Shown here piece after piece: positions 1 through 64,000 of a stretch of DNA of 64,000 nt. This stretch comes from Pseudomonadota bacterium (lineage in GTDB: Bacteria; Pseudomonadota; Alphaproteobacteria; Micavibrionales; UBA2020), in contig JAJZVA010000002.1 in assembly GCA_021845905.1 (NCBI GenBank), positions 76,577 to 140,576 of the forward strand, written 5' to 3'. Within the stretch, counting starts at the first letter, position 1, and every line of letters starts with the position of its first letter. The notes under the pieces were generated by a model that ran no database searches, was not told where the DNA came from, and saw only the letters and a program-made list of their open reading frames with translations. The translations under genes were made by a program, and so were the position numbers.

Positions 1-1799
1 GCATCCACCGGCTGACCGCGATCCTCGCCGCCGGTCTGGTGAAGCTCGGCTTCGAGATCGAAAACGACCACTGTTTCGACACGGTCACCGTCGATGTCGG
101 CTCCTTGTCCGAGGACGTTCTGGCGCGCGCCGGAACCCACGGCGTCAACCTGCGTGATTTCGGCGACGGCTGCATCGGCGTCTCGCTCGACGAGAAATCG
201 ACCCGCGCGGAAATCGTGACGTTGTGGCAGATTTTCTCGGGCAAGAGCGCGTTCGCGTTCAGCGTCGAAAGCCTCGATGCCGACGCGCCCGACCTTCTGC
301 CGCAGAACCTCAGGCGTGCCTCGGCCTATCTCACCCATCCGACGTTCCATCTCTACCGCTCGGAAACCGAGATGCTGCGCTATCTCGCCCGTCTCGAGCG
401 CAAGGACATCTCGCTCAACCGCGCGATGATCCCGCTCGGCTCCTGCACCATGAAGCTCAACGCCACCGCGGAGATGATCCCCATCTCGTGGCCGGAATTC
501 TGCGACATGCATCCCTTCGCGCCCGCCGGGCAGACAGAAGGCTACCGCCTGCTGCTCCGCGACCTCGCGCAGAAGCTCGCGGCGCTGACCGGCTTCGCCG
601 CCGTGTCGCTGCAGCCCAACGCCGGCGCGCAGGGCGAATACGCGGGGCTTCTGGTCATCCGCGCCTGGCATGCGAGCAAAGGTGAAACGCATCGCAACGT
701 CTGCCTCATCCCGTCGTCCGCGCACGGCACCAATCCCGCCTCGGCGGCGATGGCGGGGATGAAAGTCGTCGTCGTCTCTTGCGATGAACATGGCAATATC
801 GATCTTGCCGATCTCAAGGCCAAGGCCGCAGAACATAAGGACAATCTCGCCGCGCTGATGGTGACCTATCCCTCGACGCACGGCGTCTTCGAGCAGGAGA
901 TCCGCGAGATCTGCGACGTCATCCATGACAACGGCGGGCAGGTCTACATGGACGGCGCGAACTTCAACGCGCTGGTCGGCCTCGCCCTGCCGGGCAAGTT
1001 CGGCGCGGACGTGATGCACATGAACCTGCATAAAACCTTTTGCATTCCGCACGGCGGCGGCGGCCCGGGCATGGGGCCGATCGGCGTGGCCGAGCATCTG
1101 GCGAGGTTTCTGCCGGGCAATCCGGTGGTGCAGACCGGCGGGGAAGAGAGCATCGGCGCGATTTCCGCCGCGCCGTGGGGTTCGGCGTCGATCTTGCCGA
1201 TTTCATGGATGTATATCACGATGATGGGCGCGGAAGGCCTGCGCCGCGCGTCGCAAATCGCCATCCTCAACGCCAATTACGTTTCAAGGAAGCTCGAAAA
1301 GCATTACGCCACGCTTTATACCGGCAGGACGGGATACGTCGCGCACGAATGCATCATCGACACGCGCCCGTTCAAGGAGTCCGCGGGCGTGACGGTGGAG
1401 GACATCGCGAAAAGGCTGATGGACTACGGCTTTCACGCGCCGACGATGTCCTTCCCCGTGCCGGGGACGCTGATGATCGAGCCGACCGAGAGCGAGTCGG
1501 TGCATGAGCTCGACCGTTTCATTTCCGCGCTCGTCTCGATCCGCGAGGAGATCGCGCGCATCGCGCGCGGCGCCTGGCCCAAGGATGACAATCCGCTGCG
1601 CAATGCGCCGCATACGCAAGAGGACATCGCGGCGGAAGACTGGACGCATCCTTATGCGCGGCGGGAGGCCGCGTTCCCCGCGGCTTTTGTCGCGGCGGAC
1701 AAGTTCTGGCCGCCGGTCGGGCGCATCGACAACGCCGCGGGCGACCGCAATCTCGTCTGCTCCTGCCCGCCGGTTGAGGATTATCAGAACGCGGCCTAA
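1..1799 (+). CDS. gcvP: glycine dehydrogenase (decarboxylating) P-protein, C-terminal ~598 aa; 5' end outside window
   Basis: Frame open from window edge (..[20 protein letters not shown]..) to TAA 1797-1799; PLP-lysine block [16 protein letters not shown]; colinear fused-type GcvP. Confidence 0.95.
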
Positions 1800-1902
1800 C
1801 CCAAACCCCGGGCGTGCGCAGTACGCGACGACGGTTTGCGTATATAAAAGGGCCGAACCGCCGGATAAAACACCGCCTGACACTTAAACGAGAGGAAAAA
1901 TA

Positions 1903-3906
1903 ATGTCCGTGAATACCGCCGCAAACCCAAAGCCGCAAACCGCCACCCCGCAGGAAATGGCCAATGCCTTGCGCTCTCTCTCCATGGACGCGGTGCAAAA
2001 GGCCAATTCCGGCCATCCCGGCATGCCGATGGGCATGGCCGACGTGGCGACGGTTTTGTTCACGCGCTTTTTGAAGTTCGATCCCGCGCTGCCGGCGTGG
2101 CCGGACCGCGACCGTTTCATTCTCTCCGGCGGGCACGGCTCGATGCTGCTTTATTCCATCCTCCATCTCACCGGCTACGAGAAGATGACGCTGGACGAGA
2201 TCAGGAACTTCCGCCAGCTCGGCAGCCTCACCGCCGGGCATCCGGAAGTCAACCCCGCGGCGGGCATCGAAACCACCACGGGGCCGCTCGGGCAGGGCAT
2301 CGGCAACGCGGTCGGCTTCGCGCTGGCGGAACGGCTGCTGGCCGCGCGCTTCGGCGACGATCTGGTCAACCACTACACCTACGCGATGTGCGGCGACGGC
2401 GATTTGATGGAAGGCATCAGCCATGAAGCCTGTTCGCTCGCGGGGCATCTCGGCCTTGGCAAGCTGATCGTGCTTTACGACGACAACGGCATCTCCATCG
2501 ACGGGCCGACGGCGCTGTCCTTCACCGACGACACGAGAAAACGTTTCGAGGCCTACGGCTGGGAAACGCATCAGGTCGACGGGCATGACCCCGACGCCGT
2601 GGCGGCGGCGATCGCGAAAGCGCAGGTCAACCACAAGCAGCCGAGCCTGATCTGCTGCAGGACGAAGATCGGCTTCGGCGCGCCGACGAAAGAAGGCAAG
2701 TCCTCCAGCCACGGATCGCCTTTGGGGGCGGAGGAGATCGCGGGCGCGCGCAAGAACCTCGGCTGGCCTTATCCGCCGTTCGAAATTCCGGAGCATATCG
2801 TTTCCGCGTGGCGCGACGCAGGGAAACGCGGCGCGGTCGAGCGCAAGAACTGGCAGGTGCGGCTCGACGGGCACGACAGGCGCGACGCCTTCATCCACGG
2901 CCAGCGCGGCGACGTGACGCAGCAGATCGAAACGCTGATCCGGGATTTTAAAACGAAGATGAAAGCCCAGGCGCCCAAAGTCGCCACGCGCAAGGCGTCG
3001 GGCATGGTGCTGGAGTCCCTTGTGCCGCAGATGCCCGAGCTGATCGGCGGTTCGGCGGACCTGACCGGCTCCAACCTGACGCTGGTGAAAGACATGGGCG
3101 GCATCGCCAAAGACGACTTTTCCGGCAGCTACGTTTACTACGGCGTGCGCGAGCACGGCATGGCGGCGATGATGAACGGCATGGCGCTGCACCGCGGGAT
3201 CATCCCCTACGGCGGAACGTTTCTGAGCTTCACCGATTACTGCCGCCCGTCGATCCGCCTCTCCGCCCTGATGAAACAGCGCGTGGTCTATGTGATGACG
3301 CACGATTCCATCGGTTTGGGCGAGGACGGGCCGACGCACCAGCCGGTCGAGCATCTCGCCGCGCTCCGCGCCATTCCCAATCTTCTGGTGATGCGCCCGG
3401 CGGACGTGATCGAGACGGCGGAATGCTGGCAGATCGCGCTTGAAAAGCAGGACGCGCCGAGCGTTCTTGTTCTTTCACGCCAGAATTTGCCGCTGGCGAG
3501 AAAAGAGAGCGGCGACGAAAACCTTACAAGGCGCGGCGCCTATATTCTCGCCGAAGCGCAAGGCGGGCTGAAAGCGACGCTGTGGGCGACCGGCTCGGAA
3601 GTCGAGATCGCCCTTGCCGCGCGCGACCTGTTGCAAAAAGACGGCATCGGCACGCGGGTCGTGTCCGCGCCGTGCCTCGAATTGTTCGATCAGCAGGACG
3701 AAGCGTATAAAAAGTCGCTCGGCGGCGGAAAAGTCACAGCCGCCATCGAAGCGGCGGTGCGTTCCGGCTGGGATAAATATATCGGGCGGGACGGCGTCTT
3801 CATCGGCATGAAAGGCTTTGGCGAATCCGCGCCTGCGGAAGCGCTTTACCGGCACTTCGGCATCACTGCCGAAGACGCGGCGGCGGCGGTGAAAGCGAAG
3901 CTCTGA
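1903..3906 (+). CDS. tkt: transketolase
   Basis: 667 aa; N-terminal [28 protein letters not shown] and [16 protein letters not shown]-binding blocks; purine-rich RBS upstream. Confidence 0.96.
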
Positions 3907-3930
3907 AAGCTTTTTAAGGCGTGGGGCCTC

Positions 3931-3982
3931 TGGACGATTTTTACGGCCGGGGGCGCTGGATGATTTTTACGGCCGGGGGCCG
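3931..3982. repeat. 26-bp tandem direct repeat x2 (tggaYgatttttacggccggggg..) spanning the stop codon and last codons of the minus-strand ORF 3967-4617
   Basis: Copies 3931-3956 and 3957-3982 differ at about 3 positions; read directly from sequence. Confidence 0.85.
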
Positions 3983-4617
3983 TTGCCGCCGCGTTTGTTG
4001 CGCGGTTTTGCCGCAGGCGGCGTTTCCTTGCCGCCCAGCTTTTCGGCCAGTTTGACGATCTCCGCCAGCACCGGCGCGTTTTGCACGGTGAGGCCGGCCA
4101 TGTCGGCATAATCCTGCAGACTCGGCATGATGGGATCTTCACTGTCTTCCAGCGAAAAGGCGCTGTATCGCGCGCGGATCTCCTGCAGCTGTTCCGGCGC
4201 GGCGGTCTTTGCGAACTGTTCCATTTCTTTCATGTCCGTAAGGATCCCTGCGGCGATCAGCGTGAACGCGCCCTGGCGCGCTTCGAGGGGAATCCGGGGG
4301 AATTTTTCCACGCCGGCAGGGTGCGTGCCGTAGGCATAGGCGATCATGTAATCGACGGCTTGCACGGGCAAAGCCGCTTCGATCCGCCGGTTCAGCGCGG
4401 CATCTTCATTGTAAACGGCAGCCATTTGAACCGGCAGCGCCACCGCCGCCGCGATCAGCGCGGGATCGTTGGGATAGAGGGCGGAAACCGTTTCGGCGAT
4501 TTTCAGGACCTGATCGTCAAAATCGACCATCCCCTGATCGACGTATTTTTTCAGGAACGCATAGGCAGCTTTGACCTCGGGATGCTGTGAAAGTGTTGTC
4601 TCTTCAAAAGGTTTCAT
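3967..4617 (-). CDS. hypothetical protein (orphan) with basic/proline C-terminal tail ..KPRNKRGGNGPRP
   Basis: 216-aa ORF with GC3-rich codons, inserted convergent to tkt and divergent from gap; AT-rich upstream region 4618-4779; no motif recognised. Confidence 0.6.
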   Translation of the reverse strand: MKPFEETTLSQHPEVKAAYAFLKKYVDQGMVDFDDQVLKIAETVSALYPNDPALIAAAVALPVQMAAVYNEDAALNRRIEAALPVQAVDYMIAYAYGTHPAGVEKFPRIPLEARQGAFTLIAAGILTDMKEMEQFAKTAAPEQLQEIRARYSAFSLEDSEDPIMPSLQDYADMAGLTVQNAPVLAEIVKLAEKLGGKETPPAAKPRNKRGGNGPRP

Positions 4618-4779
4618 ATTATTCTCTCCATAATTTTAATTTTTACCATAACGCGGGAGAACTTATAGCATATCTGAAAAATGTCAACACCCTATGTGAA
4701 ATAATAATCATACCAACCCTTTAGCTCGACCGCAAACTGGCGTACAACAAAAACACAAAGGTATTTTGAGGAGAACATC

Positions 4780-5787
4780 ATGACCACCAGAATTTCCATC
4801 AACGGATTCGGGCGCATCGGCCGCCTTGTCCTGCGCGCCATCATGGAAAGCGGCCGCAACGACGTCTCCGTCGTCGCCATCAACGACCTCGCCACGGCGG
4901 AGGCCAACGCCCACCTGCTGAAATACGACACCATCCATGGCCGCTTCGGCGGCGAGGTGAAGGTCAGCGGCGACAAGCTGATCGTCAACGGCCACGAGAT
5001 CCTGATGACGCAGGAAAAAGACCCCGCCGCGCTGCCGTGGAAGAAGCTCGGCGTCGACGTCGCCATGGAATGCACCGGCCGCTTCACCAAGAAGGCCGAC
5101 GCGGAAAAGCACGTCGCCGCAGGGGCGAAGCGGGTGCTGATCTCCGCGCCCGCGACCGACGAAGACATCACCGTCGTCTACGGCGTCAATCACGAGAAGC
5201 TGGAAGCCGCGCACACCGTCGTCTCCAACGCCTCCTGCACCACCAACTGTCTTGCGCCCGTGGCCTTCGCGCTCAACAACGCCATCGGCATCAAAAACGG
5301 CTTCATGACGACGATCCACAGCTACACCGGCGACCAGCCGACGCTGGATACGATGCACAAGGACCTGCACCGCGCCCGCGCCGCCGCCTGCAACATGGTG
5401 CCAACCTCGACCGGCGCGGCGAAAGCCGTCGGCAAGGTTTTGCCCGAGCTGAAAGGCAAGCTCGACGGCGTCTCGATCCGCGTGCCGACGCCCAACGTCT
5501 CGGTGATCGACTTCAAGTTCAACGCCGCGAAGCCGACGACGGCGGAAGAAGTCAACGCCGCGATCGTCAGCGCCGCCGACGGCCCGCTCAGGGGCATTCT
5601 CGGCTATTACGCCGAGCCGCTGGTCTCCCACGATTTCAACCACGATCCGCGCTCCTCGATCTTCGCCCTCAACGAGACCAAGGTCATCGACGGCACGCTG
5701 GTGCGCGTCATGAGCTGGTACGACAACGAGTGGGGCTTCTCCAACCGCATGTCCGATACGGCGGCGGCGATGGCGGCCCTGAAATAA
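4780..5787 (+). CDS. gap: glyceraldehyde-3-phosphate dehydrogenase
   Basis: 335 aa; INGFGRIGR NAD-binding start, active-site SNASCTTNCLAP, WYDNEWG C-terminal block; RBS gaggag. Confidence 0.96.
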   Translation: MTTRISINGFGRIGRLVLRAIMESGRNDVSVVAINDLATAEANAHLLKYDTIHGRFGGEVKVSGDKLIVNGHEILMTQEKDPAALPWKKLGVDVAMECTGRFTKKADAEKHVAAGAKRVLISAPATDEDITVVYGVNHEKLEAAHTVVSNASCTTNCLAPVAFALNNAIGIKNGFMTTIHSYTGDQPTLDTMHKDLHRARAAACNMVPTSTGAAKAVGKVLPELKGKLDGVSIRVPTPNVSVIDFKFNAAKPTTAEEVNAAIVSAADGPLRGILGYYAEPLVSHDFNHDPRSSIFALNETKVIDGTLVRVMSWYDNEWGFSNRMSDTAAAMAALK

Positions 5788-5830
5788 CCGCATCATTGCA
5801 ATAAACCAACCCCGGAAAGGAAACATCATC

Positions 5831-6337
5831 ATGGCGGCAAAGTTGATCGGAAACGTTTTCAAATCCCTCTATCGCGGCGGGGAGCATCTCACGGATTCGC
5901 TGTTGCGCGACATGGAGCCCGCGAAGGCGCATCGCATCGGCCGCGTCGTCGACGCGGGCGCGGGCGCGCTGGTCACGTACATGAGCGCGGCTGGCATCGT
6001 CGGCAACGTCATGGCCGTGGCGACCATCGCGTCGGCGGCGGCGTTCGTGTCCGCGCCGGTGATGGCGGTGACGCTCGCCTCGGCCGCGCTGTTCGGCACG
6101 CTGAATGTCCTGGCCGCGACGTTCGGCCTCGGCCTCCTCGGCGCGGCGGCGCAGAAGTTCGGCGTCATGTCTCCGCGCGAGGTCGCGCGCCGCGCCGCGC
6201 GGGAAACCGTCCGCCCGCTCGCCTGGACGGCGCGAAAGCTCCGCCATCCGTTCCAAAAAGCGCATGACGGGCAGACGGCGCGAAAGGCCGCGCGGCAAAA
6301 GCCCGCGCCGCGCGCAACCGTCAAACATAAGCTGTGA
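5831..6337 (+). CDS. hypothetical Ala-rich membrane protein with basic tail
   Basis: 168-aa ORF, RBS aaagga 8 nt upstream, strong GC3 bias, two or three hydrophobic stretches; occupies the slot where pgk is often found. Confidence 0.5.
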   Translation: MAAKLIGNVFKSLYRGGEHLTDSLLRDMEPAKAHRIGRVVDAGAGALVTYMSAAGIVGNVMAVATIASAAAFVSAPVMAVTLASAALFGTLNVLAATFGLGLLGAAAQKFGVMSPREVARRAARETVRPLAWTARKLRHPFQKAHDGQTARKAARQKPAPRATVKHKL

Positions 6338-6449
6338 CGGACGCTGGGCGCGGCCCTGCGCCCGCGACGGCTGTTTTTCGCTTGATCTTCGGGCGTCCTG
6401 TCCTAGAATGACGCTCGTGTTTCATGAGCCTGTTCGGAAGGAGTTTTCC

Positions 6450-7373
6450 ATGCGCGTCACCCAGAAGGTCAAAAAGATTCTCTCGCATTACGAGAGCGAC
6501 AACCCCGGCACCAAGGCGAACTTGTGCCGCATGCTGATGCACGGCAAGCTCGGCGGGTCGGGCAAAATGGTCATCCTGCCGGTCGATCAGGGCTTCGAGC
6601 ACGGCCCGGCGCGGAGCTTCGCCGTCAACCCCGAAGGCTACGATCCGCATTACCATTATCAGCTGGCGATCGACGCGGGCTGCAACGCCTACGCCGCGCC
6701 GCTCGGCGCTCTGGAGGCGGGCGCCGATACGTTCGCGGGCGCGATCCCGCTGATCCTCAAGATCAACAGCTCCAACAGCCTGATCTCGGCCAAGGACCAG
6801 TCGGTCACGGGGAGCGTCGCCGACGCGCTGCGGCTCGGTTGCTCGGCCATCGGCTTCACCGTCTATCCCGGCTCCGAGCACATGCTTGAGATGCAGGAGG
6901 AAATCACCCAGCTTTCGGAAGAGGCCAAATCCGTCGGCATCGCCACGGTCATCTGGTCATACGTGCGCGGCCCCGCCGTCTCCAAGGACGGCGAAACCGC
7001 CATCGACACCATCGCCTACGGCGCGCACATGGCGGCGCAGCTCGGCGCCCACATCATCAAGGTCAAACTGCCGACCGATCACCTCGAACTGAGTGAAGCG
7101 AAAAAGGTCTATCTCGAGCGGAAAATTCCCATCAAGACGCAGGCGGAGCGCGTGAGGCACGTCATGCAGTCGAGCTTCGCGGGGCGGCGCATCGTCGTCT
7201 TCTCCGGCGGCGCGGCGAAGGGCGATGCCGATGTTCTCGCCGACGCGCGCGCGATTTATGAAGGCGGCGGCAACGGCTCGATCATGGGGCGCAACGCCTT
7301 CCAGCGTCCGCGCGAAGAGGCCTTGAAGCTCCTCGATCAGGTCATGCAGATTTATCTCGGAAAAAACAGTTGA
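6450..7373 (+). CDS. fba: class I fructose-bisphosphate aldolase (DeoC/LacD-type)
   Basis: ATG 6450 with RBS ggaaggag; MRVTQKVKKILSHYESDNPGT.., VILPVDQGFEHGP, IIKVKLP Schiff-base lysine region; the track ORF start at 6105 is an upstream extension. Confidence 0.88.
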   Translation: MRVTQKVKKILSHYESDNPGTKANLCRMLMHGKLGGSGKMVILPVDQGFEHGPARSFAVNPEGYDPHYHYQLAIDAGCNAYAAPLGALEAGADTFAGAIPLILKINSSNSLISAKDQSVTGSVADALRLGCSAIGFTVYPGSEHMLEMQEEITQLSEEAKSVGIATVIWSYVRGPAVSKDGETAIDTIAYGAHMAAQLGAHIIKVKLPTDHLELSEAKKVYLERKIPIKTQAERVRHVMQSSFAGRRIVVFSGGAAKGDADVLADARAIYEGGGNGSIMGRNAFQRPREEALKLLDQVMQIYLGKNS

Positions 7374-7449
7374 TTTTCATATTAATGAAAAATTAACTGT
7401 ATATCCTCTATTATGATATTTATGCGCGTTCTCATCACGGAGGTTTCTC

Positions 7450-7662
7450 GTGGATAAAAAGATGTCTAAAGATAGGCAGTTATTGATGACATTTGCTCAA
7501 GCCCAGGCATATGCGCGTAAACGCGGCGGGAGACTGCCCACAAGCGAAGAGTTAAAAGGCCGTATTGTGAGAGGCGACGGCAATCCGGTTTGGGCTTCTG
7601 ATAAACCGCCAGTGGGCAAACAGAAATCGTCACGCGGGCGCACTATCGTTATAAAAGAATAA
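7450..7662 (+). CDS. small hypothetical protein with DUF1566/Lcl-like motif (..AQAYARKRGGRLPTSEEL..)
   Basis: 70 aa, GTG start 6 nt after GGAGG; sits in a visibly AT-richer 340-bp segment between fba and pheT. Confidence 0.4.
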   Translation: MDKKMSKDRQLLMTFAQAQAYARKRGGRLPTSEELKGRIVRGDGNPVWASDKPPVGKQKSSRGRTIVIKE

Positions 7663-7710
7663 ATAGCATCCTGACGCCTATCCGCGCCCCTGTATGCGAA
7701 GAAGTTCCGC

Positions 7711-10122
7711 TTATATCCGCAGCACGCCGCCGATGCCCTTGACCGCAGTGACGATCTTGCTGCCCATGGCGGAAATCTCCTCGTCGGTGAGGGTTTTCTC
7801 GACCGGTTGCAAGGTCACGGCAACGCCGACCGATTTCTTGCCGTCTTCGACGCCTTTTCCCGTGTAGATGTCGAAGATTTCCACATCGGCGATGAGTTTC
7901 CTGTCGGCGGACGCCACGGCGCGGACGAGCTTGTCCGCCTCCAGCGCCGCATCGACGATGAAGGCGAAGTCGCGGCTGACCGGCTGGAACGGCGAGGGGA
8001 CGAGAAGCTCCTTGCGCGGGCCTTTGTCTTTCACGGGCGGCAGGGCTTCGAGAAAGATCTCGAAACCGGCGAAAGGTTCGTCGCGCTTCAGCGTTTCCAG
8101 CACCGCGGGGTGGATTTCGCCGAAGTGCGCCAGCACCGTCTGCCCGAGGCGCAAGGATCCCGCGCGTCCCGGATGATACCAGTCGGGCGCATCGCGGGCG
8201 ATGTTCAGGCTATTGGTATTGACGGCGCAGGCGGCGAGCGCGGCGAGCGCGTCCGCCTTGACGTCGAGCGCGTCTGCGGCGCGCGCGGGCCGCGACCAGT
8301 GGCGCTTCTCGGCGTTGCCGCAGCGGATCCCCGCGGCGACGACCGGCTGGCCGTCGTGCGCGGGGGAATTGTAGATCCTGCCGATCTCGAACAGCGCCGC
8401 GTCGGTAAGGCCGCGGTCGGCGTTTTTCCCCGCCGCGTCGATCAGGTTGGGCAGGATGGAAGGGCGCATGTGCGAGAGATCGGCGCTGATCGGGTTGACC
8501 AGCGTCAGCGCCTGCTTGTCGCGGCCCGCGCTTGCGCCGAAAAGGTCCGCCTTCGCGCTTTCCATGAAAGACCATGTCACCGTCTCATAAAGACCGCGCG
8601 CGGCCAGCGCGCGCTTCGTCGCGGCGGCGCGTTTCTGCAGCGGCGCGGGCGCGGGCATTTTCTCGCCCGCGGCGCGGGTCACGGCGACGGCGGGGATGTT
8701 GTCGTAGCCGTCGATGCGCAGGATTTCCTCGACGATGTCCGCGACGCCCGCAACGTCGTGCCGCCAGCCCGGGGTGCGCGCGTTCCAGCCGACGAGCCTG
8801 AAGCCGAGCGCGGTCAGTATCTCCTTCTGCCGCGCTTCGGGAAGATCGCGCCCGCCGAGGGTTTTGAGCTTCTCCGGCTTGTAGGCGATGGCGCGGGCGT
8901 TGTCGGGCGCGGCGCCGGCGGCGAAGACCTCGGAAGGGTTGCCGCCGCAGAGATCCAGCACCATGCGCGTCGCCAGTTCCATGCCGTCTTTCGTGAAGCC
9001 GGGGTCGACGCCGCGCTCGAAACGGTAGCGCGCGTCGCTGTCGATTTGCAGTTTCTGCCCGGTCTTCGCGACCGTCGCGGGGTCGAACCAGGCGCATTCG
9101 ATGTAGACGTTCCTGGTGTTTCCGTCGACGGCGGTGGAGGCCCCGCCCATCACGCCGCCGAGGCCGATGACGCGCCCGCCCGCGCTGCCGGCGGCGCCTT
9201 CGCCTTCGTCGCAGACGACGATCATGCCGTCGTCGAGCGCGTAGGTCTTGTCGTTCAGCGCGGCGCATTCCTCGCCTTTTTTCGAGAGGCGCACGTGGAT
9301 GTTGCCCCTGAGCTTGTCGGCGTCGAAGACGTGCAGGGGGCGGCAGAGGCCGATGGAGAAATAATTGGTGATGTCGACCAGCGCGGAGATGGGTTTTTGC
9401 CCGACGGCCTTGAGGCGTTTTTGCAGCCATTCGGGCGACGCGCCGTTTTTGACGTCCCTGATATGCCGCCCGAGGAACAGCGGACAGGTCTTCATGTCCT
9501 TGAGCGCGACGGAGACGGGATTTTTGCAAAGTCCGGCGACGGCTTCGGTGTCGAGCGGCTTCAGGGTTCCGATGCCGGTCGCGGCGAGATCGCGCGCGAT
9601 GCCGTAAACGCCCGCGCAATCGCCGCGGTTGGGGGTGAGGTTGATTTCGATCACCGGATCGGTCAGCCCCAATGCCGCGGCGGCGGGGCTGCCGGTCGCG
9701 GCGTCTTCCGGCAGTTCGATGATGCCGTTATGTTCGTCGGAGAGGAGAAGCTCGCGCTCCGAGCACATCATGCCGTTCGATTCCTGCCCGCGGATATTGG
9801 CCTTTTTGAGCGTGACGCCGAGGCCGGGGATATGGCTGCCCGCGGGCGCGAAGACGCCCTTCATCCCCGCGCGCGCGTTGGGCGCGCCGCAGACGACCTT
9901 GAGCCGTTCCGCGCCGGTATCGACGACGAGGCATTGCAGCTTGTCGGCGTCGGGGTGTTTTTCCGCCGCGACGACATGGCCGACGACGAAGCCCTTCAGC
10001 GCCGATGCGGGATCTTCGATATGTTCGACCTCGAGGCCGATGGCGGTCAGCTTCGCGGAGATTTCGTCGAGCGTGGCGTCGGTTTCAAGATGCTCCTTGA
10101 GCCAGGAGAGGGTGAATTTCAT
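7711..10122 (-). CDS. pheT: phenylalanine--tRNA ligase beta subunit
   Basis: 803 aa; MKFTLSWLKEHLETDATLDEI start, tRNA-binding, B3/4 and B5 regions colinear. Confidence 0.95.
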   Translation of the reverse strand: MKFTLSWLKEHLETDATLDEISAKLTAIGLEVEHIEDPASALKGFVVGHVVAAEKHPDADKLQCLVVDTGAERLKVVCGAPNARAGMKGVFAPAGSHIPGLGVTLKKANIRGQESNGMMCSERELLLSDEHNGIIELPEDAATGSPAAAALGLTDPVIEINLTPNRGDCAGVYGIARDLAATGIGTLKPLDTEAVAGLCKNPVSVALKDMKTCPLFLGRHIRDVKNGASPEWLQKRLKAVGQKPISALVDITNYFSIGLCRPLHVFDADKLRGNIHVRLSKKGEECAALNDKTYALDDGMIVVCDEGEGAAGSAGGRVIGLGGVMGGASTAVDGNTRNVYIECAWFDPATVAKTGQKLQIDSDARYRFERGVDPGFTKDGMELATRMVLDLCGGNPSEVFAAGAAPDNARAIAYKPEKLKTLGGRDLPEARQKEILTALGFRLVGWNARTPGWRHDVAGVADIVEEILRIDGYDNIPAVAVTRAAGEKMPAPAPLQKRAAATKRALAARGLYETVTWSFMESAKADLFGASAGRDKQALTLVNPISADLSHMRPSILPNLIDAAGKNADRGLTDAALFEIGRIYNSPAHDGQPVVAAGIRCGNAEKRHWSRPARAADALDVKADALAALAACAVNTNSLNIARDAPDWYHPGRAGSLRLGQTVLAHFGEIHPAVLETLKRDEPFAGFEIFLEALPPVKDKGPRKELLVPSPFQPVSRDFAFIVDAALEADKLVRAVASADRKLIADVEIFDIYTGKGVEDGKKSVGVAVTLQPVEKTLTDEEISAMGSKIVTAVKGIGGVLRI

Positions 10123-10137
10123 TCTGGATCTCCTCGA

Positions 10138-11226
10138 TCAAAAGGTTTCTTGCGGGCCGAAGCCGTAATGCTTCAGCCAGCGCAAATCGGATTCGAAAAA
10201 CGTGCGCAGGTCGGGAATGCCGTATTTGAGCATCGCCATGCGCTCGACCCCCATGCCGAAGGCGAAGCCCTGATATTCTTCCGCGTCGATGCCGCAGTTT
10301 TTCAGCACGTTGGGGTGCACCATGCCGCAGCCGAGAATTTCCAGCCAGTCGCTGCCTTCGCCGATTTTAAGCTCGCCTTTGCCGCGCGAACAGCCGATGT
10401 CCATCTCCGCCGAAGGTTCGGTGAAGGGGAAAAAGCTCGGGCGGAAACGCGTCGGCAGGTTATCGACCTCGAAAAAGCGCTTGCACAGTTCGGTCAGGCA
10501 GCCTTTCAAGTGGCCCATGTGGGCGGTCTTGTCGATCATCAGCCCTTCGAGCTGGTGGAACATCGGCGTGTGGGTCTGGTCGTAGTCCGAGCGGTAGGTG
10601 CGCCCCGGGATGATCACGCGGATCGGCGGTTTCCGGTTTTGCATCACGTGCACCTGCACGGTCGAAGTGTGGGTGCGCAGAAGCCTTTTTTGATCGGCCG
10701 GCGCCTGTTCGGCGCCTTCTTCGCCGGCGGCGTCGGGCAGGTAGAACGTGTCGTGCATCTGCCGCGCGGGATGCCCGGCGGGGAAGTTGAGCGCGGTGAA
10801 GTTGTGAAAATCGTCCTCGATCTCCGGCCCCTCGGCGACGGAAAAGCCGAAGTCGGCGAAAATGGCGGCGAGTTCCTCCATCGTGCGGGTGATGGGGTGG
10901 AGCGCGCCCTGCGGAAACGGACGCGGGCCGAGCGTGACGTCCATCTTCTCGTTGTGCAGGCGTTCGGCGAGCGCGGCCTTCTTGAGCGTCGCGGCGCGGG
11001 CGTCGATTTCGGCGCTGATCTCGTCCTTGAGGAGGTTGAGCGCCTGGCCTATCTTTTTGCGCTCTTCCGGCGCGAGGCTGCCGAGCGTTTTCATCATGTC
11101 GGTGACCTTGCCTTTTTTGCCCAGCGCCGTCACCCGCACGTCTTCCAGCGCGGCGATGTCATTGGCGGCCTTGACGGTTTCCACCAGTTCCTGTTTCAGG
11201 GCGTCGATGTTGTTCATGGCGGTCAT
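10138..11226 (-). CDS. pheS: phenylalanine--tRNA ligase alpha subunit
   Basis: Start chosen at ATG 11226 ([14 protein letters not shown]..); class II motifs ..[14 protein letters not shown].. and [14 protein letters not shown]. Confidence 0.93.
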
Positions 11227-11234
11227 GTCTCCAG

Positions 11235-11558
11235 TTATTCTTCGGGTTCGGATCCGGGGGCGAGCGCGACGGCGAGCCCGTCCATGTCTTCGCTCAATAT
11301 GATCTGGCACGCAAGACGTGAATTATCCCCGACTTCAAAGGCGTTGTCCAGTTGCGCGATTTCATCTTCCGTGGCGGCGGGCAGCTTTTCCCGCCAGGCT
11401 TCATCCACATAGACGTGGCAGGTGGCGCAGGCGCAGGCGCCGCCGCATTCCGCCTTGATGGGCAGCTTGCCGTCGCGGATGACCTCCATCAGCCGCCAGC
11501 CTTCGAGACCGTCGAGCGTTTGTTCTTTTCCGTTCCTGTCTTTCACGCGGATTTTCAT
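11235..11558 (-). CDS. 2Fe-2S ferredoxin (adrenodoxin/putidaredoxin type)
   Basis: 107 aa from ATG 11558; C-x5-C-x2-C..C pattern ([16 protein letters not shown]); longer track ORF is an upstream extension. Confidence 0.85.
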
Positions 11559-12352
11559 GTTTTCGCGCGCCGCCCGCCGCCGAGGATCTCTTTCAGCGCG
11601 AAGCCCGCCGCCGCGGTCAGCAGGCTCGACGTGAACAGCGACAAGGGCGCGGCGAGAAGATTGAGCAATGTTTGCTGCTGCATGGAAAGGCCGATGCCCG
11701 CGCCCGTCGCGGGGACGCTGTTGGCGAGCACCGCGCCGAGCAGCAGCTGGAAGACGATCATCACCGGAAAAATGCCGAGCAGCGCCATGCCGATCAGCCG
11801 CAGCGAGAACATCGCCCCCCATGTCTTGCGCAGGACACTGCGGATCGGGTGGCCGACGGCGGCGAGAACGGGCACGATGCCGAGACGCGCGCCCCAGAAC
11901 AGCGCGCCGATGATGAGCAGTTCGCCCGTGCCCGCCAGCGCGCCGAGGATGCCCGGCTTTTGCGTCAGTTTCTCGATATGCAGGAGGACGCTGAAGGCCG
12001 TGATGATCGTCATGTTGAAGAGGATGAGGCTGAGCACGGAGGCTTCCATGTCGCGGCGCCGCATGCCGCGCGCGGCGGCGTCGGCGGGCAGGCGGTCGTG
12101 GCGTTCGCCGAGAATCAGGAGGCGCGTCTCCACAAAAAGGAACCATGACAGCAGCAGCATCGAGGGCAGGTTCCAGAGATAAGCCTCGATCTCCGAAGCG
12201 CCGGGCCTTTCATACTGGATGAACAGCGCGCAGGCGATTTGCGCGACCATGGGCACGAGCGCGATTTTGGCCAGATACGCCCTCTCGCGCCAGACGAAAA
12301 GGTAGGCGTTTTTGACGGCGGCGGATATGCTGAACCGGCTGTAGTTGTTCAT
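11555..12352 (-). CDS. hypothetical polytopic membrane protein
   Basis: 265 aa, about 6 hydrophobic segments; stop overlaps ferredoxin start (ATGA at 11555-11558), implying co-translation. Confidence 0.6.
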   Translation of the reverse strand: MNNYSRFSISAAVKNAYLFVWRERAYLAKIALVPMVAQIACALFIQYERPGASEIEAYLWNLPSMLLLSWFLFVETRLLILGERHDRLPADAAARGMRRRDMEASVLSLILFNMTIITAFSVLLHIEKLTQKPGILGALAGTGELLIIGALFWGARLGIVPVLAAVGHPIRSVLRKTWGAMFSLRLIGMALLGIFPVMIVFQLLLGAVLANSVPATGAGIGLSMQQQTLLNLLAAPLSLFTSSLLTAAAGFALKEILGGGRRAKT

Positions 12353-12458
12353 TTTCCCTGTTTATCGTTGGCGGCGTTGCGCGCGGGCTTATTTTGACCA
12401 TTTTGTCCGCCGCCGCCAAGGTTTTCGTATGTTTTTATTATATTTACATAAATACTAT

Positions 12459-12487
12459 TTGACATAGCCATATAAAAGGCATATTCT
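12459..12487 (+). promoter_or_regulatory. candidate sigma70-type promoter TTGACA-17-TATTCT
   Basis: TTGACA 12459-12464, 17-nt spacer, TATTCT 12482-12487 in AT-rich DNA upstream of ORF 12605. Confidence 0.35.
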
Positions 12488-12604
12488 ACATATCAAGATA
12501 TATTGTACTCTGCCCTGTAAAGCGCCGGATAAAGGCGCGGGGCGAACATGCGCCGCGGCGCATACTTTGCGTGCGGCCGCGCTTTACGGAGAGTTTTTAT
12601 TATT

Positions 12605-13081
12605 ATGCCTAAAGGGAACCGCCAACGTGGAAAACAAAGCCTGCCCGCCCTGCCTGACGGCGGGGGCGCGCTTTCAGCTTCTCCGCGCCGCAAGGCGGCT
12701 GACGCAAAAGCCCAGCGCCGCTGGCTTTCCGGCATGATCGCGGGGCAGATCGTTTTCTTCGCGCTGGCCGTGCATGAAATCCCGCTCCTGATGGTGCCGT
12801 CCGCCGCCATTCTTCCGTTGCTTTTCGCCGCGACTTTGACGGGCGGAGTGCTGGGCGGCTTCGTCCAGTCGCGCCTTACCGGCAGGACGACGGATGCCGC
12901 GCAGATGCCGGTGCGCTCTTATATTTTTCAGGCGCTGGCCGAAACCAACCGCAAGCTGGCCGAAATGTTCGTCGAGGAAGAATTCAACGAAGCGGCCAAC
13001 AGCAACTCCGACAGCCGCCGCCTCAAGACCAAGCCGGAGCTGAAAGTCGCGCCGCCGTCAGTGGCTCCGCCACGTTTTTAA
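12605..13081 (+). CDS. hypothetical membrane protein (2 TM) with basic/proline tail
   Basis: 158 aa from ATG 12605; codons from the alternative ATG 12548 to 12604 are AT-rich at third positions, so the shorter form is preferred. Confidence 0.5.
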   Translation: MPKGNRQRGKQSLPALPDGGGALSASPRRKAADAKAQRRWLSGMIAGQIVFFALAVHEIPLLMVPSAAILPLLFAATLTGGVLGGFVQSRLTGRTTDAAQMPVRSYIFQALAETNRKLAEMFVEEEFNEAANSNSDSRRLKTKPELKVAPPSVAPPRF

Positions 13082-13167
13082 AGACTCCTCCGCCACGTTT
13101 TTAAAGACTCCTCCGCCACGTTTTTAAAGACTCCTCCGCCACGTTTTTAAAGACTCCTCCGCCACGT
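13065..13167. repeat. 23-bp tandem direct repeat, 4 full copies plus an 11-bp partial (ctccgccacgtttttaaagactc)
   Basis: Perfect copies start at 13065, 13088, 13111, 13134; partial at 13157. First copy contains the last codons and TAA of ORF 12605-13081. Confidence 0.95.
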
Positions 13168-13180
13168 CTTCACGGATCGT

Positions 13181-13441
13181 TCATGCGGTGAATTCCCGCG
13201 CCTCCTCGCCATCAAGATAAAAGGCGGCGAGATGCCAGATGCCGCGCGTGATGTCCGGCGCGTTTTTGAAGCAGACGTCATAGGGCGGCTCAAGCCGCGC
13301 CATGCGGCGCAGTTCCTCCGCGAGGCTTTTGATGTTTTTGGCGTGGATGTTGTCGTTTGTGCGCACGGTCTTGCTCCCTTTCAAGAAGAAGGCGCCAGAG
13401 AGGATTCTCTGGCGCCGGGAGTTAAGAAGTCGCGTTACCAC
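13181..13441 (-). CDS. hypothetical small protein
   Basis: 86-aa ORF convergent with 12605-13081; no motif recognised. Confidence 0.35.
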   Translation of the reverse strand: MVTRLLNSRRQRILSGAFFLKGSKTVRTNDNIHAKNIKSLAEELRRMARLEPPYDVCFKNAPDITRGIWHLAAFYLDGEEAREFTA

Positions 13442-13658
13442 GACCGCGACGGCCTTTAAGCCGAAGCTCTGGACATGCGCCGCCGCCTCCCGGGCATGAA
13501 AGCACGGAGAAGCGACGTGAATACGGACACGCCACCGGGTAACGCGGGATTCTTAAGCCCCGGTCGCCGCGCGGACGCGGCGACAACGCAAGTGTAAACG
13601 GCTTCAAGGAGAATGAAAAGGCGAAAGCGCGGGATGGAAAAGGGCTGGCCTTCGCGTT

Positions 13659-15893
<2,235 letters not shown>

Positions 15894-16055
15894 TCGGGAA
15901 GACTGGCAAAAATGACCGGGAAGACCGGGTTGCGTTGAGATTCAAGTATTTTGTGGCGAAAATCGTTCCTTTCGAGAACCGGCGCGCAACGGGCTTGAGC
16001 GCCCGTGAGCACCGGAAGCGCAGAAAGGGACGGTTTGCAGACCAAAGGACGCCGA

Positions 16056-17603
16056 ATGTCAACGCAACCCAATAATCCCTGGCTGGTGATGTTCGCCGTC
16101 AGCCTCGCCACCTTCATGGAGGTGCTGGACACGACGATCACCAACGTCTCCCTGCCGCATATCGGCGGAAGCCTCGCCGCGTCGCAGGAGCAGAGCACGT
16201 GGGTGATGACCTCCTATCTCGTCTCCAACGCCATCATCCTGCCGGTTTCGGGCTGGCTCGCCGACGCCATCGGGCGGAAGAAATATTTCATCCTTTCCAT
16301 CGCCTGCTTCACGCTGGCGTCGTTCTTCTGCGGCGCGGCGACGGCCTTGTGGATGATCATCGTCTTCCGCCTGCTGCAGGGCATGGCCGGCGGCGGCCTG
16401 CAGCCGACGCAGAGCGCGATTTTGCTCGACGTCTTTCCGGTCGAGGACAGGCCGAAGGCCTTCGCCCTTTCGGCGGTGACGATGATCGTCGCGCCGGTCA
16501 TCGGGCCGACGCTGGGCGGCTTCATCACCGACAATGTCAGCTGGCGGTGGATTTTCTTCATCAACGTGCCCGTGGGGCTGCTGGCGATCTTTCTCGTCAG
16601 CCGCCTTTATCACGAGCATGCCGAGGCGGCGAAGAAGAAAGTCTCGGTCGATTATTTCGGCTTTCTTCTGATCGCGCTCGGCATCGGCGCGGTGCAGGTC
16701 GTGCTCGACAAGGGTACGCAGTACGACTGGTTCGGCAGCCATTTCATCGTCAGCCTCACCGCGCTGGCGGTCGGCGCGCTGGGGTTCGCCGTCTGGTGGC
16801 TCTTGCGCCAGGAGCATCCGCTGGTGGAATTGCGCCTGCTCAGGATCCCCACCTTCCGCCTCTCCTGCATCCTGATCTTCTTCATGGGGTTCGTGCTTTA
16901 CAGCAGCAGCATTCTCCTGCCGCTGCTGGTGCAGGATTTTTTCCGTTACGACGCGACATGGGCGGGGCTGATCCTCTCGCCGGGCGCGCTGGCGGTGATC
17001 CTGATGATGCCGCTCGTCACGCGCCTCATCCGCGTCTGGAAGCCGAGATACCTGATCGCCACAGGCTTCACGCTCTGCGCGTCGGGCGTTTTCTACACCT
17101 CGCATTTCTCGCCGTCGGCGGACATCTGGACGTTCATCTCGATGCGCGTCCTGACCGTGAGCGGCCTGCCGTTTTTGTTCATTCCCATCAGTACGATGGC
17201 CTACAGCAAGATCGCGCGCCACATGAACAACAAGGCGGCGGCGCTCTATTCCCTCAGCCGCAATCTCGGCGGGAGCTTCGGCATCTCGCTGGTCATGACC
17301 TATCTGTTCCGCCATGCGCAGGCCTGGCAGACCTATCTCGGCGCGCATCTCGCCGCGACAAGCATCGCGACGCAACAGGCCTTGATGCGCAACGCCGCCG
17401 TGCTCAAGGCCGCGGGCGTCGCCCCGTCCGCCGCGCCGGTCGCCGCCAAGGCCCTGTTGTACCGGCAGTTGCAGCAGCAGGCAGGGCTCATGAGTTATGT
17501 CGATTCCTTCCGGCTGATGACGGTGATCATGCTGTTGCTCGTGCCGCTGGCGCTGCTGATGCCCGGCAATTTCCCCAAGAAAGGGGCCGTCGCCGCCGAG
17601 TGA
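16056..17603 (+). CDS. MFS drug:H+ antiporter, DHA2 (EmrB/QacA) family
   Basis: 515 aa from ATG 16056; FMEVLDTTITNVSLPHIGGSL.. signature start, about 14 TM segments. Confidence 0.88.
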   Translation: MSTQPNNPWLVMFAVSLATFMEVLDTTITNVSLPHIGGSLAASQEQSTWVMTSYLVSNAIILPVSGWLADAIGRKKYFILSIACFTLASFFCGAATALWMIIVFRLLQGMAGGGLQPTQSAILLDVFPVEDRPKAFALSAVTMIVAPVIGPTLGGFITDNVSWRWIFFINVPVGLLAIFLVSRLYHEHAEAAKKKVSVDYFGFLLIALGIGAVQVVLDKGTQYDWFGSHFIVSLTALAVGALGFAVWWLLRQEHPLVELRLLRIPTFRLSCILIFFMGFVLYSSSILLPLLVQDFFRYDATWAGLILSPGALAVILMMPLVTRLIRVWKPRYLIATGFTLCASGVFYTSHFSPSADIWTFISMRVLTVSGLPFLFIPISTMAYSKIARHMNNKAAALYSLSRNLGGSFGISLVMTYLFRHAQAWQTYLGAHLAATSIATQQALMRNAAVLKAAGVAPSAAPVAAKALLYRQLQQQAGLMSYVDSFRLMTVIMLLLVPLALLMPGNFPKKGAVAAE

Positions 17604-17667
17604 GGCAGAGGTTCTTGATCTGCGGGCCGGGAAAAAGGATAATGCGCTTCATGACGGATCACGGGAC

Positions 17668-19296
17668 ATGACAGAGGCGTTCGAGCTTCCGCGCGAGGTC
17701 GCCACCGCCTACCGCGCCGCGCCGCAAAAAGCCTTGCGGGTGCTGGCGGCGCTGGCCGACGGCAACGGCCTCAAGGCGGAACAGTTGCGGCTCGTCAGGG
17801 ACGAGACGGAGATCCATATGATCCCCGCCGCGATCACCGTCACGCTTGCGCCGGACATGGCCAAATCGCAGGTGCGCGGCCGCAACCCGCAAGGGGAGGC
17901 GCTGGGCAGCGCGGCCGAAATCATGGCCGCCGCCGAAGCGCTTTTGCCGCAGTTTTTAGAGGGCGAAGCCGCGCGGCAGGAGATTCTCGAAGTCGTGCGC
18001 CGTCTTCCGGGCGAAGGCTTCGGCATGGCGGCGACAAGCATTCCCCTCAAATCCGCGCAGAAGGTTTTCTCGACCGTCGCGCCCTGCGCCGCTTGCGCGG
18101 GCGAAGCGGTCATTCCCTGCCAGCTTTGCCGCGGCACGGGGCGGATGCCCTGCCAGGCCTGCCGCGGCGCGGGCTTCTCGCCCTGCGCCGGTTGCGGCGG
18201 CGGCGGACTTCTGCCGCCCGATGCCGCGGGAAACAGCATGCCCTGCCCGCGCTGCCAGCGGACGGGAAAAATAACCTGTCAGGTTTGCAACGGCGCGCGC
18301 GAGACGGGCTGTCAGGCCTGCGGAGGTCAGGGACGGACGGGCTGCCCGTCTTGCGGACAGACGGGCGCCGAGACGCTGGTTTATCAGATGTCCGCCACGG
18401 CGCGGTGCGTCTTCAAGATCGACTGGCGCAAGGCGCCGCCCGGGGTCAAAGACGTTTTCGAAAAGCTCGGCGGGGATAAAATCGTCGCCCGCAAGCATGC
18501 CGAGGCCTACTGGCAGCTGCCGGAGGTGCGCGGCAAGGAGCTTGTCATCGACGGTCTCGCCTGTTTTCCGGTTTCCGCCGCGACGTTTTCGGTGGCGGGG
18601 AAGATGTTTCCCGCCACGGTCGCGGGGCTGCAGGGCCGCATCGTCACGATGGATCCGGTGCTCGACCCGTTCGTCAAGCCGGGAATTTCCGCGCTGGTCA
18701 AGCTCGCCAAGGGGCCGCTCGCCGCGGCGGCGCTGATCGATACCGCCTGCAAATACAAGCTGACGCGCCGCGTGCTGGCCGACGTGGCGCGCCGCCCGAA
18801 AAAAACGGTCTATCAGGCGCTGGTCGGCGAATACGGCGCGCTGCTGTCGGACAAATACGCCCGCGCCGCCGTCACCAGCGCCGCGCGCGCGCTGCAGGCC
18901 ATCAGCAACGGCCCGCGCGGCAGGGGGCTTGCGCTCGGCGCCGCTCTTTCCGCCGCGCTCGCCGTCGGATATTACATGACGCCGCTCCGTCTTTCCCTGT
19001 TTGCGGCGCTGGCGCAAAGGGGCCTTGAAAAATATATCGCGCTTGCGGATATTGCCGTCGGCCTCGCCGGCGCGCTTCTGACCGTTGTCCTGATCCGCAT
19101 GATGGCGGCGTCGGCGCTGAAAAAAATCCTGCCCGCGGCGGTGCGGGCGGAAGAGACCGGCGGCGGCGCGTCTTTCCGCCCCGGCGCGGGAACGCAGGGA
19201 TTGCTGGCTTTTCCGCTCTGCGCGGCCGTTTCCGTCGCCGCTGCGGCGCTGGCGGCGCACAAGCCGGAGTGGATCATGGTTTTGCTGCGGCGGTGA
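17668..19296 (+). CDS. hypothetical protein with eight CxxC (DnaJ CR-like CxxCxGxG) motifs and C-terminal TM helices
   Basis: 542 aa; aa 140-229 = CAAC..CQLCRGTG..CQACRGAG..CAGCGGGG..CPRCQRTG..CQVCNGAR..CQACGGQG..CPSCGQTG; 3-4 hydrophobic helices in the last ~120 aa. Confidence 0.7.
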   Translation: MTEAFELPREVATAYRAAPQKALRVLAALADGNGLKAEQLRLVRDETEIHMIPAAITVTLAPDMAKSQVRGRNPQGEALGSAAEIMAAAEALLPQFLEGEAARQEILEVVRRLPGEGFGMAATSIPLKSAQKVFSTVAPCAACAGEAVIPCQLCRGTGRMPCQACRGAGFSPCAGCGGGGLLPPDAAGNSMPCPRCQRTGKITCQVCNGARETGCQACGGQGRTGCPSCGQTGAETLVYQMSATARCVFKIDWRKAPPGVKDVFEKLGGDKIVARKHAEAYWQLPEVRGKELVIDGLACFPVSAATFSVAGKMFPATVAGLQGRIVTMDPVLDPFVKPGISALVKLAKGPLAAAALIDTACKYKLTRRVLADVARRPKKTVYQALVGEYGALLSDKYARAAVTSAARALQAISNGPRGRGLALGAALSAALAVGYYMTPLRLSLFAALAQRGLEKYIALADIAVGLAGALLTVVLIRMMAASALKKILPAAVRAEETGGGASFRPGAGTQGLLAFPLCAAVSVAAAALAAHKPEWIMVLLRR

Positions 19297-19315
19297 ATTT
19301 TCGGGAGAGTGATCG

Positions 19316-20440
19316 ATGATGAGGAAGTTCTGTTTTCTTGCTGTTTTTCTGATCTGCGCGGCGGCGCTTCCGGCGCGGGCGCAGATCGTCCAGCCGCCCG
19401 TGCCGCAGGAGACGGCGGAGAAAGACGGGCGCATCGGCACGGTCATCGACGTCGAAGGCCCCGCCGTCCTCACGCCGGTCGGCGGCATGCCCGCCGAAGC
19501 CGCCGTCAACATGCCGGTTTATCTCAACGACATCGCGCAGACGGGCGCGCACGCCCGGCTCTTCATTTTGTTCATCGACAACACCAACGTCGTCCTCTCG
19601 TCCAACGCCATGTTGCGGATCGACAAATACGTTTACGATCCCGATGACGCCACCAGCGCCGACAACAACGCCACTTATACCATCGAGGGCGCGTTCGAAT
19701 ACGTCAGCGGACTGATCGGCCACCGCAAGGACCCGGACGTGCATGTGGAAACGCCGGTCGGTTCCATCGGCATCCGCGGCACGGACTTCTGGGCGGGGCC
19801 GATGGACGGCCAGTATCAGGTGGCGGTGAACGAAGGGCGGGTTTCGCTCAAGACAGACGGCGGCGAGGAGATCGTCAACAAGGGCGAGGGCACTTACGTG
19901 CGCGGCATGTTCGACCGCCCGGCGCCGGCGGAAATCTGGAGCGCGGACAGGTTCCGGCGCATGGCGGCGGAAGTGCGGCTCGCGCGCTATGCCGCGGCCC
20001 TGCGGCGCATGCACGCGCTGCAAAGCCGCCAGCCGGCGTTCAGGGAGGTTTACCGCGCCTATGTGCGCCGCGCCCATCCGCATTGGCTGCGGGATCTTCA
20101 TCCGCGCGGGATGGAGGGCAAAACCGGCGCGGAAAGAATCAGGCAGGAATGGAACGCGCGCAAGTCCGAAGCCGCGCCCGGCCGCGCGGAGAAGAGCCGG
20201 ATGGAAAAAGACCGCACCGAGATGTGGCGGAGCCGCTGGCGCGCCTGGCGGCAACAGCACAGCCACGGCATGCGCGAACAACAGGGTCTGCCGCAGAAAA
20301 ATCAGCAGCGGGAAAGCCTCCGGCCGGAAGACCGGCAACGGGAAAAAGGCGCCGCGCGTCGCCGCGCCCGGCAGACATGGGAAAAAGACCGTGAACGCGG
20401 GGCGAAGAAGCGCCGCGCCGCCGAGGGCACGCGGTATTGA
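19316..20440 (+). CDS. secreted FecR-domain protein with long Arg/Glu/Lys-rich C-terminal half
   Basis: 374 aa; signal peptide MMRKFCFLAVFLICAAALPARA|Q; FecR-like beta region (..VETPVGSIGIRGTDFW..VAVNEGRVSL..); starts 19 nt after the preceding stop. Confidence 0.7.
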   Translation: MMRKFCFLAVFLICAAALPARAQIVQPPVPQETAEKDGRIGTVIDVEGPAVLTPVGGMPAEAAVNMPVYLNDIAQTGAHARLFILFIDNTNVVLSSNAMLRIDKYVYDPDDATSADNNATYTIEGAFEYVSGLIGHRKDPDVHVETPVGSIGIRGTDFWAGPMDGQYQVAVNEGRVSLKTDGGEEIVNKGEGTYVRGMFDRPAPAEIWSADRFRRMAAEVRLARYAAALRRMHALQSRQPAFREVYRAYVRRAHPHWLRDLHPRGMEGKTGAERIRQEWNARKSEAAPGRAEKSRMEKDRTEMWRSRWRAWRQQHSHGMREQQGLPQKNQQRESLRPEDRQREKGAARRRARQTWEKDRERGAKKRRAAEGTRY

Positions 20441-20505
20441 GCGGATCCGGGCTTTTCCGTCGGGATAGAAGGCGGTGATTAAAAGGTAATGAAAGAGCGC
20501 AAGCT

Positions 20506-22518
20506 TTAAAGCGCCGTCGCCGCGCCGGAAGAGCGCGCCATGCCGAGCGCATCGCGCACTTTGGCGACGATCGCCGCGGCATCGAGCCCCGCCTCTGCAT
20601 ATTGCTTTTCCGGCGTGTCGTGGTCGATGAACGCGTCGGGGAGGACCATGGCGCGGACTTTCAATCCGTGATCGAGCAGCCCCGCATCCGACAGATGCTG
20701 CAAAACAAAAGCGCCGAAGCCGCCGACCGACCCTTCCTCGATGGTGATCAGAACCTCATGATTGCGCGCGAGATCTTCCGTCAGTTCCTTATCCAGCGGC
20801 TTGGCGAAGCGCGCGTCGGCGACCGTGGCGGAAAGCCCCAGCGCCGCGAGCTGGTCGGCCGCCTTCAAGCATTCCTGCAACCGCGCGCCGTAACTGAGCA
20901 GCGCGATTTTTTTGCCCTGTCGCACGATCCTTCCCTTGCCGATCGGCAACACCGCGCCGCGTTCCTTCAATTCCGGGCCCGGCGCGCTCTGCGCGCCTGA
21001 TAAATTTTCAGGGCGCACAGCGCCCGTGCCGTTGCCGCGCGGATACCTTAAAGCGACCGGCCCGTCGTTATAGGCGACCATCGTTGCCGTCATGTCCTGC
21101 AATTCACGCTCGTCCGCCGCCGCCATCAAGACGAAATTCGGCAAACAGCCGAGATAGGCGACGTCGAACGACCCCGCGTGGGTCGCGCCGTCCGCGCCGA
21201 CCAGCCCCGCGCGGTCGATGGCGAATTTCACCGGCAGGTTCTGGAGCGCCACGTCGTGCACCACCTGATCGTAGGCGCGCTGCAAAAACGTCGAATAGAT
21301 CGCGCAGACCGGCTTGAAGCCCTCCGCCGCCAGCCCCGCCGCGAAGGTCACCGCGTGCTGTTCGGCGATGCCGACGTCGAACATGCGCTCCGGAAACGCC
21401 TTCTCAAACAGGTCCAGCCCCGTGCCCGCGGGCATCGCGGCGGTGACGGCGACGATCTTGTCGTCATGTTTCGCTTCGGCGATCAGGCTTTCGGCGAAAA
21501 CTTTGGTATAGGAGGGCGGCGCGTTGTGCGGCTTCTTTTGCGCGCCGGTCACGACGTCGAACTTCGCGACGCCGTGCATCTTGTCGGCGGCGTTTTCGGC
21601 GGGCGCGTAACCCTTGCCCTTTTTCGTCACCACATGAATGAGAATGGGCCCCGGATGCGCGCTGTTTTTCACGTTTTCCAGCACCGGGAGGAGATGGTCG
21701 AAGTTATGCCCGTCGATCGGGCCGACGTAATAAAAACCCATCTCGCCGAACAGCGTGCCGCCGGTCCAGAACCCGCGGGTATATTCCTCCGCCTTGCGCG
21801 CCGCTTCTTTGAGCGGGGGCGGCAGTTTGGCGACGGCTTTCTTGCCGATCTCGCGCATGCTGAGATAAGCCTTGCCGGAAATGAGGCGCGAGAGATAAGC
21901 GCTCATCGCGCCGGTCGGCGGCGCGATCGACATGTCGTTGTCGTTCAAAATCACGATCAGGCGGTTTTTCAAATGCCCGGCGTTGTTCATCGCCTCATAG
22001 GCCATGCCGGCGCTCATCGCCCCGTCGCCGATCACCGCGATAACATGATTTGGCGGCGCAAGCGCGACTGCCGCGCCTTGCGCGGCCGATATATTTTTCG
22101 CCTTCAAATCCCGCGCCACCGCCATGCCCAATCCGGCGGAAATCGAGGTCGAGCTGTGCGCCGCGCCAAAGGGATCGTATTCGCTTTCGCTCCGTTTGGT
22201 GAAACCGGACAAGCCGCCGCCCTGCCTTAAGCTGCGAATACGGTCCTTGCGTCCGGTGAGGATTTTATGCGGATAGGCCTGATGCCCGACATCCCAGATC
22301 AGCCTGTCGTCCGGCGTGTTGAAAACGTAATGGAGCGCGCATGTCAGTTCGACCACGCCCAGCCCCGCGCCGAGGTGTCCGCCGGTCACCGCGACGGCGG
22401 AGATCATTTCCCGCCGCACTTCTTCCGCCAGTTGCGGCAGATCTTCCTTGTCGAGGCGGCGCAAGTCCTCCGGCGTGTTGATGTCATCGAGCAGGGACAA
22501 TGCGAAGGCTTTCTTCAA
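20506..22518 (-). CDS. dxs: 1-deoxy-D-xylulose-5-phosphate synthase
   Basis: 670 aa; ..[36 protein letters not shown]..; [18 protein letters not shown] motif. Confidence 0.96.
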
Positions 22519-23423
22519 AGGCGGCGTTGCAGGACGTAGTAGGCAAGGTCTTTCAAAAGGTCGGTGCGGCCTGCGTCGAACACGCGCAGGTGCGCCGCCG
22601 CCTGTTCGACCAGCATCTCGGCGCGCGCGCGCGCCTGTTCGCGGCCCATGGCGGTGACGAAGGTGGATTTCTTTCCGTCCTGATTGGCGGGCTTGCCCAT
22701 TTCCTTCGCGTCGCCCTCGGCGTCCAGCAGGTCGTCGGTGACCTGAAAGGCGAGGCCGAGGTCGTGCGCGTAATTGCGCAGCGCCTGACGGTGCGCGGGG
22801 TTGGCTTTGCCCAAAATCGCCCCCGCTTCGCAGCAGAAGGCGATCAGCTTGCCGGTCTTGAGGCGCTGCAGGCGGCTGATGGTGCCGACGTCGAATTCCT
22901 GTTTCTCGCCGATCATGTCGAGCATCTGCCCGCCGACCATGCCGTGCGGCCCGATGGCCGAGGCCAGCAGAGAAACCAGTTCGATGCGCACGCGCGGGTC
23001 CTCATGCGTCTCGACGTTGGCGATGATGTCGAAGGCCAGCGCCTGCAGGCCGTCGCCCGCCAAAATCGCCGTCGCCTCGTCATAAGCCTTGTGCAGCGCG
23101 GGCTTGCCGCGTCTTGTATCGGCATTGTCCATCGCCGGAAGATCGTCATGCACGAGGGAATAGCTGTGGATGAACTCGACCGCCGCCGCCACGCGCCTTG
23201 CCCTGGCCGCGTCGACGCCGAAAATCCGCGCCCCTTCCATCACCATGAAGGGCCGGAGGCGCTTGCCGCCCGACAAAACCGCATAGCGCATGCCGTCGAA
23301 CAGCGGCGCTTCGGCCAGTTCCGTCCCCGGCAGGAGGCTGGACATCGTCTTGTTGACGCTCTCGCGGCAGGCCTCCATGGCCTGTTGCAGTTTGGGCGAC
23401 GCCTCGCGGGGGGATGGAGCCAT
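22515..23423 (-). CDS. ispA: (2E,6E)-farnesyl/geranylgeranyl diphosphate synthase
   Basis: 302 aa from ATG 23423; [21 protein letters not shown] and [13 protein letters not shown]; stop overlaps dxs start. Confidence 0.9.
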
Positions 23424-23540
23424 GTTGAAAAACTCTTTCGGTGGTAATGGTTGGAACGAATGCAATCAGGAGTGATTCTTTATAACCTATCGCGGGCGAA
23501 AAAGTCATCCTTTTCAGAAATTTAATTTATGAAAAGGTAT

Positions 23541-23569
23541 TTGACATTATGAAATCTATCGGTTACTAA
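23541..23569 (+). promoter_or_regulatory. candidate sigma70-type promoter TTGACA-17-TACTAA for the ankyrin-like pair
   Basis: In the AT-rich 150-bp spacer 23466-23617; shares the 9-mer ATTTGACAT with the sites at 12457 and 52555. Confidence 0.3.
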
Positions 23570-23617
23570 TATTCCATATCTTTATAATGATTCGTTCCCT
23601 GAAAAAAAGAAGCCAAA

Positions 23618-24649
23618 ATGTTCGGACGCGAAGCCAGAAGAAGAAAAGAAGAACAAAGACAGCTGGAACAAAGGAAAGAAAACCTGCTGGCCGCGGCGCG
23701 GAACAACGATACCGCCGGCGTGGTGAAATATTTCATGCGCCGCCCGGTTGTGTTTGATGCCTGCCTTGCCGCCGTGGAGGCGGGTTCCGTCGATGCGCTG
23801 AAGGCTTTATTGCGGAGAAACCTGGGTTTTGACTTTTCGGAATTCAGAGACCAGGACGTTCTGAAAGCAAAGCGTCTCGTCAATGCAGCGCGCGGCTCCG
23901 ATAAAGCCGACGCCTTGCTCACCGTCCTTTTCGCGGCAAACGAAACAACGGAATGCGGCAAGCTGCACCAATCGACGTTCATTTGTCCTGAAATCTCCCA
24001 CGACATACTGAGATGCATCCTGCTCATGACGCCATCAACCTTCGAGACCGCCATCGACGTTATCGGCCTTGAGGATACCGACAGGTTGAAATTCATCCTC
24101 GCCTTTCTGCCGAAGGACGGCAGCGGGCAGGGCGCGCTTGACAAGGCGCTGAGCGTTTCCGCTGAAAGAAACGACGTTGAAAAAGCGCAAATGCTCCTCG
24201 ACAAGGGCGCGAACGCCAATCATGCCGAGGCGCAGGCGTTGCAAAACGCGGCGATGGCCGGTCATATGGACATGGTCTGTCTGTTGTTGCTGCATGTCGA
24301 TCTTCTGCTCTACGGCAACGACGTCTCGGCGCAGGTCGAGCATGCCCATCCCGACCTCGCGAAGCTGATCGCCGACGCGACCGCGATTTGCTTCCAGGAA
24401 GAAGAAAGCCCCTTTGTCGCGCTCAATAAAAACATTCTGGAGGAGCGGCAAACGCTCTCCGGCGGCAAAACGCTGACCACGATATTCAATTTCGAGACAC
24501 GGCAGCAGCATAACGCCATCGAAACGCCGCAGGGAACGGAGAAAATGACCACCGTCAACTTCAAGGATATCGATGCCGGCGTCCTTGAAAAAATGCGCCG
24601 CAAACTCGACGGACTCAACGCTGCAAAACGCCTCGTCAACAAACCTTAA
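23618..24649 (+). CDS. ankyrin-repeat-like hypothetical protein, paralog A1
   Basis: 343 aa; MFGREARRRKEEQRQLEQRKE charged N-terminus; ANK-like ..AERNDVEKAQMLLDKGANANHAEAQALQNAAMAGHMDMVCLLL..; conserved C-terminal module ..TLTTIFNFETRQQHNAI..VNFKDIDAGVLEKMRRK. Confidence 0.7.
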   Translation: MFGREARRRKEEQRQLEQRKENLLAAARNNDTAGVVKYFMRRPVVFDACLAAVEAGSVDALKALLRRNLGFDFSEFRDQDVLKAKRLVNAARGSDKADALLTVLFAANETTECGKLHQSTFICPEISHDILRCILLMTPSTFETAIDVIGLEDTDRLKFILAFLPKDGSGQGALDKALSVSAERNDVEKAQMLLDKGANANHAEAQALQNAAMAGHMDMVCLLLLHVDLLLYGNDVSAQVEHAHPDLAKLIADATAICFQEEESPFVALNKNILEERQTLSGGKTLTTIFNFETRQQHNAIETPQGTEKMTTVNFKDIDAGVLEKMRRKLDGLNAAKRLVNKP

Positions 24650-24662
24650 AGGAGAAAAAACC

Positions 24663-25709
24663 ATGTTTGGACGCGAAAGAAAAGCGCGGGAGCGCGCGGA
24701 AGCGGAGCGGCTGGAACAGGAGGCGCGCAAGGCGGCGGCGCGCGCCGCGGACGAGGCGCGGGCGCAAAAACAGCGCGAAGGCCTGGAGGCGGCGCTCAAG
24801 ACGGACGATCCGTCGCTGTTCGACGAGCAATATTTCGTTTTCGACGTCAGCCCGGTCAACAGAATCTACGATGCCGCGAAAAGAGCCATTGCGCAAAACG
24901 CGCCGAAAGTCTTTCATGCGCTGACCCACGGAAAGTTTCCGAACTACTACAGCTCCTTCACCTTCGGGAGCACATGGGAGGAATCAAAACAGAACGTCCG
25001 CCTGTTGCTCGCCGACATATCCGCATCCGCGGAGCCGGGCCTCTTCTGGGAGATCATGCGCGACGGCAATGAAAAATCGACCGTGGATAAACCACGGCTT
25101 GCTTCCGCGGAGTTTCTGACCCCCGCCGCGTCGCCGGAATTCATCCATGACCAGCTCCTCAAGAATCCGGAGCTCTTCACGACCTGCCTTCGCGACATCG
25201 GCGTTCGGGATCCGGAAAAGCTGGAGCTTATCCTTGCCTTCGCGCCGAAAGACGACAGCGCGCACATCGCGCTGGTCGCGGCGGTGGTGGAGGTCTCTCG
25301 AAATGAGGACGCGCTTGATCAGCTCGCGGCGCTTTTGCCGCATATCGATCTGGCGCGGCACGGCGCGCACATGGCGGCGCTGGTCAGGTTTTTCAACCCC
25401 GAGATGGCAAAGCTGATTTCGGATGCGACGGAGATCATGCGCTGCACCCCTGAGGCGGAAGAAACCGTCCATCCGGCGCAGGAGAGCGACATACACGTTG
25501 AAAAGCAGGCCATTCCCGGCGGCGGCACGCTGACGGCCATCTTCAACTTCACGCTCAAACAGCAGCATAACGTCATCAGGATGCCGGGCGAAGACCCTGT
25601 CGCGACCACCGTCCAGTTCAGGGACATCGACAAGGGCGTTCTCGCCGCGATGCGCCGAAAATACGACGCCGCGCAAAAACCGCCGGAAAGCCCGCCGCCC
25701 GCGCCTTAA
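24663..25709 (+). CDS. hypothetical protein, paralog A2 of 23618-24649
   Basis: 348 aa from ATG 24663 (RBS aaaggag); MFGRERKARERAEAERLEQE..; shares LILAFAPKD.., AKLISDATEI.., ..TLTAIFNFTLKQQHNVI..VQFRDIDKGVLAAMRRK with A1. Confidence 0.7.
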   Translation: MFGRERKARERAEAERLEQEARKAAARAADEARAQKQREGLEAALKTDDPSLFDEQYFVFDVSPVNRIYDAAKRAIAQNAPKVFHALTHGKFPNYYSSFTFGSTWEESKQNVRLLLADISASAEPGLFWEIMRDGNEKSTVDKPRLASAEFLTPAASPEFIHDQLLKNPELFTTCLRDIGVRDPEKLELILAFAPKDDSAHIALVAAVVEVSRNEDALDQLAALLPHIDLARHGAHMAALVRFFNPEMAKLISDATEIMRCTPEAEETVHPAQESDIHVEKQAIPGGGTLTAIFNFTLKQQHNVIRMPGEDPVATTVQFRDIDKGVLAAMRRKYDAAQKPPESPPPAP

Positions 25710-25882
25710 GCTCAGGACCTGTTCATTTCGTGAATTCCGCGCAGAGTGAAAATGCCGATCACGCAAGGAAAAGCCCGACGACGCGTAGCTGGAAGCGTCC
25801 GCGCAAGGGCTTTGACGAAGCGCGGCGGCTTTTTTCGCTTTCCCGCAAAGTCCATGCGGTATATGTCGATCGGTCCTGAACT

Positions 25883-26119
25883 TTATTCCGAAACGGAGAA
25901 TTTCTCCGTTTTGACCGCGCCGTCATTGCCGAGCGTGATTTTCTCGATGCGGGTCTGCGCCTCTTTCAGCTTGTCCTCGCACAGCTTCTTGAGCGCCATG
26001 CCGCGCTCGTAAGAGGCGATCGAGGCGTCAAGGTCCGCGCCGCCGGATTCGAGCTGGCGGACGATCTTCTCCAGTTCGGCGAGGGCGGATTCGAAGGTGA
26101 CGTTTTTCTCGGCGGCCAT
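25883..26119 (-). CDS. xseB: exodeoxyribonuclease VII small subunit
   Basis: 78 aa from ATG 26119 with strong RBS aaggaggg; ..FESALAELEKIVRQLESGGADLDASIASYERGMAL.. Confidence 0.9.
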   Translation of the reverse strand: MAAEKNVTFESALAELEKIVRQLESGGADLDASIASYERGMALKKLCEDKLKEAQTRIEKITLGNDGAVKTEKFSVSE

Positions 26120-26130
26120 GAAACCCTCCT

Positions 26131-27003
26131 TTAGAGCATGAACTTGAAGACGGCAAGCCCCGCGATCACGCGGTAGACGGCGAAGGGCATGAAGCCGCCC
26201 TGCCTGACCCAGCGCATCAGGAGCGCGACGGAAATATAGGCGACGATGAAAGAGACGACGAAGCCTTCCGCCATCATCATCCACTGCATGTGGGTGAGGT
26301 GGGAAACGCCGACGGGGTCCTTGCCGTGGCCGAGCAGCGATTTGAGCAGCGTGTAGAAAACCGCCGCCGCCATCGTCGGCATGGAGAGGAAGAACGAAAA
26401 CTCCAGCGCCGCGGCGCGCGAGAGGCCGACCAGCTGCCCCGCCGCGATGGTCGACATCGAGCGCGAGGTGCCGGGAAAAACGGCGGAGAAAATCTGGCAC
26501 GCGCCGATGAAGGCCGCCTGAAACACGGTCATGTTCTCCATATGCCATGTCGTGATGGAGCTGCCGGGCGCGTTCATCCCCGCATGTTCGGCTTTCGCCT
26601 TCATCAGGTCGACCGCGCCCATGATGACGCCGCCGATGATCAGCGACCAGGCCATCACCGCCGGATTTTCGAGGTTGTGGCCGATGATCTTGATCATCAG
26701 GAGCGAGGGGATCGCGGTGATGACGAACGCCATCATGATGAGCGTGAAAGGGTGGCGGAGCTTGTCTTTGGTGGTGAAAAAGCTCTTCAAAAACGTCATG
26801 ATCCGCGGCCAGAAGTAGACCGGCAGGCATAAGATCGCCCCGAGCTGGATGACGATGGAATACATCTTCCAGTAGCCGCTTTCGAGGGAGAGCCCGAGGA
26901 TCTTCTCGGCAAGACGCAGGTGCGCGGTGGAGCTCACCGGCAAAAACTCCGTGACGCCTTCAACGACGCCGAGCAGACCCGATAACGTATATCCGTGGAG
27001 CAT
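26131..27003 (-). CDS. uppP: undecaprenyl-diphosphate phosphatase
   Basis: 290 aa from ATG 27003; VTEFLPVSSTAHL signature and ..PGTSRSMSTI.. Confidence 0.9.
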   Translation of the reverse strand: MLHGYTLSGLLGVVEGVTEFLPVSSTAHLRLAEKILGLSLESGYWKMYSIVIQLGAILCLPVYFWPRIMTFLKSFFTTKDKLRHPFTLIMMAFVITAIPSLLMIKIIGHNLENPAVMAWSLIIGGVIMGAVDLMKAKAEHAGMNAPGSSITTWHMENMTVFQAAFIGACQIFSAVFPGTSRSMSTIAAGQLVGLSRAAALEFSFFLSMPTMAAAVFYTLLKSLLGHGKDPVGVSHLTHMQWMMMAEGFVVSFIVAYISVALLMRWVRQGGFMPFAVYRVIAGLAVFKFML

Positions 27004-27007
27004 GACG

Positions 27008-27712
27008 TTATGCCGTCCTTGCCGCATTGGCGGCATTCGTTTTGTCCGCCGCATTGGCGGCATTCGGTTTCGTCGCGTCCGCGGCATTCGGTTTCATCGC
27101 GTCCGCGGCATTCGGTTTCGTCGCGTCCGCGACGAGGCCGAGGTTGATCTCCAGCGCGCCGCACAGCATCTGCCCGAGGGTGATGTGCATCTCCTGAATG
27201 CGCGCGGTGGTGGCGGAGGGCACGTTGAGAAGAATGTCGCACAGCGGCGCCATCTCGCCGCCGGTCCTGCCGGTCAGCCCGGCGGTGACGATGCTCATTT
27301 TCTTCGCTTCGGCCAGCGCGTTGATGACGTTTTTGCTGTTGCCCGAGGTCGAGATGCCGATGGCGAGATCGCCTTTTTTGCCCAGCGCCGCGACCTGCCT
27401 TGCGAACAGGTGCTCGAAGCCGAAATCGTTGCCGATGGCGGTCAGCGAAGAAGTATCGGTGGTCAGCGCGACGGCGGCGATCGGCGCGCGGTCGGTTTTG
27501 TAGCGCACGGTCAGCTCGGTGGCGAGGTGCTGCGCGTCGCCCGCGCTGCCGCCGTTGCCGAAAAAGAGGATCTTTCCGCCCGCCTTGATGGTGGCGGAGG
27601 CGGCGAGCAGCAGCTCCTCGAACGGCTCGAGCAAGGCGGCGCGGGTCGCCTGTTGCACCGCTTCATGCTCGGCGAATTCCTCCGCCCAGAAACGCTTGCA
27701 TGTGAAGGTCAT
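27008..27712 (-). CDS. SIS-domain phosphoheptose isomerase family (GmhA/DiaA-like) with ~40-aa repetitive C-terminal extension
   Basis: 234 aa; [18 protein letters not shown] and ISTSGNS blocks; tail [33 protein letters not shown].. Confidence 0.85.
27021..27128. repeat. 24-bp in-frame tandem repeat (3 near-perfect copies 27057-27128 plus degenerate copies 27021-27056) encoding the (A-D-A-T/M-K-P-N-A)n tail
   Basis: gcggcattcggtttc[g/a]tcgcgtcc x3 read directly. Confidence 0.9.
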
Positions 27713-28251
27713 TTTTTCCGCTCCTTGTTGTAGGCATATTGCGCATGGGTCAGCGCGAAGCCGATGATCACTTTATAATCCGCCGCGCCGTCGACGCCGT
27801 GCGGCAGGGGGATTTTGATGCTGTGGTCTTCGGTATTCTCGCCGTTCTCGCTGTTGTCGAAATCGATCGTGGTGGTGAAGGCGGTGCGCTGCAAGATCTC
27901 GTTCCGCGGCGAGAGCACGGCGATGAAATAGGGGAATTTTCGCAGCTTCAGGCCCGCGCCCGCCGGGCCTTTTTGCGCGACGAACGGCACTTTAAGATCG
28001 ACCAGCACGGCGTCCTTCTTCTTGTCGGCGAAGCTGCAGGAGCCGCGGTAGCCGTTGATGCTGGCGCGCACGACGACGTTTTTCTCGCCCTGACCCGCCA
28101 CGGCGTCGGGCGCAAGATAGGTGACGGTGTCCGTATTATCCATAAAACCAGTCACCGGGCAGATGCCCGTCACCGGCGGCTTGTTGGCGCAGGCCGAGAG
28201 CAACAGGACGGCGCAGAATGTTATGAACGGCGTGACAGAACGCTGACGCAT
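27709..28251 (-). CDS. hypothetical lipoprotein
   Basis: 180 aa from ATG 28251; lipobox LLLSAC; stop overlaps the SIS gene start (ATGA). The 509-aa track ORF is an upstream extension antisense to ispH. Confidence 0.65.
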
Positions 28252-28332
28252 GGGAAACCTCGCTTTCCGAGACTGGAGGATACCCTGCATAAGTCCTCGA
28301 CTCAAGACGGCTTGAACAGATATATTTTCCCC

Positions 28333-29316
28333 ATGACAGTCTCCGCAACCGCCCCGAAACCGCCCCTGACAATCATCCTCGCCAGCCCGCGCGGCTTTTG
28401 CGCCGGGGTCGACCGCGCCATCGAGATCGTCGAGCGCGCGCTCGAGAAGTTCGGCGCGCCGGTCTACGTGCGCCACGAGATCGTGCACAACAAAACGGTG
28501 CTCGAAGACCTGAAAGCCAGGGGCGCGGTGTTCGTGAAGGATCTTGACGAGGTTCCGGACGAAATAAGTCCCGGGCGCAGAGCGCCGCCCGTGGTCTTTT
28601 CCGCCCACGGCGTGCCGAAGAGCGTTCCCGCCGCGGCGCGAAAGCGCAACATGATTTACGTCGACGCCACCTGTCCGCTGGTCAGCAAGGTGCACCACGA
28701 GGCCGAGGCGCTGGCGCGGGCGGGAAAGCAGATCATCCTCATCGGCCACGCGGGACACCCCGAAGTCGTCGGCACGATGGGCCAGCTGCCGGAGGGAAAA
28801 ATCCTGCTGGTCGAAAAAGCGCAGGATGTCGCGGCGCTGCGGGTCGAAGATGAAAGCCGTCTTGCCTTTCTCACCCAGACGACGCTTTCGGTCGACGACA
28901 CGGCGGAAATCGTGAGCGCGCTCAAAGCCCGCTTCCCTCAGATTTTCACGCCGAAGAAGGAAGACATCTGCTACGCCACCACCAACCGGCAGGCGGCGGT
29001 GAAGGCGATCGCCCCGCGCGCCGACGCGCTGATCGTCATCGGCTCGCAAAACTCCTCCAACTCCAACCGGCTGGTCGAGGTCGCCAAAGCCCACGGCTGC
29101 GCGCGCGCTTTTCTGGTCGACCGCGCCGCCGACATCGACTGGAAGAAGCTTGAAGACATCCGCACGCTCGGCCTGACGGCCGGGGCGAGCGCGCCCGAGA
29201 AGCTGGTGCGCGAGGTGATCGAAGCGGCGGGCGCGCATTTCGCCGTCACGACCGAAACCGCCGTGACGGCGGAGGAGCGCGTGGTCTTCAACATCCCGCG
29301 CCTGCTCACAGCATAA
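28333..29316 (+). CDS. ispH: 4-hydroxy-3-methylbut-2-enyl diphosphate reductase
   Basis: 327 aa from ATG 28333; ..[18 protein letters not shown].., ..[11 protein letters not shown].., ..NSSNSNRL.. Confidence 0.94.
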
Positions 29317-30242
29317 TGGCCGTCTTCACCCATATCACGGAGACCCAGGCGGCGGCGCATCTTGCCCGCTTCGACATCGGCGCGCTTCAAACCTTAAGCC
29401 CTATCGGCGCGGGCGTCGAGAACACCAACTACAAGCTCTCGACCACGGCGGGGGATTACGTTCTGACGCTGGTGGAAAGACGCACGCCGCGCGACGCGCT
29501 GCCTTTCATCGTCGCCTTCATGGCGCATTTGCAAAAGCGCGGCATTCCCTGCCCGGCGGTGATTGAAAACGCCGACGGCGCTGCCATCGTGCCGCTGGCG
29601 GGGCGGCCCGCCGTCATCACCGGCTTTCTGCCCGGCGCAACGCCGGAGCGGCTCGATCCGCCGCACGCCGCCGCCGCCGGCGCATTGCTGGCGAAAATGC
29701 ACAAGGCCGCGGCGGACTTCAAAATGCAACGCGAGAATCCCGTCGCCCTGCCGGCGTGGAAAAAGCTGATCGGCGACTGCAGGACGGCGCCGGTTTACGA
29801 CATGCTGCAAGGCGAGCTTGCCTATCTTGAAAAAAGCCGTCCGTGGGGTTTGCCCGCGGGCGCGATCCATGCCGACCTGTTCCCCGACAACGCCTTTTTC
29901 AAAGACGGCAGGATCTCCGGCGTGTTCGACTTTTATTTTTCCTGCACCGACGCGCTGGCCTACGACTTCATGGCGACGCTCGACGCCTGGTGCTTCGACG
30001 ACGGCGTTTTTGCCTCCGAACGGGCGCGGGCGTTCTCCGAAGCTTATCAGAAGATCCGCCCGCTTTCCGCCGCCGAAAAGAAATCCCTGCCCTATTTCGG
30101 CCGCGCCGCCGCCTTGCGCATCGTCGCGACGAGGCTCTACGACGCGCTGCACCCCGCGGCGGACGCGCACATCACGCCGCACGACCCGTATGAGCACGTG
30201 CGCATTCTCGCCTTTCACCAGTCGGAAAATTTCTCATGCTGA
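29316..30242 (+). CDS. thrB: homoserine kinase, type II (APH/choline-kinase fold)
   Basis: 308 aa; ..[24 protein letters not shown].., ..[12 protein letters not shown]..; ispH-thrB-rnhA arrangement. Confidence 0.88.
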
Positions 30243-30667
30243 AGGCGGTCGATCTTTTCACCGACGGCGCCTGCTCCGGCAATCCCGGCCCCGGCGGCTG
30301 GGGCGCGATTTTGCGCTACGGCGGGCACGAAAAAGAACTCAGCGGCGGGGCTGCTGAAACCACCAACAACCGCATGGAGCTGACGGCCGTCATCGAAGGC
30401 CTCGCGGCGCTGACGTCGTCCTGCGCCGTCACGGTCCATACCGACAGCAAATACGTGATGGACGGCGTGACGAAATATCTCGCGGGCTGGAAGCGGCGCG
30501 GCTGGAAAACCGCCGACAAAAAACCGGTCAAGAACATCGACCTGTGGGAAAAGCTCGACGCCGCGCTGCAAGGGCATCAGGTGAAGTGGATCTGGGTCAA
30601 GGGTCACGCCGGCCATGCGGAGAACGAACGCGCCGACGCGCTCGCGCGCAACGCGGTGCCGCACTGA
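30236..30667 (+). CDS. rnhA: ribonuclease HI
   Basis: 143 aa; ..[48 protein letters not shown]. Confidence 0.94.
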
Positions 30668-30726
30668 AATTTTCGGCTCCAGCCGCGCTGAACCAGCGGC
30701 GCGGCGGCCATGCCCTCTCATGGATC

Positions 30727-31206
30727 TTACGTCTTTTTGCTGTCGCGGTGAGTGACGTGCTGGAATCCCGCCGCAAAAGAGAAAAGCCGCTCTTTCAGAA
30801 ACGCGGGTTTTAAATCCGTTTCGCGCAGGTCATCGGAAGAAAACCATGAGCTGGTGATGGGCGTGCCGTTTGTGTCGGTCTTGGGCACGGCAAGCGGTTC
30901 GGGCAGCGCGGCGCGGTAGAAAACCATCAGTTCGTGAAAGTCCCGCCGTTCGCTGACAAAGAAATTTTCGACGACGCCCGCGAGTTCAAGGCTGTCGGGC
31001 GCGCAGTGCAGCTCCTCGCCGATTTCGCGTATGACGGCTTCTTCCGATGTTTCGCCGAAAGCAACGCGTCCGCCCGGCATGAACCAGTAATCATGCGCGT
31101 CATGTTGCTGCAGAAGGATTTTCCCTGCGCGGAAAACGAGGAAAGCCACGCGGATATTGAGCTTGCCCCACGGCGTTTGCAGCGTGAGGTCTTTGCTTTC
31201 CGGCAT
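30727..31206 (-). CDS. NUDIX hydrolase
   Basis: 159 aa from ATG 31206; Nudix box GGRVAFGETSEEAVIREIGEELH; start overlaps upstream stop by 1 nt (TGATG). Confidence 0.8.
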   Translation of the reverse strand: MPESKDLTLQTPWGKLNIRVAFLVFRAGKILLQQHDAHDYWFMPGGRVAFGETSEEAVIREIGEELHCAPDSLELAGVVENFFVSERRDFHELMVFYRAALPEPLAVPKTDTNGTPITSSWFSSDDLRETDLKPAFLKERLFSFAAGFQHVTHRDSKKT

Positions 31207-32411
31207 CACGCCGTCTCTTTGAACAATTCCCGCCCGATCAGCATGCGGCGGATCTCGCTCGTGCCCGCGCCGATCTCGTAGAGTTTCGCGTCGCGCAATA
31301 ATCTGCCCGCCGGATAATCGTTGGTATAGCCGTTGCCGCCGAGGCACTGGATGGCGTCGAGCGCCATCGCGGTGGCTTTTTCGGCGGAATACAAAATCGC
31401 GCCCGCCGCGTCCTTGCGGGTCACTTCGCCGCGGTCGCATGCCTTGCCGACGGCGTAAACGTAAGCGCGGGCGGTGTTCATCATCACATACATGTCGGCG
31501 AGTTTGCCCTGCATGAGCTGGAATTCGCCGATGGATTGGCCGAACTGCTTGCGCTCGTGCAAATAAGGCAACACGATATCGAGGCAGGCCTGCATGATGC
31601 CGAGCGGCCCGCCGGACAAGACGGCGCGTTCGTAATCGAGCCCGCTCATCAGCACTTTCACGCCCTTGCCGACCTCGCCCAGCACGTTTTCCTCCGGCAC
31701 TTCGCAGTTATCGAACACCAGCTCGCAGGTGTTGGAGCCGCGCATGCCGAGCTTGTCGAGCTTCTGCGCGGTGGAAAAACCCTTGAATGTGTTCTCGACC
31801 AGAAACGCGGTGATGCCTTTGCTCCCCGCCGCGGGATCCGTCTTGGCGTAGACCACCAGCGTCGCCGCGTCGGGGCCGTTGGTGATCCACATCTTGTTGC
31901 CGTTGAGGACATAGCGGTCGCCCTTTTTCTCTGCCTTGAGTTTCATCGAAACGACGTCGGAGCCCGCGCCCGGCTCGCTCATGGCGAGCGCGCCGATCTT
32001 TTTGCCGGCGCAGAGGTCGGGCAGGTATTTTTGTTTTTGCGCCGGTGTGCCGTTGAGGTTGATCTGGTTGACGCAGAGGTTGGAAAACGCGCCGTAAGAG
32101 AGGCCGATGCTGGCGGAGGCGCGTGAAATTTCCTCCATCGCAACGATGTGCTCGATGTAGCCCATGCCGGTGCCGCCGTATTCCGGATCGGCGGTGAGCC
32201 CGAGCAATCCCAGTCTGCCCATTTCAGGCCAGAGGTCGTTGGGGAAGGCGTTGTCGTGGTCGACCTGCGCCGCGATCGGCGCGATCTCCTTCTGCGCGAA
32301 ATCCTGCACTGTGGCGCGCAAGGCGTCCGCCGTTTCGCCGAGGTCGAAGTTCAGCGACGGAAAATCCTGCGCCTTGGGAACATAAGTTTCTTTCTTTTGA
32401 GCCTGTGTCAT
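31206..32411 (-). CDS. ivd: acyl-CoA dehydrogenase, isovaleryl-CoA dehydrogenase-like
   Basis: 401 aa; ..[27 protein letters not shown].., C-terminal ..[19 protein letters not shown]. Confidence 0.88.
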
Positions 32412-32568
32412 GAGTTTTTCCTCATTGATTCTTTAAGGTAAAATACCAATCGGAAATATAAAGCAAATGACGGCAAAGGGCGACGCCCTATATTTTTACA
32501 TAGTCATGAAGATATTCACTGTGCAACAGGCCGATTGTTGTTAAGATGATTCGCCAGGGAGGATTATC

Positions 32569-32775
32569 ATGAATGAATTTCTTTTATCGTTTTACGACAG
32601 GTGTTTTAAAGGCGTGCGGGGCACGTATTTCAGTTGCGTGCGGGGCACGACAGCCATCGAATACAGCCTGATCGTCGGCGGGATCGCCGTGGCCATTTCC
32701 GTAGTCGTTTTTGCGGTCGGCAGCGATCTCAAGGTGCTGTTTCAGGCTATCGCCACGATGGCGGCGAAATTCTGA
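32569..32775 (+). CDS. flp: Flp/Fap-family type IVb prepilin (orphan: no tad/cpa genes in window)
   Basis: 68 aa; processing-site motif G|TTAIEYSLIVGGIAVAI; RBS gggagga. Confidence 0.75.
   Translation: MNEFLLSFYDRCFKGVRGTYFSCVRGTTAIEYSLIVGGIAVAISVVVFAVGSDLKVLFQAIATMAAKF
32612..32649. repeat. 24-bp-period duplication inside the flp leader (gcgtgcggggcacg at 32612 and 32636) duplicating the VRGT residues preceding the cleavage site
   Basis: 14-nt perfect core repeated with 24-nt offset; protein reads ..KGVRGTYFSCVRGT|TAIEY. Confidence 0.8.
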
Positions 32776-32828
32776 TTTTATGAATATGCAAGAATAAGAT
32801 AAATTCCCGTTGCCTTTATATGTTTATC

Positions 32829-33113
32829 GTCCTAGGGTCAGACCTCATTAATCTATGGCAATTCTACGCGAAGCGAAAATGGCGATCCTGCAATGACAAG
32901 GCTGCAGAGCGTAGCGGTTGCTACGGTCAAAGCCTTGGAAGCCGCAGGGCGTCATTTTCGCCGCGCCCGGAAGGGTAAGCCCTCGGCCGCACCGTCTGCG
33001 GCGTCAAAGCAACTGAAGCGTGGGATCCACCACGCTTTCGTTGCTTTTCCTTGCATCCAATACGGCGCAGGGCTTATATAATTCCATAGATTAATGAGGT
33101 GTGATCCTAAGAC
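32829..33113. mobile_element. 285-bp element bounded by 30-bp imperfect terminal inverted repeats (MITE-like, or a structured RNA with a long closing stem)
   Basis: Left gtcctagggtcagacctcattaatctatgg (32829-32858) versus reverse complement of 33084-33113, 27/30 match; interior is G+C-richer than flanks and full of local hairpins. Confidence 0.35.
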
Positions 33114-33148
33114 TTGGGGCATTATAAAACATAATAAAGGAATTTATC

Positions 33149-33298
33149 ATGCATATCGTCATGAAAGACCTCGCCTCCAGCCTTGATTCCATCGCCGCGC
33201 CGCCGCGTCCGCAAGAAACGGCGGAAGAGATGATCAGCGCAAAGCAGGCGCGTCTGCGTGACGCCCGCCGCCGTCCGGCGGTCAAGTTCCGCCGCTGA
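33149..33298 (+). CDS. possible 49-aa small protein (not in supplied ORF track)
   Basis: ATG 33149 with aaagga 7-8 nt upstream; MHIVMKDLASSLDSIAAPPRPQETAEEMISAKQARLRDARRRPAVKFRR*; speculative. Confidence 0.25.
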   Translation: MHIVMKDLASSLDSIAAPPRPQETAEEMISAKQARLRDARRRPAVKFRR

Positions 33299-33323
33299 GC
33301 GGCGAAGCGCGCGCCGGTTCTTT

Positions 33324-34049
33324 TTATTGCGGATACAGCGCGGCGTAGAAGCCGTAAGCGCCGCTGCCGTTGCTGACGCACATTTGCTTCATATTGACGC
33401 AGGCCGCGCAGGCCGTCGCGTCGATGGTCACCGTCGCGTCGCTGGTGAACAGGCTGGTGAAGGCGGTGGAGCTCATTGTCGGGATCGCCGTCGTGCCGTT
33501 GACGATCTGGTTGATGCGCGCGCAATAGGCCGCGTTCTCGACATTGGCGGTGAAGACGGTGTCGCCGGGGCCGGAATCGGTCGGCCCGACGCCGACGATG
33601 ATCGCCCCGGGGTCGATGCCGTAGCCCGACGCCACCGGCGTGCCGGAATTGGAACTGGCGGAAAGATAAGAGACGCCGCCGCCGCTCGGATAAAAGAGTT
33701 CCAGCGCGTGGTTCGAATCGCCGCTCGCGCCGCTTTCATAGGTTGCGTCGCCCGGTTTGGATAGATCGAGGCTGCTGTAAAGCGTGTCGGCCTGCGCGTA
33801 GCCGGAAACCACCATCTCGTTGAGCGCCTGCCCGATCGTCGCGGTATAGGCGAGCATGCGGTTGATCTGGTCGTCTTCCGTCTGCTGCGGCAGGACGTTC
33901 GACTGGTCTTTGGAATAGTTGGCGATGGCCAGCGTCAGGAGGCCGAAGATGAAAATGCCGATCAGCACCAGATAAAGAATGCTGCCGCGCGCGGGTTGTT
34001 TTTCCGGCGGGTTGTTTTCCGTTTTTTCTCGCGGCGCTTTTGTTTTCAT
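33324..34049 (-). CDS. hypothetical pilin-like protein (charged N-terminus, single N-terminal hydrophobic helix, Cys-rich C-terminal region)
   Basis: 241 aa; ..QPARG|SILYLVLIGIFIFGLLTLAIANY.. resembles a degenerate class III (prepilin) signal lacking Glu5; Gly/Ser/Thr-rich body; C-terminal ..ATACAACVNMKQMC.. Confidence 0.55.
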   Translation of the reverse strand: MKTKAPREKTENNPPEKQPARGSILYLVLIGIFIFGLLTLAIANYSKDQSNVLPQQTEDDQINRMLAYTATIGQALNEMVVSGYAQADTLYSSLDLSKPGDATYESGASGDSNHALELFYPSGGGVSYLSASSNSGTPVASGYGIDPGAIIVGVGPTDSGPGDTVFTANVENAAYCARINQIVNGTTAIPTMSSTAFTSLFTSDATVTIDATACAACVNMKQMCVSNGSGAYGFYAALYPQ

Positions 34050-34146
34050 GGACGATCCCCGTTCCTTGCGAGAATCCTAAAGCTTCCGCCGTCAAAATAG
34101 AAGGCTTCTTCGTGAAAAACGGCCTTTCGGGGCGGAAAACCGCGAT

Positions 34147-34183
34147 AAAAAAAGACCCGGCCTCGGGAGGACGGGTCTTTTTT
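34147..34183 (-). terminator. bidirectional intrinsic terminator hairpin downstream of the Clp-like gene
   Basis: aaaaaaa-GACCCG-gcctcgggagga-CGGGTC-tttttt: A-run and T-run flank a GC stem. Confidence 0.6.
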
Positions 34184-34207
34184 GTAAAAGCGGCGCTGTG
34201 CCGGAGA

Positions 34208-36829
34208 TCAGGCGCCGGGATTTTGCCCGACCGCCCGCTTCTTGCGCGCGGCGCTTCTCTTTTTCGTCACGACGTTGTCGTTGGCGGTTTCGCTCGCCGG
34301 CGGCTCGTTCGGGACGATCGACGGAGCGACGGCGTAACGCCGCTTGTCGTTCATTTCGATCGAGTTGATGACGATCGTCACCGCGCTCTTTTCCGAGGCC
34401 TTCTCGATTTCCTCGCGGTTTTCCATCAGCCACTTGGTGAGCGGATTGATGATCTTGTCGCGAATGACCTTGTCCATCGGACGCGCGCCCATCGTCGGGT
34501 CGTAGCCCATCTTGCAGAGCTCGTCCATCACCTTGGGGGCGACGGAAAGCGACACGCCGGAGAGGCCCTGGCCGTCCGCGTTCGAAAGGCGGGCGCTGAT
34601 GTCGCCGATCTGTTTCTTGGCGATCAGCGCGACGACTTCCTTGGCAAGCGGCAGATAGGTGATGAAGCCGCCGAGCATGTTGATGCGGTTGACCATCTCC
34701 GGACGGAAGAGCGCCGCGCGCGCCGGCGCGAAGGCCGTGGCGGGAATCGGCTGGCTGATGGCTTGGGCGTAGATTTTCTCCAGCGCCGTTTTCAGCTCTT
34801 CCGGTTCGAGGGTGTTCTTCCCGAAGCCCATGCCGCCGGTTTTTCCGCCCTTGGAGATGAGCTCCATGGCTTCGGACGCGCCAGCATTGGTCGTCATCAG
34901 GATGATGGTGTTGTTGAACTTGATGGTGTTGCCGTGGTTGTCCGTCGTCTGGCCGTCCTGCAGGATGGGCAGAAGGATGTTGAACACGTCCGGGTGCGCC
35001 TTTTCGATTTCATCGAGCAGGAGAATAGTGTAGGGGCGCTGGCGGATCTGTTCGAACACCGGCTCGGAATCCTCGAAGCCGACGAAGCCCGGAGGCGCGC
35101 CGATCAGGCGGGAAACCGCGTGCTTTTCGGCGTATTCGGACATGTTGAGGGTGATCACCGCGTCTTCGGAACCGAAGAGGTAGCGGGCGAGCGCCTTGGC
35201 GGTTTCGGTCTTGCCGGTGCCGGTCGGGCCTTGCAGCACGAAGCAACCCCACGGCTGGCGCGGGTTGGGCAGGCCGCCGCGCGCGCCGATCAGCGCGTCG
35301 GTGATGCGCAGGAGGTCGGGCTGGCCGAGCACTTTCTTCGGCAGTTCCTCTTCGAGCTTGAGGAAACGCTCCTTGTCCTTCTGCGCGAGGAAGTCCTGCG
35401 ACAGGCCGGACATTTGCGACACGGCGGCGATGATGTCCTTGCGCGTCACGGTTACGCGGCCGTCGAATTCCGCGCCGGAAGCGGCGGTATTCATGGCTTT
35501 TTCGCCCTTGCGCGGCTGGGCTTCCTGCGGCGCGAAGCGGTTGGTCATGGTGATGAGGTATTTGAGGTCGTCGTCCGAGATCGCTTCCGAGAGACCGTTG
35601 TGCTCCTCCGTCAGCGGCCACAGCTTGCGCAGGATGGCGAAGGTCGTTTCATCGTCCGGCGGCATGAGGCGCGTCTTCTCGAAGCGGCTGGCGAGCGCCG
35701 GGTCCTTTTCGATGTGCTTGCGGTATTCCTTGTCGGTGGTCGTGCCGAGGACGGAGACGCCCTTGGCGGTGAGGAACGGCTTCATCATGTTGCCGGCGTC
35801 CGTGCCGCCCTGGGCCATGCCGGCCGTGAGCTGCGAGTGGATTTCGTCGATGGCGAGGATGATCTTCTTGCCGCGGAAGATGCCGCCGCGCTCGGCGAGG
35901 CCGTCGATCAGCGGTTTCAGCCTTTCCTCGAATTCGCCGCGGAACTTTGCGCCGGCGTTCATGCTTTGCAGGTCGAGTTCGAGGACGCGCGCGCCTTCGA
36001 GGCTGATGGGCAGCTTGCCCGTTTCGGCGTTGTCGACGAGATACTGGGCGATGCCGGAGAACATGGTGCTTTTGCCCACGCCGGCGTCGCCTGTGAAGCA
36101 CTGGCTCGACTGCTTGCGGCGGCCGAGGACGCGCATCGCCTGCTCGATTTCCTGATCGCGGCCGATGACGGGGTCAAGATCGCCGCGGCGGGCCATTTCG
36201 GTCAGGTCCTTGCAGTATTTGACAAGGGCCTGCTCGAGCTGGCTGTCGGAGATTTTATAGTTGCGCTGCGCCGTATTGTTGAACGGCACGCGCACCGGAC
36301 GCGGCTTTTGCACCGCGAGCCGCGGCGGAACGGGCGCGCCGTGCGCGGCGCGCGCGGTTTGGGCGATGCCGTTCGTGTGTTGCGGCGGCAGGGAGAGATA
36401 GACCGTGCCCGGCTGGTTCGCGGGCGAATCGACGTTCTCGAAGCGCGCCGGGAAGTCGGCGCCGAAGTTTTCCTGCGCGATGAGTTTTTTCGATTCGGGG
36501 GTCAGTTCGAAGGCGATGCGTCCGCCGGCCGAAGGTACGGCCCTGTAGGTGACGTCAATCGTCTCGCCTTCATAGTCGCCCGCGTTGGTCATGGCGATCT
36601 TGTAGACAGTGACGGTGACTGCCGCGCGGGTGCCGCTGACGGTCATCATTTGCTTGTCGTCGAACGCGTAGATTTTCTGCCCCGCCGCGAGCGGTTCGCC
36701 ATTATAGGCGTGCAACGGCCGTTGCGGTTCCCCATCCTTGAATTCCAGCGCGTACTGGCGGGTGCTTTTGGCGTCCGTCAGGTAGATGAAGCCGTTGAAG
36801 TTTTCGGTGTTGGCGGGATCTGTCGTCAT
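34208..36829 (-). CDS. atypical two-ring Clp/Hsp100 AAA+ ATPase lacking Clp_N and M-domain, with an unrecognised ~215-aa N-terminal domain
   Basis: 873 aa; D1 ..DLDPVIGRDQEIEQAMRVLGRRKQSSQCFTGDAGVGKST.. Walker B ILAIDEIH; D2 ..VLQGPTGTGKTETAKALA.. Walker B ILLLDEIEKAH, ..RPEMVNRI..; N-terminal 215 aa beta-rich with no Clp_N repeat; basic tail ..TKKRSAARKKRAVGQNPGA. Confidence 0.85.
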   Translation of the reverse strand: MTTDPANTENFNGFIYLTDAKSTRQYALEFKDGEPQRPLHAYNGEPLAAGQKIYAFDDKQMMTVSGTRAAVTVTVYKIAMTNAGDYEGETIDVTYRAVPSAGGRIAFELTPESKKLIAQENFGADFPARFENVDSPANQPGTVYLSLPPQHTNGIAQTARAAHGAPVPPRLAVQKPRPVRVPFNNTAQRNYKISDSQLEQALVKYCKDLTEMARRGDLDPVIGRDQEIEQAMRVLGRRKQSSQCFTGDAGVGKSTMFSGIAQYLVDNAETGKLPISLEGARVLELDLQSMNAGAKFRGEFEERLKPLIDGLAERGGIFRGKKIILAIDEIHSQLTAGMAQGGTDAGNMMKPFLTAKGVSVLGTTTDKEYRKHIEKDPALASRFEKTRLMPPDDETTFAILRKLWPLTEEHNGLSEAISDDDLKYLITMTNRFAPQEAQPRKGEKAMNTAASGAEFDGRVTVTRKDIIAAVSQMSGLSQDFLAQKDKERFLKLEEELPKKVLGQPDLLRITDALIGARGGLPNPRQPWGCFVLQGPTGTGKTETAKALARYLFGSEDAVITLNMSEYAEKHAVSRLIGAPPGFVGFEDSEPVFEQIRQRPYTILLLDEIEKAHPDVFNILLPILQDGQTTDNHGNTIKFNNTIILMTTNAGASEAMELISKGGKTGGMGFGKNTLEPEELKTALEKIYAQAISQPIPATAFAPARAALFRPEMVNRINMLGGFITYLPLAKEVVALIAKKQIGDISARLSNADGQGLSGVSLSVAPKVMDELCKMGYDPTMGARPMDKVIRDKIINPLTKWLMENREEIEKASEKSAVTIVINSIEMNDKRRYAVAPSIVPNEPPASETANDNVVTKKRSAARKKRAVGQNPGA

Positions 36830-37103
36830 TCTATGTACTCCTGGGTGGGATCTCTTTTGTGGATCTATAGTTATGGCTTTGTTGTTTACGTAGTGTTAAA
36901 CATTTGAATCACCACATCAAGAAAAATTATATGGATTATTGTTTTTTAAAAATATAATTATTTTTCTAAGGCATAAAAAAACAGTATTACGAATAATAAC
37001 AATAAAATTATTCGATTATGAAATTAAAACCCCTAAACCATCTCCATGTCCGACAAATGAGACACATAAAATGAGGAAAAGACTCGATTCTTGGCGCGCA
37101 GAA
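36830..37103. promoter_or_regulatory. strongly AT-rich ~270-bp upstream region of the Clp-like gene
   Basis: Long A/T runs (..ttgttttttaaaaatataattatttttctaagg..) in an otherwise GC-rich genome; RBS aggag 9 nt before ATG 36829. Confidence 0.5.
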
Positions 37104-38066
37104 TCAGTTATGTATTGCAGGCTCTTCCTCGATATCCGGAAAAAAGAACGGGCGCGACCCTTGTTGTTCCGCCGCAAGGCAGGCGGCAAGGCCGCTGTGA
37201 TAATCCGGATAGATCAAGGTGACGCCGAGCTCGTTTTTGAGCGCATCGTTGCGCACGCGCTTGTTGTCTTTATAGAAGCTGCGCACCATCGGCGGCATTT
37301 CGGCGCTTTCATAAGGAACCAGCGGCGGCGTCTCCGCGCCGATGAGGTTGCAGGCGAGGCCGATGACGGCGTGGCTGGGCGCAGGTTCGTCGTCGGCGAG
37401 GTTGTAGATAGCGCCGGGGCGCGGTTTTCCGATCGAGGCTTCAAGCGTTTGCGCGATATCCGCCACATGGATGCGGTTGAACATGTGGCCTGGCTTGTCG
37501 ATGCAGCGCGCGGAGCCGGCGCGCACCACGTCGAGCGCGCTGCGGCCCGGCCCGTAGATGCCGGCGATGCGAAAGATATGCAGGGGCAGGCCTTCGCTGA
37601 GGCAGAGCGACTGCCATTGTTCCTCGGCTTTCAAACGCAAGCTGCCGCGGCGGCTGGAAGGCGCGGGCGGCGTCGTTTCATCGACCCATTTGCCGTCCTG
37701 ATTGCCGTAGACGGCGGTGGTGGAAAGATATCCCGCCCAGCTGAGGTTTTCGAGCGCTGCGATGTCCGCGCCGTGCGTGTTGAAGACCGGGTCTCCGTCG
37801 CCGTCCGGCGGCACGGAGAAGAGCATGTGCGTCACGCCGGAAAAAGTCTTCACGGGATCGGCGATGGGATGCGTCTGGTCGAAGAGCGTTGCGGCGATGC
37901 CGTTTTTTCGCAGATAATCGCGTTTTTTCGGGGATGTCGTGGTGCCGCCGACCTGCCAGCCCCGCGCCATCAGCCTTTCGGCGAGGAACGCCGCCGTATA
38001 GCCGAAGCCGAAGCAGAAGAGCTTTCCTTTCTCTGTGGCGGCGGCTGTATGCGGTGCGGGCGTCAA
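37104..38066 (-). CDS. NAD(P)-binding SDR-family epimerase/dehydratase-like protein
   Basis: 320 aa; N-terminal ..LFCFGFGYTA.. Rossmann start, ..YLSTTAVYG.., ..RIAGIYGPGR.. Confidence 0.7.
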   Translation of the reverse strand: MTPAPHTAAATEKGKLFCFGFGYTAAFLAERLMARGWQVGGTTTSPKKRDYLRKNGIAATLFDQTHPIADPVKTFSGVTHMLFSVPPDGDGDPVFNTHGADIAALENLSWAGYLSTTAVYGNQDGKWVDETTPPAPSSRRGSLRLKAEEQWQSLCLSEGLPLHIFRIAGIYGPGRSALDVVRAGSARCIDKPGHMFNRIHVADIAQTLEASIGKPRPGAIYNLADDEPAPSHAVIGLACNLIGAETPPLVPYESAEMPPMVRSFYKDNKRVRNDALKNELGVTLIYPDYHSGLAACLAAEQQGSRPFFFPDIEEEPAIHN

Positions 38067-38106
38067 CGGGTTTGTCCCCTTGCAATGAATTTAACGGGTC
38101 CTGAGC

Positions 38107-38775
38107 CTAGAAATCGAGGTTCTGATAATGGCTGGGCGGGGAGAATCCGGGGATCATGTCCTCCAGCAGGGGCTTGAAGCCGGGGCGTGACTTGATGCGC
38201 ACGTACCAGTCCTTGGCGGCGGCGTGTTCTTCCCACGGCACGTCGCCGATGTAGTCGATGGTCGAAAGGTGCGCGGCGGCGGCGAGATCGGCGAGCGAGA
38301 TGTTTTCGCCTGCGAGCCAGCGGCGGCGCTCGGTCAGAAAGCCGATGTAATCGAGATGGTAATGGATGTTGGCGTGGCCCGCGCGGATGCTCGCGCCCGA
38401 AGGCTCGCCCTGTTTCAGGAACCGCTTCATCATTTTTTCGCCGACGAGGTTTTCCGTCACCTCGGCGTTGAACTTCTGGTCGAACCAGGCGACGAGGCGG
38501 CGCGTTTCGGCGCGCTGGAGCGGATTGTGGCCGATGAGATCGACGGTGTTGTAAACCTCATTGAGATATTCCGAGATCACCTGACTGTCGGTGAGCGTGG
38601 TGCCGTCCGGCTCGACCAGCACCGGCACGTCGCCCGCCGGATTGATGGCGAGGAACTCGGTGCGGCGTTCCCATGTCTTTTCGATTTTCAGCTCGAAATC
38701 GAGCTTCTTCTCCGCGAGCGCGAGGCGCACTTTGCGTGAAAAAGGATGGAGCCAGAGGTGGTAGAGCGTTCTCAT
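38107..38775 (-). CDS. glutathione S-transferase
   Basis: 222 aa; ..LYHLWLHPFSRKVRLALAEKKLDFEL..INPAGDVPVLV..SQVISEYL.. thioredoxin-like N-domain. Confidence 0.85.
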   Translation of the reverse strand: MRTLYHLWLHPFSRKVRLALAEKKLDFELKIEKTWERRTEFLAINPAGDVPVLVEPDGTTLTDSQVISEYLNEVYNTVDLIGHNPLQRAETRRLVAWFDQKFNAEVTENLVGEKMMKRFLKQGEPSGASIRAGHANIHYHLDYIGFLTERRRWLAGENISLADLAAAAHLSTIDYIGDVPWEEHAAAKDWYVRIKSRPGFKPLLEDMIPGFSPPSHYQNLDF

Positions 38776-38854
38776 AACCTGACTTTAGCGCACTCGCGGC
38801 CAAAGTTATATAGTTAAATCAGTGGCATGAACAGCCGCGCGCGCGGATTTTGTT

Positions 38855-40096
38855 TTACGTATGCTGTTTTGCGCCGAGCGCGACGATATGAAAGAAAACC
38901 GGCACCTGACTTGCAATAATATCCGTCGCCTTCCATTGCCCCGTGCCGATGTTGAATTTGGAGCGGTCGAGCGTGAGGCTGCCGTCGGCGGTGGCAATTT
39001 CGCCGCCGTCCGGATTCCTGGAGAATATCACGGTGAACGGCAGCTGCACGGGCAGCGACACGCCCTTGATGGTCAGGATGCCGTCGGCGGTGTAGGCGTT
39101 TGCGCCGACCTTGTGGAAAGCGGTCGATTTGAAGATCGCGTCCGGAAAGCGCGCGACGTCGAACCATTCCGCGCTCATCAGGTTCTGGTCGCGGTCCGAC
39201 GCGCCGGTCGAGGCCGTCGTCATGTGCACGTCTACATAGACGCTGCTCCCCGCGAGGTTGTCAGGTGAAAAAAAAATGCTCGCCGCGAAAACGCCGAAAT
39301 GCCCGGTGAAGGCCTTGCCGAGCTGCGTCGGCTTGAAGGTGATGGTGCTTTTCTGATGCAGCATCACCCAGGCGCGGGCGGGTTTTGCGGCCGTTGCGAT
39401 GTTCGTTTGCGCTGGAACATTTACTATCGCGGCCTTCGCCGGAATATTGGTTGTCGCGGCCTTCGCCGGAATATTGGTTGTCGCGGCCTTCGCCGGAATA
39501 TTGGTTGTCGCGGCCTTCGCCGCGGGCGCCGCGCCGAGCAAAAGCGCCGCAAGCAGCAAGGGCAGCATGCGTTTCAGCACCGTGTCCTTCTTGAAGAAGT
39601 GGTGCATCAGCGCCGCGCCGGCGTGGGCAGAGACGACGGCGATCAGCACGTCGCTGATGTAGCCGTGCAGTTCGCGGTAAAGATGCGCGCCCGCCTTGCT
39701 CTTGACGACGAAGTCCGGCAACGTGAAGAGGCCGAAGACGTGCACGGGGACGCCGAAGGCCGACGACATCGCCCAGCCGGTGAGCGGCATGGCGATCAGC
39801 AGCAGATAGAAGCTGTCGTGCAGGGCGCGCGCGCCGATGCGCTCCATCTTCGTCAGGGTTTCGACCGGCTGCGGGCGGCGGCTGAACAGATGCCAGAGGA
39901 CGCGCACGGCGATGAGGGCGAGCACGAGGATGCCGAGCGATTTGTGCAGGTCGTAGATCTTGAACTTGAAATCGCTGCGCGGCAGGCCGTGCATCCACGA
40001 ACCGACGACGAGCTGGAAGATGACGATCAAGGCGATCGTCCAGTGCAGGAGTTTGCTGACGCTGCCGTATTGCGACGGCGTGTTTTTGAAAGCCAT
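38855..40096 (-). CDS. cytochrome b561 (YceJ-like) fused in frame to a YceI-like domain via a repetitive linker
   Basis: 413 aa; N-half ..SKLLHWTIALIVI..YDLHKSLG..HAGAALMHHF..; then signal-peptide-like MLPLLLAALLLGAAPAAKA, (AKAATTNIP)x3, then YceI-like ..WVMLHQKSTITFKPTQLGKAFTGHF..LTIKGVSLPV.. Confidence 0.8.
   Translation of the reverse strand: MAFKNTPSQYGSVSKLLHWTIALIVIFQLVVGSWMHGLPRSDFKFKIYDLHKSLGILVLALIAVRVLWHLFSRRPQPVETLTKMERIGARALHDSFYLLLIAMPLTGWAMSSAFGVPVHVFGLFTLPDFVVKSKAGAHLYRELHGYISDVLIAVVSAHAGAALMHHFFKKDTVLKRMLPLLLAALLLGAAPAAKAATTNIPAKAATTNIPAKAATTNIPAKAAIVNVPAQTNIATAAKPARAWVMLHQKSTITFKPTQLGKAFTGHFGVFAASIFFSPDNLAGSSVYVDVHMTTASTGASDRDQNLMSAEWFDVARFPDAIFKSTAFHKVGANAYTADGILTIKGVSLPVQLPFTVIFSRNPDGGEIATADGSLTLDRSKFNIGTGQWKATDIIASQVPVFFHIVALGAKQHT
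39414..39523. repeat. 27-bp in-frame tandem repeat (3 perfect copies 39428-39508 plus partial or degenerate flanks) encoding the (A-K-A-A-T-T-N-I-P)n linker
   Basis: cgcggccttcgccggaatattggttgt x3 read directly. Confidence 0.95.
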
Positions 40097-40123
40097 GGTT
40101 TTCCGCCTCTCTGTTTGTTGAGG

Positions 40124-40729
40124 TTATTTGTTGAGGTTGGTGAAGTTTTCGCGGAAGCCGTCGACGGCGATGTCGATCCCGACGTCGTCGCCGACCACGG
40201 GGATGAACTTGCCCATGCCGAAGGCGGAGCGCCTGATCGTGCCGGTGACGGTGAAGCCCGCGTCGACGCGCGGCGCCATGAAGGGGTTGGGGCCGATCTT
40301 GTTGAGCGTGACGCGCAGGGTGACCGGTTTCGTCACGCCGTGGAGCGTGAGATTGCCGGTGAGCAGGGCGGTCTTCGGCCCGGTCTGGACGACCTTGGTG
40401 CTTTTGAAGGTGATGTCGGGGTATTTGGCGCTGTCGAGAAAATCCTCCTCGATATGCGTATCCCAGATGGAAGAGCCCATATCGACGCTGTCGGCCTTGA
40501 TCGTGAAGTCGGCGCTGGCGAGTTCCGGGTGTTTTTTGTCGAGCGTGAAGGTGCCGTCGAAGGTGTCGAAGCGCCCGCGCACCGTGGTGAAGCCCATGTG
40601 GTCGATGGTGAAGAACACCTGCGTGTGCAAAGGGTCGTAGGCGTAGGTTCTGGCGGCGGCGCGGGCGCCGCCGGACATGGCGGCGAGCGCGAGAAGGAAA
40701 ACCAGAAGCGATGCTGCGGTTTTTTTCAT
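40124..40729 (-). CDS. YceI-family periplasmic protein
   Basis: 201 aa from ATG 40729; signal peptide MKKTAASLLVFLLALAAMSGGARA; ..HTQVFFTIDHMGFTTVRGRFDTFDGTF..LTLHGVTKPV..; start overlaps accC stop (ATGA). Confidence 0.85.
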   Translation of the reverse strand: MKKTAASLLVFLLALAAMSGGARAAARTYAYDPLHTQVFFTIDHMGFTTVRGRFDTFDGTFTLDKKHPELASADFTIKADSVDMGSSIWDTHIEEDFLDSAKYPDITFKSTKVVQTGPKTALLTGNLTLHGVTKPVTLRVTLNKIGPNPFMAPRVDAGFTVTGTIRRSAFGMGKFIPVVGDDVGIDIAVDGFRENFTNLNK

Positions 40730-42093
40730 GAGGCGGCCTTCTTTTGCTCCTCCTTGTTGCCGGAGAGGAATTTCTCCAGCCAGTGGATGTTGTACTGGCC
40801 GGTGCGGAAATCCGGCTCCTGCAAAATGCGCAGATGGAGCGGGATGTTGGTGTTGATGCCCTCGATGACGGTTTCCTCGAGCGCGCGCTCCATGCGCATC
40901 ATCGCCTCCTCGCGGCTGGCGGCGTGGACGACGATCTTGGCGACGAGGCTGTCGTAGGTCGGCGGCACCGCGTAGCCGTCGTAAAGCGCGCTGTCGACCC
41001 GCACGCCGAGGCCGCCCGGCGCGTGGAAGCGGTGCACCTTGCCCGGCGAGGGGATGAAGGTTTCGGGGTGTTCGGCGTTGATGCGGCATTCGATCGAATG
41101 GCCGTTGAACTTGACGTCTTCCTGCCTGAACGAGAGTTTTTTGCCCGCCGCGACGAGGATCTGCTCCCTCACGAGGTCGATGCCGGTGACCATTTCCGTG
41201 ATGGGATGCTCGACCTGCAGGCGGGTGTTCATTTCAAGGAAGTAGAACTTGCCGTCCTCGAAGAGGAACTCCATCGTGCCGACGCCGAGATACTTCATCT
41301 TGCGCACGCAGGACGCGGCGAGCTCGCCGACTTCCTTGCGCTGCGCGGCGGTCAGCGCGGGCGAGGGGCATTCCTCGACGACCTTCTGGTGATTGCGCTG
41401 GATCGAGCAGTCGCGCTCGCCGAGGTGCACGGCGTTGCCGTACATGTCGCCGATCACCTGCACCTCGATGTGGCGCGGATGGGAGAGATATTTCTCGATG
41501 TAAACGTCGCCGTTGCCGAAGGCGGCCTTGGCTTCCGCCGAGGCCATGGAAAAGCAGGATTTGAACTCGCCCTCGCTGCGCGCCACCTTCATGCCCTTGC
41601 CGCCGCCGCCCGCGACCGCCTTGATGAGCACGGGGAAACCGCACTCTTTGGCGATTTTGAGGCCGTCGTCGGCATTTTTGACGATGCCGGGCGAACCCGG
41701 GATCAGCGGCAGGCCCAGCGCCTTCATGGTGTCCTTGGCGACGGCCTTGTCGCCCATCTTGGCGATATGCTCGGGCGCGGGGCCGATGAAGGTGTGGCCG
41801 TGCTCGCCGACCATGCGGCAGAACTCCTCGTTCTCGGCGAGAAAGCCGATGCCGGGGTGGATGGCGTCGGCGTTGGTCAGCGCCGCGGCGGAGAGAATGG
41901 CGGGAATGTTGAGATAGCTCAAGCGGCCCGGCGCGGGGCCGATGCAGACGCTTTCGTCCGCCATGCGCACGGCCATGCCATTGGCGTCGGCGGTGGAGTG
42001 GACGACGACCGTTTCGATGCCCATTTCCTTGCAGCAACGCACGATCCTGAGGGCGATTTCCCCGCGGTTGGCGATGAGTATTTTATTGAACAT
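40726..42093 (-). CDS. accC: acetyl-CoA carboxylase biotin carboxylase subunit
   Basis: 455 aa from ATG 42093; MFNKILIANRGEIALRI.., ..GGGGKGM.., ..EMNTRLQVEHPITE.. Confidence 0.96.
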   Translation of the reverse strand: MFNKILIANRGEIALRIVRCCKEMGIETVVVHSTADANGMAVRMADESVCIGPAPGRLSYLNIPAILSAAALTNADAIHPGIGFLAENEEFCRMVGEHGHTFIGPAPEHIAKMGDKAVAKDTMKALGLPLIPGSPGIVKNADDGLKIAKECGFPVLIKAVAGGGGKGMKVARSEGEFKSCFSMASAEAKAAFGNGDVYIEKYLSHPRHIEVQVIGDMYGNAVHLGERDCSIQRNHQKVVEECPSPALTAAQRKEVGELAASCVRKMKYLGVGTMEFLFEDGKFYFLEMNTRLQVEHPITEMVTGIDLVREQILVAAGKKLSFRQEDVKFNGHSIECRINAEHPETFIPSPGKVHRFHAPGGLGVRVDSALYDGYAVPPTYDSLVAKIVVHAASREEAMMRMERALEETVIEGINTNIPLHLRILQEPDFRTGQYNIHWLEKFLSGNKEEQKKAAS

Positions 42094-42200
42094 GATCTCT
42101 TCTCTCTTTCGCCGCCCTGCCGCCCTTGTTCCGGCATCCATCATGCTTCACATGCCAAGCCATGCCTGGACGCCGCAACCGACGCGGCGCGGCGGAATGT

Positions 42201-42692
42201 TTAAACGATAATCACCAAAGGCTGGCCGAACTCGACAGGCTGGCTGTCGTCGACGAGGATGTCCTGCACCGTGCCGCCTTTTTCCGCCTTGATCGGGTTC
42301 ATGACCTTCATCGCCTCGATGATCAGCAAAGTGTCTCCGGCCTGCACCGTCTGGCCCTTGGAGATGAAGGTGGCGGAGCCGGGCTCGGGCTGCAGATAAA
42401 CCGTGCCGACCATCGGCGACTTGACGGCGCCGGGATGGTTTTCATGGCTGACCGCAGCGGGTTCCGCGGCGGCGGGCGCGGCATTCGCCGCAGGCGCCGT
42501 TTGCGGCAGCGTGTTCGGCGCGGAGAAGACCTGCGCCGTCAGCGTGCGCGTCACCCGGATACGTTTGTCGCCCTCGGCGATCTCGATCTCCGTCAGGTCG
42601 GTTTCCGTCAGCAGCGTCGCGAGGTTGCGGATCGCTTCGTGGTCGATTTTCATGGGGGCCATTTTCGGTTTCCTCTCAGATTTTGTGGGCAT
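42201..42692 (-). CDS. accB: acetyl-CoA carboxylase biotin carboxyl carrier protein
   Basis: 163 aa from ATG 42692 (GGAGG 7 nt upstream; alt. ATG 42662); biotinyl-lysine motif IIEAMKVMN; Ala/Pro linker. Confidence 0.92.
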
Positions 42693-42694
42693 TC

Positions 42695-43189
42695 TTATTC
42701 CTCCAGCAGGGCGCGCATCGCGTCGAGCGCGAGCAGGTAGCCGTGGCCGCCGAACCCGCAGATGACGCCTTGCGCCGTTTCCGCGATATAAGAGTGGTGG
42801 CGGTACGGCTCGCGCCTGTATGTGTTGGTGATGTGCACTTCTATAATCGGTACCTCCAGTATTCTCAAGGCGTCGGCCACCGCGATGGACGTATGCGCGT
42901 AGGCTCCGCCGTTGATGATCACGCCGGAACAGGTTCCGCGCGCCTCTTGTATGACCGTCACCATCTCGCCCTCGATATTGGTCTGGCGGAAGTCGATGGT
43001 GCAGCCAAGCTCGCTTGCGTATTCCTCGCACTCCAGCGCGATGGCGCTGAGATTTTTGAATCCATACACGTCCGGCTCGCGAACGCCAAGCATATTCAGG
43101 TTCGGGCCGTTGAGAATAAGAATGTTATGTCGTTGTTTTGTCAAACTGTTTCCATCGCTCGGAGAGGTTTGCAAGGACGGGTGGGGCAA
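42695..43189 (-). CDS. aroQ: type II 3-dehydroquinate dehydratase
   Basis: ..[19 protein letters not shown]..; ..[12 protein letters not shown]..; ..EVHITN...RE.YRHHS..; exact start uncertain. Confidence 0.9.
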
Positions 43190-43348
43190 ATATCTTTTCC
43201 AGAGTAGACACTTATACCATTTAGGGGGCTGTCAGGCGATGAAAAAGTATATTTACATAAATATTATAAATGACATATTGCCAATTCCCGGATTGTTGAA
43301 TATAAATACGCCATTATTCTGAAAAAATATTAGAAAAGGAGATTCGTC

Positions 43349-43834
43349 ATGGATTTCAAGGCTGAAAATTTTCCTCTCTATATCCTCTTGCTTCAAAACG
43401 GCACGCCGGAAGCGAAAAAACTGGCCGGATTCTTCGAACTGGCGCGGACGGGCGACGACCTCGACAGGTATGCCTTCGCGCAAGGCATGCAGGCGCTGGC
43501 GCAACTGGGCCGCATGCCCGACCAGACGGAAGAGCTGAACGGCAAAACGCTCGAAGCCTGCCTTGCCGTTTTCGAGGAGCAGGGCGTGCGCCACGCGCAG
43601 AGCGCTTTTATGGCGGGATACAACCGACTCCATGGCTTGGGATGCGCGCCCGACCCCGCCGCCGGAAAACGCTGGCTCGACAAGGCCGGGGAACTTTCAG
43701 CAGAGGGCCGCATGCGCAAGTCGCTGGAAGACTTCAACAGAGAGGTAAAGGCGATCCGCGTCATCGCCGATGAAAAACCCTTCAAAAGCAAACGCAAGCG
43801 CCGTTGGAACAATCCTTATTGGCCGCGGCCCTGA
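43349..43834 (+). CDS. hypothetical Sel1-like-repeat protein with KRKRR tail
   Basis: 161 aa; RBS aaaggag; ..HAQSAFMAGYNRLHGLGCAPDPAAGKRWLDKAGE.. fits the SLR pattern; tail ..KPFKSKRKRRWNNPYWPRP; AT-rich flanks. Confidence 0.6.
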   Translation: MDFKAENFPLYILLLQNGTPEAKKLAGFFELARTGDDLDRYAFAQGMQALAQLGRMPDQTEELNGKTLEACLAVFEEQGVRHAQSAFMAGYNRLHGLGCAPDPAAGKRWLDKAGELSAEGRMRKSLEDFNREVKAIRVIADEKPFKSKRKRRWNNPYWPRP

Positions 43835-43864
43835 GGCGAAGGGCGTTGCCGTTCCTTGGCGGCT

Positions 43865-44251
43865 TTAAACAGCCGGCGCGGGTTTTTTTGTCTTTTTCCT
43901 GCCCGGGATGTAATAGATATCCGGCACATGGCCATTATATGCCACCGCCATCGCCGCCCCAAAGAAAGCCGTAGGCAGGCCAAACGACAGGCCGAAAGCA
44001 GCTGCTCCGGCGAGGCTGCCGGTCAGCAGACCGACCAGCGCGAAGCCGCCGCCAACGACAACGCCCGACTCTATGCCGGTGACGGCGGCGGTGAACGCCA
44101 CGCGCAGAACATGTTTCGAGATGCGCTTTGCTGCGGTCAGGCCATTTTTAAGCACGCCGGCGGCGCAGTTGAAGGCGTGCCTGTTCGTTTGGGTGATATT
44201 ATTGCGGGTATTCGAATCATTCAGGAAAAACGCTTCATCGTGGAATTTCAT
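43865..44251 (-). CDS. hypothetical small membrane protein (Gly/Ala-rich TMs) with basic tail
   Basis: 128 aa; ..GVVVGGGFALVGLLTGSLAGAAAFGLSFGLPTAFFGAAMAVA..; tail ..GRKKTKKPAPAV. Confidence 0.45.
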   Translation of the reverse strand: MKFHDEAFFLNDSNTRNNITQTNRHAFNCAAGVLKNGLTAAKRISKHVLRVAFTAAVTGIESGVVVGGGFALVGLLTGSLAGAAAFGLSFGLPTAFFGAAMAVAYNGHVPDIYYIPGRKKTKKPAPAV

Positions 44252-44374
44252 ATGGATTTGCCTTTCAAATTTTGAGGTTTTTTAAATTTCAAGTTTCACA
44301 GACCCTAGTAAAGCCAAAAAATATAGGCAAATTATTTTATAGGGAAGTTCAAAAAAACTGGAGGCCCGCGCTTT

Positions 44375-44929
44375 TCAAGCCAGGGCGCGGCATTTTTCGA
44401 GGACAAAGTCCGTTCGCGCCGCAATAGGCATCACCGGCACGCGCACCGGATCATACCCGACGGCGCGATAGTCTTCTTCGAGCATTTTGTCGATTTTTTC
44501 CGCCAGCGCGGCGTCTTCGGTACGTACGTCGTCTTTGACGACCGGCAGACGGTCGAAGATGAAAACCGCCCTGTAGCGGAACAGCCGCGCCGCGGCCAGC
44601 GCATCCGCGGGATGGGCATGTCCCGCGAGGCGGAGATAGGTGATGCTGTCGGGCAGTCCGCGGTCGAGAAACACCAGGGCGCCGGGATCGAGTTCTTCCT
44701 CGCGCGCCACGGAGACGGAGAGGATGTCGTGTTGCAGCCGCGACGGATGATTGCGGATCTGCGCCAGGCTGCGCCCGTCCTGCAGGGCTTCCTCGATCAG
44801 CTCCCGCGCCACTTCGTTTTCCACCGCAAAGCCGCGCTTTTTCAGGGCCTCGATGACGGAGGTCTTGCCCGACGACGGCGCGCCGGTGATGGCGCACCAG
44901 TTGGTATCGTGTTGAAATTCTCCGGACAC
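44375..44929 (-). CDS. P-loop ATPase/kinase (AAA_28 / NadR-C-terminal-like)
   Basis: 184 aa; Walker A ITGAPSSGKTS; ..VFLDRGLPDS.. Walker B-like. Confidence 0.65.
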   Translation of the reverse strand: MSGEFQHDTNWCAITGAPSSGKTSVIEALKKRGFAVENEVARELIEEALQDGRSLAQIRNHPSRLQHDILSVSVAREEELDPGALVFLDRGLPDSITYLRLAGHAHPADALAAARLFRYRAVFIFDRLPVVKDDVRTEDAALAEKIDKMLEEDYRAVGYDPVRVPVMPIAARTDFVLEKCRALA

Positions 44930-44933
44930 GGCT

Positions 44934-45341
44934 TTAAACCCCGCCCATCTTGCAAAGGATGTCCCACTCCTCTTTCGTCACCGGCGAAACGGAGAGGCGC
45001 GACTGGCGGATCAGCGCCATGTCCTGCAATTCCGGGCGCGCCTTGATTTGCAGCAGCGTGACGGGCTTTTTGAAAGGCTTCAGCGGGGCGACGGCGACCA
45101 TGCCGAAGGCGCCGGTCGCGTCGGTCGGGTCGGGGTGGTATTCCTTGACGACCTCCATCACGCCGACGATCTCGCGCCCGTCGTTGGAGTGGTAAAAGAA
45201 GGCGCGGTCGCCTTTTTTCATCGCCCGCATGTTGTTGCGCGCCTGATAGTTGCGCACGCCCGTCCAGCCGGATTTCCTGTCCCTGACGAACTGCTCCCAG
45301 GAATAGGCGGCGGGTTCCGATTTCATCAGCCAGTATTGCAT
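44934..45341 (-). CDS. EVE (PUA-like) domain protein
   Basis: 135 aa from ATG 45341; MQYWLMKSEPAAYSWEQF.., ..GVRNYQARNNMRAMKKGDRAFFYHS..; start overlaps gpsA stop. Confidence 0.85.
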   Translation of the reverse strand: MQYWLMKSEPAAYSWEQFVRDRKSGWTGVRNYQARNNMRAMKKGDRAFFYHSNDGREIVGVMEVVKEYHPDPTDATGAFGMVAVAPLKPFKKPVTLLQIKARPELQDMALIRQSRLSVSPVTKEEWDILCKMGGV

Positions 45342-46390
45342 CAGATGTTTTCCTCCTTGAGGTCGCGTTCCATCAGGCCGGCGATCACCCGATCGATGTC
45401 GGCGTTCTGATGGAGAATCCCGTCCACGGCGGCGCAAATCGGCATTTCGACGCCGAATGTCCGCGCGTTGACGGCGATCGCCCGCGCGGTGGCGACGCCT
45501 TCCGCGACGGAGCGCCGCGCCGCCAGCACGTTGGCGAGCTTTTGCCCCCGTCCGAGCGCCAGCCCCAGAGAGAAATTGCGCGATGCCGTGGCGTTGCAGG
45601 TGAGCGCAAGGTCGCCTATCCCTGAGAGGCCGAGAAAGGTTTCCGCATCCGCGCCCCGCTTCAGGCCGAGGCGCTTCATTTCGGCGATGCCGCGCGTCAT
45701 CACGGCGGCGCGGGCGTTGAGGCCGAGGTTTTTCCCTTCGACGATGCCGCAGGCGATGGCGATGACGTTCTTGACCGCGCCCGCGATCTCCGCGCCCGTC
45801 ACGTCACTTGAAAGATAAAGACGGAATGTTTTAGTGGAGAGAGTCCGCGCGGCGCGCGCCGCCTCTTCGGGCGCGGCGCGGGTGGCGAAAGTGACGGCGG
45901 CGGGCAGGCCTTGCGCCACTTCCGCCGCGAAGGTCGGGCCGGAGAGCACGGCATAGGGCTGTCCCGGCAATGTTTCCGCCGCGGCTTCGAAGAGCAGTTT
46001 GCCGTTTTCGATCTCGATGCCCTTGGCGCAGTTGACGACCAGCGCGGCGGGAGAAAGATGCGGCTTCAGCGCGCGCATGGCGGTGCGGGCGAATTGCGTC
46101 GGCGTGGCGAGCAGGACGATGTCAGCGTCTTGCGCCGCGGCGGCGAGGTCCGCCGTCGCCGCGACCGCGGGGCTGAGCGCGATGCCGGGAAGGTAGGTTT
46201 TGTTTTCGCGCGCGCCGTTGATCTCCGCGGCCAGCGCCGCCTCGCGCGCGCAGAGCGCGACGGCGCGGCCTTCTTTCGCCAGCGCTTGCGCGAGGGCGGT
46301 GCCCCAGGCGCCCGCGCCTAAGACCATTATTTTGCCCGCGCCTAAGACCATTATTTTGCCCGCGCCGGGGGCTGCCGTTTTTGCCGTCAT
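45341..46390 (-). CDS. gpsA: NAD(P)H-dependent glycerol-3-phosphate dehydrogenase
   Basis: ..VLGAGAWGTALAQALA.., ..NKTYLPG.., ..GLSGIGDLALTC..; N-terminus carries a duplicated GAGKIMVL octapeptide, so the true start may be an internal Met. Confidence 0.92.
   Translation of the reverse strand: MTAKTAAPGAGKIMVLGAGKIMVLGAGAWGTALAQALAKEGRAVALCAREAALAAEINGARENKTYLPGIALSPAVAATADLAAAAQDADIVLLATPTQFARTAMRALKPHLSPAALVVNCAKGIEIENGKLLFEAAAETLPGQPYAVLSGPTFAAEVAQGLPAAVTFATRAAPEEAARAARTLSTKTFRLYLSSDVTGAEIAGAVKNVIAIACGIVEGKNLGLNARAAVMTRGIAEMKRLGLKRGADAETFLGLSGIGDLALTCNATASRNFSLGLALGRGQKLANVLAARRSVAEGVATARAIAVNARTFGVEMPICAAVDGILHQNADIDRVIAGLMERDLKEENI
46311..46366. repeat. perfect 24-bp tandem duplication (cccgcgcctaagaccattattttg x2 plus 8-bp partial) in the gpsA 5' end
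   Basis: Copies 46311-46334 and 46335-46358; encodes GAGKIMVL-GAGKIMVL-GAGAWG. Confidence 0.95.
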
Positions 46391-47277
46391 ATCTTGTTCA
46401 CGGGGATGATGAGCGCGTCGCCGACGTCTCCCGCGCGGAGGTTGACTTGCAACGACGGGAGAAGAAGCTCGGGCACCGGCTTGCCGCGGTCGGCTTCCTT
46501 GCGCCGCGCGATGAAATCCGCCATGGAGATGGCGGCGGCGGCGCGGATGTTGCCTTGTTTTTGCTCCGCCACCGTCGCCATGCAGCAGGGGTCGCGCGTG
46601 GCGGGCGGGTAATCGTGGCCGACGTACATGCGCGTCGCGTCCGGCAGGGCGATCAACTTGCGCGTCGAGGCGTAGGAATCCGCCGCGCTGCCGCCGGGAA
46701 AATCGCAGCGCCCCGCGCCGACGTCGGGCAGGAACATCGCGTCGCCGACGAATGCCGCGTTGTTCATGATATAGCTCGTGTCGGCGGGCGTATGGCCCGG
46801 CGTGTGGATGATGCGCGCGGCGAGAGCGCCGATGCCGAAAGTTTCATCGTCTTCGAACAGGTGGTCGAATTGCGATCCGTCCATGGGAAAGGCGTTGTCC
46901 GGCGTCGCGCCTGCGTTGCCGAAAACCGGCTCCCATGTTTTCAGGACGTCGAGGATATGGCGGCTGATCGCGGTCCTGCCGCCGGTCTTGCTTTTGATGT
47001 AGCGCGCGGCGGTGAGATGGTCGGCGTGGATGTGGGTTTCGAGGATCCATTCCACCCGCAGGTCTCTGCCCGCGATGAAATGGAGCACCCTGTCGGCGGA
47101 CGCCGTCGACGTCCGCCCCGCCGCGGCGTCGTAGTCAAGGACGCTGTCGATGACGGCGCAGTTTTTATCGCCCGCGCCCCACACGACATATGTCCACGTC
47201 GCGGTCGCGGGGTCGAAAAAGCCCCGCACCTCGGGAAAGGTTCCGTCCGAGCGCCGCACAGCGGGATCTTCCGTCAT
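46387..47277 (-). CDS. MBL-fold metallo-hydrolase (persulfide-dioxygenase/Blh-like)
   Basis: 296 aa from ATG 47277; HIHADH metal motif, ..HTPGHTP.., ..VGHDY..; ATGA overlaps on both sides. Confidence 0.8.
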   Translation of the reverse strand: MTEDPAVRRSDGTFPEVRGFFDPATATWTYVVWGAGDKNCAVIDSVLDYDAAAGRTSTASADRVLHFIAGRDLRVEWILETHIHADHLTAARYIKSKTGGRTAISRHILDVLKTWEPVFGNAGATPDNAFPMDGSQFDHLFEDDETFGIGALAARIIHTPGHTPADTSYIMNNAAFVGDAMFLPDVGAGRCDFPGGSAADSYASTRKLIALPDATRMYVGHDYPPATRDPCCMATVAEQKQGNIRAAAAISMADFIARRKEADRGKPVPELLLPSLQVNLRAGDVGDALIIPVNKI

Positions 47278-47927
47278 GCGCAGCCGCCCGCGGCGGAATT
47301 GTCCGGCGTTTGCGGCAGGCCGCTCTTGTCCCCGCCGGTATCGCAGGTATTGGCGGCGGCGCAGCAGCTGGCCGTCATGCCCTTGTTCCACGGCATTTTA
47401 ATGAGCACGAGCGCCATGCCGCAGCGGTCGGTGATGCCCGCGTACATGAGGCCGAGGCCGATGAAGAACGGCACGAGATAAAAGGCGGGCGCGGCATAAA
47501 AGCCAAGCAGCGTGCCGAGCGCGGAAAGCGCGCCGGCGACGATGCGCACCTGCCGCTCCAGCGGGATGAACCGCGGCGCGGCGCCGCCTTGCGCAACGGC
47601 GCTTGTCACCTCGACGCCCGCGGCGGCGGCAGCGAGAATGCCGCCCTCGATGACCGCGGCGTTGCCGTATCCGGCGGCGGCGAATTTTTCCGCCGCGGTT
47701 TTCGCGCGCATGCCGCTGCGGCAGAGGATATAGACCGGCGCGTCCTTGTCGAGCCCGCGCTTCAGCATGAAATCCGCCGGGTCGAGCGCGTCGAGCGGCA
47801 AAAGCGCGTGTTTGGCGACAAGGCTTTGCTGGGCGTGCTCGCCGGGCGTGCGCACGTCGAGGATGGTGGCGCCGGCGGCGGCGAGGCGCGGGATGTCGGC
47901 GGCGGGGACGGTTGCGATTTTAGCCAT
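47274..47927 (-). CDS. rhodanese-domain protein fused to DUF2892-like membrane domain (YgaP-like)
   Basis: 217 aa; active-site loop ILCRSGMRA; C-terminal two TM with ..GITDRCGMA.. Confidence 0.8.
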
Positions 47928-48993
47928 GGGATGTTCCTTTCAATGGGTGCGGTTTCAGTTCTTCAAGCGGCCAGCGAGGGCGGACGGCAAAGTCGAGCGT
48001 GTCGGTCATGCCGCGGACGAGGCGCTCCATTCCCGCCCAGGCGATCATCGCGGCGTTGTCGGTGCAAAGCTTCGGCGGCGGCGCGACAAAGCGCATATTA
48101 TATTGTTTCGCCAAAGCTTCAAGAGCCTGCCGCAGCGCTGTGTTGGCGGCGACGCCTCCCGCCACGACCAGCGCCGGCGACGGCGGCTTCAGCGCGAGAT
48201 ATTGCTTTATGGCGCGTTCCGTCCTGTCGGCCATGATCAGCCCGACCGCATGCTGGAAAGAATGGCAAATGGCGGCGGCGGCGTCCGGCGCGATCGCGCC
48301 CGCGGGCAGGGCGTCGACCGTTTGCCGCACCGCCGTCTTGAGGCCGGAAAAGGAGAAATCGCAGCCCGGCTTGCCGACCATCGGCGCGGGCAGAGGGTAT
48401 TTTTCCAAAGCGGCGGCGGGGTCTTTGCACGCGCGCGCCATTTTCTCGACCGCCGGGCCTCCGGGATAGCCGAGGCCGAGCAGCTTCGCCGTCTTGTCGA
48501 AACATTCGCCCGCCGCATCGTCGCGCGTCGTGCCGAGACAGTGATAGCGCCCGACTTCCTCGACGATCAGCAGCTGGCAGTGCCCGCCCGAGACGAGCAG
48601 CAGGAGATAGGGAAACGCCACGTCTTCCACCAGCCGCACGGTGAGCGCGTGGCCTTCGAGATGGTTGACGGCGATGACGGGAATGCCGCGCACCGCGGCG
48701 ATGGCCTTGGCCGTCATCGCGCCGACCATCACGCCGCCGATCAGCCCCGGCCCCGCCGTCGCCGCGACGGCGTCGATATCGTCGAGCGTGAGCTTCGCCC
48801 CGGCGAGGGCTTCTTTGATCAGCGCGTCGATGTGGTTGAGGTGCGCGCGCGCCGCGATCTCCGGCACCACGCCGCCGAAGGCCGCGTGCTCCTGCTGGCT
48901 CAGGACGACGTTGGCGAGGATCCGCCCGTCCTCCGTCACGATGGCGGCGGCTGTTTCATCGCAGCTGGTTTCTATGCCGAGAAGCGTCTTCAT
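47920..48993 (-). CDS. tsaD: tRNA N6-adenosine threonylcarbamoyltransferase
   Basis: 357 aa from ATG 48993; [19 protein letters not shown].., ..AVNHLEGH.., ..VSGGHCQL.. Confidence 0.95.
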
Positions 48994-49076
48994 CTTTCCA
49001 TCATAGCACAAAAGGAACGGCCCGTCACAGCGTGCAAGGCGTGGCGGGCCGTCATGTCCTTGAAGGCCGCGGCTTG

Positions 49077-49934
49077 TTACGGTTGCGGCGGCTGTTGCGG
49101 TTTTTGGGTCGCGTTGGCGGCGCGGACGGCGGCCTGCATGTCGCTGATCGGGTCCTTGTCCGCCGTCGTGGTGACGATGACGTTGCCGCTCTTGGCGACG
49201 TCGCGCAGCGTGTCGAGCTCCATCATCTTGATGAGAATCTTCTCCGCCGTTTCCTGCGGCATGCCCGCCTGCACCAGCGCGTTGAACTGTCTGGTGAGGT
49301 TTTGGAACATGGCGGCGCGCTGTTCGGCGACGCCTTCGCCGTCGAGGCGCAAGGCCTCTTTGCGCGCCTCGGCGTCCATGATCGCCGCCTGCTTGTTGGC
49401 CTTGGCGGCGTTCATCGTCGCCTTGGCGGTCTGCTCGCTGGCCTTGGCGCTGTTGTATTGCCTTTGCACCTCTTCGGGCACGACCGGCTGGTCGATGATC
49501 ACGTCGATGATCTTGAGTCCGTATTTTTCCTCAAGCTCCGCGCCGACTTTTTCGCGCACGGCGTCGCCGAGCGTCTCGCGCGCCTGGTAGACATGGTCGA
49601 GCTCCATGTCGTTGGTGAGCTGCTTCATGGCGGCGGTGATCTTGTTGCCGGCCTGCCGGTAGGGATTGTCCGAATTGTAATGGAACTGCCTCGGGTTGCA
49701 GACTTGCAGGTGCAGCACGGTCGGCACCTTGACGAACATGTTGTCCTTGGTCTTGGTTTCGAGCGGGATTTCATGCTCGGTGATCTTGAGATCGATGCGC
49801 GCGGCGACTTTGAGAAACTGGCCGGGCAGGATGAACTTCAGGCCGGGCTTGTCCTTGACGGTGTTGAATTTGCCGAAGCGTTCGAGAATGACGGCTTCGT
49901 TTTGCCTGACTTCATAGGGGCGGAAAAGTGCCAT
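49077..49934 (-). CDS. SPFH/band-7 domain protein
   Basis: 285 aa from ATG 49934 (RBS aggag); ..[15 protein letters not shown]..; Ala/Gln-rich coiled-coil C-half. Confidence 0.8.
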
Positions 49935-50155
49935 GGTGTAATCTCCTGTTTGAATAATGCTGTGTTTTGTAAACTCTCTTTCTCTGGCATACTGCCGATT
50001 GCGATTTTCCGTCAATTAAAACAGCAAAAAATCGACATATATTTTCCGCAAGATAAATCCATAAAAATATATAGGCATAATAATATTAAGAAATGATCCG
50101 CGCGCCGCATTTTTTGTATCACCGCGCCGCGCAAAGCGAGGTATGACTATATGTC

Positions 50156-51094
50156 ATGAACGGAATCAAAGCGACTCTCAGAATCGGCACAAGAAGCAGC
50201 CCGCTCGCGCTCGCGCAGGTGGATTTGCTGATCGGCGCGGTGCAGAAGGCGCATCCCGGCGTCGCGTTCGAGATCGTGAAGATCACCACCAGCGGCGACA
50301 GGATTCAGGACCGCGCGCTCAGCGAAGCGGGCGGCAAGGGCCTCTTCACCAAGGAGATCGAGGAGGCGCTTTTGGCGGGAACCATCGACTGCGCCGTCCA
50401 CTCGATGAAGGACATGCCGACGAAGCTGCCGGACGGCCTCGTCATTCCCTGCCTGTTGCCGCGCGAGGATCCGCGCGACGCGTTTTTCTCCCGCCATGGC
50501 GGGTCGCTCGACGATCTGCCCGAAGGATCCGTCGTCGGCACCTCGAGCCTGCGCCGTCAGGCGATCCTTCTCGCCCGCCGTCCGGATTTGAAGATCGCCC
50601 TGCTGCGCGGCAACGTCGGCACAAGATTGCGAAAGCTCGAAGAGGGCGTCGTCGATGCAACATTGCTCGCCGTCGCGGGCCTGAAGCGCCTCGGGCAGGA
50701 GCATCTGATCAGGAACATTCTCGAACCCGACGTGATGCTGCCCGCCGTGGCGCAGGGCGCGGTCGGCATCGAGGTGCGCGGGAACGATGCGCGCGCGCGG
50801 GAGATTCTCTCGTCGGTGCATTGCCATGTGACGGAGTTGCGCGTGACGGCGGAGCGGGCGTTTCTCGACGCGATGGACGGCTCTTGCAAGACGCCGCTCG
50901 CCGCGCTGTTGCAAGAGCCGGACGCGCAGGGCCGCGCGCGTTTCGACGTGCTGGTGGCGCGCCCCGACGGCAGCGACGTCAAGACCGCGTCCGTCATGGC
51001 GGAGGTGCCGGATGTGAAAGCGGCGGACGCGCTCGGGCGCAAGGCCGGACGCGATTTGAAAGCGCGTCTGCCGGAAGGCTATCTGGCGGCCTGA
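50156..51094 (+). CDS. hemC: hydroxymethylbilane synthase (porphobilinogen deaminase)
   Basis: 312 aa; ..LRIGTRSSPLALAQ.., ..TSGD.., ..AVHSMKDMPT.., ..GTSSLRRQ.., ..GSCKTP.. Confidence 0.95.
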   Translation: MNGIKATLRIGTRSSPLALAQVDLLIGAVQKAHPGVAFEIVKITTSGDRIQDRALSEAGGKGLFTKEIEEALLAGTIDCAVHSMKDMPTKLPDGLVIPCLLPREDPRDAFFSRHGGSLDDLPEGSVVGTSSLRRQAILLARRPDLKIALLRGNVGTRLRKLEEGVVDATLLAVAGLKRLGQEHLIRNILEPDVMLPAVAQGAVGIEVRGNDARAREILSSVHCHVTELRVTAERAFLDAMDGSCKTPLAALLQEPDAQGRARFDVLVARPDGSDVKTASVMAEVPDVKAADALGRKAGRDLKARLPEGYLAA

Positions 51095-51122
51095 GAAGCT
51101 GTTTTTATTCGAGAAGCCGTTT

Positions 51123-51593
51123 TCACTTTCCGCCGAGAGCGTCGAGCCTGTCTTTGGCCGCCCGCGCGATGGCGGCGTAGGGTTTGGCGTTGCCTGCCGC
51201 CCTGTGTTCCTGGGCTTTTTTGCTGGCGGCGTCGAAAAGATTGCCGAACGCACTGCGGGCGAGCGGCCGGAGTGCGCGTCGCATGTCATCCGGCAATTTT
51301 TCCGCCGCGTCTTCGGCGAAGGCCAGCGCGTCGCGCGCATTCTGCACGGCGCCGGTTTGCGCGCAGGCCTCGGCGGCGGCGCAGGCGGCTTTGAAAATGC
51401 GCGGCAGCGCCTCTTTCTCGGCAGTCATGATCCGTTCGGAGGCGGTGAAATGCAATCCGAATTCCGGGATGCTTTCGGCGCTGGCGAGGATCGCCGCGGA
51501 CAGGCTGATATGGCCCTGCTCGGCGGCGTCTGCGGAGCGGTTCAGAAGCTCTCTCACCGTATCCACAAGCATGTCGTTTCTGGTCGTTTTCAT
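51123..51593 (-). CDS. hypothetical all-alpha (Ala-rich) protein
   Basis: 156-aa ORF convergent on hemC; AT-rich upstream region 51594-51745; no motif recognised. Confidence 0.45.
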   Translation of the reverse strand: MKTTRNDMLVDTVRELLNRSADAAEQGHISLSAAILASAESIPEFGLHFTASERIMTAEKEALPRIFKAACAAAEACAQTGAVQNARDALAFAEDAAEKLPDDMRRALRPLARSAFGNLFDAASKKAQEHRAAGNAKPYAAIARAAKDRLDALGGK

Positions 51594-51745
51594 GGCGTCT
51601 CTCCTTAAAATGCATTGCGCGGGTGTGCGTGCATGTAATTTAACATATTAATTAAATTTGCAAAATAAATAATTTATTATTTATATATATCAATGGAATA
51701 TATTTTCTCCGTGGAGCAAATCTTTACAACGCGCGACGCGCTTTT

Positions 51746-52390
51746 TTAAAGATGCGGCTTTCCGGCGGACGGCGCGGCGGCGGATTTTTCCCGCAACTGC
51801 GCTTCAATCCGCGCCAGGGTTTTCGGCGCGAGCGCCCAGCCGGGAGATGACGCGGCGTTGAAGGTGGCGCATAAGTTTTTATAAGCTTCCGTCTCCACCA
51901 TGGAGGTGTAAGGGCGATGGCCTTCCGCCGCGCAGGCGAGAAAATAGGCGATGTCGTCAGGGTTAAAGCCGCTCGCGACGCCCTGAATCAGAGTGTAATG
52001 CGCGTAAGGGTCTTTTTGCGTGTCGCAGTTTATCGCGCCAAGGTCGGGATTGCGCGCCACAAGCGCGCAGGCGACTTCCGCCATGCGGCGGCTGAAGCTG
52101 TCGCGCGAGATGTCATTGCGATGGCGCATAAGCAAGGCATATGTTTCGAGATCCTGTGGAGATACGCTCTCCGGCAGGATGTAATGCCGCGCGATGCCTG
52201 AAAGGCCATGGCGTTTCTCAAAAATTGCGGCGGGCTGATGAAAGCGGATGTCCGAAATCTTCAACGTTACCGCCGTGAGTGGCGGCAGGACTTCACTGTA
52301 GGAAAGGCCTGTTTTCGCGTCGACGCAAGACATTCCGCGTCTTTTGAAATAAGCGAGCGTTGCGGAGATGTCGCGGGCGATGTTGTCCAT
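51746..52390 (-). CDS. hypothetical protein
   Basis: 214-aa ORF divergent from the deamidase-like gene; no motif recognised. Confidence 0.5.
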   Translation of the reverse strand: MDNIARDISATLAYFKRRGMSCVDAKTGLSYSEVLPPLTAVTLKISDIRFHQPAAIFEKRHGLSGIARHYILPESVSPQDLETYALLMRHRNDISRDSFSRRMAEVACALVARNPDLGAINCDTQKDPYAHYTLIQGVASGFNPDDIAYFLACAAEGHRPYTSMVETEAYKNLCATFNAASSPGWALAPKTLARIEAQLREKSAAAPSAGKPHL

Positions 52391-52540
52391 GTGGAAGAAA
52401 ATCCTTTGATATTTAATTTACGAAATACTGAAAAATAAGCAAGTGAAAACGGAAATATCATTATTATTCAGCTGGATAATATTTACCTATCCTGCGGTTG
52501 GAAACAAATTCCGCTATCAAGGTCGGCGCTGAAAAATCTC

Positions 52541-52573
52541 TTGAAAATAAATCAATTTGACATATAATGTCAA
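52541..52573 (+). promoter_or_regulatory. near-consensus promoter TTGAAA-16-TATAAT overlapped by a perfect 17-bp palindrome (candidate operator)
   Basis: TTGAAA 52541-52546; TATAAT 52563-52568; palindrome TTGACAT-ATA-ATGTCAA 52557-52573; ATG of downstream gene at 52589. Confidence 0.5.
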
Positions 52574-52588
52574 ATACGGAGCTGGCAG

Positions 52589-53344
52589 ATGGCAGAAGAT
52601 TTGGACAACGTTTTAGATTCGGACAACGCTTTCGACCCGAAAGCCTTCGGCGGGCATTTGAAGGGATACTTTCAGGACAATGCCTGCCGCGCCCTGTCTT
52701 TCTTCGACGCGATGGCGCTTTTCGACCGGCTGGCCGACCGCCCCGACATCGCTTTCGGTTATGTCCGCGATGGATGCTACGCCCGCGCGCATCTGATGTG
52801 CCTTGAGATGGAGGCGCAAGGTTTGGCGCCGCTCAAGGCGTGGGCGCTTGAATATATCTATAAAGGCAACCCTCCGCCCGTCACGATGCCGAATGGAAAG
52901 ATTGCGCGGTGGGACTGGCACGTCGCGCCCGCCCTGCCGGTGCGCATGGCGGAGGGCGATGTGCGGATGATGGTGTTCGATCCCGGTCTGTTCGACGGGC
53001 CGGTGCCGCCCGAGGAGTGGGCGCGGCTCATTCACGTCACGTCTGAAAAGATCAAAATTCTCCCGTTCGGCGCGCCGCCGCTGGATGACAACGGAGATTA
53101 TATCCCCGACAACTCTTCTTTTACGCATCGGGAAGACATTCTCGACCATGCCCGCGCCACGATGGAAAAATACCTTTCTTTCCAGACCGCGCCGCGGCGC
53201 ACCGTCTTTGCTTCGGCGGCGCGGAAACAGGCGTGCGATCAAAAGCCGATGTCTTTCTCGATGCAGGGCAAAACCTGGGTTTCTCTGGACGCCACGGCGA
53301 CAGGGCCCGCCGTCTCGCCGCATCTTCCGCCGTGCGGGCCTTGA
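52589..53344 (+). CDS. protein-glutamine glutaminase-like papain-fold deamidase (Cys-His-Asp), no signal peptide
   Basis: 251 aa; ..RDGCYARAHLM.. (Cys), ..ARWDWHVAPAL.. (His), ..MMVFDPGLFDGPV.. (Asp) match, as I recall it, the C-x-x-RAH-x-M / W-x-YHVA / IDPSLF-x-GPV blocks of Chryseobacterium protein-glutaminase. Confidence 0.65.
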   Translation: MAEDLDNVLDSDNAFDPKAFGGHLKGYFQDNACRALSFFDAMALFDRLADRPDIAFGYVRDGCYARAHLMCLEMEAQGLAPLKAWALEYIYKGNPPPVTMPNGKIARWDWHVAPALPVRMAEGDVRMMVFDPGLFDGPVPPEEWARLIHVTSEKIKILPFGAPPLDDNGDYIPDNSSFTHREDILDHARATMEKYLSFQTAPRRTVFASAARKQACDQKPMSFSMQGKTWVSLDATATGPAVSPHLPPCGP

Positions 53345-53355
53345 GGGAGACGCGC

Positions 53356-53571
53356 ATGAAAACGCTCCGCTCGCAAAGCCGCGTCAGGCGCATCATTGAA
53401 GAAAACGGCGCGTTCCTCGTCGCCTTCGTCATGCACGACGGACTTTTCACCGTGCCGCCGGATTCGCCCGATGTTGCGGCCATGCGCGCGCGGATCCTGC
53501 AAGCGCAGCGCGAAAACGCGGAGGTGTCGTTCGAATACGACAGCGATCTCAATATTGTCGGGTTGTTGTGA
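53356..53571 (+). CDS. small hypothetical protein tightly linked to the deamidase-like gene (candidate inhibitor, immunity protein or chaperone)
   Basis: 71 aa from ATG 53356, 11 nt after the upstream stop, RBS gaggga; MKTLRSQSRVRRIIEENGAFLVAFVMHDGLFTVPPDSPDV.. Confidence 0.5.
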   Translation: MKTLRSQSRVRRIIEENGAFLVAFVMHDGLFTVPPDSPDVAAMRARILQAQRENAEVSFEYDSDLNIVGLL

Positions 53572-53637
53572 GCGCGCACAGCTTCTGTTATAATGCCGCG
53601 AGAAGAAGATATTTCACCGGGGTTCCAGAAAACATCC

Positions 53638-55617
53638 ATGCGCACGGTTCTCGTTACACGCCCGCAGCCGGTCGCGGATGAATTGGCCGAAAGAATCCGC
53701 GCGGGCGGGCATCGGGCCTATGTCGCGCCGATGATGGAATATGTCGCCGTCGCCGCCGCTTTCCCCGATCTTGCCGGTTATCAGGCGCTGATCTTCACCA
53801 GCAGGGAGGGCGTGCGGCATTTTTGCGACATGTCGGCGGCGCGGGACCTGCCCGTGCTCGCCGTCGGCGACGCGACTGCCGCCGCCGCCGCGCAGGCGGG
53901 CTTCGCGCGCATCTTTTCCGCCAAGGGCAACGGCGCCGCCGTCGCCGCGCTGGCGAAAGAGGAAGCGCCCGGGCTGGGCCTCAAAAAGATCCTCCATCCC
54001 TGCAGCGCCGACACGCCGGATGACATTTCCGCCGCGCTCGAAAGCGCGGGCGTCGCCGTCGTGCGCCGCCCCGTCTACAAGGCGGCGCTGACGGAAAAAT
54101 TCCCCGCCGAAGCGGCCGCCGCGCTCCGCGCCGGCCTTGTCGACACGGTCATGCTCTTTTCCACCCGCACGGCGGTCAATTTCGTCCGTCTGCTGCGTCA
54201 GAACGGCCTTGACGGACAAAGCCCGGAGATGGAGGCGATTTGCATCAGCAAGGCCGTTGCGGAGCCGCTTCACGCCCTGCGCTGGCGCGGCGTGCGCGTC
54301 GCGTCAAAGCCGCAGCTCGGCGCGGTGATGCAGGCGCTTGCCGCGGCCGACAAGGCCGACCCCGCCGACCGCCGCCGCAAGACCGACCGCCGCGCGCGTG
54401 ACGCGCAACATGACGCCGACGGCAATATCATCGCCAAAGGCTATGCCGGGCCCGACCGCCGCCGCGCCGCGCGCCGCGCGCACGAGCAAATGCAAAGACA
54501 GCGCATCTGGCAGGAGAAGATGAAATTCGTCAACCGCTCGATGCTGACCTTCGCCTTCATGTTCGCCGCCATCGTCCTCGCCGGGGTTTTCCTCATGGCG
54601 CCGGAATACGCGCGCATCGACCATGTGCCGCTGGCGGGCGGCGGGCAGTCGGTGATGGGGCGGATCGGCGGGATGGTCGGCCATGGCCTCGACACGGTTG
54701 AGAGCGCGGTCGGGCTTTCGCCCGCGCAACCTGCCGCGCCGCCGCCGAAGGATTACACCCAGGTGCTCTACAATCTTTCCGTCCTGCGGCGGCAGGATGG
54801 CGACGCGGCGGCGGAGCGGGCGCTCGCCCGCCTGCAGGCGGCGATGGCCGCGCCCGACGTGCAGACGCCGCAGGACATCGCCCGCGTCGTCGCCGGCCAG
54901 CGTCGGCAAAGCGGCGCGCTCAACAGCCTGTTCGGCTCTCTTGGCGGAGACGACGTCGCGGCGGGCGCGATGCTGCTCGCGCTCAACGAGTTCAGGGGCG
55001 ACGTCAACAGTGGACGCCCTTATGCCGAGGATCTTGCCGTCCTGCAGAAATTCACCGGCAACGACCCGCGCATGAACCGCGCGCTCAGCCGCCTTGCGCC
55101 CTATGCCGCGACCGGCGTGCTCAACCGCCGCGCGCTGCAGGCGGAACTCGGCGGACTGCTGGTCGACGTCATCAAGGCGGAGATGACGGGGCAGGACATT
55201 TCCGTTCAGCAGGACGCGCAGGCGCGCTATGCGCGGCTGGTGAAGGCGGGCAATCTCGCCGCCGTGCAGGGGAGTTCATCCGCCGCGACCGTGGCGCGGG
55301 CGCAGATTTTGCTCGACGAGGGCAACGTCGCCGGCGCGACCGAGCTGCTTGAAACGCTGCAAGGCCCCGCCGCGGGCGTGGTGCAGCCGTGGATGCAGCA
55401 GGCGACGGCCTACAACGCCACCAGCACTGCGGGCGACAGCCTTACGCAAGGCATTCTTTATAATCTCTCGTCGGTGGGGACGACCTCGGCGCAGACGGTG
55501 ATGGAGGAAATCAAGGAGAGCCTCGGCATGGCGACCGTGCCCTACGTGTCGCCGGCCTTGACCGTCGGCCAGCGCGGCGGCGGCGATACCGTCGCGCCGA
55601 CGTCGCTTTTCCCCTGA
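53638..55617 (+). CDS. hemD: uroporphyrinogen-III synthase (HemD) fused in frame to a membrane-anchored Mic60/mitofilin-like (HemX-like) region
   Basis: 659 aa from ATG 53638; N-terminal ~240 aa HemD-like (..VLVTRPQP..IFTSREGV..); Arg-rich linker; TM MLTFAFMFAAIVLAGVFLMA; C-terminus ..ARAQILLDEGNVAGATELLETLQGPAAGVVQPWMQQA.. Confidence 0.75.
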   Translation: MRTVLVTRPQPVADELAERIRAGGHRAYVAPMMEYVAVAAAFPDLAGYQALIFTSREGVRHFCDMSAARDLPVLAVGDATAAAAAQAGFARIFSAKGNGAAVAALAKEEAPGLGLKKILHPCSADTPDDISAALESAGVAVVRRPVYKAALTEKFPAEAAAALRAGLVDTVMLFSTRTAVNFVRLLRQNGLDGQSPEMEAICISKAVAEPLHALRWRGVRVASKPQLGAVMQALAAADKADPADRRRKTDRRARDAQHDADGNIIAKGYAGPDRRRAARRAHEQMQRQRIWQEKMKFVNRSMLTFAFMFAAIVLAGVFLMAPEYARIDHVPLAGGGQSVMGRIGGMVGHGLDTVESAVGLSPAQPAAPPPKDYTQVLYNLSVLRRQDGDAAAERALARLQAAMAAPDVQTPQDIARVVAGQRRQSGALNSLFGSLGGDDVAAGAMLLALNEFRGDVNSGRPYAEDLAVLQKFTGNDPRMNRALSRLAPYAATGVLNRRALQAELGGLLVDVIKAEMTGQDISVQQDAQARYARLVKAGNLAAVQGSSSAATVARAQILLDEGNVAGATELLETLQGPAAGVVQPWMQQATAYNATSTAGDSLTQGILYNLSSVGTTSAQTVMEEIKESLGMATVPYVSPALTVGQRGGGDTVAPTSLFP

Positions 55618-55642
55618 TGGCGGCGCCGCGGTTTGTCGTTCT

Positions 55643-56428
55643 TCAGCGCGGGGGCTTGATCCGCACCGCCGGTTTCGATTTTCGCGCGGCGGCGCGCAAG
55701 GCTTCGGTGCGGCGGGCGATCTCTCCGGCCGTTCCGGCGGACGGAGCTGTTTCCGGCGGGCGGTCTTTCTCTGCCATCTGCGGGATGGCGCACCCGTAAA
55801 TCTCGATCTTCTCGCAGTTGGCGCTTCCGAAGTTGTTGTTCCTCGCGTAGTCGAGCGCGACGGAGAAATCCGCGCCGCCGGCGCACAGCAGCTTCAGCGT
55901 CGCGACGGACTGGCAGGCCGTCACCGCATGGGCGAGGATGCAACCCGCCGCGCGGTCGCCGACGGCGGCGTTGGGATTGGCGCCCAGATCCAGCAATACC
56001 CCGGTCAGGGTCTCCGCCATGAAATGCGATATCATCGCGGAGAGAAGCGCGGCATCGAGCGTCTGCTGTCTTTTCGCGGCGGGCACGGCGGCGAGCGCGA
56101 CGCGCGCGGCTGCCAAAGGATCGGCGGGCGCCGGATAGTGGGATCCGGCGCACAGCAGGTCCCCCAGTTCATGGCCGACGTTGATCTTGATTTCCTCGTG
56201 CATGTTGCCGTAGACGGCGTTGAGAAAATGAAACTTGAGCGGTTCCGCCAGCAGCGTCTGGATGTTCTCAGGCCGCCCCTGATGGAAGGCGGCGCGCGCG
56301 CCGAGCTTCAGCATCATGATTTTGTCGTAGGGTTTTTCTTCCGCTTTCAGCGCGGCATAGGCCGCCTCGAAATCGGCCTTTGTGCCGTCGCGGCCGAGCT
56401 CGAAATAATATTGTCCGTCTTGCGCCAT
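55643..56428 (-). CDS. ankyrin-like hypothetical protein, paralog B1
   Basis: 261 aa; ..GVLLDLGANPNAAVGDRAAGCILAHAVTACQSVATLKLLCAGGADFSVAL..; tail ..AAARKSKPAVRIKPPR. Confidence 0.6.
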   Translation of the reverse strand: MAQDGQYYFELGRDGTKADFEAAYAALKAEEKPYDKIMMLKLGARAAFHQGRPENIQTLLAEPLKFHFLNAVYGNMHEEIKINVGHELGDLLCAGSHYPAPADPLAAARVALAAVPAAKRQQTLDAALLSAMISHFMAETLTGVLLDLGANPNAAVGDRAAGCILAHAVTACQSVATLKLLCAGGADFSVALDYARNNNFGSANCEKIEIYGCAIPQMAEKDRPPETAPSAGTAGEIARRTEALRAAARKSKPAVRIKPPR

Positions 56429-56437
56429 GCCGTGCTC

Positions 56438-57280
56438 CTATTTCCGCGGGCGGCGGGCAACGGGCCGCTTGTTGCGCGCGGCATGGAGCCGGCGGACGTG
56501 CGGTTTTTCAGGCGGCTGTTTCGCCGCGGGCGCGTTCGCCCTGATCTCCGATTCCAGAGCGTCGACCCGTTTCGTCAGTTCAAAAAGGTTCTCCGCCAGC
56601 GCGATGATCAGTTCATCCTTCCTTTGCGCGTCGGGATCGTCGGCGGGCGGGGTTACTTTTTGGCGGTAGTCCTCCAGCCTGTCGCGGAAATTCTCGGCCA
56701 GACCGTGTCTAACCATGTAATCTTCCGCCGCCGCGAAATCGCCGCCATGGGTAGAGAGAAGCTTGATGACGGTGCGCGGCAGATTGTTGCGGACGGCAGC
56801 CGTCATGGCGAGACCTGCTTCGATCGTCTTGCTGTTGGCGTCCGCACCCGCGGCGAGCAGAGCGCCGATGAACGTTTCCCCGTATTTTGCTTCAATGGCG
56901 TCGACCAGCGCTTTATCGAGCACGTCCTGCATTTTATATGGGGGCACTTTTTCGAGCGCCAGCTTCACCATCGCTTCAGGTTCCTTGCTTCCGTCCGAGA
57001 GAAAGTAGAGCTGTAGCATGACGTTGATTCTCATTTCAAAAGGCCAGGAGTCCCGATCGTCTGCATAATAGAAGTACGCGAATTCTTCCGGAGCGCCGAG
57101 CACGGTTTGCATTTTCTCCGGTCTGCCGGCGTAAAAAGCCGCGGCTGCGCCGTCAAAAAGCAGGTTTATCTCATTGCGCGGGTCGTGTTTGTTTTTGAGT
57201 TTTTTGAAGGTTTTCTCGAACTCTTCGAGCGTGCATTCGCGTCCCAGCGTGCGGTAATCCGTTTTTCTGCCGAAGATCAT
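56438..57280 (-). CDS. ankyrin-like hypothetical protein, paralog B2
   Basis: 280 aa; RBS aggag; shares ..AAF(Y/H).GRPE..QT.L..P..F.., LDKAL/LDAAL and ..LL..GA(D/N).N.. blocks with B1; tail ..HVRRLHAARNKRPVARRPRK. Confidence 0.6.
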   Translation of the reverse strand: MIFGRKTDYRTLGRECTLEEFEKTFKKLKNKHDPRNEINLLFDGAAAAFYAGRPEKMQTVLGAPEEFAYFYYADDRDSWPFEMRINVMLQLYFLSDGSKEPEAMVKLALEKVPPYKMQDVLDKALVDAIEAKYGETFIGALLAAGADANSKTIEAGLAMTAAVRNNLPRTVIKLLSTHGGDFAAAEDYMVRHGLAENFRDRLEDYRQKVTPPADDPDAQRKDELIIALAENLFELTKRVDALESEIRANAPAAKQPPEKPHVRRLHAARNKRPVARRPRK

Positions 57281-57368
57281 GCGATTCTCTCCTATGAAAA
57301 TGAGTTATTTCATTAACATAAGGAAAATGATGACGCAACGCTTATATAAATTCTTTTTTATCAAAGCC

Positions 57369-58064
57369 TTATATGGCGCGCGTGCCGAGCCTGAGGCAGG
57401 GCTTGAACAGGAGCAGCCCGGCGACGAACCCGCCGATATGCGCCGTCCAGGCGATCGGGCTGTTGACGCCGGGCATGCCGAAGATGCCGAAAAACGCCGC
57501 GCCGCCGATCCACAGCAGGATCACCGGCAGCAGGGTTTTGTAACGCGGTTTCTTTTCGCCGCCCATCAGCCCCGCGTCCGCCATGATCAGCAGGATGCCG
57601 CCGAAAAGCCCGCTGATCGCGCCCGACGCGCCGATCACCGGCACGGTTCCGGCGGGATAGAAAAGCGCGTGGGTCAGCGCCGCGGCAAGGCCGGTGAGAA
57701 CATAGAAAACCAGCATGCGCGCCGCGGCCAGCGTCTTGCCCGCGCCCATGCCCATGGCTTTTTCCACGCCCGCGCCGAAAGCCATCAGCGCGGTGACGTT
57801 GATGCCGATATGCAGCCAGCCGCCGTGCAGGAACATGTAGGTGAAGGGCGAGAGAAACGCCGCCGCGCCGAGCGGCGCAGGCCCCGTGTAGCGCGCCGGG
57901 ATGAAGCCGAAAAACGTCACCCACCGGTCGGCGACCTGCGTCGGCAACGAGATTTCAAGCAAAAAGACGGCGATGTTGGCAAGGCAGAGCGCCTGCGTCA
58001 CAGGCGGAAGGTTGAAGATGGGTTCTTTCGCCTGCGGGGCGGGCGTCTCCGGAACGTCTGTCAT
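57369..58064 (-). CDS. rhomboid-family intramembrane serine protease
   Basis: 231 aa from ATG 58064; ..YMFLHGGWLHIGINV.. and catalytic GASGAISGLFG. Confidence 0.88.
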   Translation of the reverse strand: MTDVPETPAPQAKEPIFNLPPVTQALCLANIAVFLLEISLPTQVADRWVTFFGFIPARYTGPAPLGAAAFLSPFTYMFLHGGWLHIGINVTALMAFGAGVEKAMGMGAGKTLAAARMLVFYVLTGLAAALTHALFYPAGTVPVIGASGAISGLFGGILLIMADAGLMGGEKKPRYKTLLPVILLWIGGAAFFGIFGMPGVNSPIAWTAHIGGFVAGLLLFKPCLRLGTRAI

Positions 58065-58103
58065 GATGGGCGAAAGTATGCCAGCGCGCCGGAGAGAATG
58101 CAA

Positions 58104-58751
58104 TCAGGCGTGGCCCGCCTCGAAGGACAGCGCCATCGGGTCGACGCCGATCTTGGCCAGCGCGTGGCGCCATTTGTCGGCGAGCGCGTCGTGGAAAACC
58201 AGATCGTCGTCGGCGGGCACGGTCAGCCAGTTGTTGGCGGCGATCTCGGCGTCGAGCTGGCCCGGGCCCCACCCGGCGTAGCCGAGCGCGAAAAGGCTTT
58301 TCTCGGGGCCTTCGCCTTCCGAGATGGCGCGCAGGATATCGACCGTGCCGGTGATGCCCATGCCGCGGTTGAGACGGATGGTGTCGTCGCGCATGAAATC
58401 GGTCGAGTGCAGCACGAAGCCGCGTCCCTGCTCGACGGGCCCGCCGAAATGGACGATGGGATTGCGGCGCGCGGGGTCGAGCTCTATCCTGTCATGCGGC
58501 AGGTTCAGCTGGTCGAGCAGATCGGAGAACTCAAGCTCCGGCACGCGCTGGTTGATGACGATGCCCATGGCGCCCGACGCGCTGTGGGTGCAGACATAGA
58601 TGACGCTCTTGCTGAAAACGTCGCCGCGCAACAGCGGCGTCGCCACCAGCAACATGTTGCGCAACGGGCTTTGCTCTTCTTTGGCCGGGCGCGGCGGTTC
58701 CAGATTTTGCGGCGCACGGGGATCTTGGTTTTTCTGCGTCATATCTTTCAT
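58104..58751 (-). CDS. YqgE/AlgH-family protein (UPF0301)
   Basis: 215 aa; ..LLVATPLLRGDVFSKSVIYVCTHSASGAMGIVINQ.., ..GYAGWGPGQLDAEI..NWL.. Confidence 0.85.
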   Translation of the reverse strand: MKDMTQKNQDPRAPQNLEPPRPAKEEQSPLRNMLLVATPLLRGDVFSKSVIYVCTHSASGAMGIVINQRVPELEFSDLLDQLNLPHDRIELDPARRNPIVHFGGPVEQGRGFVLHSTDFMRDDTIRLNRGMGITGTVDILRAISEGEGPEKSLFALGYAGWGPGQLDAEIAANNWLTVPADDDLVFHDALADKWRHALAKIGVDPMALSFEAGHA

Positions 58752-58795
58752 TTTACCCCGGAAATCCTGAAGGAGCCGTGAACGGGCGGGTATTT

Positions 58796-59794
58796 TTATT
58801 GCTTATTTTGCTTTTCACCGGCGCGGCGCGCGCGGAGCCATTTGTCGATGTCGCGCTTATGTTGCTGTAATGTCTTGGCAAATGTGCTGCCGCCGGAGCC
58901 GTTGGCGACGAAATAGAAATCGTCCGTTTGCGCGGGATTCAAGGCGGCTTCCAATGCCGCGACGCCCGGATTGCAGATCGCGCCGGGCGGCAGCCCCGCG
59001 ACGGCATAGGTGTTGTAGGGCGATTTTATTTTAAGGTCGGCGGCGGTGAGCGAACGCCCGAGCGGGTCTTGCCCCTGCGTCAGCGCGAAAATGACCGTCG
59101 GGTCGGATTGCAGCGGGATGCCGCGTTTCAGGCGGTTGTAAAAGACGCCGGCGATGCGCGCGCGGTCGGAGGCCCTGCCGGTTTCCTTCTCGACGATCGA
59201 GGCGAGGATCACGGCCTGCTGTTCGGTCACGGGCAGATTGGGCGCGCGTTTGGTCCACAGCGCGGCCATTTCCTCCTTCATCGCCGCCTGCATGCGGCGG
59301 ATGAGGCTCATGCGCGTGTCGCCGTAGGAAAAATCGTAAGTATTGGGCAGGAGGCTGCCCTCGGGTGGCATGGGCGCGATGGCGCCGGCAAGCGCTTTTT
59401 CATTGTCGAGAATGCGCACGATGTCCGGCGAGGTCAGCCCTTCCGGGATGGTGACTTTGCGCTGGTAGGTTTTGCCGCTTTGCAGCAGCGTGACGAGATC
59501 GAGGATGCTGATATGGGCGGGGATGTCGTATTCCCCCGCTTTCAGCGGCGCGATGCGGCCTTGCAGCCGCGCTTCGATGCGAAACGCGCGGGCGCTGCCG
59601 ATGACGTCTTCTTTTTCCAGCGCGCGCGCCATGACGCCTGTCGCCGTGCCGGGCGGAATATACACAAGTTTTTGCGCGGGCAACGGCCCTTGCGCGTTGA
59701 TCGCCGCGTCGAACCAGTGCGCGGCGGCGAAGACGAAAGCAAGGACGATGACGACCGCGGCGAGCAGCAGGCCTTTTACGGCGGACATTCTCAC
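58796..59794 (-). CDS. mltG: endolytic murein transglycosylase (YceG-like)
   Basis: 332 aa; N-terminal TM; ..ASIVEKETG...R..IAGVFYNRL..GIPLQSDPTV.., ..YNTY...GLPPGAICNPG. Confidence 0.92.
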   Translation of the reverse strand: MRMSAVKGLLLAAVVIVLAFVFAAAHWFDAAINAQGPLPAQKLVYIPPGTATGVMARALEKEDVIGSARAFRIEARLQGRIAPLKAGEYDIPAHISILDLVTLLQSGKTYQRKVTIPEGLTSPDIVRILDNEKALAGAIAPMPPEGSLLPNTYDFSYGDTRMSLIRRMQAAMKEEMAALWTKRAPNLPVTEQQAVILASIVEKETGRASDRARIAGVFYNRLKRGIPLQSDPTVIFALTQGQDPLGRSLTAADLKIKSPYNTYAVAGLPPGAICNPGVAALEAALNPAQTDDFYFVANGSGGSTFAKTLQQHKRDIDKWLRARRAGEKQNKQ

Positions 59795-61080
59795 GGGGCG
59801 GCCTTGAAGATCAGGCAGGCATTGGTGCCCCCGAAGCCGAAGGAGTTGGAGAGCGCGGTTTTGATGTTGCGTTCTTTGGCCTTGAGCGGCACGAGGTCCA
59901 GAAATTGTCCGTTTCCGAGGGCCGCGACGTCCGACGGGTCTTCAAGGTTGAGCGTCGGCGGGATGACGCCGGTTTGCAGCGCTTTGATGCTGTAAATCGC
60001 CTCGACCGCGCCCGCCGCGCCGAGCAGGTGGCCGATGGCGGATTTGGTCGAAGAGATGCTGATGTTTTTGGTGTTGCCGCCGAACAGGCGCTTGATCGCG
60101 GTCAGCTCGATGTCGTCGCCGAGCGGCGTGGAGGTGCCGTGGGCGTTGATGTAGTCGATGTCTTCGGGGTTGATGGCCGCGCGCCGCAACGCCGCCTTCA
60201 TCGCCCTGTACCCGCCGTCGCCGTCGTCGGCGGGCGAGGTGACGTGGTGCGCGTCGCCCGACATGCCGTAGCCGGTCAGTTCGGCGTAAATCTTCGCGCC
60301 GCGCTTCCTGGCGTGTTCGTATTCTTCCAAAACAACGCAGCCCGCGCCTTCGCCGATGACAAACCCGTCTCTATCTTTGTCGAACGGGCGCGAGGCCTTT
60401 TCGGGCGCGTCGTTGAATCCGGTGGAGAGCGCGCGGCAGGCGGCAAATCCGCCCACGCCGATGCGGCAGATCGCCGCTTCCGCGCCGCCCGCGACCATCA
60501 CGTCGGCGTCATCGAGCATGATCAGCCGCGCGGCATCGCCGAGCGCGTGCGATCCGGTGGCGCAGGCGGTGACGACCGCGTGGTTCGGGCCTTTGAACTT
60601 GTATTTGATCGAGACGTTGCCGGAGATGAGGTTGATCAGCGAAGAAGGAATAAAAAAGGGAGAAATGCGTCTTGGCCCTTTCTCCTGCATCGTGACGGTG
60701 GTGTTCTGGATGTTGACGAGGCCGCCGATGCCCGAGCCGATCAAAACGCCGGTGCGGCAGCGCTCTTCCTCGCCCTCCGGTTTCCAGCCGCTGTCCTCGA
60801 CCGCGTCGACCGCCGCCACGTATCCGTAGTGGATGAAGCGGTCCATCTTCTTTTGTTCTTTGGGGTCGATGTAGGCGTTGATGTCGAGAGAACCGGCGCC
60901 CGCATCCGCTTCTCCGGCCAGCGGCACTTCGCCCGCGATTTGCGACGGCAGGTCTGACGCGTCAAAGGTGCGGATCTTGCGCAGGCCCGACTTGCCGGAC
61001 GTGAGCGCGGCCCAGTTGTGGTCCGCCCCCAAACCCAGCGGGCTGACGATGCCGATGCCTGTGACGACGACGCGCCTCAT
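59791..61080 (-). CDS. fabF: beta-ketoacyl-ACP synthase II
   Basis: 429 aa; MRRVVVTGIGIVSPLG.., active-site ..VVTACATGSHA.., ..NAHGTSTP.., ..NSFGFGGTNA. Confidence 0.96.
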   Translation of the reverse strand: MRRVVVTGIGIVSPLGLGADHNWAALTSGKSGLRKIRTFDASDLPSQIAGEVPLAGEADAGAGSLDINAYIDPKEQKKMDRFIHYGYVAAVDAVEDSGWKPEGEEERCRTGVLIGSGIGGLVNIQNTTVTMQEKGPRRISPFFIPSSLINLISGNVSIKYKFKGPNHAVVTACATGSHALGDAARLIMLDDADVMVAGGAEAAICRIGVGGFAACRALSTGFNDAPEKASRPFDKDRDGFVIGEGAGCVVLEEYEHARKRGAKIYAELTGYGMSGDAHHVTSPADDGDGGYRAMKAALRRAAINPEDIDYINAHGTSTPLGDDIELTAIKRLFGGNTKNISISSTKSAIGHLLGAAGAVEAIYSIKALQTGVIPPTLNLEDPSDVAALGNGQFLDLVPLKAKERNIKTALSNSFGFGGTNACLIFKAAP

Positions 61081-61107
61081 GTCTTCCTCTCCGGTTTCAT
61101 CATAAAA

Positions 61108-61142
61108 ATGGCTCCGGTTCTTTTGAAAAGAAAAGGAGCCAT
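61108..61142 (-). terminator. hairpin between acpP and fabF (possible attenuator or terminator)
   Basis: ATGGCTCC..19 nt..GGAGCCAT; on the minus strand followed by TTTT. Confidence 0.35.
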
Positions 61143-61179
61143 TTTAAAAACAGGTTGTCGCAAAACAAGGCCGCGCTGG

Positions 61180-61422
61180 TTAGGCGGCTTTCGCGTTCTG
61201 CTGGATGAAGGAGATCGCGTCCTTCACCGTCTGGATCTTCTCGGCGGCGTCGTCGGGGATTTCGATGCCGAATTCCTCTTCGAAGGCCATGACCAGCTCG
61301 ACCGTGTCGAGGCTGTCGGCGCCGAGATCGTCGATGAAGCTGGCGCTGTCGGTAACCTTGGCGGCGTCAACGCCCAGATGTTCGACGACGATTTTCTTGA
61401 CGCGTTCGCTGATATCGCTCAT
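61180..61422 (-). CDS. acpP: acyl carrier protein
   Basis: 80 aa; phosphopantetheine site [13 protein letters not shown]. Confidence 0.96.
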
Positions 61423-61574
61423 GTATCTTTACCCTTTGTGGTTTACGTTAAAGCCTGTTTTCTTGTATTGGAAAACCGATAGCATACTCGTTTGCGCTTG
61501 GCAAACCTAGAATGTTAATTTTCATAAAATATAAATTCAGGATTGGCGCGGCTTGGAAGCTTTTTAACAAGACG

Positions 61575-62669
61575 TCATTTGAAAAGCAGGGCGCGGATCT
61601 TTTTCCAGCCGCGCGACGCGGCGGGTTTCGGCGACGGATTTTCCTTGAGCGTGCGTTTTTTATCCATTGCGACGGAGGCATCGAGGATAAATCCGCTGTC
61701 TTTTTCGTGTTGCGCAAGTTCTTTTTGCAGGACGTTGAACTGGGCGAAAGCCGTGGATGCGGGATCGTCAGCGATTATTTTCGCGATCTTTTCCTGTATA
61801 TCGGCGTCATCAAGGAGGCGTCTGCCCGCGCGGTAGATGTCGTCGTTATCCTTGTGCGCGCGCATGGCGCGTGCAACTGCTTCCAGAGTTTCGGCGAATT
61901 CTTCGGGCGTGGCTTTTTTTTGATAGAGTTTCTTCGTTTCCCCATAAATCTCGCCAATTTTTTCCACGGTCGCTTCGTTCAGCGCGTAATCCTCCGCGAT
62001 GCGCGCCGCCAGCTCGGCCGTTTGTTGTAGCGAGAGAGATGCGATCTCGATTTCGCCTTCATCCACGATGCGGGCGATTTTTTCGATGACGGCGGTGGTG
62101 TCGTGGATGGGTGGATTTTCTAACGCAACGCATCCTGCATGAACCCATTTCATATGGGGTATCATATCGGTTTCATCGCCGAAGCGCTGGATATGGCGGA
62201 GCGCCGCAAAGGCGTCTGCCACGCATTCGTTGTGATGGGCGGAATCACTGATCTGCTCAAGAATGTATTCGTCGTTTTCGAAATCTATATATATTCCCCT
62301 GCCTCCTCTTACAAGAAGGTGGCCCATCTCGTGGTCGAGAGAATGAAAATAATCCATTTCGCTGCTATAATGGGCGTAAGGAGAATAAAAATTTTTTTTC
62401 TCTCCAAGGGTGATGATATTCAGCAGTTGCTCTCCCGCATCGAATGCGCTGATCGAGGCGGCGGCATGATCACCTAACCGTTCATGTTTTTTCCGAACGG
62501 CCTCTTTGAACTCCTCCGGAAAAGCGGAGAGCAGCGGGGTCGTCTCCGGCGCGACATAGACCAGCTTTTTCTCGAACGCCATCACTAATCCCGCCATCCG
62601 CGCGGGGAAGGCGTCGTGATATTCCGCCGCGGCGTTGAAAATTTCTCTCAAGGGGAACGCGGCGGTCAC
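61575..62669 (-). CDS. hypothetical HExxH protein, paralog H1 (putative zincin-like)
   Basis: 364 aa; HEMGH; ..ECVADAFAALRHIQRFG.., ..PPIHDTTAV.., ..DIYRAGRR.., ..AQHEKDSGFILD..DKKR.. then basic tail. Confidence 0.65.
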   Translation of the reverse strand: MTAAFPLREIFNAAAEYHDAFPARMAGLVMAFEKKLVYVAPETTPLLSAFPEEFKEAVRKKHERLGDHAAASISAFDAGEQLLNIITLGEKKNFYSPYAHYSSEMDYFHSLDHEMGHLLVRGGRGIYIDFENDEYILEQISDSAHHNECVADAFAALRHIQRFGDETDMIPHMKWVHAGCVALENPPIHDTTAVIEKIARIVDEGEIEIASLSLQQTAELAARIAEDYALNEATVEKIGEIYGETKKLYQKKATPEEFAETLEAVARAMRAHKDNDDIYRAGRRLLDDADIQEKIAKIIADDPASTAFAQFNVLQKELAQHEKDSGFILDASVAMDKKRTLKENPSPKPAASRGWKKIRALLFK

Positions 62670-63661
62670 GGCGCGTTCCTTTCCGGCTTCGGCGCGGGCG
62701 GCGCTTTTCCTGCGGCGCGTTTTTTGTCCACAGCGAGGGCGGGATCGAGGATGAAGCCCGTTTCCTCCTCGTGCTGCGCCATCTTTCTGCGCAGGTTATA
62801 AAGCACGGCGTCGTGGGGCAGTTTGGCGGCGATCATGTCTTTCGTCTTTTTGCATTCGAAACAAAGCCTGCCCGCGCGGTAGATGTCTTCGTCATGCCTG
62901 TTGTCGAGCATGACTTCGGCGATGGTCTTGAAGATATCGCGCAGTTTTCCGCTGTCGGAGAGCGGCCGTTTGTCGGTTGCGACGATCCAGTTGACCGGCG
63001 CGAAAGCATCGCTGATCTTGCCGAGCGTCGCGTCGTCGAGCGCGTAGGCCGCGGCGATTTTGGCAGCGAGCGCGGCGGTTTTCTCCAGCGAGAGCCCGCG
63101 GATGTCGATCTTGCCGCCATCGTGCATGTTGCGGATTTTTTGCACCACGGCGCTGGTGTAATGGATCGGCGGGGGCGTTTCGAAAACCGCATGATGCGCC
63201 AGCTCCGCCGCGGCGTCTTCCGTCATCCCGCCGAAGCGCTGGATATGGCGCAAGGTCGCGAAGGCGTCGGCGGCGCATTCGCCCAGATGCGGCGAGGCTC
63301 CCAGCCCGTTTTCGACAATGAAGTGCCCGGCCTCATGTTCGGCGTCCTGTATCTGGCGGCGGATGTCGCGCTCTTGCGCGCCGGGTTTAAGATCTTTCAT
63401 CGCGATGTGGTTCACGGGAACGAAGCCGATGTAATCCCGCGCGGCGGCGGCGCAGGAGCCGCGCGCCTTCATCCAGTCGAGGCGTTCCTCGATTTTCTTT
63501 TCGGTCAGAGAGGGGTTTTTGGCGATAAAGTCTGCGATTTCCGGCGCGATGAAAATCCGTTCCGTTCCGAGCGTGACGAAGAGATTGGCGAGTTTTTCAG
63601 GAAAGGCCGCGCGGTAAGCGGCGGCGTTGAAGGCTTCCTTCAAAGAAAGCTTTCCGGTCAT
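62666..63661 (-). CDS. hypothetical HExxH protein, paralog H2
   Basis: 331 aa; HEAGH; ..ECAADAFATLRHIQRFG.., ..PPIHYTSAV.., ..DIYRAGRL.., ..AQHEEETGFILD..DKKR..; stop overlaps H1 start (ATGA). Confidence 0.65.
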   Translation of the reverse strand: MTGKLSLKEAFNAAAYRAAFPEKLANLFVTLGTERIFIAPEIADFIAKNPSLTEKKIEERLDWMKARGSCAAAARDYIGFVPVNHIAMKDLKPGAQERDIRRQIQDAEHEAGHFIVENGLGASPHLGECAADAFATLRHIQRFGGMTEDAAAELAHHAVFETPPPIHYTSAVVQKIRNMHDGGKIDIRGLSLEKTAALAAKIAAAYALDDATLGKISDAFAPVNWIVATDKRPLSDSGKLRDIFKTIAEVMLDNRHDEDIYRAGRLCFECKKTKDMIAAKLPHDAVLYNLRRKMAQHEEETGFILDPALAVDKKRAAGKAPPAPKPERNAP

Positions 63662-64000
63662 GGCCTGCCCCCTCCCGGCGCGGCGGGCGGTTTGCGCGCG
63701 GCCTGTTTTTCATGCGCCGCGCCGCCGTCAAGCGTGAAGCCGGTTTCCTTTTCGTGTTGCGCCATGCGGGCGGCCATGGCGCGGAAGGCGGGGTCGCGCT
63801 CGAGCATTTTTCTCGCCAGGGCCCTGACGTCGTCGCGGGCGAGAAACTGGCTGCCCGCGCGGTAGATGTCCGCATCGTTTCTATGTTCCAGCATGATGCC
63901 GGCGATGTCGCGGATGACGTCTGCGCCGCTGCCCGCGCTTTCTCCGCGCAGCACGGGACGGACGGGCGCATAGGCGGCGGCGATTTTTTCCAGCGTCGCG
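63658..64000 (-). CDS. hypothetical protein, paralog H3 (C-terminal part; 5' end beyond window)
   Basis: Frame stays open to the window edge (..ATLEKIAAAYAPV.. aligns with H2 ..ATLGKISDAFAPV..); ..DIYRAGSQ.., ..AQHEKETGFTLD..; stop overlaps H2 start. Confidence 0.6.
   Translation of the reverse strand, partial: ATLEKIAAAYAPVRPVLRGESAGSGADVIRDIAGIMLEHRNDADIYRAGSQFLARDDVRALARKMLERDPAFRAMAARMAQHEKETGFTLDGGAAHEKQAARKPPAAPGGGRP

Follow-up and report, generated by a model that had tools for sequence, protein, structure and literature searches.

A previously undescribed Hsp100 clade of Micavibrio-like Alphaproteobacteria combines ClpA architecture with a new N-terminal module

Introduction

The roles of Hsp100/Clp proteins are set almost entirely by their N-domains, M-domains, and ClpP loops. 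The helical Clp_N of ClpA, the ATPase of the ClpAP protease, is the docking site of ClpS, the coiled-coil M-domain of ClpB is needed for coupling to Hsp70, and ClpC and ClpE work with ClpP in Firmicutes, Actinobacteria, and other groups. ClpG and ClpK are recognized by an extra N1 domain together with Clp_N and an M-domain; the stand-alone disaggregases ClpG and ClpL bear unusual N-domains (ClpG/ClpK and ClpL act in heat resistance), and ClpV (TssH), which recycles the T6SS sheath, is the model for an unfoldase dedicated to its task by an N-domain. To our knowledge, every new combination of N-domain, M-domain, and loop so far (ClpV, ClpG/K, ClpL, and Skd3) revealed a new cellular function.

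Here, we analyzed an Hsp100-type gene in a 64,000-nucleotide stretch of DNA, referred to below as the window, from a Pseudomonadota bacterium of the Micavibrionales (UBA2020; GenBank assembly GCA_021845905.1, contig JAJZVA010000002.1, positions 76,577 to 140,576). Micavibrio-like bacteria are predatory or host-associated. A sequence-only reading of this DNA had proposed a horizontally acquired unfoldase with a novel N-domain. With a probability of roughly 0.6, our findings are jointly explained by a new, vertically inherited clade of unfoldases that have ClpA architecture, choose their substrates through the N-terminal module, and are candidates for coupling to ClpP. For the AAA+ field, this would add a defined new specificity module, reused in a putative metallopeptidase and other proteins; it also points to a conserved gene, so far without annotation, in poorly known alphaproteobacteria, many of which have Dot/Icm-like secretion genes nearby.

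A two-ring Hsp100 ATPase

The 873-aa protein is found in identical form in 18 public contigs, and its full-length AF2 model has a mean pLDDT of 83.6. Pfam recognizes AAA, AAA_2 (E = 2e-48), and ClpB_D2-small (E = 1.7e-13), and the PDB matches are ClpB, ClpC, and ClpA, at E ≤ 1e-94. All motifs quoted for the two AAA+ rings in the sequence-only reading were located in the open reading frame, and pore loops were found in both rings (Table 1). The protein thus displays what defines class 1 Clp/Hsp100 proteins: tandem AAA+ modules, Walker A and B motifs, pore-loop aromatic motifs, and D2-small. We conclude that the gene product is a two-ring Clp/Hsp100 protein-unfolding machine. Since the ATPase and pore-loop motifs are intact in both rings, it is predicted to assemble into a hexamer that uses ATP to translocate polypeptides. 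The Hsp100 part had been placed from about residue 215 onward; the canonical motif does stand there, at residues 217 to 225, while homology begins slightly earlier, at about residues 195 to 199.

Table 1. Features of the Hsp100 gene and its flanks in the window
Feature	Residues	Position	Strand	Basis
Hsp100-type ATPase, complete gene	1-873	34208..36829	-	873-aa ORF; Pfam; identical public proteins; AF2 model
N-terminal module	1-165	36335..36829	-	AF2; Pfam/Foldseek negatives; profile search
Proline-rich linker, variable, low-confidence	166-194	36248..36334	-	pLDDT <50 at 174-187
N-D1 linker helices and D1 AAA+ with short small subdomain	195-483	35381..36247	-	Structure alignments, motifs, region lengths, secondary structure
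Canonical motif DLDPVIGRD	217-225
D1 Walker A, GDAGVGKST	247-255	36065..36091
D1 pore loop, AKFRGEFE	294-301
D1 Walker B, ILAIDEIH	324-331	35837..35860
D2 AAA+ and D2-small domain	484-815	34385..35380	-	Pfam, motif positions
D2 Walker A, GPTGTGKT	534-541	35207..35230
D2 pore loop, PGFVGF	580-585
D2 Walker B, ILLLDEIEKAH	602-612	34994..35026
Gly-rich flexible loop KGGKTGGMGFGKN	660-672	34814..34852	-	Alignment to ClpP-docking-loop position
Conserved C-terminal extension	816-873	34211..34384	-	Clade conservation, pLDDT
[AS]NDN motif		34274..34285
Bidirectional intrinsic-terminator-like hairpin A6-GACCCG...CGGGTC-T7		34147..34183	.	Sequence, fold
AT-rich leader/promoter region, 274 bp		36830..37103	-	Sequence, GC, orthologue conservation
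Leader block TTTTTCTTGAT-N17-weak -10-(C/T)TACGTAA		36886..36926

ClpA architecture outside the named classes

The protein aligns colinearly with Escherichia coli ClpA (PDB 1ksf/6w1z) from residue ∼199 to residue ∼654, and ClpB residues 391 to 504 are skipped. Measured between matching alignment columns, the M-domain region is 86 aa long, compared with 88 in ClpA, 142 to 144 in ClpC-like proteins, 145 in ClpK, 136 in ClpL, 206 in ClpB, and 236 in TssH; the full-length AF2 model has neither a coiled coil nor long helices. The lack of an M-domain noted from the sequence is thus borne out. Like ClpA, the protein has two rings, no M-domain, and a flexible hydrophobic-Gly-hydrophobic loop at the ClpP position. 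In contrast to ClpA, it bears a beta-rich module instead of the helical Clp_N, shares only 31% identity in D1-D2, scores 456 with TIGR02639 (cutoff, 993), branches outside ClpA in a neighbor-joining tree, and carries an extra C-terminal NDN motif and basic tail. No gene of the clpS family was found in 10 annotated clade neighborhoods. The architecture is that of ClpA, but descent from ClpA is rejected.

The top D1/D2 scores were with ClpB/Hsp104 (Thermus thermophilus, PDB 1qvr), at 420 bits in the PDB and 509 bits with TIGR03346 (508.7 against a cutoff of 1232). Identity in D1-D2 is 35 to 39% to ClpB and ClpC (36 to 37% to ClpC/ClpE), versus 31% to ClpA, and the pore loops, AKFRGEFE in D1 and GFVG in D2, are ClpB-like. 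Unlike ClpB, the protein lacks Clp_N and the ∼115-aa coiled-coil M-domain and has a loop insertion that ClpB does not. This insertion and the GIGF/LGF of ClpC-like sequences occupy identical alignment columns. The Clp_N, zinc finger, and half-M-domain of ClpC and ClpE are missing; without the half-M-domain, the protein offers no MecA/McsB-type adaptor platform. TssH, likewise a two-ring Hsp100, shows the opposite arrangement: it has a Clp_N-type domain and the long M-region insertion but no ClpP loop, and its model TIGR03345 gives 447 against a cutoff of 885. ClpG/ClpK and ClpL resemble the protein in drawing a special function from noncanonical N-terminal regions, but the N-termini of ClpK and ClpL are dissimilar to the module, and both have M-insertions and no ClpP loop; the NCBIfam exception models for ClpG/ClpK give 374 and 362 bits against cutoffs of 1900. 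The protein falls below all NCBIfam equivalog cutoffs, by about 2-fold or more. Judged by sequence, it is outside all named Hsp100 classes. Public labels on clade members are "ClpC" (automatic), "AAA family ATPase," or none, and these labels hide that the clade proteins do not have what defines any of the named classes.

The loop at the ClpP-docking position

The sequence-only reading placed an MGF tripeptide where ClpA carries its IGL loop. The tripeptide, within GMGFG (residues 666 to 670), does lie inside an insertion at the ClpP-docking position that is common to ClpA (IGL) and ClpC-like proteins (GIGF/LGF) and absent in ClpB, ClpK, ClpL, and TssH; residues 665 to 671 are disordered in the AF2 model (pLDDT <50). 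A canonical [LIVM]-G-[FL] is kept by only 18 of 80 clade members, the rest having LAL, GSF, MEL, ATF, and similar tripeptides. Neither the window nor the fetched clade loci contain a clpP gene, and the window has no other Clp genes. For the window protein, we put the odds of coupling to ClpP at about even.

We counted three observations against the joint explanation, namely, the low share of canonical tripeptides, the absence of clpP from the window and the fetched loci, and a D1-D2 region slightly nearer to ClpB/ClpC than to ClpA. The first and the last also bear on an unlikely but serious alternative, in which the protein works alone, without ClpP, as an unfoldase or disaggregase like ClpG, ClpK, and ClpL. 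Its N-module would bind aggregates or one particular complex directly, and these would be remodeled or dissolved but not degraded. Such a role would fit a loop whose middle Gly and first hydrophobic residue are unconserved in about three-quarters of the clade, a D1-D2 region with better scores for ClpB than for ClpA models, and the unusual N-domains of the known stand-alone disaggregases. However, the ClpP-independent references compared (ClpB, ClpK, ClpL, and TssH) all lack the loop and have an M-type insertion, the reverse of the clade, and no sHSP/FtsH heat-resistance-island context of the kind that surrounds clpK was seen near the Hsp100 gene.

A new portable N-terminal module

The N-terminal module has a beta-rich core (residues 11 to 133) followed by a conserved (F)PPHH..AR segment. 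AF2 models residues 11 to 130 with pLDDT >90 as seven or eight strands and a helix at residues 111 to 119. An invariant surface of the module comprises D19, R24, Q25, Y26, E51, D58, and R160. Clp_N gave no match to the N-terminus even at E ≤ 10. For the module itself, neither Pfam nor Foldseek comparisons with the PDB and BFVD (viral structures) gave a match, and hhalign probabilities were 0.1% against ClpA residues 1 to 170, 0.2% against ClpK residues 1 to 250, 0.07% against the TssH N-terminus, and 0.65% against the ClpL N-terminus. The description of an unrecognized N-domain without the helical character of Clp_N therefore stands, and a match to a known Hsp100 N-domain class, which would have spoken against it, did not appear in Pfam, Foldseek, or the four hhalign comparisons. 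The clade thus pairs a ClpA-like chassis with a module that lacks detectable Pfam or PDB relatives.

A profile of the module found 67 matches among 1.84 billion protein representatives. Besides its fusion to Hsp100, the module occurs by itself, in tandem copies, and in a fusion with a DUF6782 putative metallopeptidase (P0167, E = 2.6e-17), and complete non-AAA+ open reading frames are included. In P0121, P0122, and P0136, it is joined to a C-terminal domain common to two tandem paralogues in the window (23618 to 25709), one of which is an Ank-repeat protein. The non-Hsp100 proteins with the module sit on contigs too short to reveal their gene context, and two metagenome scans for them yielded either no match or contigs of just 1 to 3 kb. 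No stretch of the module alignment was conserved enough for an automatic pattern, and a handmade pattern, AIDEIHSQL, was used instead. The stand-alone, tandem, and DUF6782-fused occurrences show that the module is portable. Thus, we conclude that it is a new portable domain that replaces the helical Clp_N.

A vertically inherited clade

Relatives with 92 to 100% query coverage and 44 to 65% identity form ∼83 clusters, after which scores drop from 673 to 439 bits, where ClpB begins. All come from metagenome-assembled genomes of uncultured bacteria labeled Micavibrio, Rhodospirillaceae, or Alphaproteobacteria, and the gene was confirmed in at least 24 species-level genomes. In a neighbor-joining tree of 23 sampled members and Hsp100 references (numpy distances), all 23 members formed one monophyletic group with a long stem, apart from all of the references (ClpA, -B, -C, -K, -L, and -V). 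We found no mention of DUF6782 or of this Hsp100 lineage in the literature, and the genome paper on Micavibrio ARL-13 is silent on both Clp and Dot/Icm.

The window is core chromosome with housekeeping genes. The GC3 of the Hsp100 gene is 0.86, compared with 0.80 to 0.88 in most neighbors, and the upstream order gpsA-EVE-aroQ-accBC-YceI-GST-epimerase-like-[gene] is kept in four orthologous genomes (49 to 65% identity). These findings, together with occurrence across species-level genomes of one clade, speak against the horizontal acquisition proposed earlier. We conclude that the clade is vertically inherited and previously undescribed.

A horizontally acquired accessory unfoldase for a defense or mobile-element function would fit the AT-rich leader and the gene's own terminator, to which PADLOC adds a weak similarity of the D2 core (residues 531 to 659) to the candidate defense ATPases PDC-M37B and DolB. 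This reading is extremely improbable and already largely refuted, given the native composition and the core, syntenic neighborhood; the AT-rich leader is itself conserved in orthologues, the PADLOC matches are limited to the generic AAA+ core, and no integrase, transposase, or tRNA lies close by. PADLOC gave no matches for the N-module and the neighboring genes and no full-length defense match with partner genes.

Dot/Icm-like genes in one sub-clade

The sequence-only reading had named ubiquitous single-copy core orthologues with no conserved accessory neighbors as a pattern that would count against it. The sub-branch of the window comes near to this, with a clade-wide gene and no such neighbors. 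The pattern fails in the sister sub-clade, the larger of the two, where a GNAT/DUF6782/Ank/Dot-Icm-like neighborhood is retained. One or more elements of the order DotD-SLT-hyp-Ank(n)-GNAT-[Hsp100]-DUF6782-HIT recur in about 20 of the clade loci fetched, and genes for DotB, DotC/TraI-like, IcmT, and TcpQ-like proteins lie within 10 kb of the Hsp100 gene in clade loci. A variant strain of the species in the window has an SLT-hyp-GNAT block next to the gene.

These neighborhoods, and the pairing of the N-module with the C-terminal domain of the window Ank-repeat paralogue in P0121, P0122, and P0136, would suit an accessory unfoldase of a Dot/Icm-like T4BSS, a ClpV analogue that unfolds or recycles Ank-type effectors or machine parts via the N-module. 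We consider this role very unlikely. The window contains no Dot/Icm, SLT, GNAT, or DUF6782 homologues, and the gene lies among housekeeping genes in type-A relatives and in P0080, the basal member. In type-B loci, several divergently oriented genes separate the Hsp100 gene from the dot genes, and there is no shared operon. Signal peptides or lipoboxes mark the neighboring DUF6782 proteins as exported and not cytoplasmic, and the N-module was not found in them; nor was the C-terminal domain of P0121/P0136 found in type-B Ank genes. Synteny within one lineage may also mean mere shared ancestry. The link between the Hsp100 and Dot/Icm-like secretion genes is therefore weak and limited to one sub-clade. 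No T6SS genes were found in the window or near any clade locus. Of the dedicated secretion, disassembly, or defense function once proposed, T4BSS proximity in this sub-clade is what stands, with a defense signal and a T6SS context absent.

Proposed mechanism and wider meaning

In the unfoldase that we favor, the N-module, joined to D1-D2 through the flexible proline-rich linker, would act as a substrate- or adaptor-recognition element, capturing a specific partner and passing it to the D1 pore. The linker varies in length over the clade, with F183-N184 conserved and F183 nearly invariant. Setting specificity, as first suggested from the sequence, is most plausibly the role of this N-domain, which matches no known Hsp100 N-domain class. 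The GGMGFG loop might then dock on ClpP, with odds near even for the window protein, in which case the captured proteins would be degraded. If coupled to ClpP, the Hsp100 would serve this clade as a functional analogue of ClpA that needs neither an adaptor nor ClpS.

A broader possibility, which we regard as quite doubtful, is that the N-module marks a dedicated protein-processing pathway in which the Hsp100, the DUF6782 metallopeptidase (P0167), and the stand-alone and tandem proteins are steered to one common target. If true, candidates for this target would be effectors or parts of the Dot/Icm-like T4BSS located beside the gene in most of the clade, and the conserved ssrA-like [AS]NDN motif with the basic tail would be a second docking or regulatory element.

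C-terminal extension and flanking elements

The C-terminal extension consists of two short strands, an Ala/Pro spacer, the [AS]NDN motif, and a disordered K/R-rich tail (pLDDT <50 at residues 844 to 873) that ends in ...ANDNVVTKKRSAARKKRAVGQNPGA. N850 is invariant, and D851 and P871 are nearly so; ND[NDQ] stands ∼21 aa from the end in 72 of 80 members, with means of 5.6 K/R and 2.0 D/E. The KKR-rich tail reported from the sequence is thus a conserved trait of the clade.

The sequence-only reading was also right about both flanks. Between the Hsp100 gene and a downstream 241-aa gene lies a hairpin with an A-run and a T-run on its two sides, as expected of a bidirectional terminator (dG, -24.6 kcal/mol; z, -4.47; as stable in 0 of 200 shuffles). 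Upstream, the leader has a GC content of 30.7%, compared with 61.9% for the window. Rfam searches of the leader and gene gave only subthreshold noise. A conserved CTTGA box fits the -35 element of a sigma-32-type promoter, but there is no CCCCAT-like -10, and we make no heat-shock claim. The leader block is kept in the four orthologues (49 to 65% protein identity), and a GGAG ribosome-binding site stands 9 nucleotides ahead of the ATG.

A double-ring Hsp100 ATPase with a new N-terminal domain

The Hsp100 gene encodes an intact double-ring translocase of ClpA-type architecture. The reading frame and every motif quoted in the sequence-only reading lie where expected (see the table), and Pfam matches in the protein are to AAA_2 (2e-48), AAA, and ClpB_D2-small. 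Clp_N, reported missing, has no Pfam match even at E ≤ 10. Only residues from ~199 onward can be aligned to solved Hsp100 structures; residues 199 to 654 run colinear with E. coli ClpA 166 to 612, and the ClpB alignment skips ClpB residues 391 to 504, the M-domain. In one joint alignment with fetched reference proteins, the M-domain region spans 86 to 87 residues in this clade, 88 in ClpA, 136 in ClpL, 142 to 144 in ClpC-like proteins, 145 in ClpK, 206 in ClpB, and 236 in TssH, confirming that the M-domain is absent. The whole-protein AlphaFold2 model (mean pLDDT, 83.6) has two AAA+ modules, and the helices of its D1 small subdomain are all short. Its low-pLDDT stretches (linker, 174 to 187; GGMGFGK loop, 665 to 671; C-terminal tail, 844 to 873) coincide exactly with places where flexibility is expected.

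Features of the Hsp100 locus, with DUF6782 neighbors at related loci
Feature	Coordinates	Strand	Residues	Description
Hsp100 ORF	34208-36829	-		873 aa
Hsp100 signature			217-225	DLDPVIGRD, in 873-aa protein
D1 Walker A			247-255	GDAGVGKST, in 873-aa protein
Pore loop			294-301	AKFRGEFE, in 873-aa protein
D1 Walker B			324-331	ILAIDEIH, in 873-aa protein
D2 Walker A			534-541	GPTGTGKT, in 873-aa protein
Pore loop			580-585	PGFVGF, in 873-aa protein
D2 Walker B			602-612	ILLLDEIEKAH, in 873-aa protein
NDN motif and basic tail	34211-34285	-	849-873
Terminator hairpin	34147-34183			A6-stem-T7
Upstream intergenic region	36830-37103			274 bp
Promoter-like block	36886-36926	-		TTTTTCTTGAT box, N17, weak -10, then (T)TACGTA(A) palindrome
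Downstream gene	33324-34049	-		241 aa, directly downstream of Hsp100 gene
First tandem paralogue	23618-24649	+		ankyrin repeats
Second tandem paralogue	24663-25709	+
DUF6782 neighbor, L004	12741-14114	-
DUF6782 neighbor, L005	12811-14304	-
DUF6782 neighbor, L007	12884-14260	-
DUF6782 neighbor, L008	13060-14598	-

Clp_N is replaced by a new portable domain, the N-module (residues 1 to 165). Modeled from a 30-sequence alignment, residues 1 to 220 reach a pLDDT of 86.7 overall and >90 over residues 11 to 130. Seven or eight beta-strands and a single helix make up the predicted fold; after this core come a conserved (F)PPHH..AR segment and then a proline-rich linker, which is variable. The N-module matched no Pfam family and, by Foldseek, nothing in PDB or BFVD below E = 0.02, the overlaps being partial, insignificant, and with NTF2-like sheets only; hhalign against the N-terminal regions of ClpA, ClpK, TssH, and ClpL gave probabilities of <1% each. 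A profile search with residues 1 to 165 found only 67 proteins among 1.84 billion cluster representatives. Besides full-length Hsp100s, these include the N-module alone (complete proteins of 220 to 245 aa; P0151 is a complete ORF), two N-modules in tandem with a distinct C-terminal domain (P0121, a complete ORF, and P0122), one N-module with that same C-terminal domain (P0136), and one joined to a "putative metallopeptidase" domain, DUF6782, that contains HExxH (P0167; Pfam E = 2.6e-17). Because it occurs alone, in tandem, and in fusions, the N-module is an independent, portable domain. We naturally infer a role in recognition. The earlier interpretation holds in part: the novelty of the N-domain stands, its setting of specificity is probable, and a dedicated function is no more than a possibility.

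Two tandem paralogous genes in the window both start with MFGRE.R.. and end in a ~80-aa domain (..GG.TLT.IFNF...QQHN.I....TTV.F.DID.GVL..MRRK) homologous to the C-terminal domain of P0121, P0122, and P0136 (tblastn E = 1.6e-7; profile E ~1e-33 to 1e-37). An N-module partner domain is therefore encoded ~9 to 10 kb away from the Hsp100 gene, as part of other proteins.

A distinct, vertically inherited clade

The protein belongs to a distinct, vertically inherited clade, of interest to AAA+ and proteostasis specialists and to students of predatory or host-associated alphaproteobacteria. Among 5.8 billion clusters searched, ~83 matched at 44 to 65% identity and 92 to 100% query coverage, N-module included, after which scores stepped down from 673 bits to the 439 bits of ordinary ClpB; none of the ~83-cluster proteins has a curated name. 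All NCBIfam equivalog cutoffs were missed widely (ClpB, 509 bits versus 1232; ClpA, 456 versus 993; ClpV, 447 versus 885; ClpK, 374 versus 1900; ClpG, 362 versus 1900). In a neighbor-joining tree (701 D1-D2 columns, 100 bootstraps) with E. coli ClpA and ClpB, Legionella ClpB, ClpK, two ClpK-like proteins, ClpL, TssH, and ClpB/ClpC-like metagenomic sequences, the 23 members sampled all clustered together, their long stem lying outside all the references, at 31 to 39% identity to any of them; bootstrap was 66 at the clade node taking in the two most divergent members. The clade-specific DNA pattern for AIDEIHSQL, scanned over 185,579 GTDB species representatives, hit 29 loci, 24 with a confirmed N-module. 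Their labels, from record titles only, are "uncultured Micavibrio sp.," Rhodospirillaceae, Alphaproteobacteria, and one "Bdellovibrionales," under which NCBI places Micavibrio. A literature search found no description of this Hsp100 lineage or of DUF6782.

The genes of the window are those of an ordinary core chromosome (gcvP, tkt, gap, fba, pheST, dxs, ispA, bacA, ispH, rnhA, tsaD, hemC, hemD, etc.), and the Hsp100 gene has a GC3 of 0.86, with most neighbors at 0.80 to 0.88. Four orthologous genomes share the upstream order Lactamase_B-gpsA-EVE-AAA_28-aroQ-accB-accC-YceI-cytB/YceI-GST-epimerase-like-Hsp100 at 49 to 65% protein identity; the downstream side varies among them. The most divergent member, P0080, has housekeeping neighbors. 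The upstream intergenic region is AT-rich, as first noticed (30.7% GC versus 61.9% in the window), and three orthologous leaders (L039, L040, and L041) keep its TTTTTCTTGAT block and palindrome, the rest being divergent. The palindrome could be an operator. This conserved leader, beside the upstream synteny, refutes a recent horizontal acquisition, and the horizontal origin proposed earlier does not hold. A mobile or defense function, the latter also proposed earlier, is very improbable; PADLOC similarity is to generic AAA+ only.

Possible ClpP docking and the C terminus

In the mechanism we propose, the N-module would pick substrates or an adaptor, and the flexible MGF loop would dock on ClpP; we put about even odds on such docking in this protein, which would make it an adaptor-independent ClpA analogue. 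MGF does lie at the ClpP-docking position, in an insertion common to the clade, ClpA (IGL), and ClpC-like proteins (GIGF, LGF), whereas ClpB, ClpK, ClpL, and TssH all lack it. Because MGF is canonical here but [LIVM]-G-[FL] occurs in only 18 of 80 clade members, the others having a hydrophobic-x-hydrophobic tip (e.g., LAL, GSF, MEL, ATF), ClpP coupling is plausible but unproven. The main rival, a remodeler working independently of ClpP, is possible, if rather unlikely.

One member, P0078 (825 aa), alone lacks the Gly-rich loop insertion; the C-terminal part of its D2 is ClpB-like (DYQVIKLAVLGEVKAQFRPEF) and the NDN/basic tail is missing. A chimeric assembly or recombination may account for it.

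The C-terminal [AS]NDN motif and basic tail are conserved: 72 of 80 members have [AS]-N-D-[ND] ~21 aa from the C terminus, then a disordered K/R-rich tail. AANDN opens alphaproteobacterial ssrA tags and is their SspB-binding part; the likeness could be mimicry or coincidence. The window holds no tmRNA gene.

Dot/Icm-like genes in a sister subclade

In a larger sister subclade, the order DotD-SLT-hyp-Ank(n)-GNAT-Hsp100-DUF6782 (convergent)-HIT is at least partly present in ~20 loci, with DotB, TraI/DotC-like, IcmT, and TcpQ-like genes just past the block. None of these neighbors occurs in the window. A T4BSS-dedicated role is quite unlikely and, like the mobile or defense reading, less likely than ClpP-independent remodeling. 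The DUF6782 neighbors (L004, L005, L007, and L008; 457 to 512 aa) have HExxH (e.g., LAHELLHAAQ) and Pro-rich C termini. Signal peptides lie at their N termini, in two cases with a lipobox-like LSGC or AGGC. They are likely to be (lipo)protein peptidases that are exported. Because they carry such signals and no N-module was found in them, whereas the unfoldase is cytoplasmic, adjacency is weak functional evidence, although the DUF6782-N-module fusion P0167 does exist elsewhere.

The Micavibrio group is known to prey on bacteria. In the Micavibrio-like MAGs, Dot/Icm-type T4BSS genes (DotD, TraI/DotC-like, DotB-type ATPase, IcmT, and TcpQ-like) lie 0 to 10 kb upstream of the Hsp100 gene in L004, L005, L007, and L008, and such genes are also present in ~15 further loci among L010 to L036. 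After them come SLT, a ~280-aa protein, and two to five small ankyrin-repeat genes in an array. The whole set looks like a eukaryote-style effector arsenal; a literature search found no paper on T4BSS/ankyrin arrays in such MAGs.

Terminator and downstream gene

The Hsp100 gene has its own bidirectional terminator, as first noticed (fold, -24.6 kcal/mol; z = -4.5). The 241-aa downstream protein, present only in the window species and without a Pfam or PADLOC match, has a basic N terminus, one TM helix (ILYLVLIGIFIFGLLTLAI), and a Gly/Ser/Thr-rich, Cys-containing body; it looks pilin-like or secreted. A Flp pilin gene occupies the equivalent position in the orthologous locus of P0002. Contigs with an identical Hsp100 protein part ways just beyond the 241-aa gene, continuing with UbiD, SCP2, and U32 in L001 and L002, with SLT, hyp266, GNAT, and IleRS in L003, a strain variant of the same species (the SLT-hyp-GNAT block follows immediately), and with acyl-CoA dehydrogenase, NUDIX, and RNase H in the window. 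Either a hotspot of rearrangement between strains or a difference in assembly accounts for this divergence.

Follow-up and report, generated by a model that had tools for sequence, protein, structure and literature searches.

The protein-glutaminases (PG; EC 3.5.1.44) of Chryseobacterium and Flavobacterium, structures of which are available (2zk9, 3a56, 8z3i), are food enzymes, secreted as pre-pro-enzymes by hosts belonging to the Bacteroidota. Pro-PG is inactive, and the propeptide is still bound to the mature enzyme after its cleavage, its removal having taken 4 M urea (PMC13139226). A different arrangement is found in SpeB–Spi of Streptococcus pyogenes and in the staphopain–staphostatin systems, where a papain/transglutaminase-type cysteine enzyme is adjoined by a co-transcribed, small inhibitor that acts in the cytoplasm to safeguard the producing cell. 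Spi has been termed “a propeptide analogue” (PMC2873492). SpeB keeps its own signal peptide and its cis pro-region, which makes Spi a back-up, and the staphostatins are lipocalin-like, not propeptide-like. A toxin gene followed by that of a small cognate inhibitor is the order seen in the effector–immunity pairs linked to T6SS PAAR/Rhs or T7SS WXG/LXG proteins and in SPN–IFS, where IFS is a cytoplasmic competitive inhibitor essential for producing the secreted toxin SPN (PMC1298937).

The locus described here lies in a 64-kb window (the whole stretch of DNA that was analysed) of an alphaproteobacterial genome, and consists of a deamidase gene and a small partner gene. The deamidase, a 251-aa ORF at 52589..53344 on the plus strand, carries three ordered blocks, DGCYARAHLM (residues 61–70), WDWHVAPAL (108–116) and VFDPGLFDGPV (129–139), which a preliminary description of this DNA had taken to be the Cys, His and Asp catalytic blocks of PG. 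Profile and structure comparison bore this out. The protein scores 81.1 bits with the Pfam family PF18626 (Gln_deamidase_2, the protein-glutaminase family of cysteine deamidases), for which the gathering threshold is 25 (E 8.3e-23; positions 1–104 of the 106 in the profile are covered), and the PG sequences in the PDB are related to it at E of about 1e-6. Cys63, His111 and Asp131, whose codons are TGC at 52775..52777, CAC at 52919..52921 and GAT at 52979..52981 (all on the plus strand), align with Cys42, His83 and Asp103 of mature PG (2ksv), and are invariant across 33 homologues (alignment A1). An AlphaFold2 (AF2) model (pLDDT 86, pTM 0.85) was compared with known structures using Foldseek, and its best matches were 8z3i, 2zk9 and 3a56 (E 5e-9), with NTAQ1 next; the only matches at E <= 1e-3 were six PG-family PDB entries (5e-9 to 5e-8, probability 1.00). 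From sequence and model together, the 251-aa protein is a protein-glutaminase-fold deamidase with predicted activity on protein glutamine, sharing with PG the PF18626 domain, the Cys-His-Asp triad and the fold.

Glutamine deamidation is the activity of an established group of effectors (CNF1/DNT, Cif/CHBP, BLF1, TecA, OspI, PMT and VopC), in which the same chemistry, hydrolysis of the side-chain amide of a protein Gln by a Cys-His(-Asp) site, inactivates the target or locks it. Their catalytic families differ from PF18626, however, and none of them was a significant Foldseek match of the deamidase model; we know of no propeptide-like immunity partner for effectors of the CNF1, Cif, BLF1, TecA, OspI, PMT or VopC type. 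The eCIS toxin EAT14, for which the PG structure paper is cited, was also considered as a relative and was set aside, its family being PF09017.

The enzyme departs from PG in several respects. It scores 44.6 bits with the NCBIfam PG equivalog NF040782, where 250 are required, and it has an extra C-terminal region, structured in the AF2 model and bearing the motif PRxVF...QGKTW in the alignment. The N-terminus is acidic and has no hydrophobic run; both a signal peptide and a cis pro-sequence (~110 aa) are absent, the catalytic cysteine being reached already at residue 63. Since no earlier start codon lies between 52589 and the preceding in-frame stop, a hidden N-terminal signal or pro-region is impossible. 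That the ORF has no signal peptide was thus rightly noted at the outset, whereas the accompanying view that it has no pro-peptide holds in cis only, a structural counterpart being encoded separately by the 71-aa partner (see below). An N-terminal motif, xFN(E/D)xA, was also seen. Trafficking domains (PAAR, WXG, Rhs or others) were not found on the protein, no T1SS substrate signature was identified in it, and no effector-delivery apparatus was found in the 64-kb window.

The partner gene (71 aa; 53356..53571, plus strand) begins 11 nt past the TGA of the deamidase gene, and its own Shine–Dalgarno sequence, GGGAG at 53345..53349 on the plus strand, can be read within this 11-nt spacer, 6 nt before the ATG. 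The tight coupling remarked on in the preliminary description proved to be a property of the family: among 22 related signal-less loci that were examined, 17 have a homologous ORF of 63–79 aa downstream of the deamidase, at a spacing of −28 to +39 nt, and where partner proteins were traced back to their genes, a deamidase gene directly preceded all three. The partner is absent from the other 5 related loci, tandem deamidase arrays included. The two genes constitute a two-gene operon, the second gene of which is translationally coupled. The identity matrices of deamidase and partner co-vary (Mantel r 0.78; 0 of 5000 permutations). No match in Pfam, NCBIfam or PADLOC was obtained for the partner, nor for the neighbouring 156-aa and 214-aa ORFs, and the partner family is currently unannotated, with neither a Pfam nor an NCBIfam model. 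A pair of this kind was not found described in the searchable literature, in agreement with the preliminary description.

The small ORF might have arisen by chance or be unrelated to its neighbour, in which case any resemblance to a PG pro-region would be fortuitous, the OB-like fold being a common one. A word-index search with the single sequence did match only the partner itself, and the protein looked at that stage like an orphan. That impression was corrected by the DNA that follows the genes of deamidase homologues, and by searches with a profile and exhaustive ones. The resulting family shows ~39% mean identity over 19 loci, always in the same place and orientation, and is represented by 29 clusters among 1.84 billion proteins, the representatives being stand-alone proteins of about 59–104 residues, with the exception of one spurious match to a repeat protein. 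The spurious match, P0129 (464 aa, four matched stretches), is an acidic repeat surface protein and was discarded. An origin by chance is very unlikely against this conservation, and also because the best structural matches of the partner and one of its top sequence matches point to the pro-region of precisely that enzyme family to which the adjacent gene belongs.

These matches were obtained as follows. The AF2 model of the partner (pLDDT 93.7) has a beta-beta-beta-alpha-beta-beta topology, and its best Foldseek matches were the pro-PG chains 3a56_B, 3a54_A and 3a56_A (TM 0.76–0.82, rmsd 1.9 Å over 65–71 columns), while the mature-only PG entries 2zk9 and 2ksv were missing from the list. The E-values are marginal (4e-3 to 1.4e-2), and the chance explanation could draw upon them and upon the OB-like fold, given the similar scores of other OB-fold proteins, with cholera-toxin B-type pentamer subunits almost on a par. 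In sequence, the partner-family profile maps to residues 32–75 of 3a56_A, i.e., inside the 114-aa pro-sequence, at a sub-threshold E of 0.38; this pro-region is nevertheless among the top 4 sequence matches of the profile in about 178,000 PDB sequences. Smith–Waterman comparisons of the partners with the PG pro-region segment gave shuffle z-scores with a median of 4.7 (above 3 in 25 of 35), and the motif I-x-EENG-xxx-V-x-F is common to both. The region that is resembled is the core of the PG pro-region, including its Ala47 loop. Residue 47 of the pro-PG chain is an alanine, the site mutated in the deposited “A47Q” structures according to their titles, and it aligns with Asp28 of the partner, the second residue of a conserved loop, H-[D/S/A]-G-Y-F, that connects strands 2 and 3 (His27-Asp28-Gly29, codons at 53434..53442 on the plus strand). 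The central position of this H-x-G is never Gln in the 19 family members compared. Signal-peptide-bearing homologues (P0040–P0072) have pro-like segments of ~100 aa with a motif FKVEYR, in which no similarity to the partner family was found (hhalign probability 0.4%), and the partner link is therefore specific to the pro-region of the Chryseobacterium/Flavobacterium type. Individual statistics are marginal, yet their concordance is strong, and judged from sequence and model the partner looks like the counterpart of the PG pro-peptide, encoded in trans as a free-standing pro-domain core. Where PG carries this element as an N-terminal segment that is proteolysed, here it is the product of a separate downstream gene.

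A pro-domain may do more than inhibit. Pro-regions of secreted hydrolases, many protease pro-domains among them, commonly aid folding. The partner could accordingly be mainly an intermolecular folding chaperone for a non-toxic, released glutaminase with a protein-modifying or nutritional function as in Chryseobacterium, its inhibitory effect being incidental. The likeness of the partner to the PG pro-region would suit such a role, and so would the retention of the cleaved PG propeptide by its enzyme (PMC13139226). For an enzyme of this kind, however, a Sec or Tat signal for exit would be expected and none is present, the score lies far under the PG equivalog cutoff, and relatives of the enzyme are found on PAAR and WXG100 toxin scaffolds. 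The conserved, plug-like loop that avoids Gln also answers the need of an inhibitor, not that of a foldase. We consider the chaperone explanation improbable.

By analogy, SpeB–Spi and staphopain–staphostatin would be the closest mechanistic precedent for the pair. The differences are that this locus encodes a deamidase in place of a protease, that the families are unrelated in sequence, and that the trans copy stands alone, there being no cis pro-region for which it could be a back-up.

Expression of the pair would start from a sigma-70-like promoter, TTGAAA-16-TATAAT, at 52541..52568 on the plus strand, which agrees with the consensus at 11 of 12 positions and has the highest score among 4 promoter-like sites within 3 kb (51000–54000), where 1.6 +/- 1.3 are expected. 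The predicted transcription start at about 52575 gives a leader of ~14 nt that includes the deamidase Shine–Dalgarno sequence, read as GGAG at 52578..52581 on the plus strand, 7 nt before the ATG. At the other end, a weak terminator-like hairpin (53565..53582, plus strand) overlaps the partner stop codon and is followed by a promoter-like site for hemD (53566–53594). No Rfam match was found within the window. The ORFs and promoter features given in the preliminary description are all present at their coordinates; the palindrome across the −10 box, described there as 7-3-7, is real and unique in the window, but is in fact longer, a perfect 9-3-9 repeat, ATTTGACAT-ATA-ATGTCAAAT, at 52555..52575, which overlaps the −10 box as well as the predicted start of transcription (0.08 such palindromes expected even allowing 2 mismatches). 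It had suggested a repressible promoter. Comparison between loci lends this idea no support: the palindrome was not found upstream of 15 homologous pairs, where the regions are AT-rich and contain other, unrelated short palindromes, and its minus strand contains a TTGACA, the −35 element of a promoter-like site that is read divergently (52573..52544) and faces the 214-aa gene. At this one locus, the palindrome might conceivably still act as an operator.

The genomic setting of the pair bears on whether the enzyme leaves the cell at all. Throughout one clade, housekeeping genes flank the pair in a neighbourhood that is conserved (rpe, a heparinase-like gene, the pair, FtsJ, IMPDH), and in two genomes, that of this locus and another metagenome-assembled genome (MAG), it occupies the slot between hemC and hemD. 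When the two latter are compared, deamidase and partner are 53% and 59% identical, versus 73% for HemD; the faster divergence of the pair than of its neighbour speaks for a toxin. The synteny looks like vertical inheritance, unlike that of a mobile polymorphic toxin cassette. A search of 72,556 plasmids gave 4 positives, all of them megaplasmids with distant architectures, and none were found in phages; the match on a Sinorhizobium megaplasmid is an unannotated protein of 370 aa without a detectable partner. The family is concentrated in genomes of Micavibrio-like (predatory) Alphaproteobacteria.

Such a setting would suit an intracellular enzyme that is conditionally released to act on the cell's own proteins, resembling a toxin–antitoxin system or a regulated housekeeping deamidase, its labile or displaceable pro-domain-like inhibitor being lost under stress and nothing being exported. 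The residence of the pair among chromosomal housekeeping genes throughout a clade, and in the hemC–hemD slot of two genomes, is in keeping with this, as are the lack of an export signal, of a delivery domain and of secretion genes in the window, the tight translational coupling reminiscent of toxin–antitoxin operons, and the strong promoter of its own with the overlapping palindrome. The unconserved nature of the palindrome detracts from the last of these. Moreover, the gene order, enzyme before inhibitor, is of the immunity type, no toxin–antitoxin family was matched in PADLOC, Pfam or NCBIfam, and delivery proteins of the T6SS and WXG100 kinds demonstrably carry this catalytic domain. A type II toxin–antitoxin module in particular fits poorly: the partner, a predicted beta-barrel with one helix, has no DNA-binding domain of the HTH, RHH or AbrB type by which the operon could be autoregulated, and the patchy, mobile distribution that would be expected is contradicted by the near-absence from plasmids, the absence from phages and the synteny conserved within clades. 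An enzyme kept for intracellular use is a possible though rather unlikely explanation. Of the two layouts originally proposed for the pair, effector–immunity or toxin–antitoxin, it is the logic of the former that was retained, owing to the fusion proteins described next, and the type II toxin–antitoxin alternative that is the poorer fit.

PF18626 forms the C-terminal warhead of several PAAR proteins (P0035, P0036 and P0038), whose genes come immediately behind that of VgrG in T6SS clusters, and of one WXG100 protein (P0042); these delivery fusions are more distant homologues, and not the window protein itself. As in effector–immunity pairs, each is followed by a downstream ORF. Behind the PAAR fusions these are unannotated ORFs of 153 or 154 aa, whose C-terminal half is weakly like the partner profile (hhalign probability 25%, P 8e-4, over 49 columns that include the HDG loop), and next to the WXG100 fusion there is likewise an unannotated ORF. 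The small ORFs that follow longer deamidases (425–535 aa) resemble the partner profile more closely (hhalign probability 80%, E 1.4e-5). Profiles of the ORFs behind the PAAR fusions or the long deamidases found nothing relevant among PDB sequences, and Pfam revealed no additional N-terminal domains in the longer deamidase homologues. In P0051, what resembles the end of an Rhs core is visible by eye only. In contrast to the polymorphic toxins, the protein in the window has neither a delivery domain nor an apparatus nearby, and the pair is syntenic and apparently vertical, instead of mobile and polymorphic.

The use of the same warhead on T6SS PAAR and WXG100 proteins, together with the concentration of the family in Micavibrio-like genomes, makes an effector role the most likely one, and the best reading of the locus, to which we assign a probability of roughly 55%, is that of an effector deamidase with a pro-domain-like immunity protein. 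We infer that the enzyme would be made in the cytoplasm and bound there 1:1 by the 71-residue partner, whose His27-Asp28-Gly29 loop would insert over the catalytic cysteine in the manner of the Ala47 loop of the PG pro-region. Binding would silence the enzyme within the producer, with activity arising only upon its separation from the partner; the deamidase would be a toxin exported and deployed against other cells, and the partner its predicted trans inhibitor, i.e., its immunity protein. A broader proposal, which we put forward tentatively and at somewhat short of even odds, is that PG-fold glutamine deamidases form a previously unrecognised class of toxins, used by Micavibrio-like predators and, in other phyla, as the warheads of PAAR, WXG100 and possibly Rhs proteins, the immunity proteins being zymogen pro-domains that have become detached and block the active site by a loop mimicking the substrate.

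Mutation of Asp28 of the partner to Gln, analogous to the A47Q pro-PG structures, offers a direct experimental handle. The production of industrial protein-glutaminases is made difficult by the need to remove the pro-peptide, and members of the partner family might serve as specific protein inhibitors of these enzymes or as aids to their expression, while the deamidase family is a source of candidate new protein deamidases, possibly substrate-specific ones. If the effector reading is true, the PG fold would join the warheads of interbacterial and predatory toxins, and a new family of immunity proteins, or inhibitors, would be defined. The pair would then be a clean case of a zymogen pro-domain acting as an immunity protein in trans, so far hinted at only by SpeB–Spi. 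On the broader proposal, evolution would have led directly from the pro-peptides of zymogens to the immunity proteins of toxins or the other way round, and export of effectors that lack a signal would call for an as yet undescribed route in these predators, a question that bears on how proteins are delivered to prey by epibiotic predators that have neither a T3SS nor a T4SS.

The deamidase is encoded by a 251-aa open reading frame on the plus strand (52589–53344) that contains the blocks DGCYARAHLM, WDWHVAPAL and VFDPGLFDGPV as described, and the partner, a 71-aa frame (53356–53571, plus strand) with its own Shine–Dalgarno sequence (GGGAG, 6 nt upstream), begins 11 nt beyond the deamidase stop, as had also been reported. 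The lack of a signal or pro-peptide claimed for the enzyme is real, since no start codon lies between the preceding in-frame stop and 52589, and the enzyme has an acidic N-terminus. The proposed promoter, TTGAAA-16-TATAAT, was found at 52541–52568, where it scores 11 of 12 matches and is the top site of the surrounding 3 kb. The palindrome overlapping it is present, though longer than the 7-3-7 of the preliminary description: it is a perfect 9-3-9, ATTTGACAT-ATA-ATGTCAAAT (52555–52575), single-copy in the window against a chance expectation of 0.08, and thus statistically real. It was not found upstream of 15 homologous pairs, and its minus strand holds a TTGACA, creating a divergent promoter-like site facing a 214-aa orphan gene, so that its interpretation as a repressible operator is left without support, such a role being possible.

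By its profile score (81 bits against a cutoff of 25), the enzyme is a clear member of Pfam PF18626 (Gln_deamidase_2), and by the NCBIfam protein-glutaminase (PG) equivalog (44.6 bits against the 250 required) it is not an orthologue of the Chryseobacterium enzyme. Sequence searches reach solved protein-glutaminases at an E of about 1e-6, and Cys63, His111 and Asp131, which correspond to Cys42, His83 and Asp103 of mature PG when counted through the sequence alignment, are invariant in an alignment of 33 homologues, which bears out the proposed link of the three blocks to the Cys, His and Asp of PG. The AlphaFold2 model (pLDDT 86, pTM 0.85, ordered up to about residue 235) has six significant matches in the PDB, all of them protein-glutaminase entries (E 5e-9 to 5e-8), followed by the N-terminal-glutamine amidase NTAQ1. 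The alignment of homologues displays a short conserved 'xFN(E/D)xA' in the disordered first ~20 residues of the family (AFDPKA in the window) and, in some homologues, a C-terminal amphipathic basic tail (G-L/W-x-x-R-x-K...) that the window deamidase lacks; a role in targeting or export is possible for either element.

A single-sequence search with the partner returned nothing but the partner itself. The DNA downstream of deamidase homologues was inspected in 39 genome loci, and almost every close relative had a 63–79-aa frame downstream of the deamidase gene, at a distance of −28 to +39 nt; the frames give a good alignment, whose consensus is V-R-R-I-x-E-x-D-G-x-F-L-V-S-F-x-x-H-x-G-Y-F ... A ... 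I-x-F-x-Y-D-x-x-L-N-I. The partner-family HMM finds a partner at 17 of the 22 loci with signal-less deamidase homologues, and in the reverse test all three partner proteins from long contigs lay directly 3′ of a PF18626 gene, so the gene pair is conserved. The partner is missing at the other five, among them loci with two or three deamidase paralogues in tandem. Such arrays lie at L023 2695–4049, L024 1780–4062 and L031 2667–4565, where no partner frame is detectable, and at L052 9327–10922 (on a contig shared with L008), where two deamidase genes precede a single partner. A profile search gave 37 hits and an exhaustive search of 1.84 billion representatives gave 29 representatives, all stand-alone unannotated proteins of about 59–104 residues (most about 65–70), one repeat-protein match being spurious. 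Over 19 loci the divergence of the deamidase tracks that of the partner (Mantel r 0.78, 0 of 5000 permutations) and is equally large, with a mean identity of about 39% for each protein.

The AlphaFold2 model of the partner (pLDDT 93.7, beta-beta-beta-alpha-beta-beta) has as its best PDB matches the pro-region-bearing form of PG, pro-PG (3a56_B, 3a54_A and 3a56_A; TM 0.76–0.82 on the query, rmsd 1.9 Å, 65–71 columns), with 8z3i at TM 0.61. The mature-only entries 2zk9 and 2ksv (same mature sequence) are missing from the partner's match list, and the structural match must therefore lie in the pro-region. The partner-family sequence profile matched residues 32–75 of 3a56_A (E 0.38, sub-threshold, rank 4 of about 178,000 sequences), which are inside the pro-region because the PG pro-sequence has 114 residues (PMC6132073) and the pro and mature chain numberings differ by 114 in the deamidase alignment. 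At the aligned stretch the window partner reads IIEENGAFLVAF and pro-PG reads IDEENGMIKVSF, and Smith–Waterman comparison of 35 family members with the pro-region segment gave a median z of 4.7 against shuffles, values somewhat inflated by the HMM-chosen segment. The fold is OB-like, and AB5-toxin B subunits score almost equally in the PDB structure search; pro-like segments of signal-bearing homologues showed no similarity to the partner on comparison. Each statistic is marginal; what gives the identification its weight is that the two best hits, obtained independently, both point to the pro-region of the very enzyme family whose gene is adjacent.

Chain residue 47 of pro-PG, an Ala in the profile register, is the one named in deposited 'A47Q mutant of pro-protein-glutaminase' entries, and was reportedly placed by Hashizume et al. 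in 2011 on a short loop that connects strands 2 and 3 and lies over the catalytic pocket. It corresponds to Asp28 of the partner, at position x of the conserved H-x-G-Y-F loop; in the partner model this loop, too, connects strands 2 and 3. The position is Asp, Ser or Ala in 19 of 19 partners and Gln in none. That the partner is purely a foldase is unlikely, and would leave the conserved non-Gln loop unexplained. A non-covalent inhibitor acting in trans is plausible, since pro-PG is inactive and the cleaved propeptide remains on the mature enzyme, its removal having taken 4 M urea (PMC13139226). The partner is probably a homologue of the pro-domain, encoded in trans, that keeps the enzyme silent in the cytoplasm of the producing cell.

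Four architectures were distinguished among 76 deamidase homologues: signal-less proteins of about 210–300 aa with the catalytic Cys near residue 40–60, which include the window deamidase; proteins in which a signal peptide is combined with a pro-like segment (about 100 aa); proteins that have a signal peptide alone; and delivery-domain fusions, i.e., PAAR+PF18626 (P0035, P0036, P0038), WXG100+PF18626 (P0042) and P0051, a contig-truncated protein whose start resembles an Rhs core end by eye, with no confirmation from Pfam. The PAAR fusion genes lie directly 3′ of VgrG within T6SS clusters (TssF, TssG, ClpV), each followed by a 153–154-aa unannotated frame, and the WXG100 fusion gene (L048 2577–4161) is followed by a 216-aa frame with a lipoprotein-like N-terminus (…LVAAALAC…). 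Should the latter be an immunity protein, the WXG100 variant may work beyond the cytoplasmic membrane, with amidated residues of the cell wall as a possible target. Over 50 loci the partner HMM gave weak matches to a handful of frames only, the best all directly downstream of more distant deamidase genes; in profile–profile comparison the partner matched the small frames after 425–535-aa deamidases (80% probability, E 1.4e-5, 59 columns) and, weakly, the T6SS-linked frames (25% probability, P 8e-4, 49 columns including an HDG loop).

Other companions were also seen. In Roseateles, an Anaerolineae MAG and Crossiella (L028 5073–6136, L029 4929–6007, L038 4413–5970), the deamidase domain has at its C-terminus a 'CTYWITVxNLT...FEGRY' module that repeats as at least one extra small frame directly downstream, unlike the 71-aa family. 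A Gemmatales MAG (L022 2944–5543) has two tandem 186–188-aa deamidase genes (putative frames in high-GC DNA), with a similar frame of about 240 aa before or after each, an arrangement suggestive of a two-gene cassette that was duplicated and has a further type of companion.

The window is unremarkable as a stretch of alphaproteobacterial chromosome, with a high GC (62%) and housekeeping genes (glycine cleavage, transketolase, DXS, IspH, BacA, TsaD, HemC, HemD, FabF-like), and no effector-delivery system was found within its 64 kb. The only export-related pair, an HlyD-family membrane-fusion protein (667 aa) and an MFS transporter (532 aa) at 13890–17603 (plus strand), looks like a drug-efflux type rather than protein secretion. 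The deamidase pair sits between hemC and hemD alongside two opposite-strand orphans of 156 aa (51123–51593) and 214 aa (51746–52390, divergent from the palindrome-bearing intergenic region), in a block with a GC of 0.49–0.63 against 0.65–0.71; the orphans have a low GC (0.54–0.58) and no match in Pfam, NCBIfam or PADLOC. In the MAG REEB87 (L005) the pair occupies the same slot without the orphans, with identities to the window of 73% for HemD, 53% for the deamidase and 59% for the partner. In a second clade the surroundings are conserved, in the order rpe, a heparinase-II/III-like gene, the pair, a 183-aa two-TM protein, FtsJ, IMPDH and RsmB. The two-TM protein, conserved at 182–186 aa directly after the partner gene in the Micavibrio-like clade (L053 8221–8772, L055 8225–8773, L057 8223–8783), matches nothing in Pfam, has its pair of transmembrane helices at the C-terminus, and is absent from the window. 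The deamidase occurs on 4 of 72,556 plasmids and in none of the phages searched which, with the synteny, indicates a stable, vertically inherited module and not a mobile cassette. The classic type II toxin–antitoxin reading, one of the two layouts first proposed, therefore fits poorly: the module is not mobile and the partner has no DNA-binding domain.

Further genes follow the pair in the window. The hemD gene (53593–55617, plus strand, gene-caller start 53638) encodes a 659–674-aa fusion with HEM4 at residues 29–245 and a long C-terminal part with a membrane segment; a weak, below-threshold Mitofilin (Mic60) match (residues 556–606, E 5e-4) suggests that it may be an alphaproteobacterial Mic60-like protein joined to HemD in the hemC–hemD cluster. 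Two neighbouring minus-strand paralogues of 261 and 280 aa (55643–56428 and 56438–57280; 32% identity, E 5e-26) match nothing in Pfam; they show an ankyrin-like 'LLxxGAxxN' motif and end in strongly basic tails, and the GC falls to 0.51–0.58 across the second. Both are possible additional accessory or effector-like genes.

Among the carriers, several bear the label Micavibrio sp. and one Bdellovibrionales; cultured Micavibrio is reported to have type I and II secretion, without type III or IV (PMC3189940). The pair is predicted, with a probability of roughly 0.55, to be an effector–immunity system, with export of the enzyme or its delivery to other cells, a reading favoured by the use of this warhead on T6SS and WXG100 proteins, the immunity-type gene order, the faster evolution of the pair than of its neighbours and the predator-labelled genomes among the carriers. 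It is weakened by the conserved synteny, the loci that miss the partner and the lack of a recognisable export signal or apparatus, and the main rival, a deamidase that stays intracellular and is conditionally released, is considered rather unlikely.

The preliminary description knew of no such system, and full-text literature searches likewise found no paper on PF18626 proteins as toxins with immunity partners, the only related remark concerning Dot/Icm genes near some family members (PMC10318531). Cytoplasmic inhibitors of secreted toxic enzymes, a logic proposed for the window pair, are known from staphopain–staphostatin and SPN–IFS (PMC1298937). The closest mechanistic precedent is SpeB–Spi, where the gene for a cysteine protease lies next to that for an inhibitor described as 'a propeptide analogue' (PMC2873492), whereas the window encodes a deamidase from another family, with the trans copy as its sole pro-domain.
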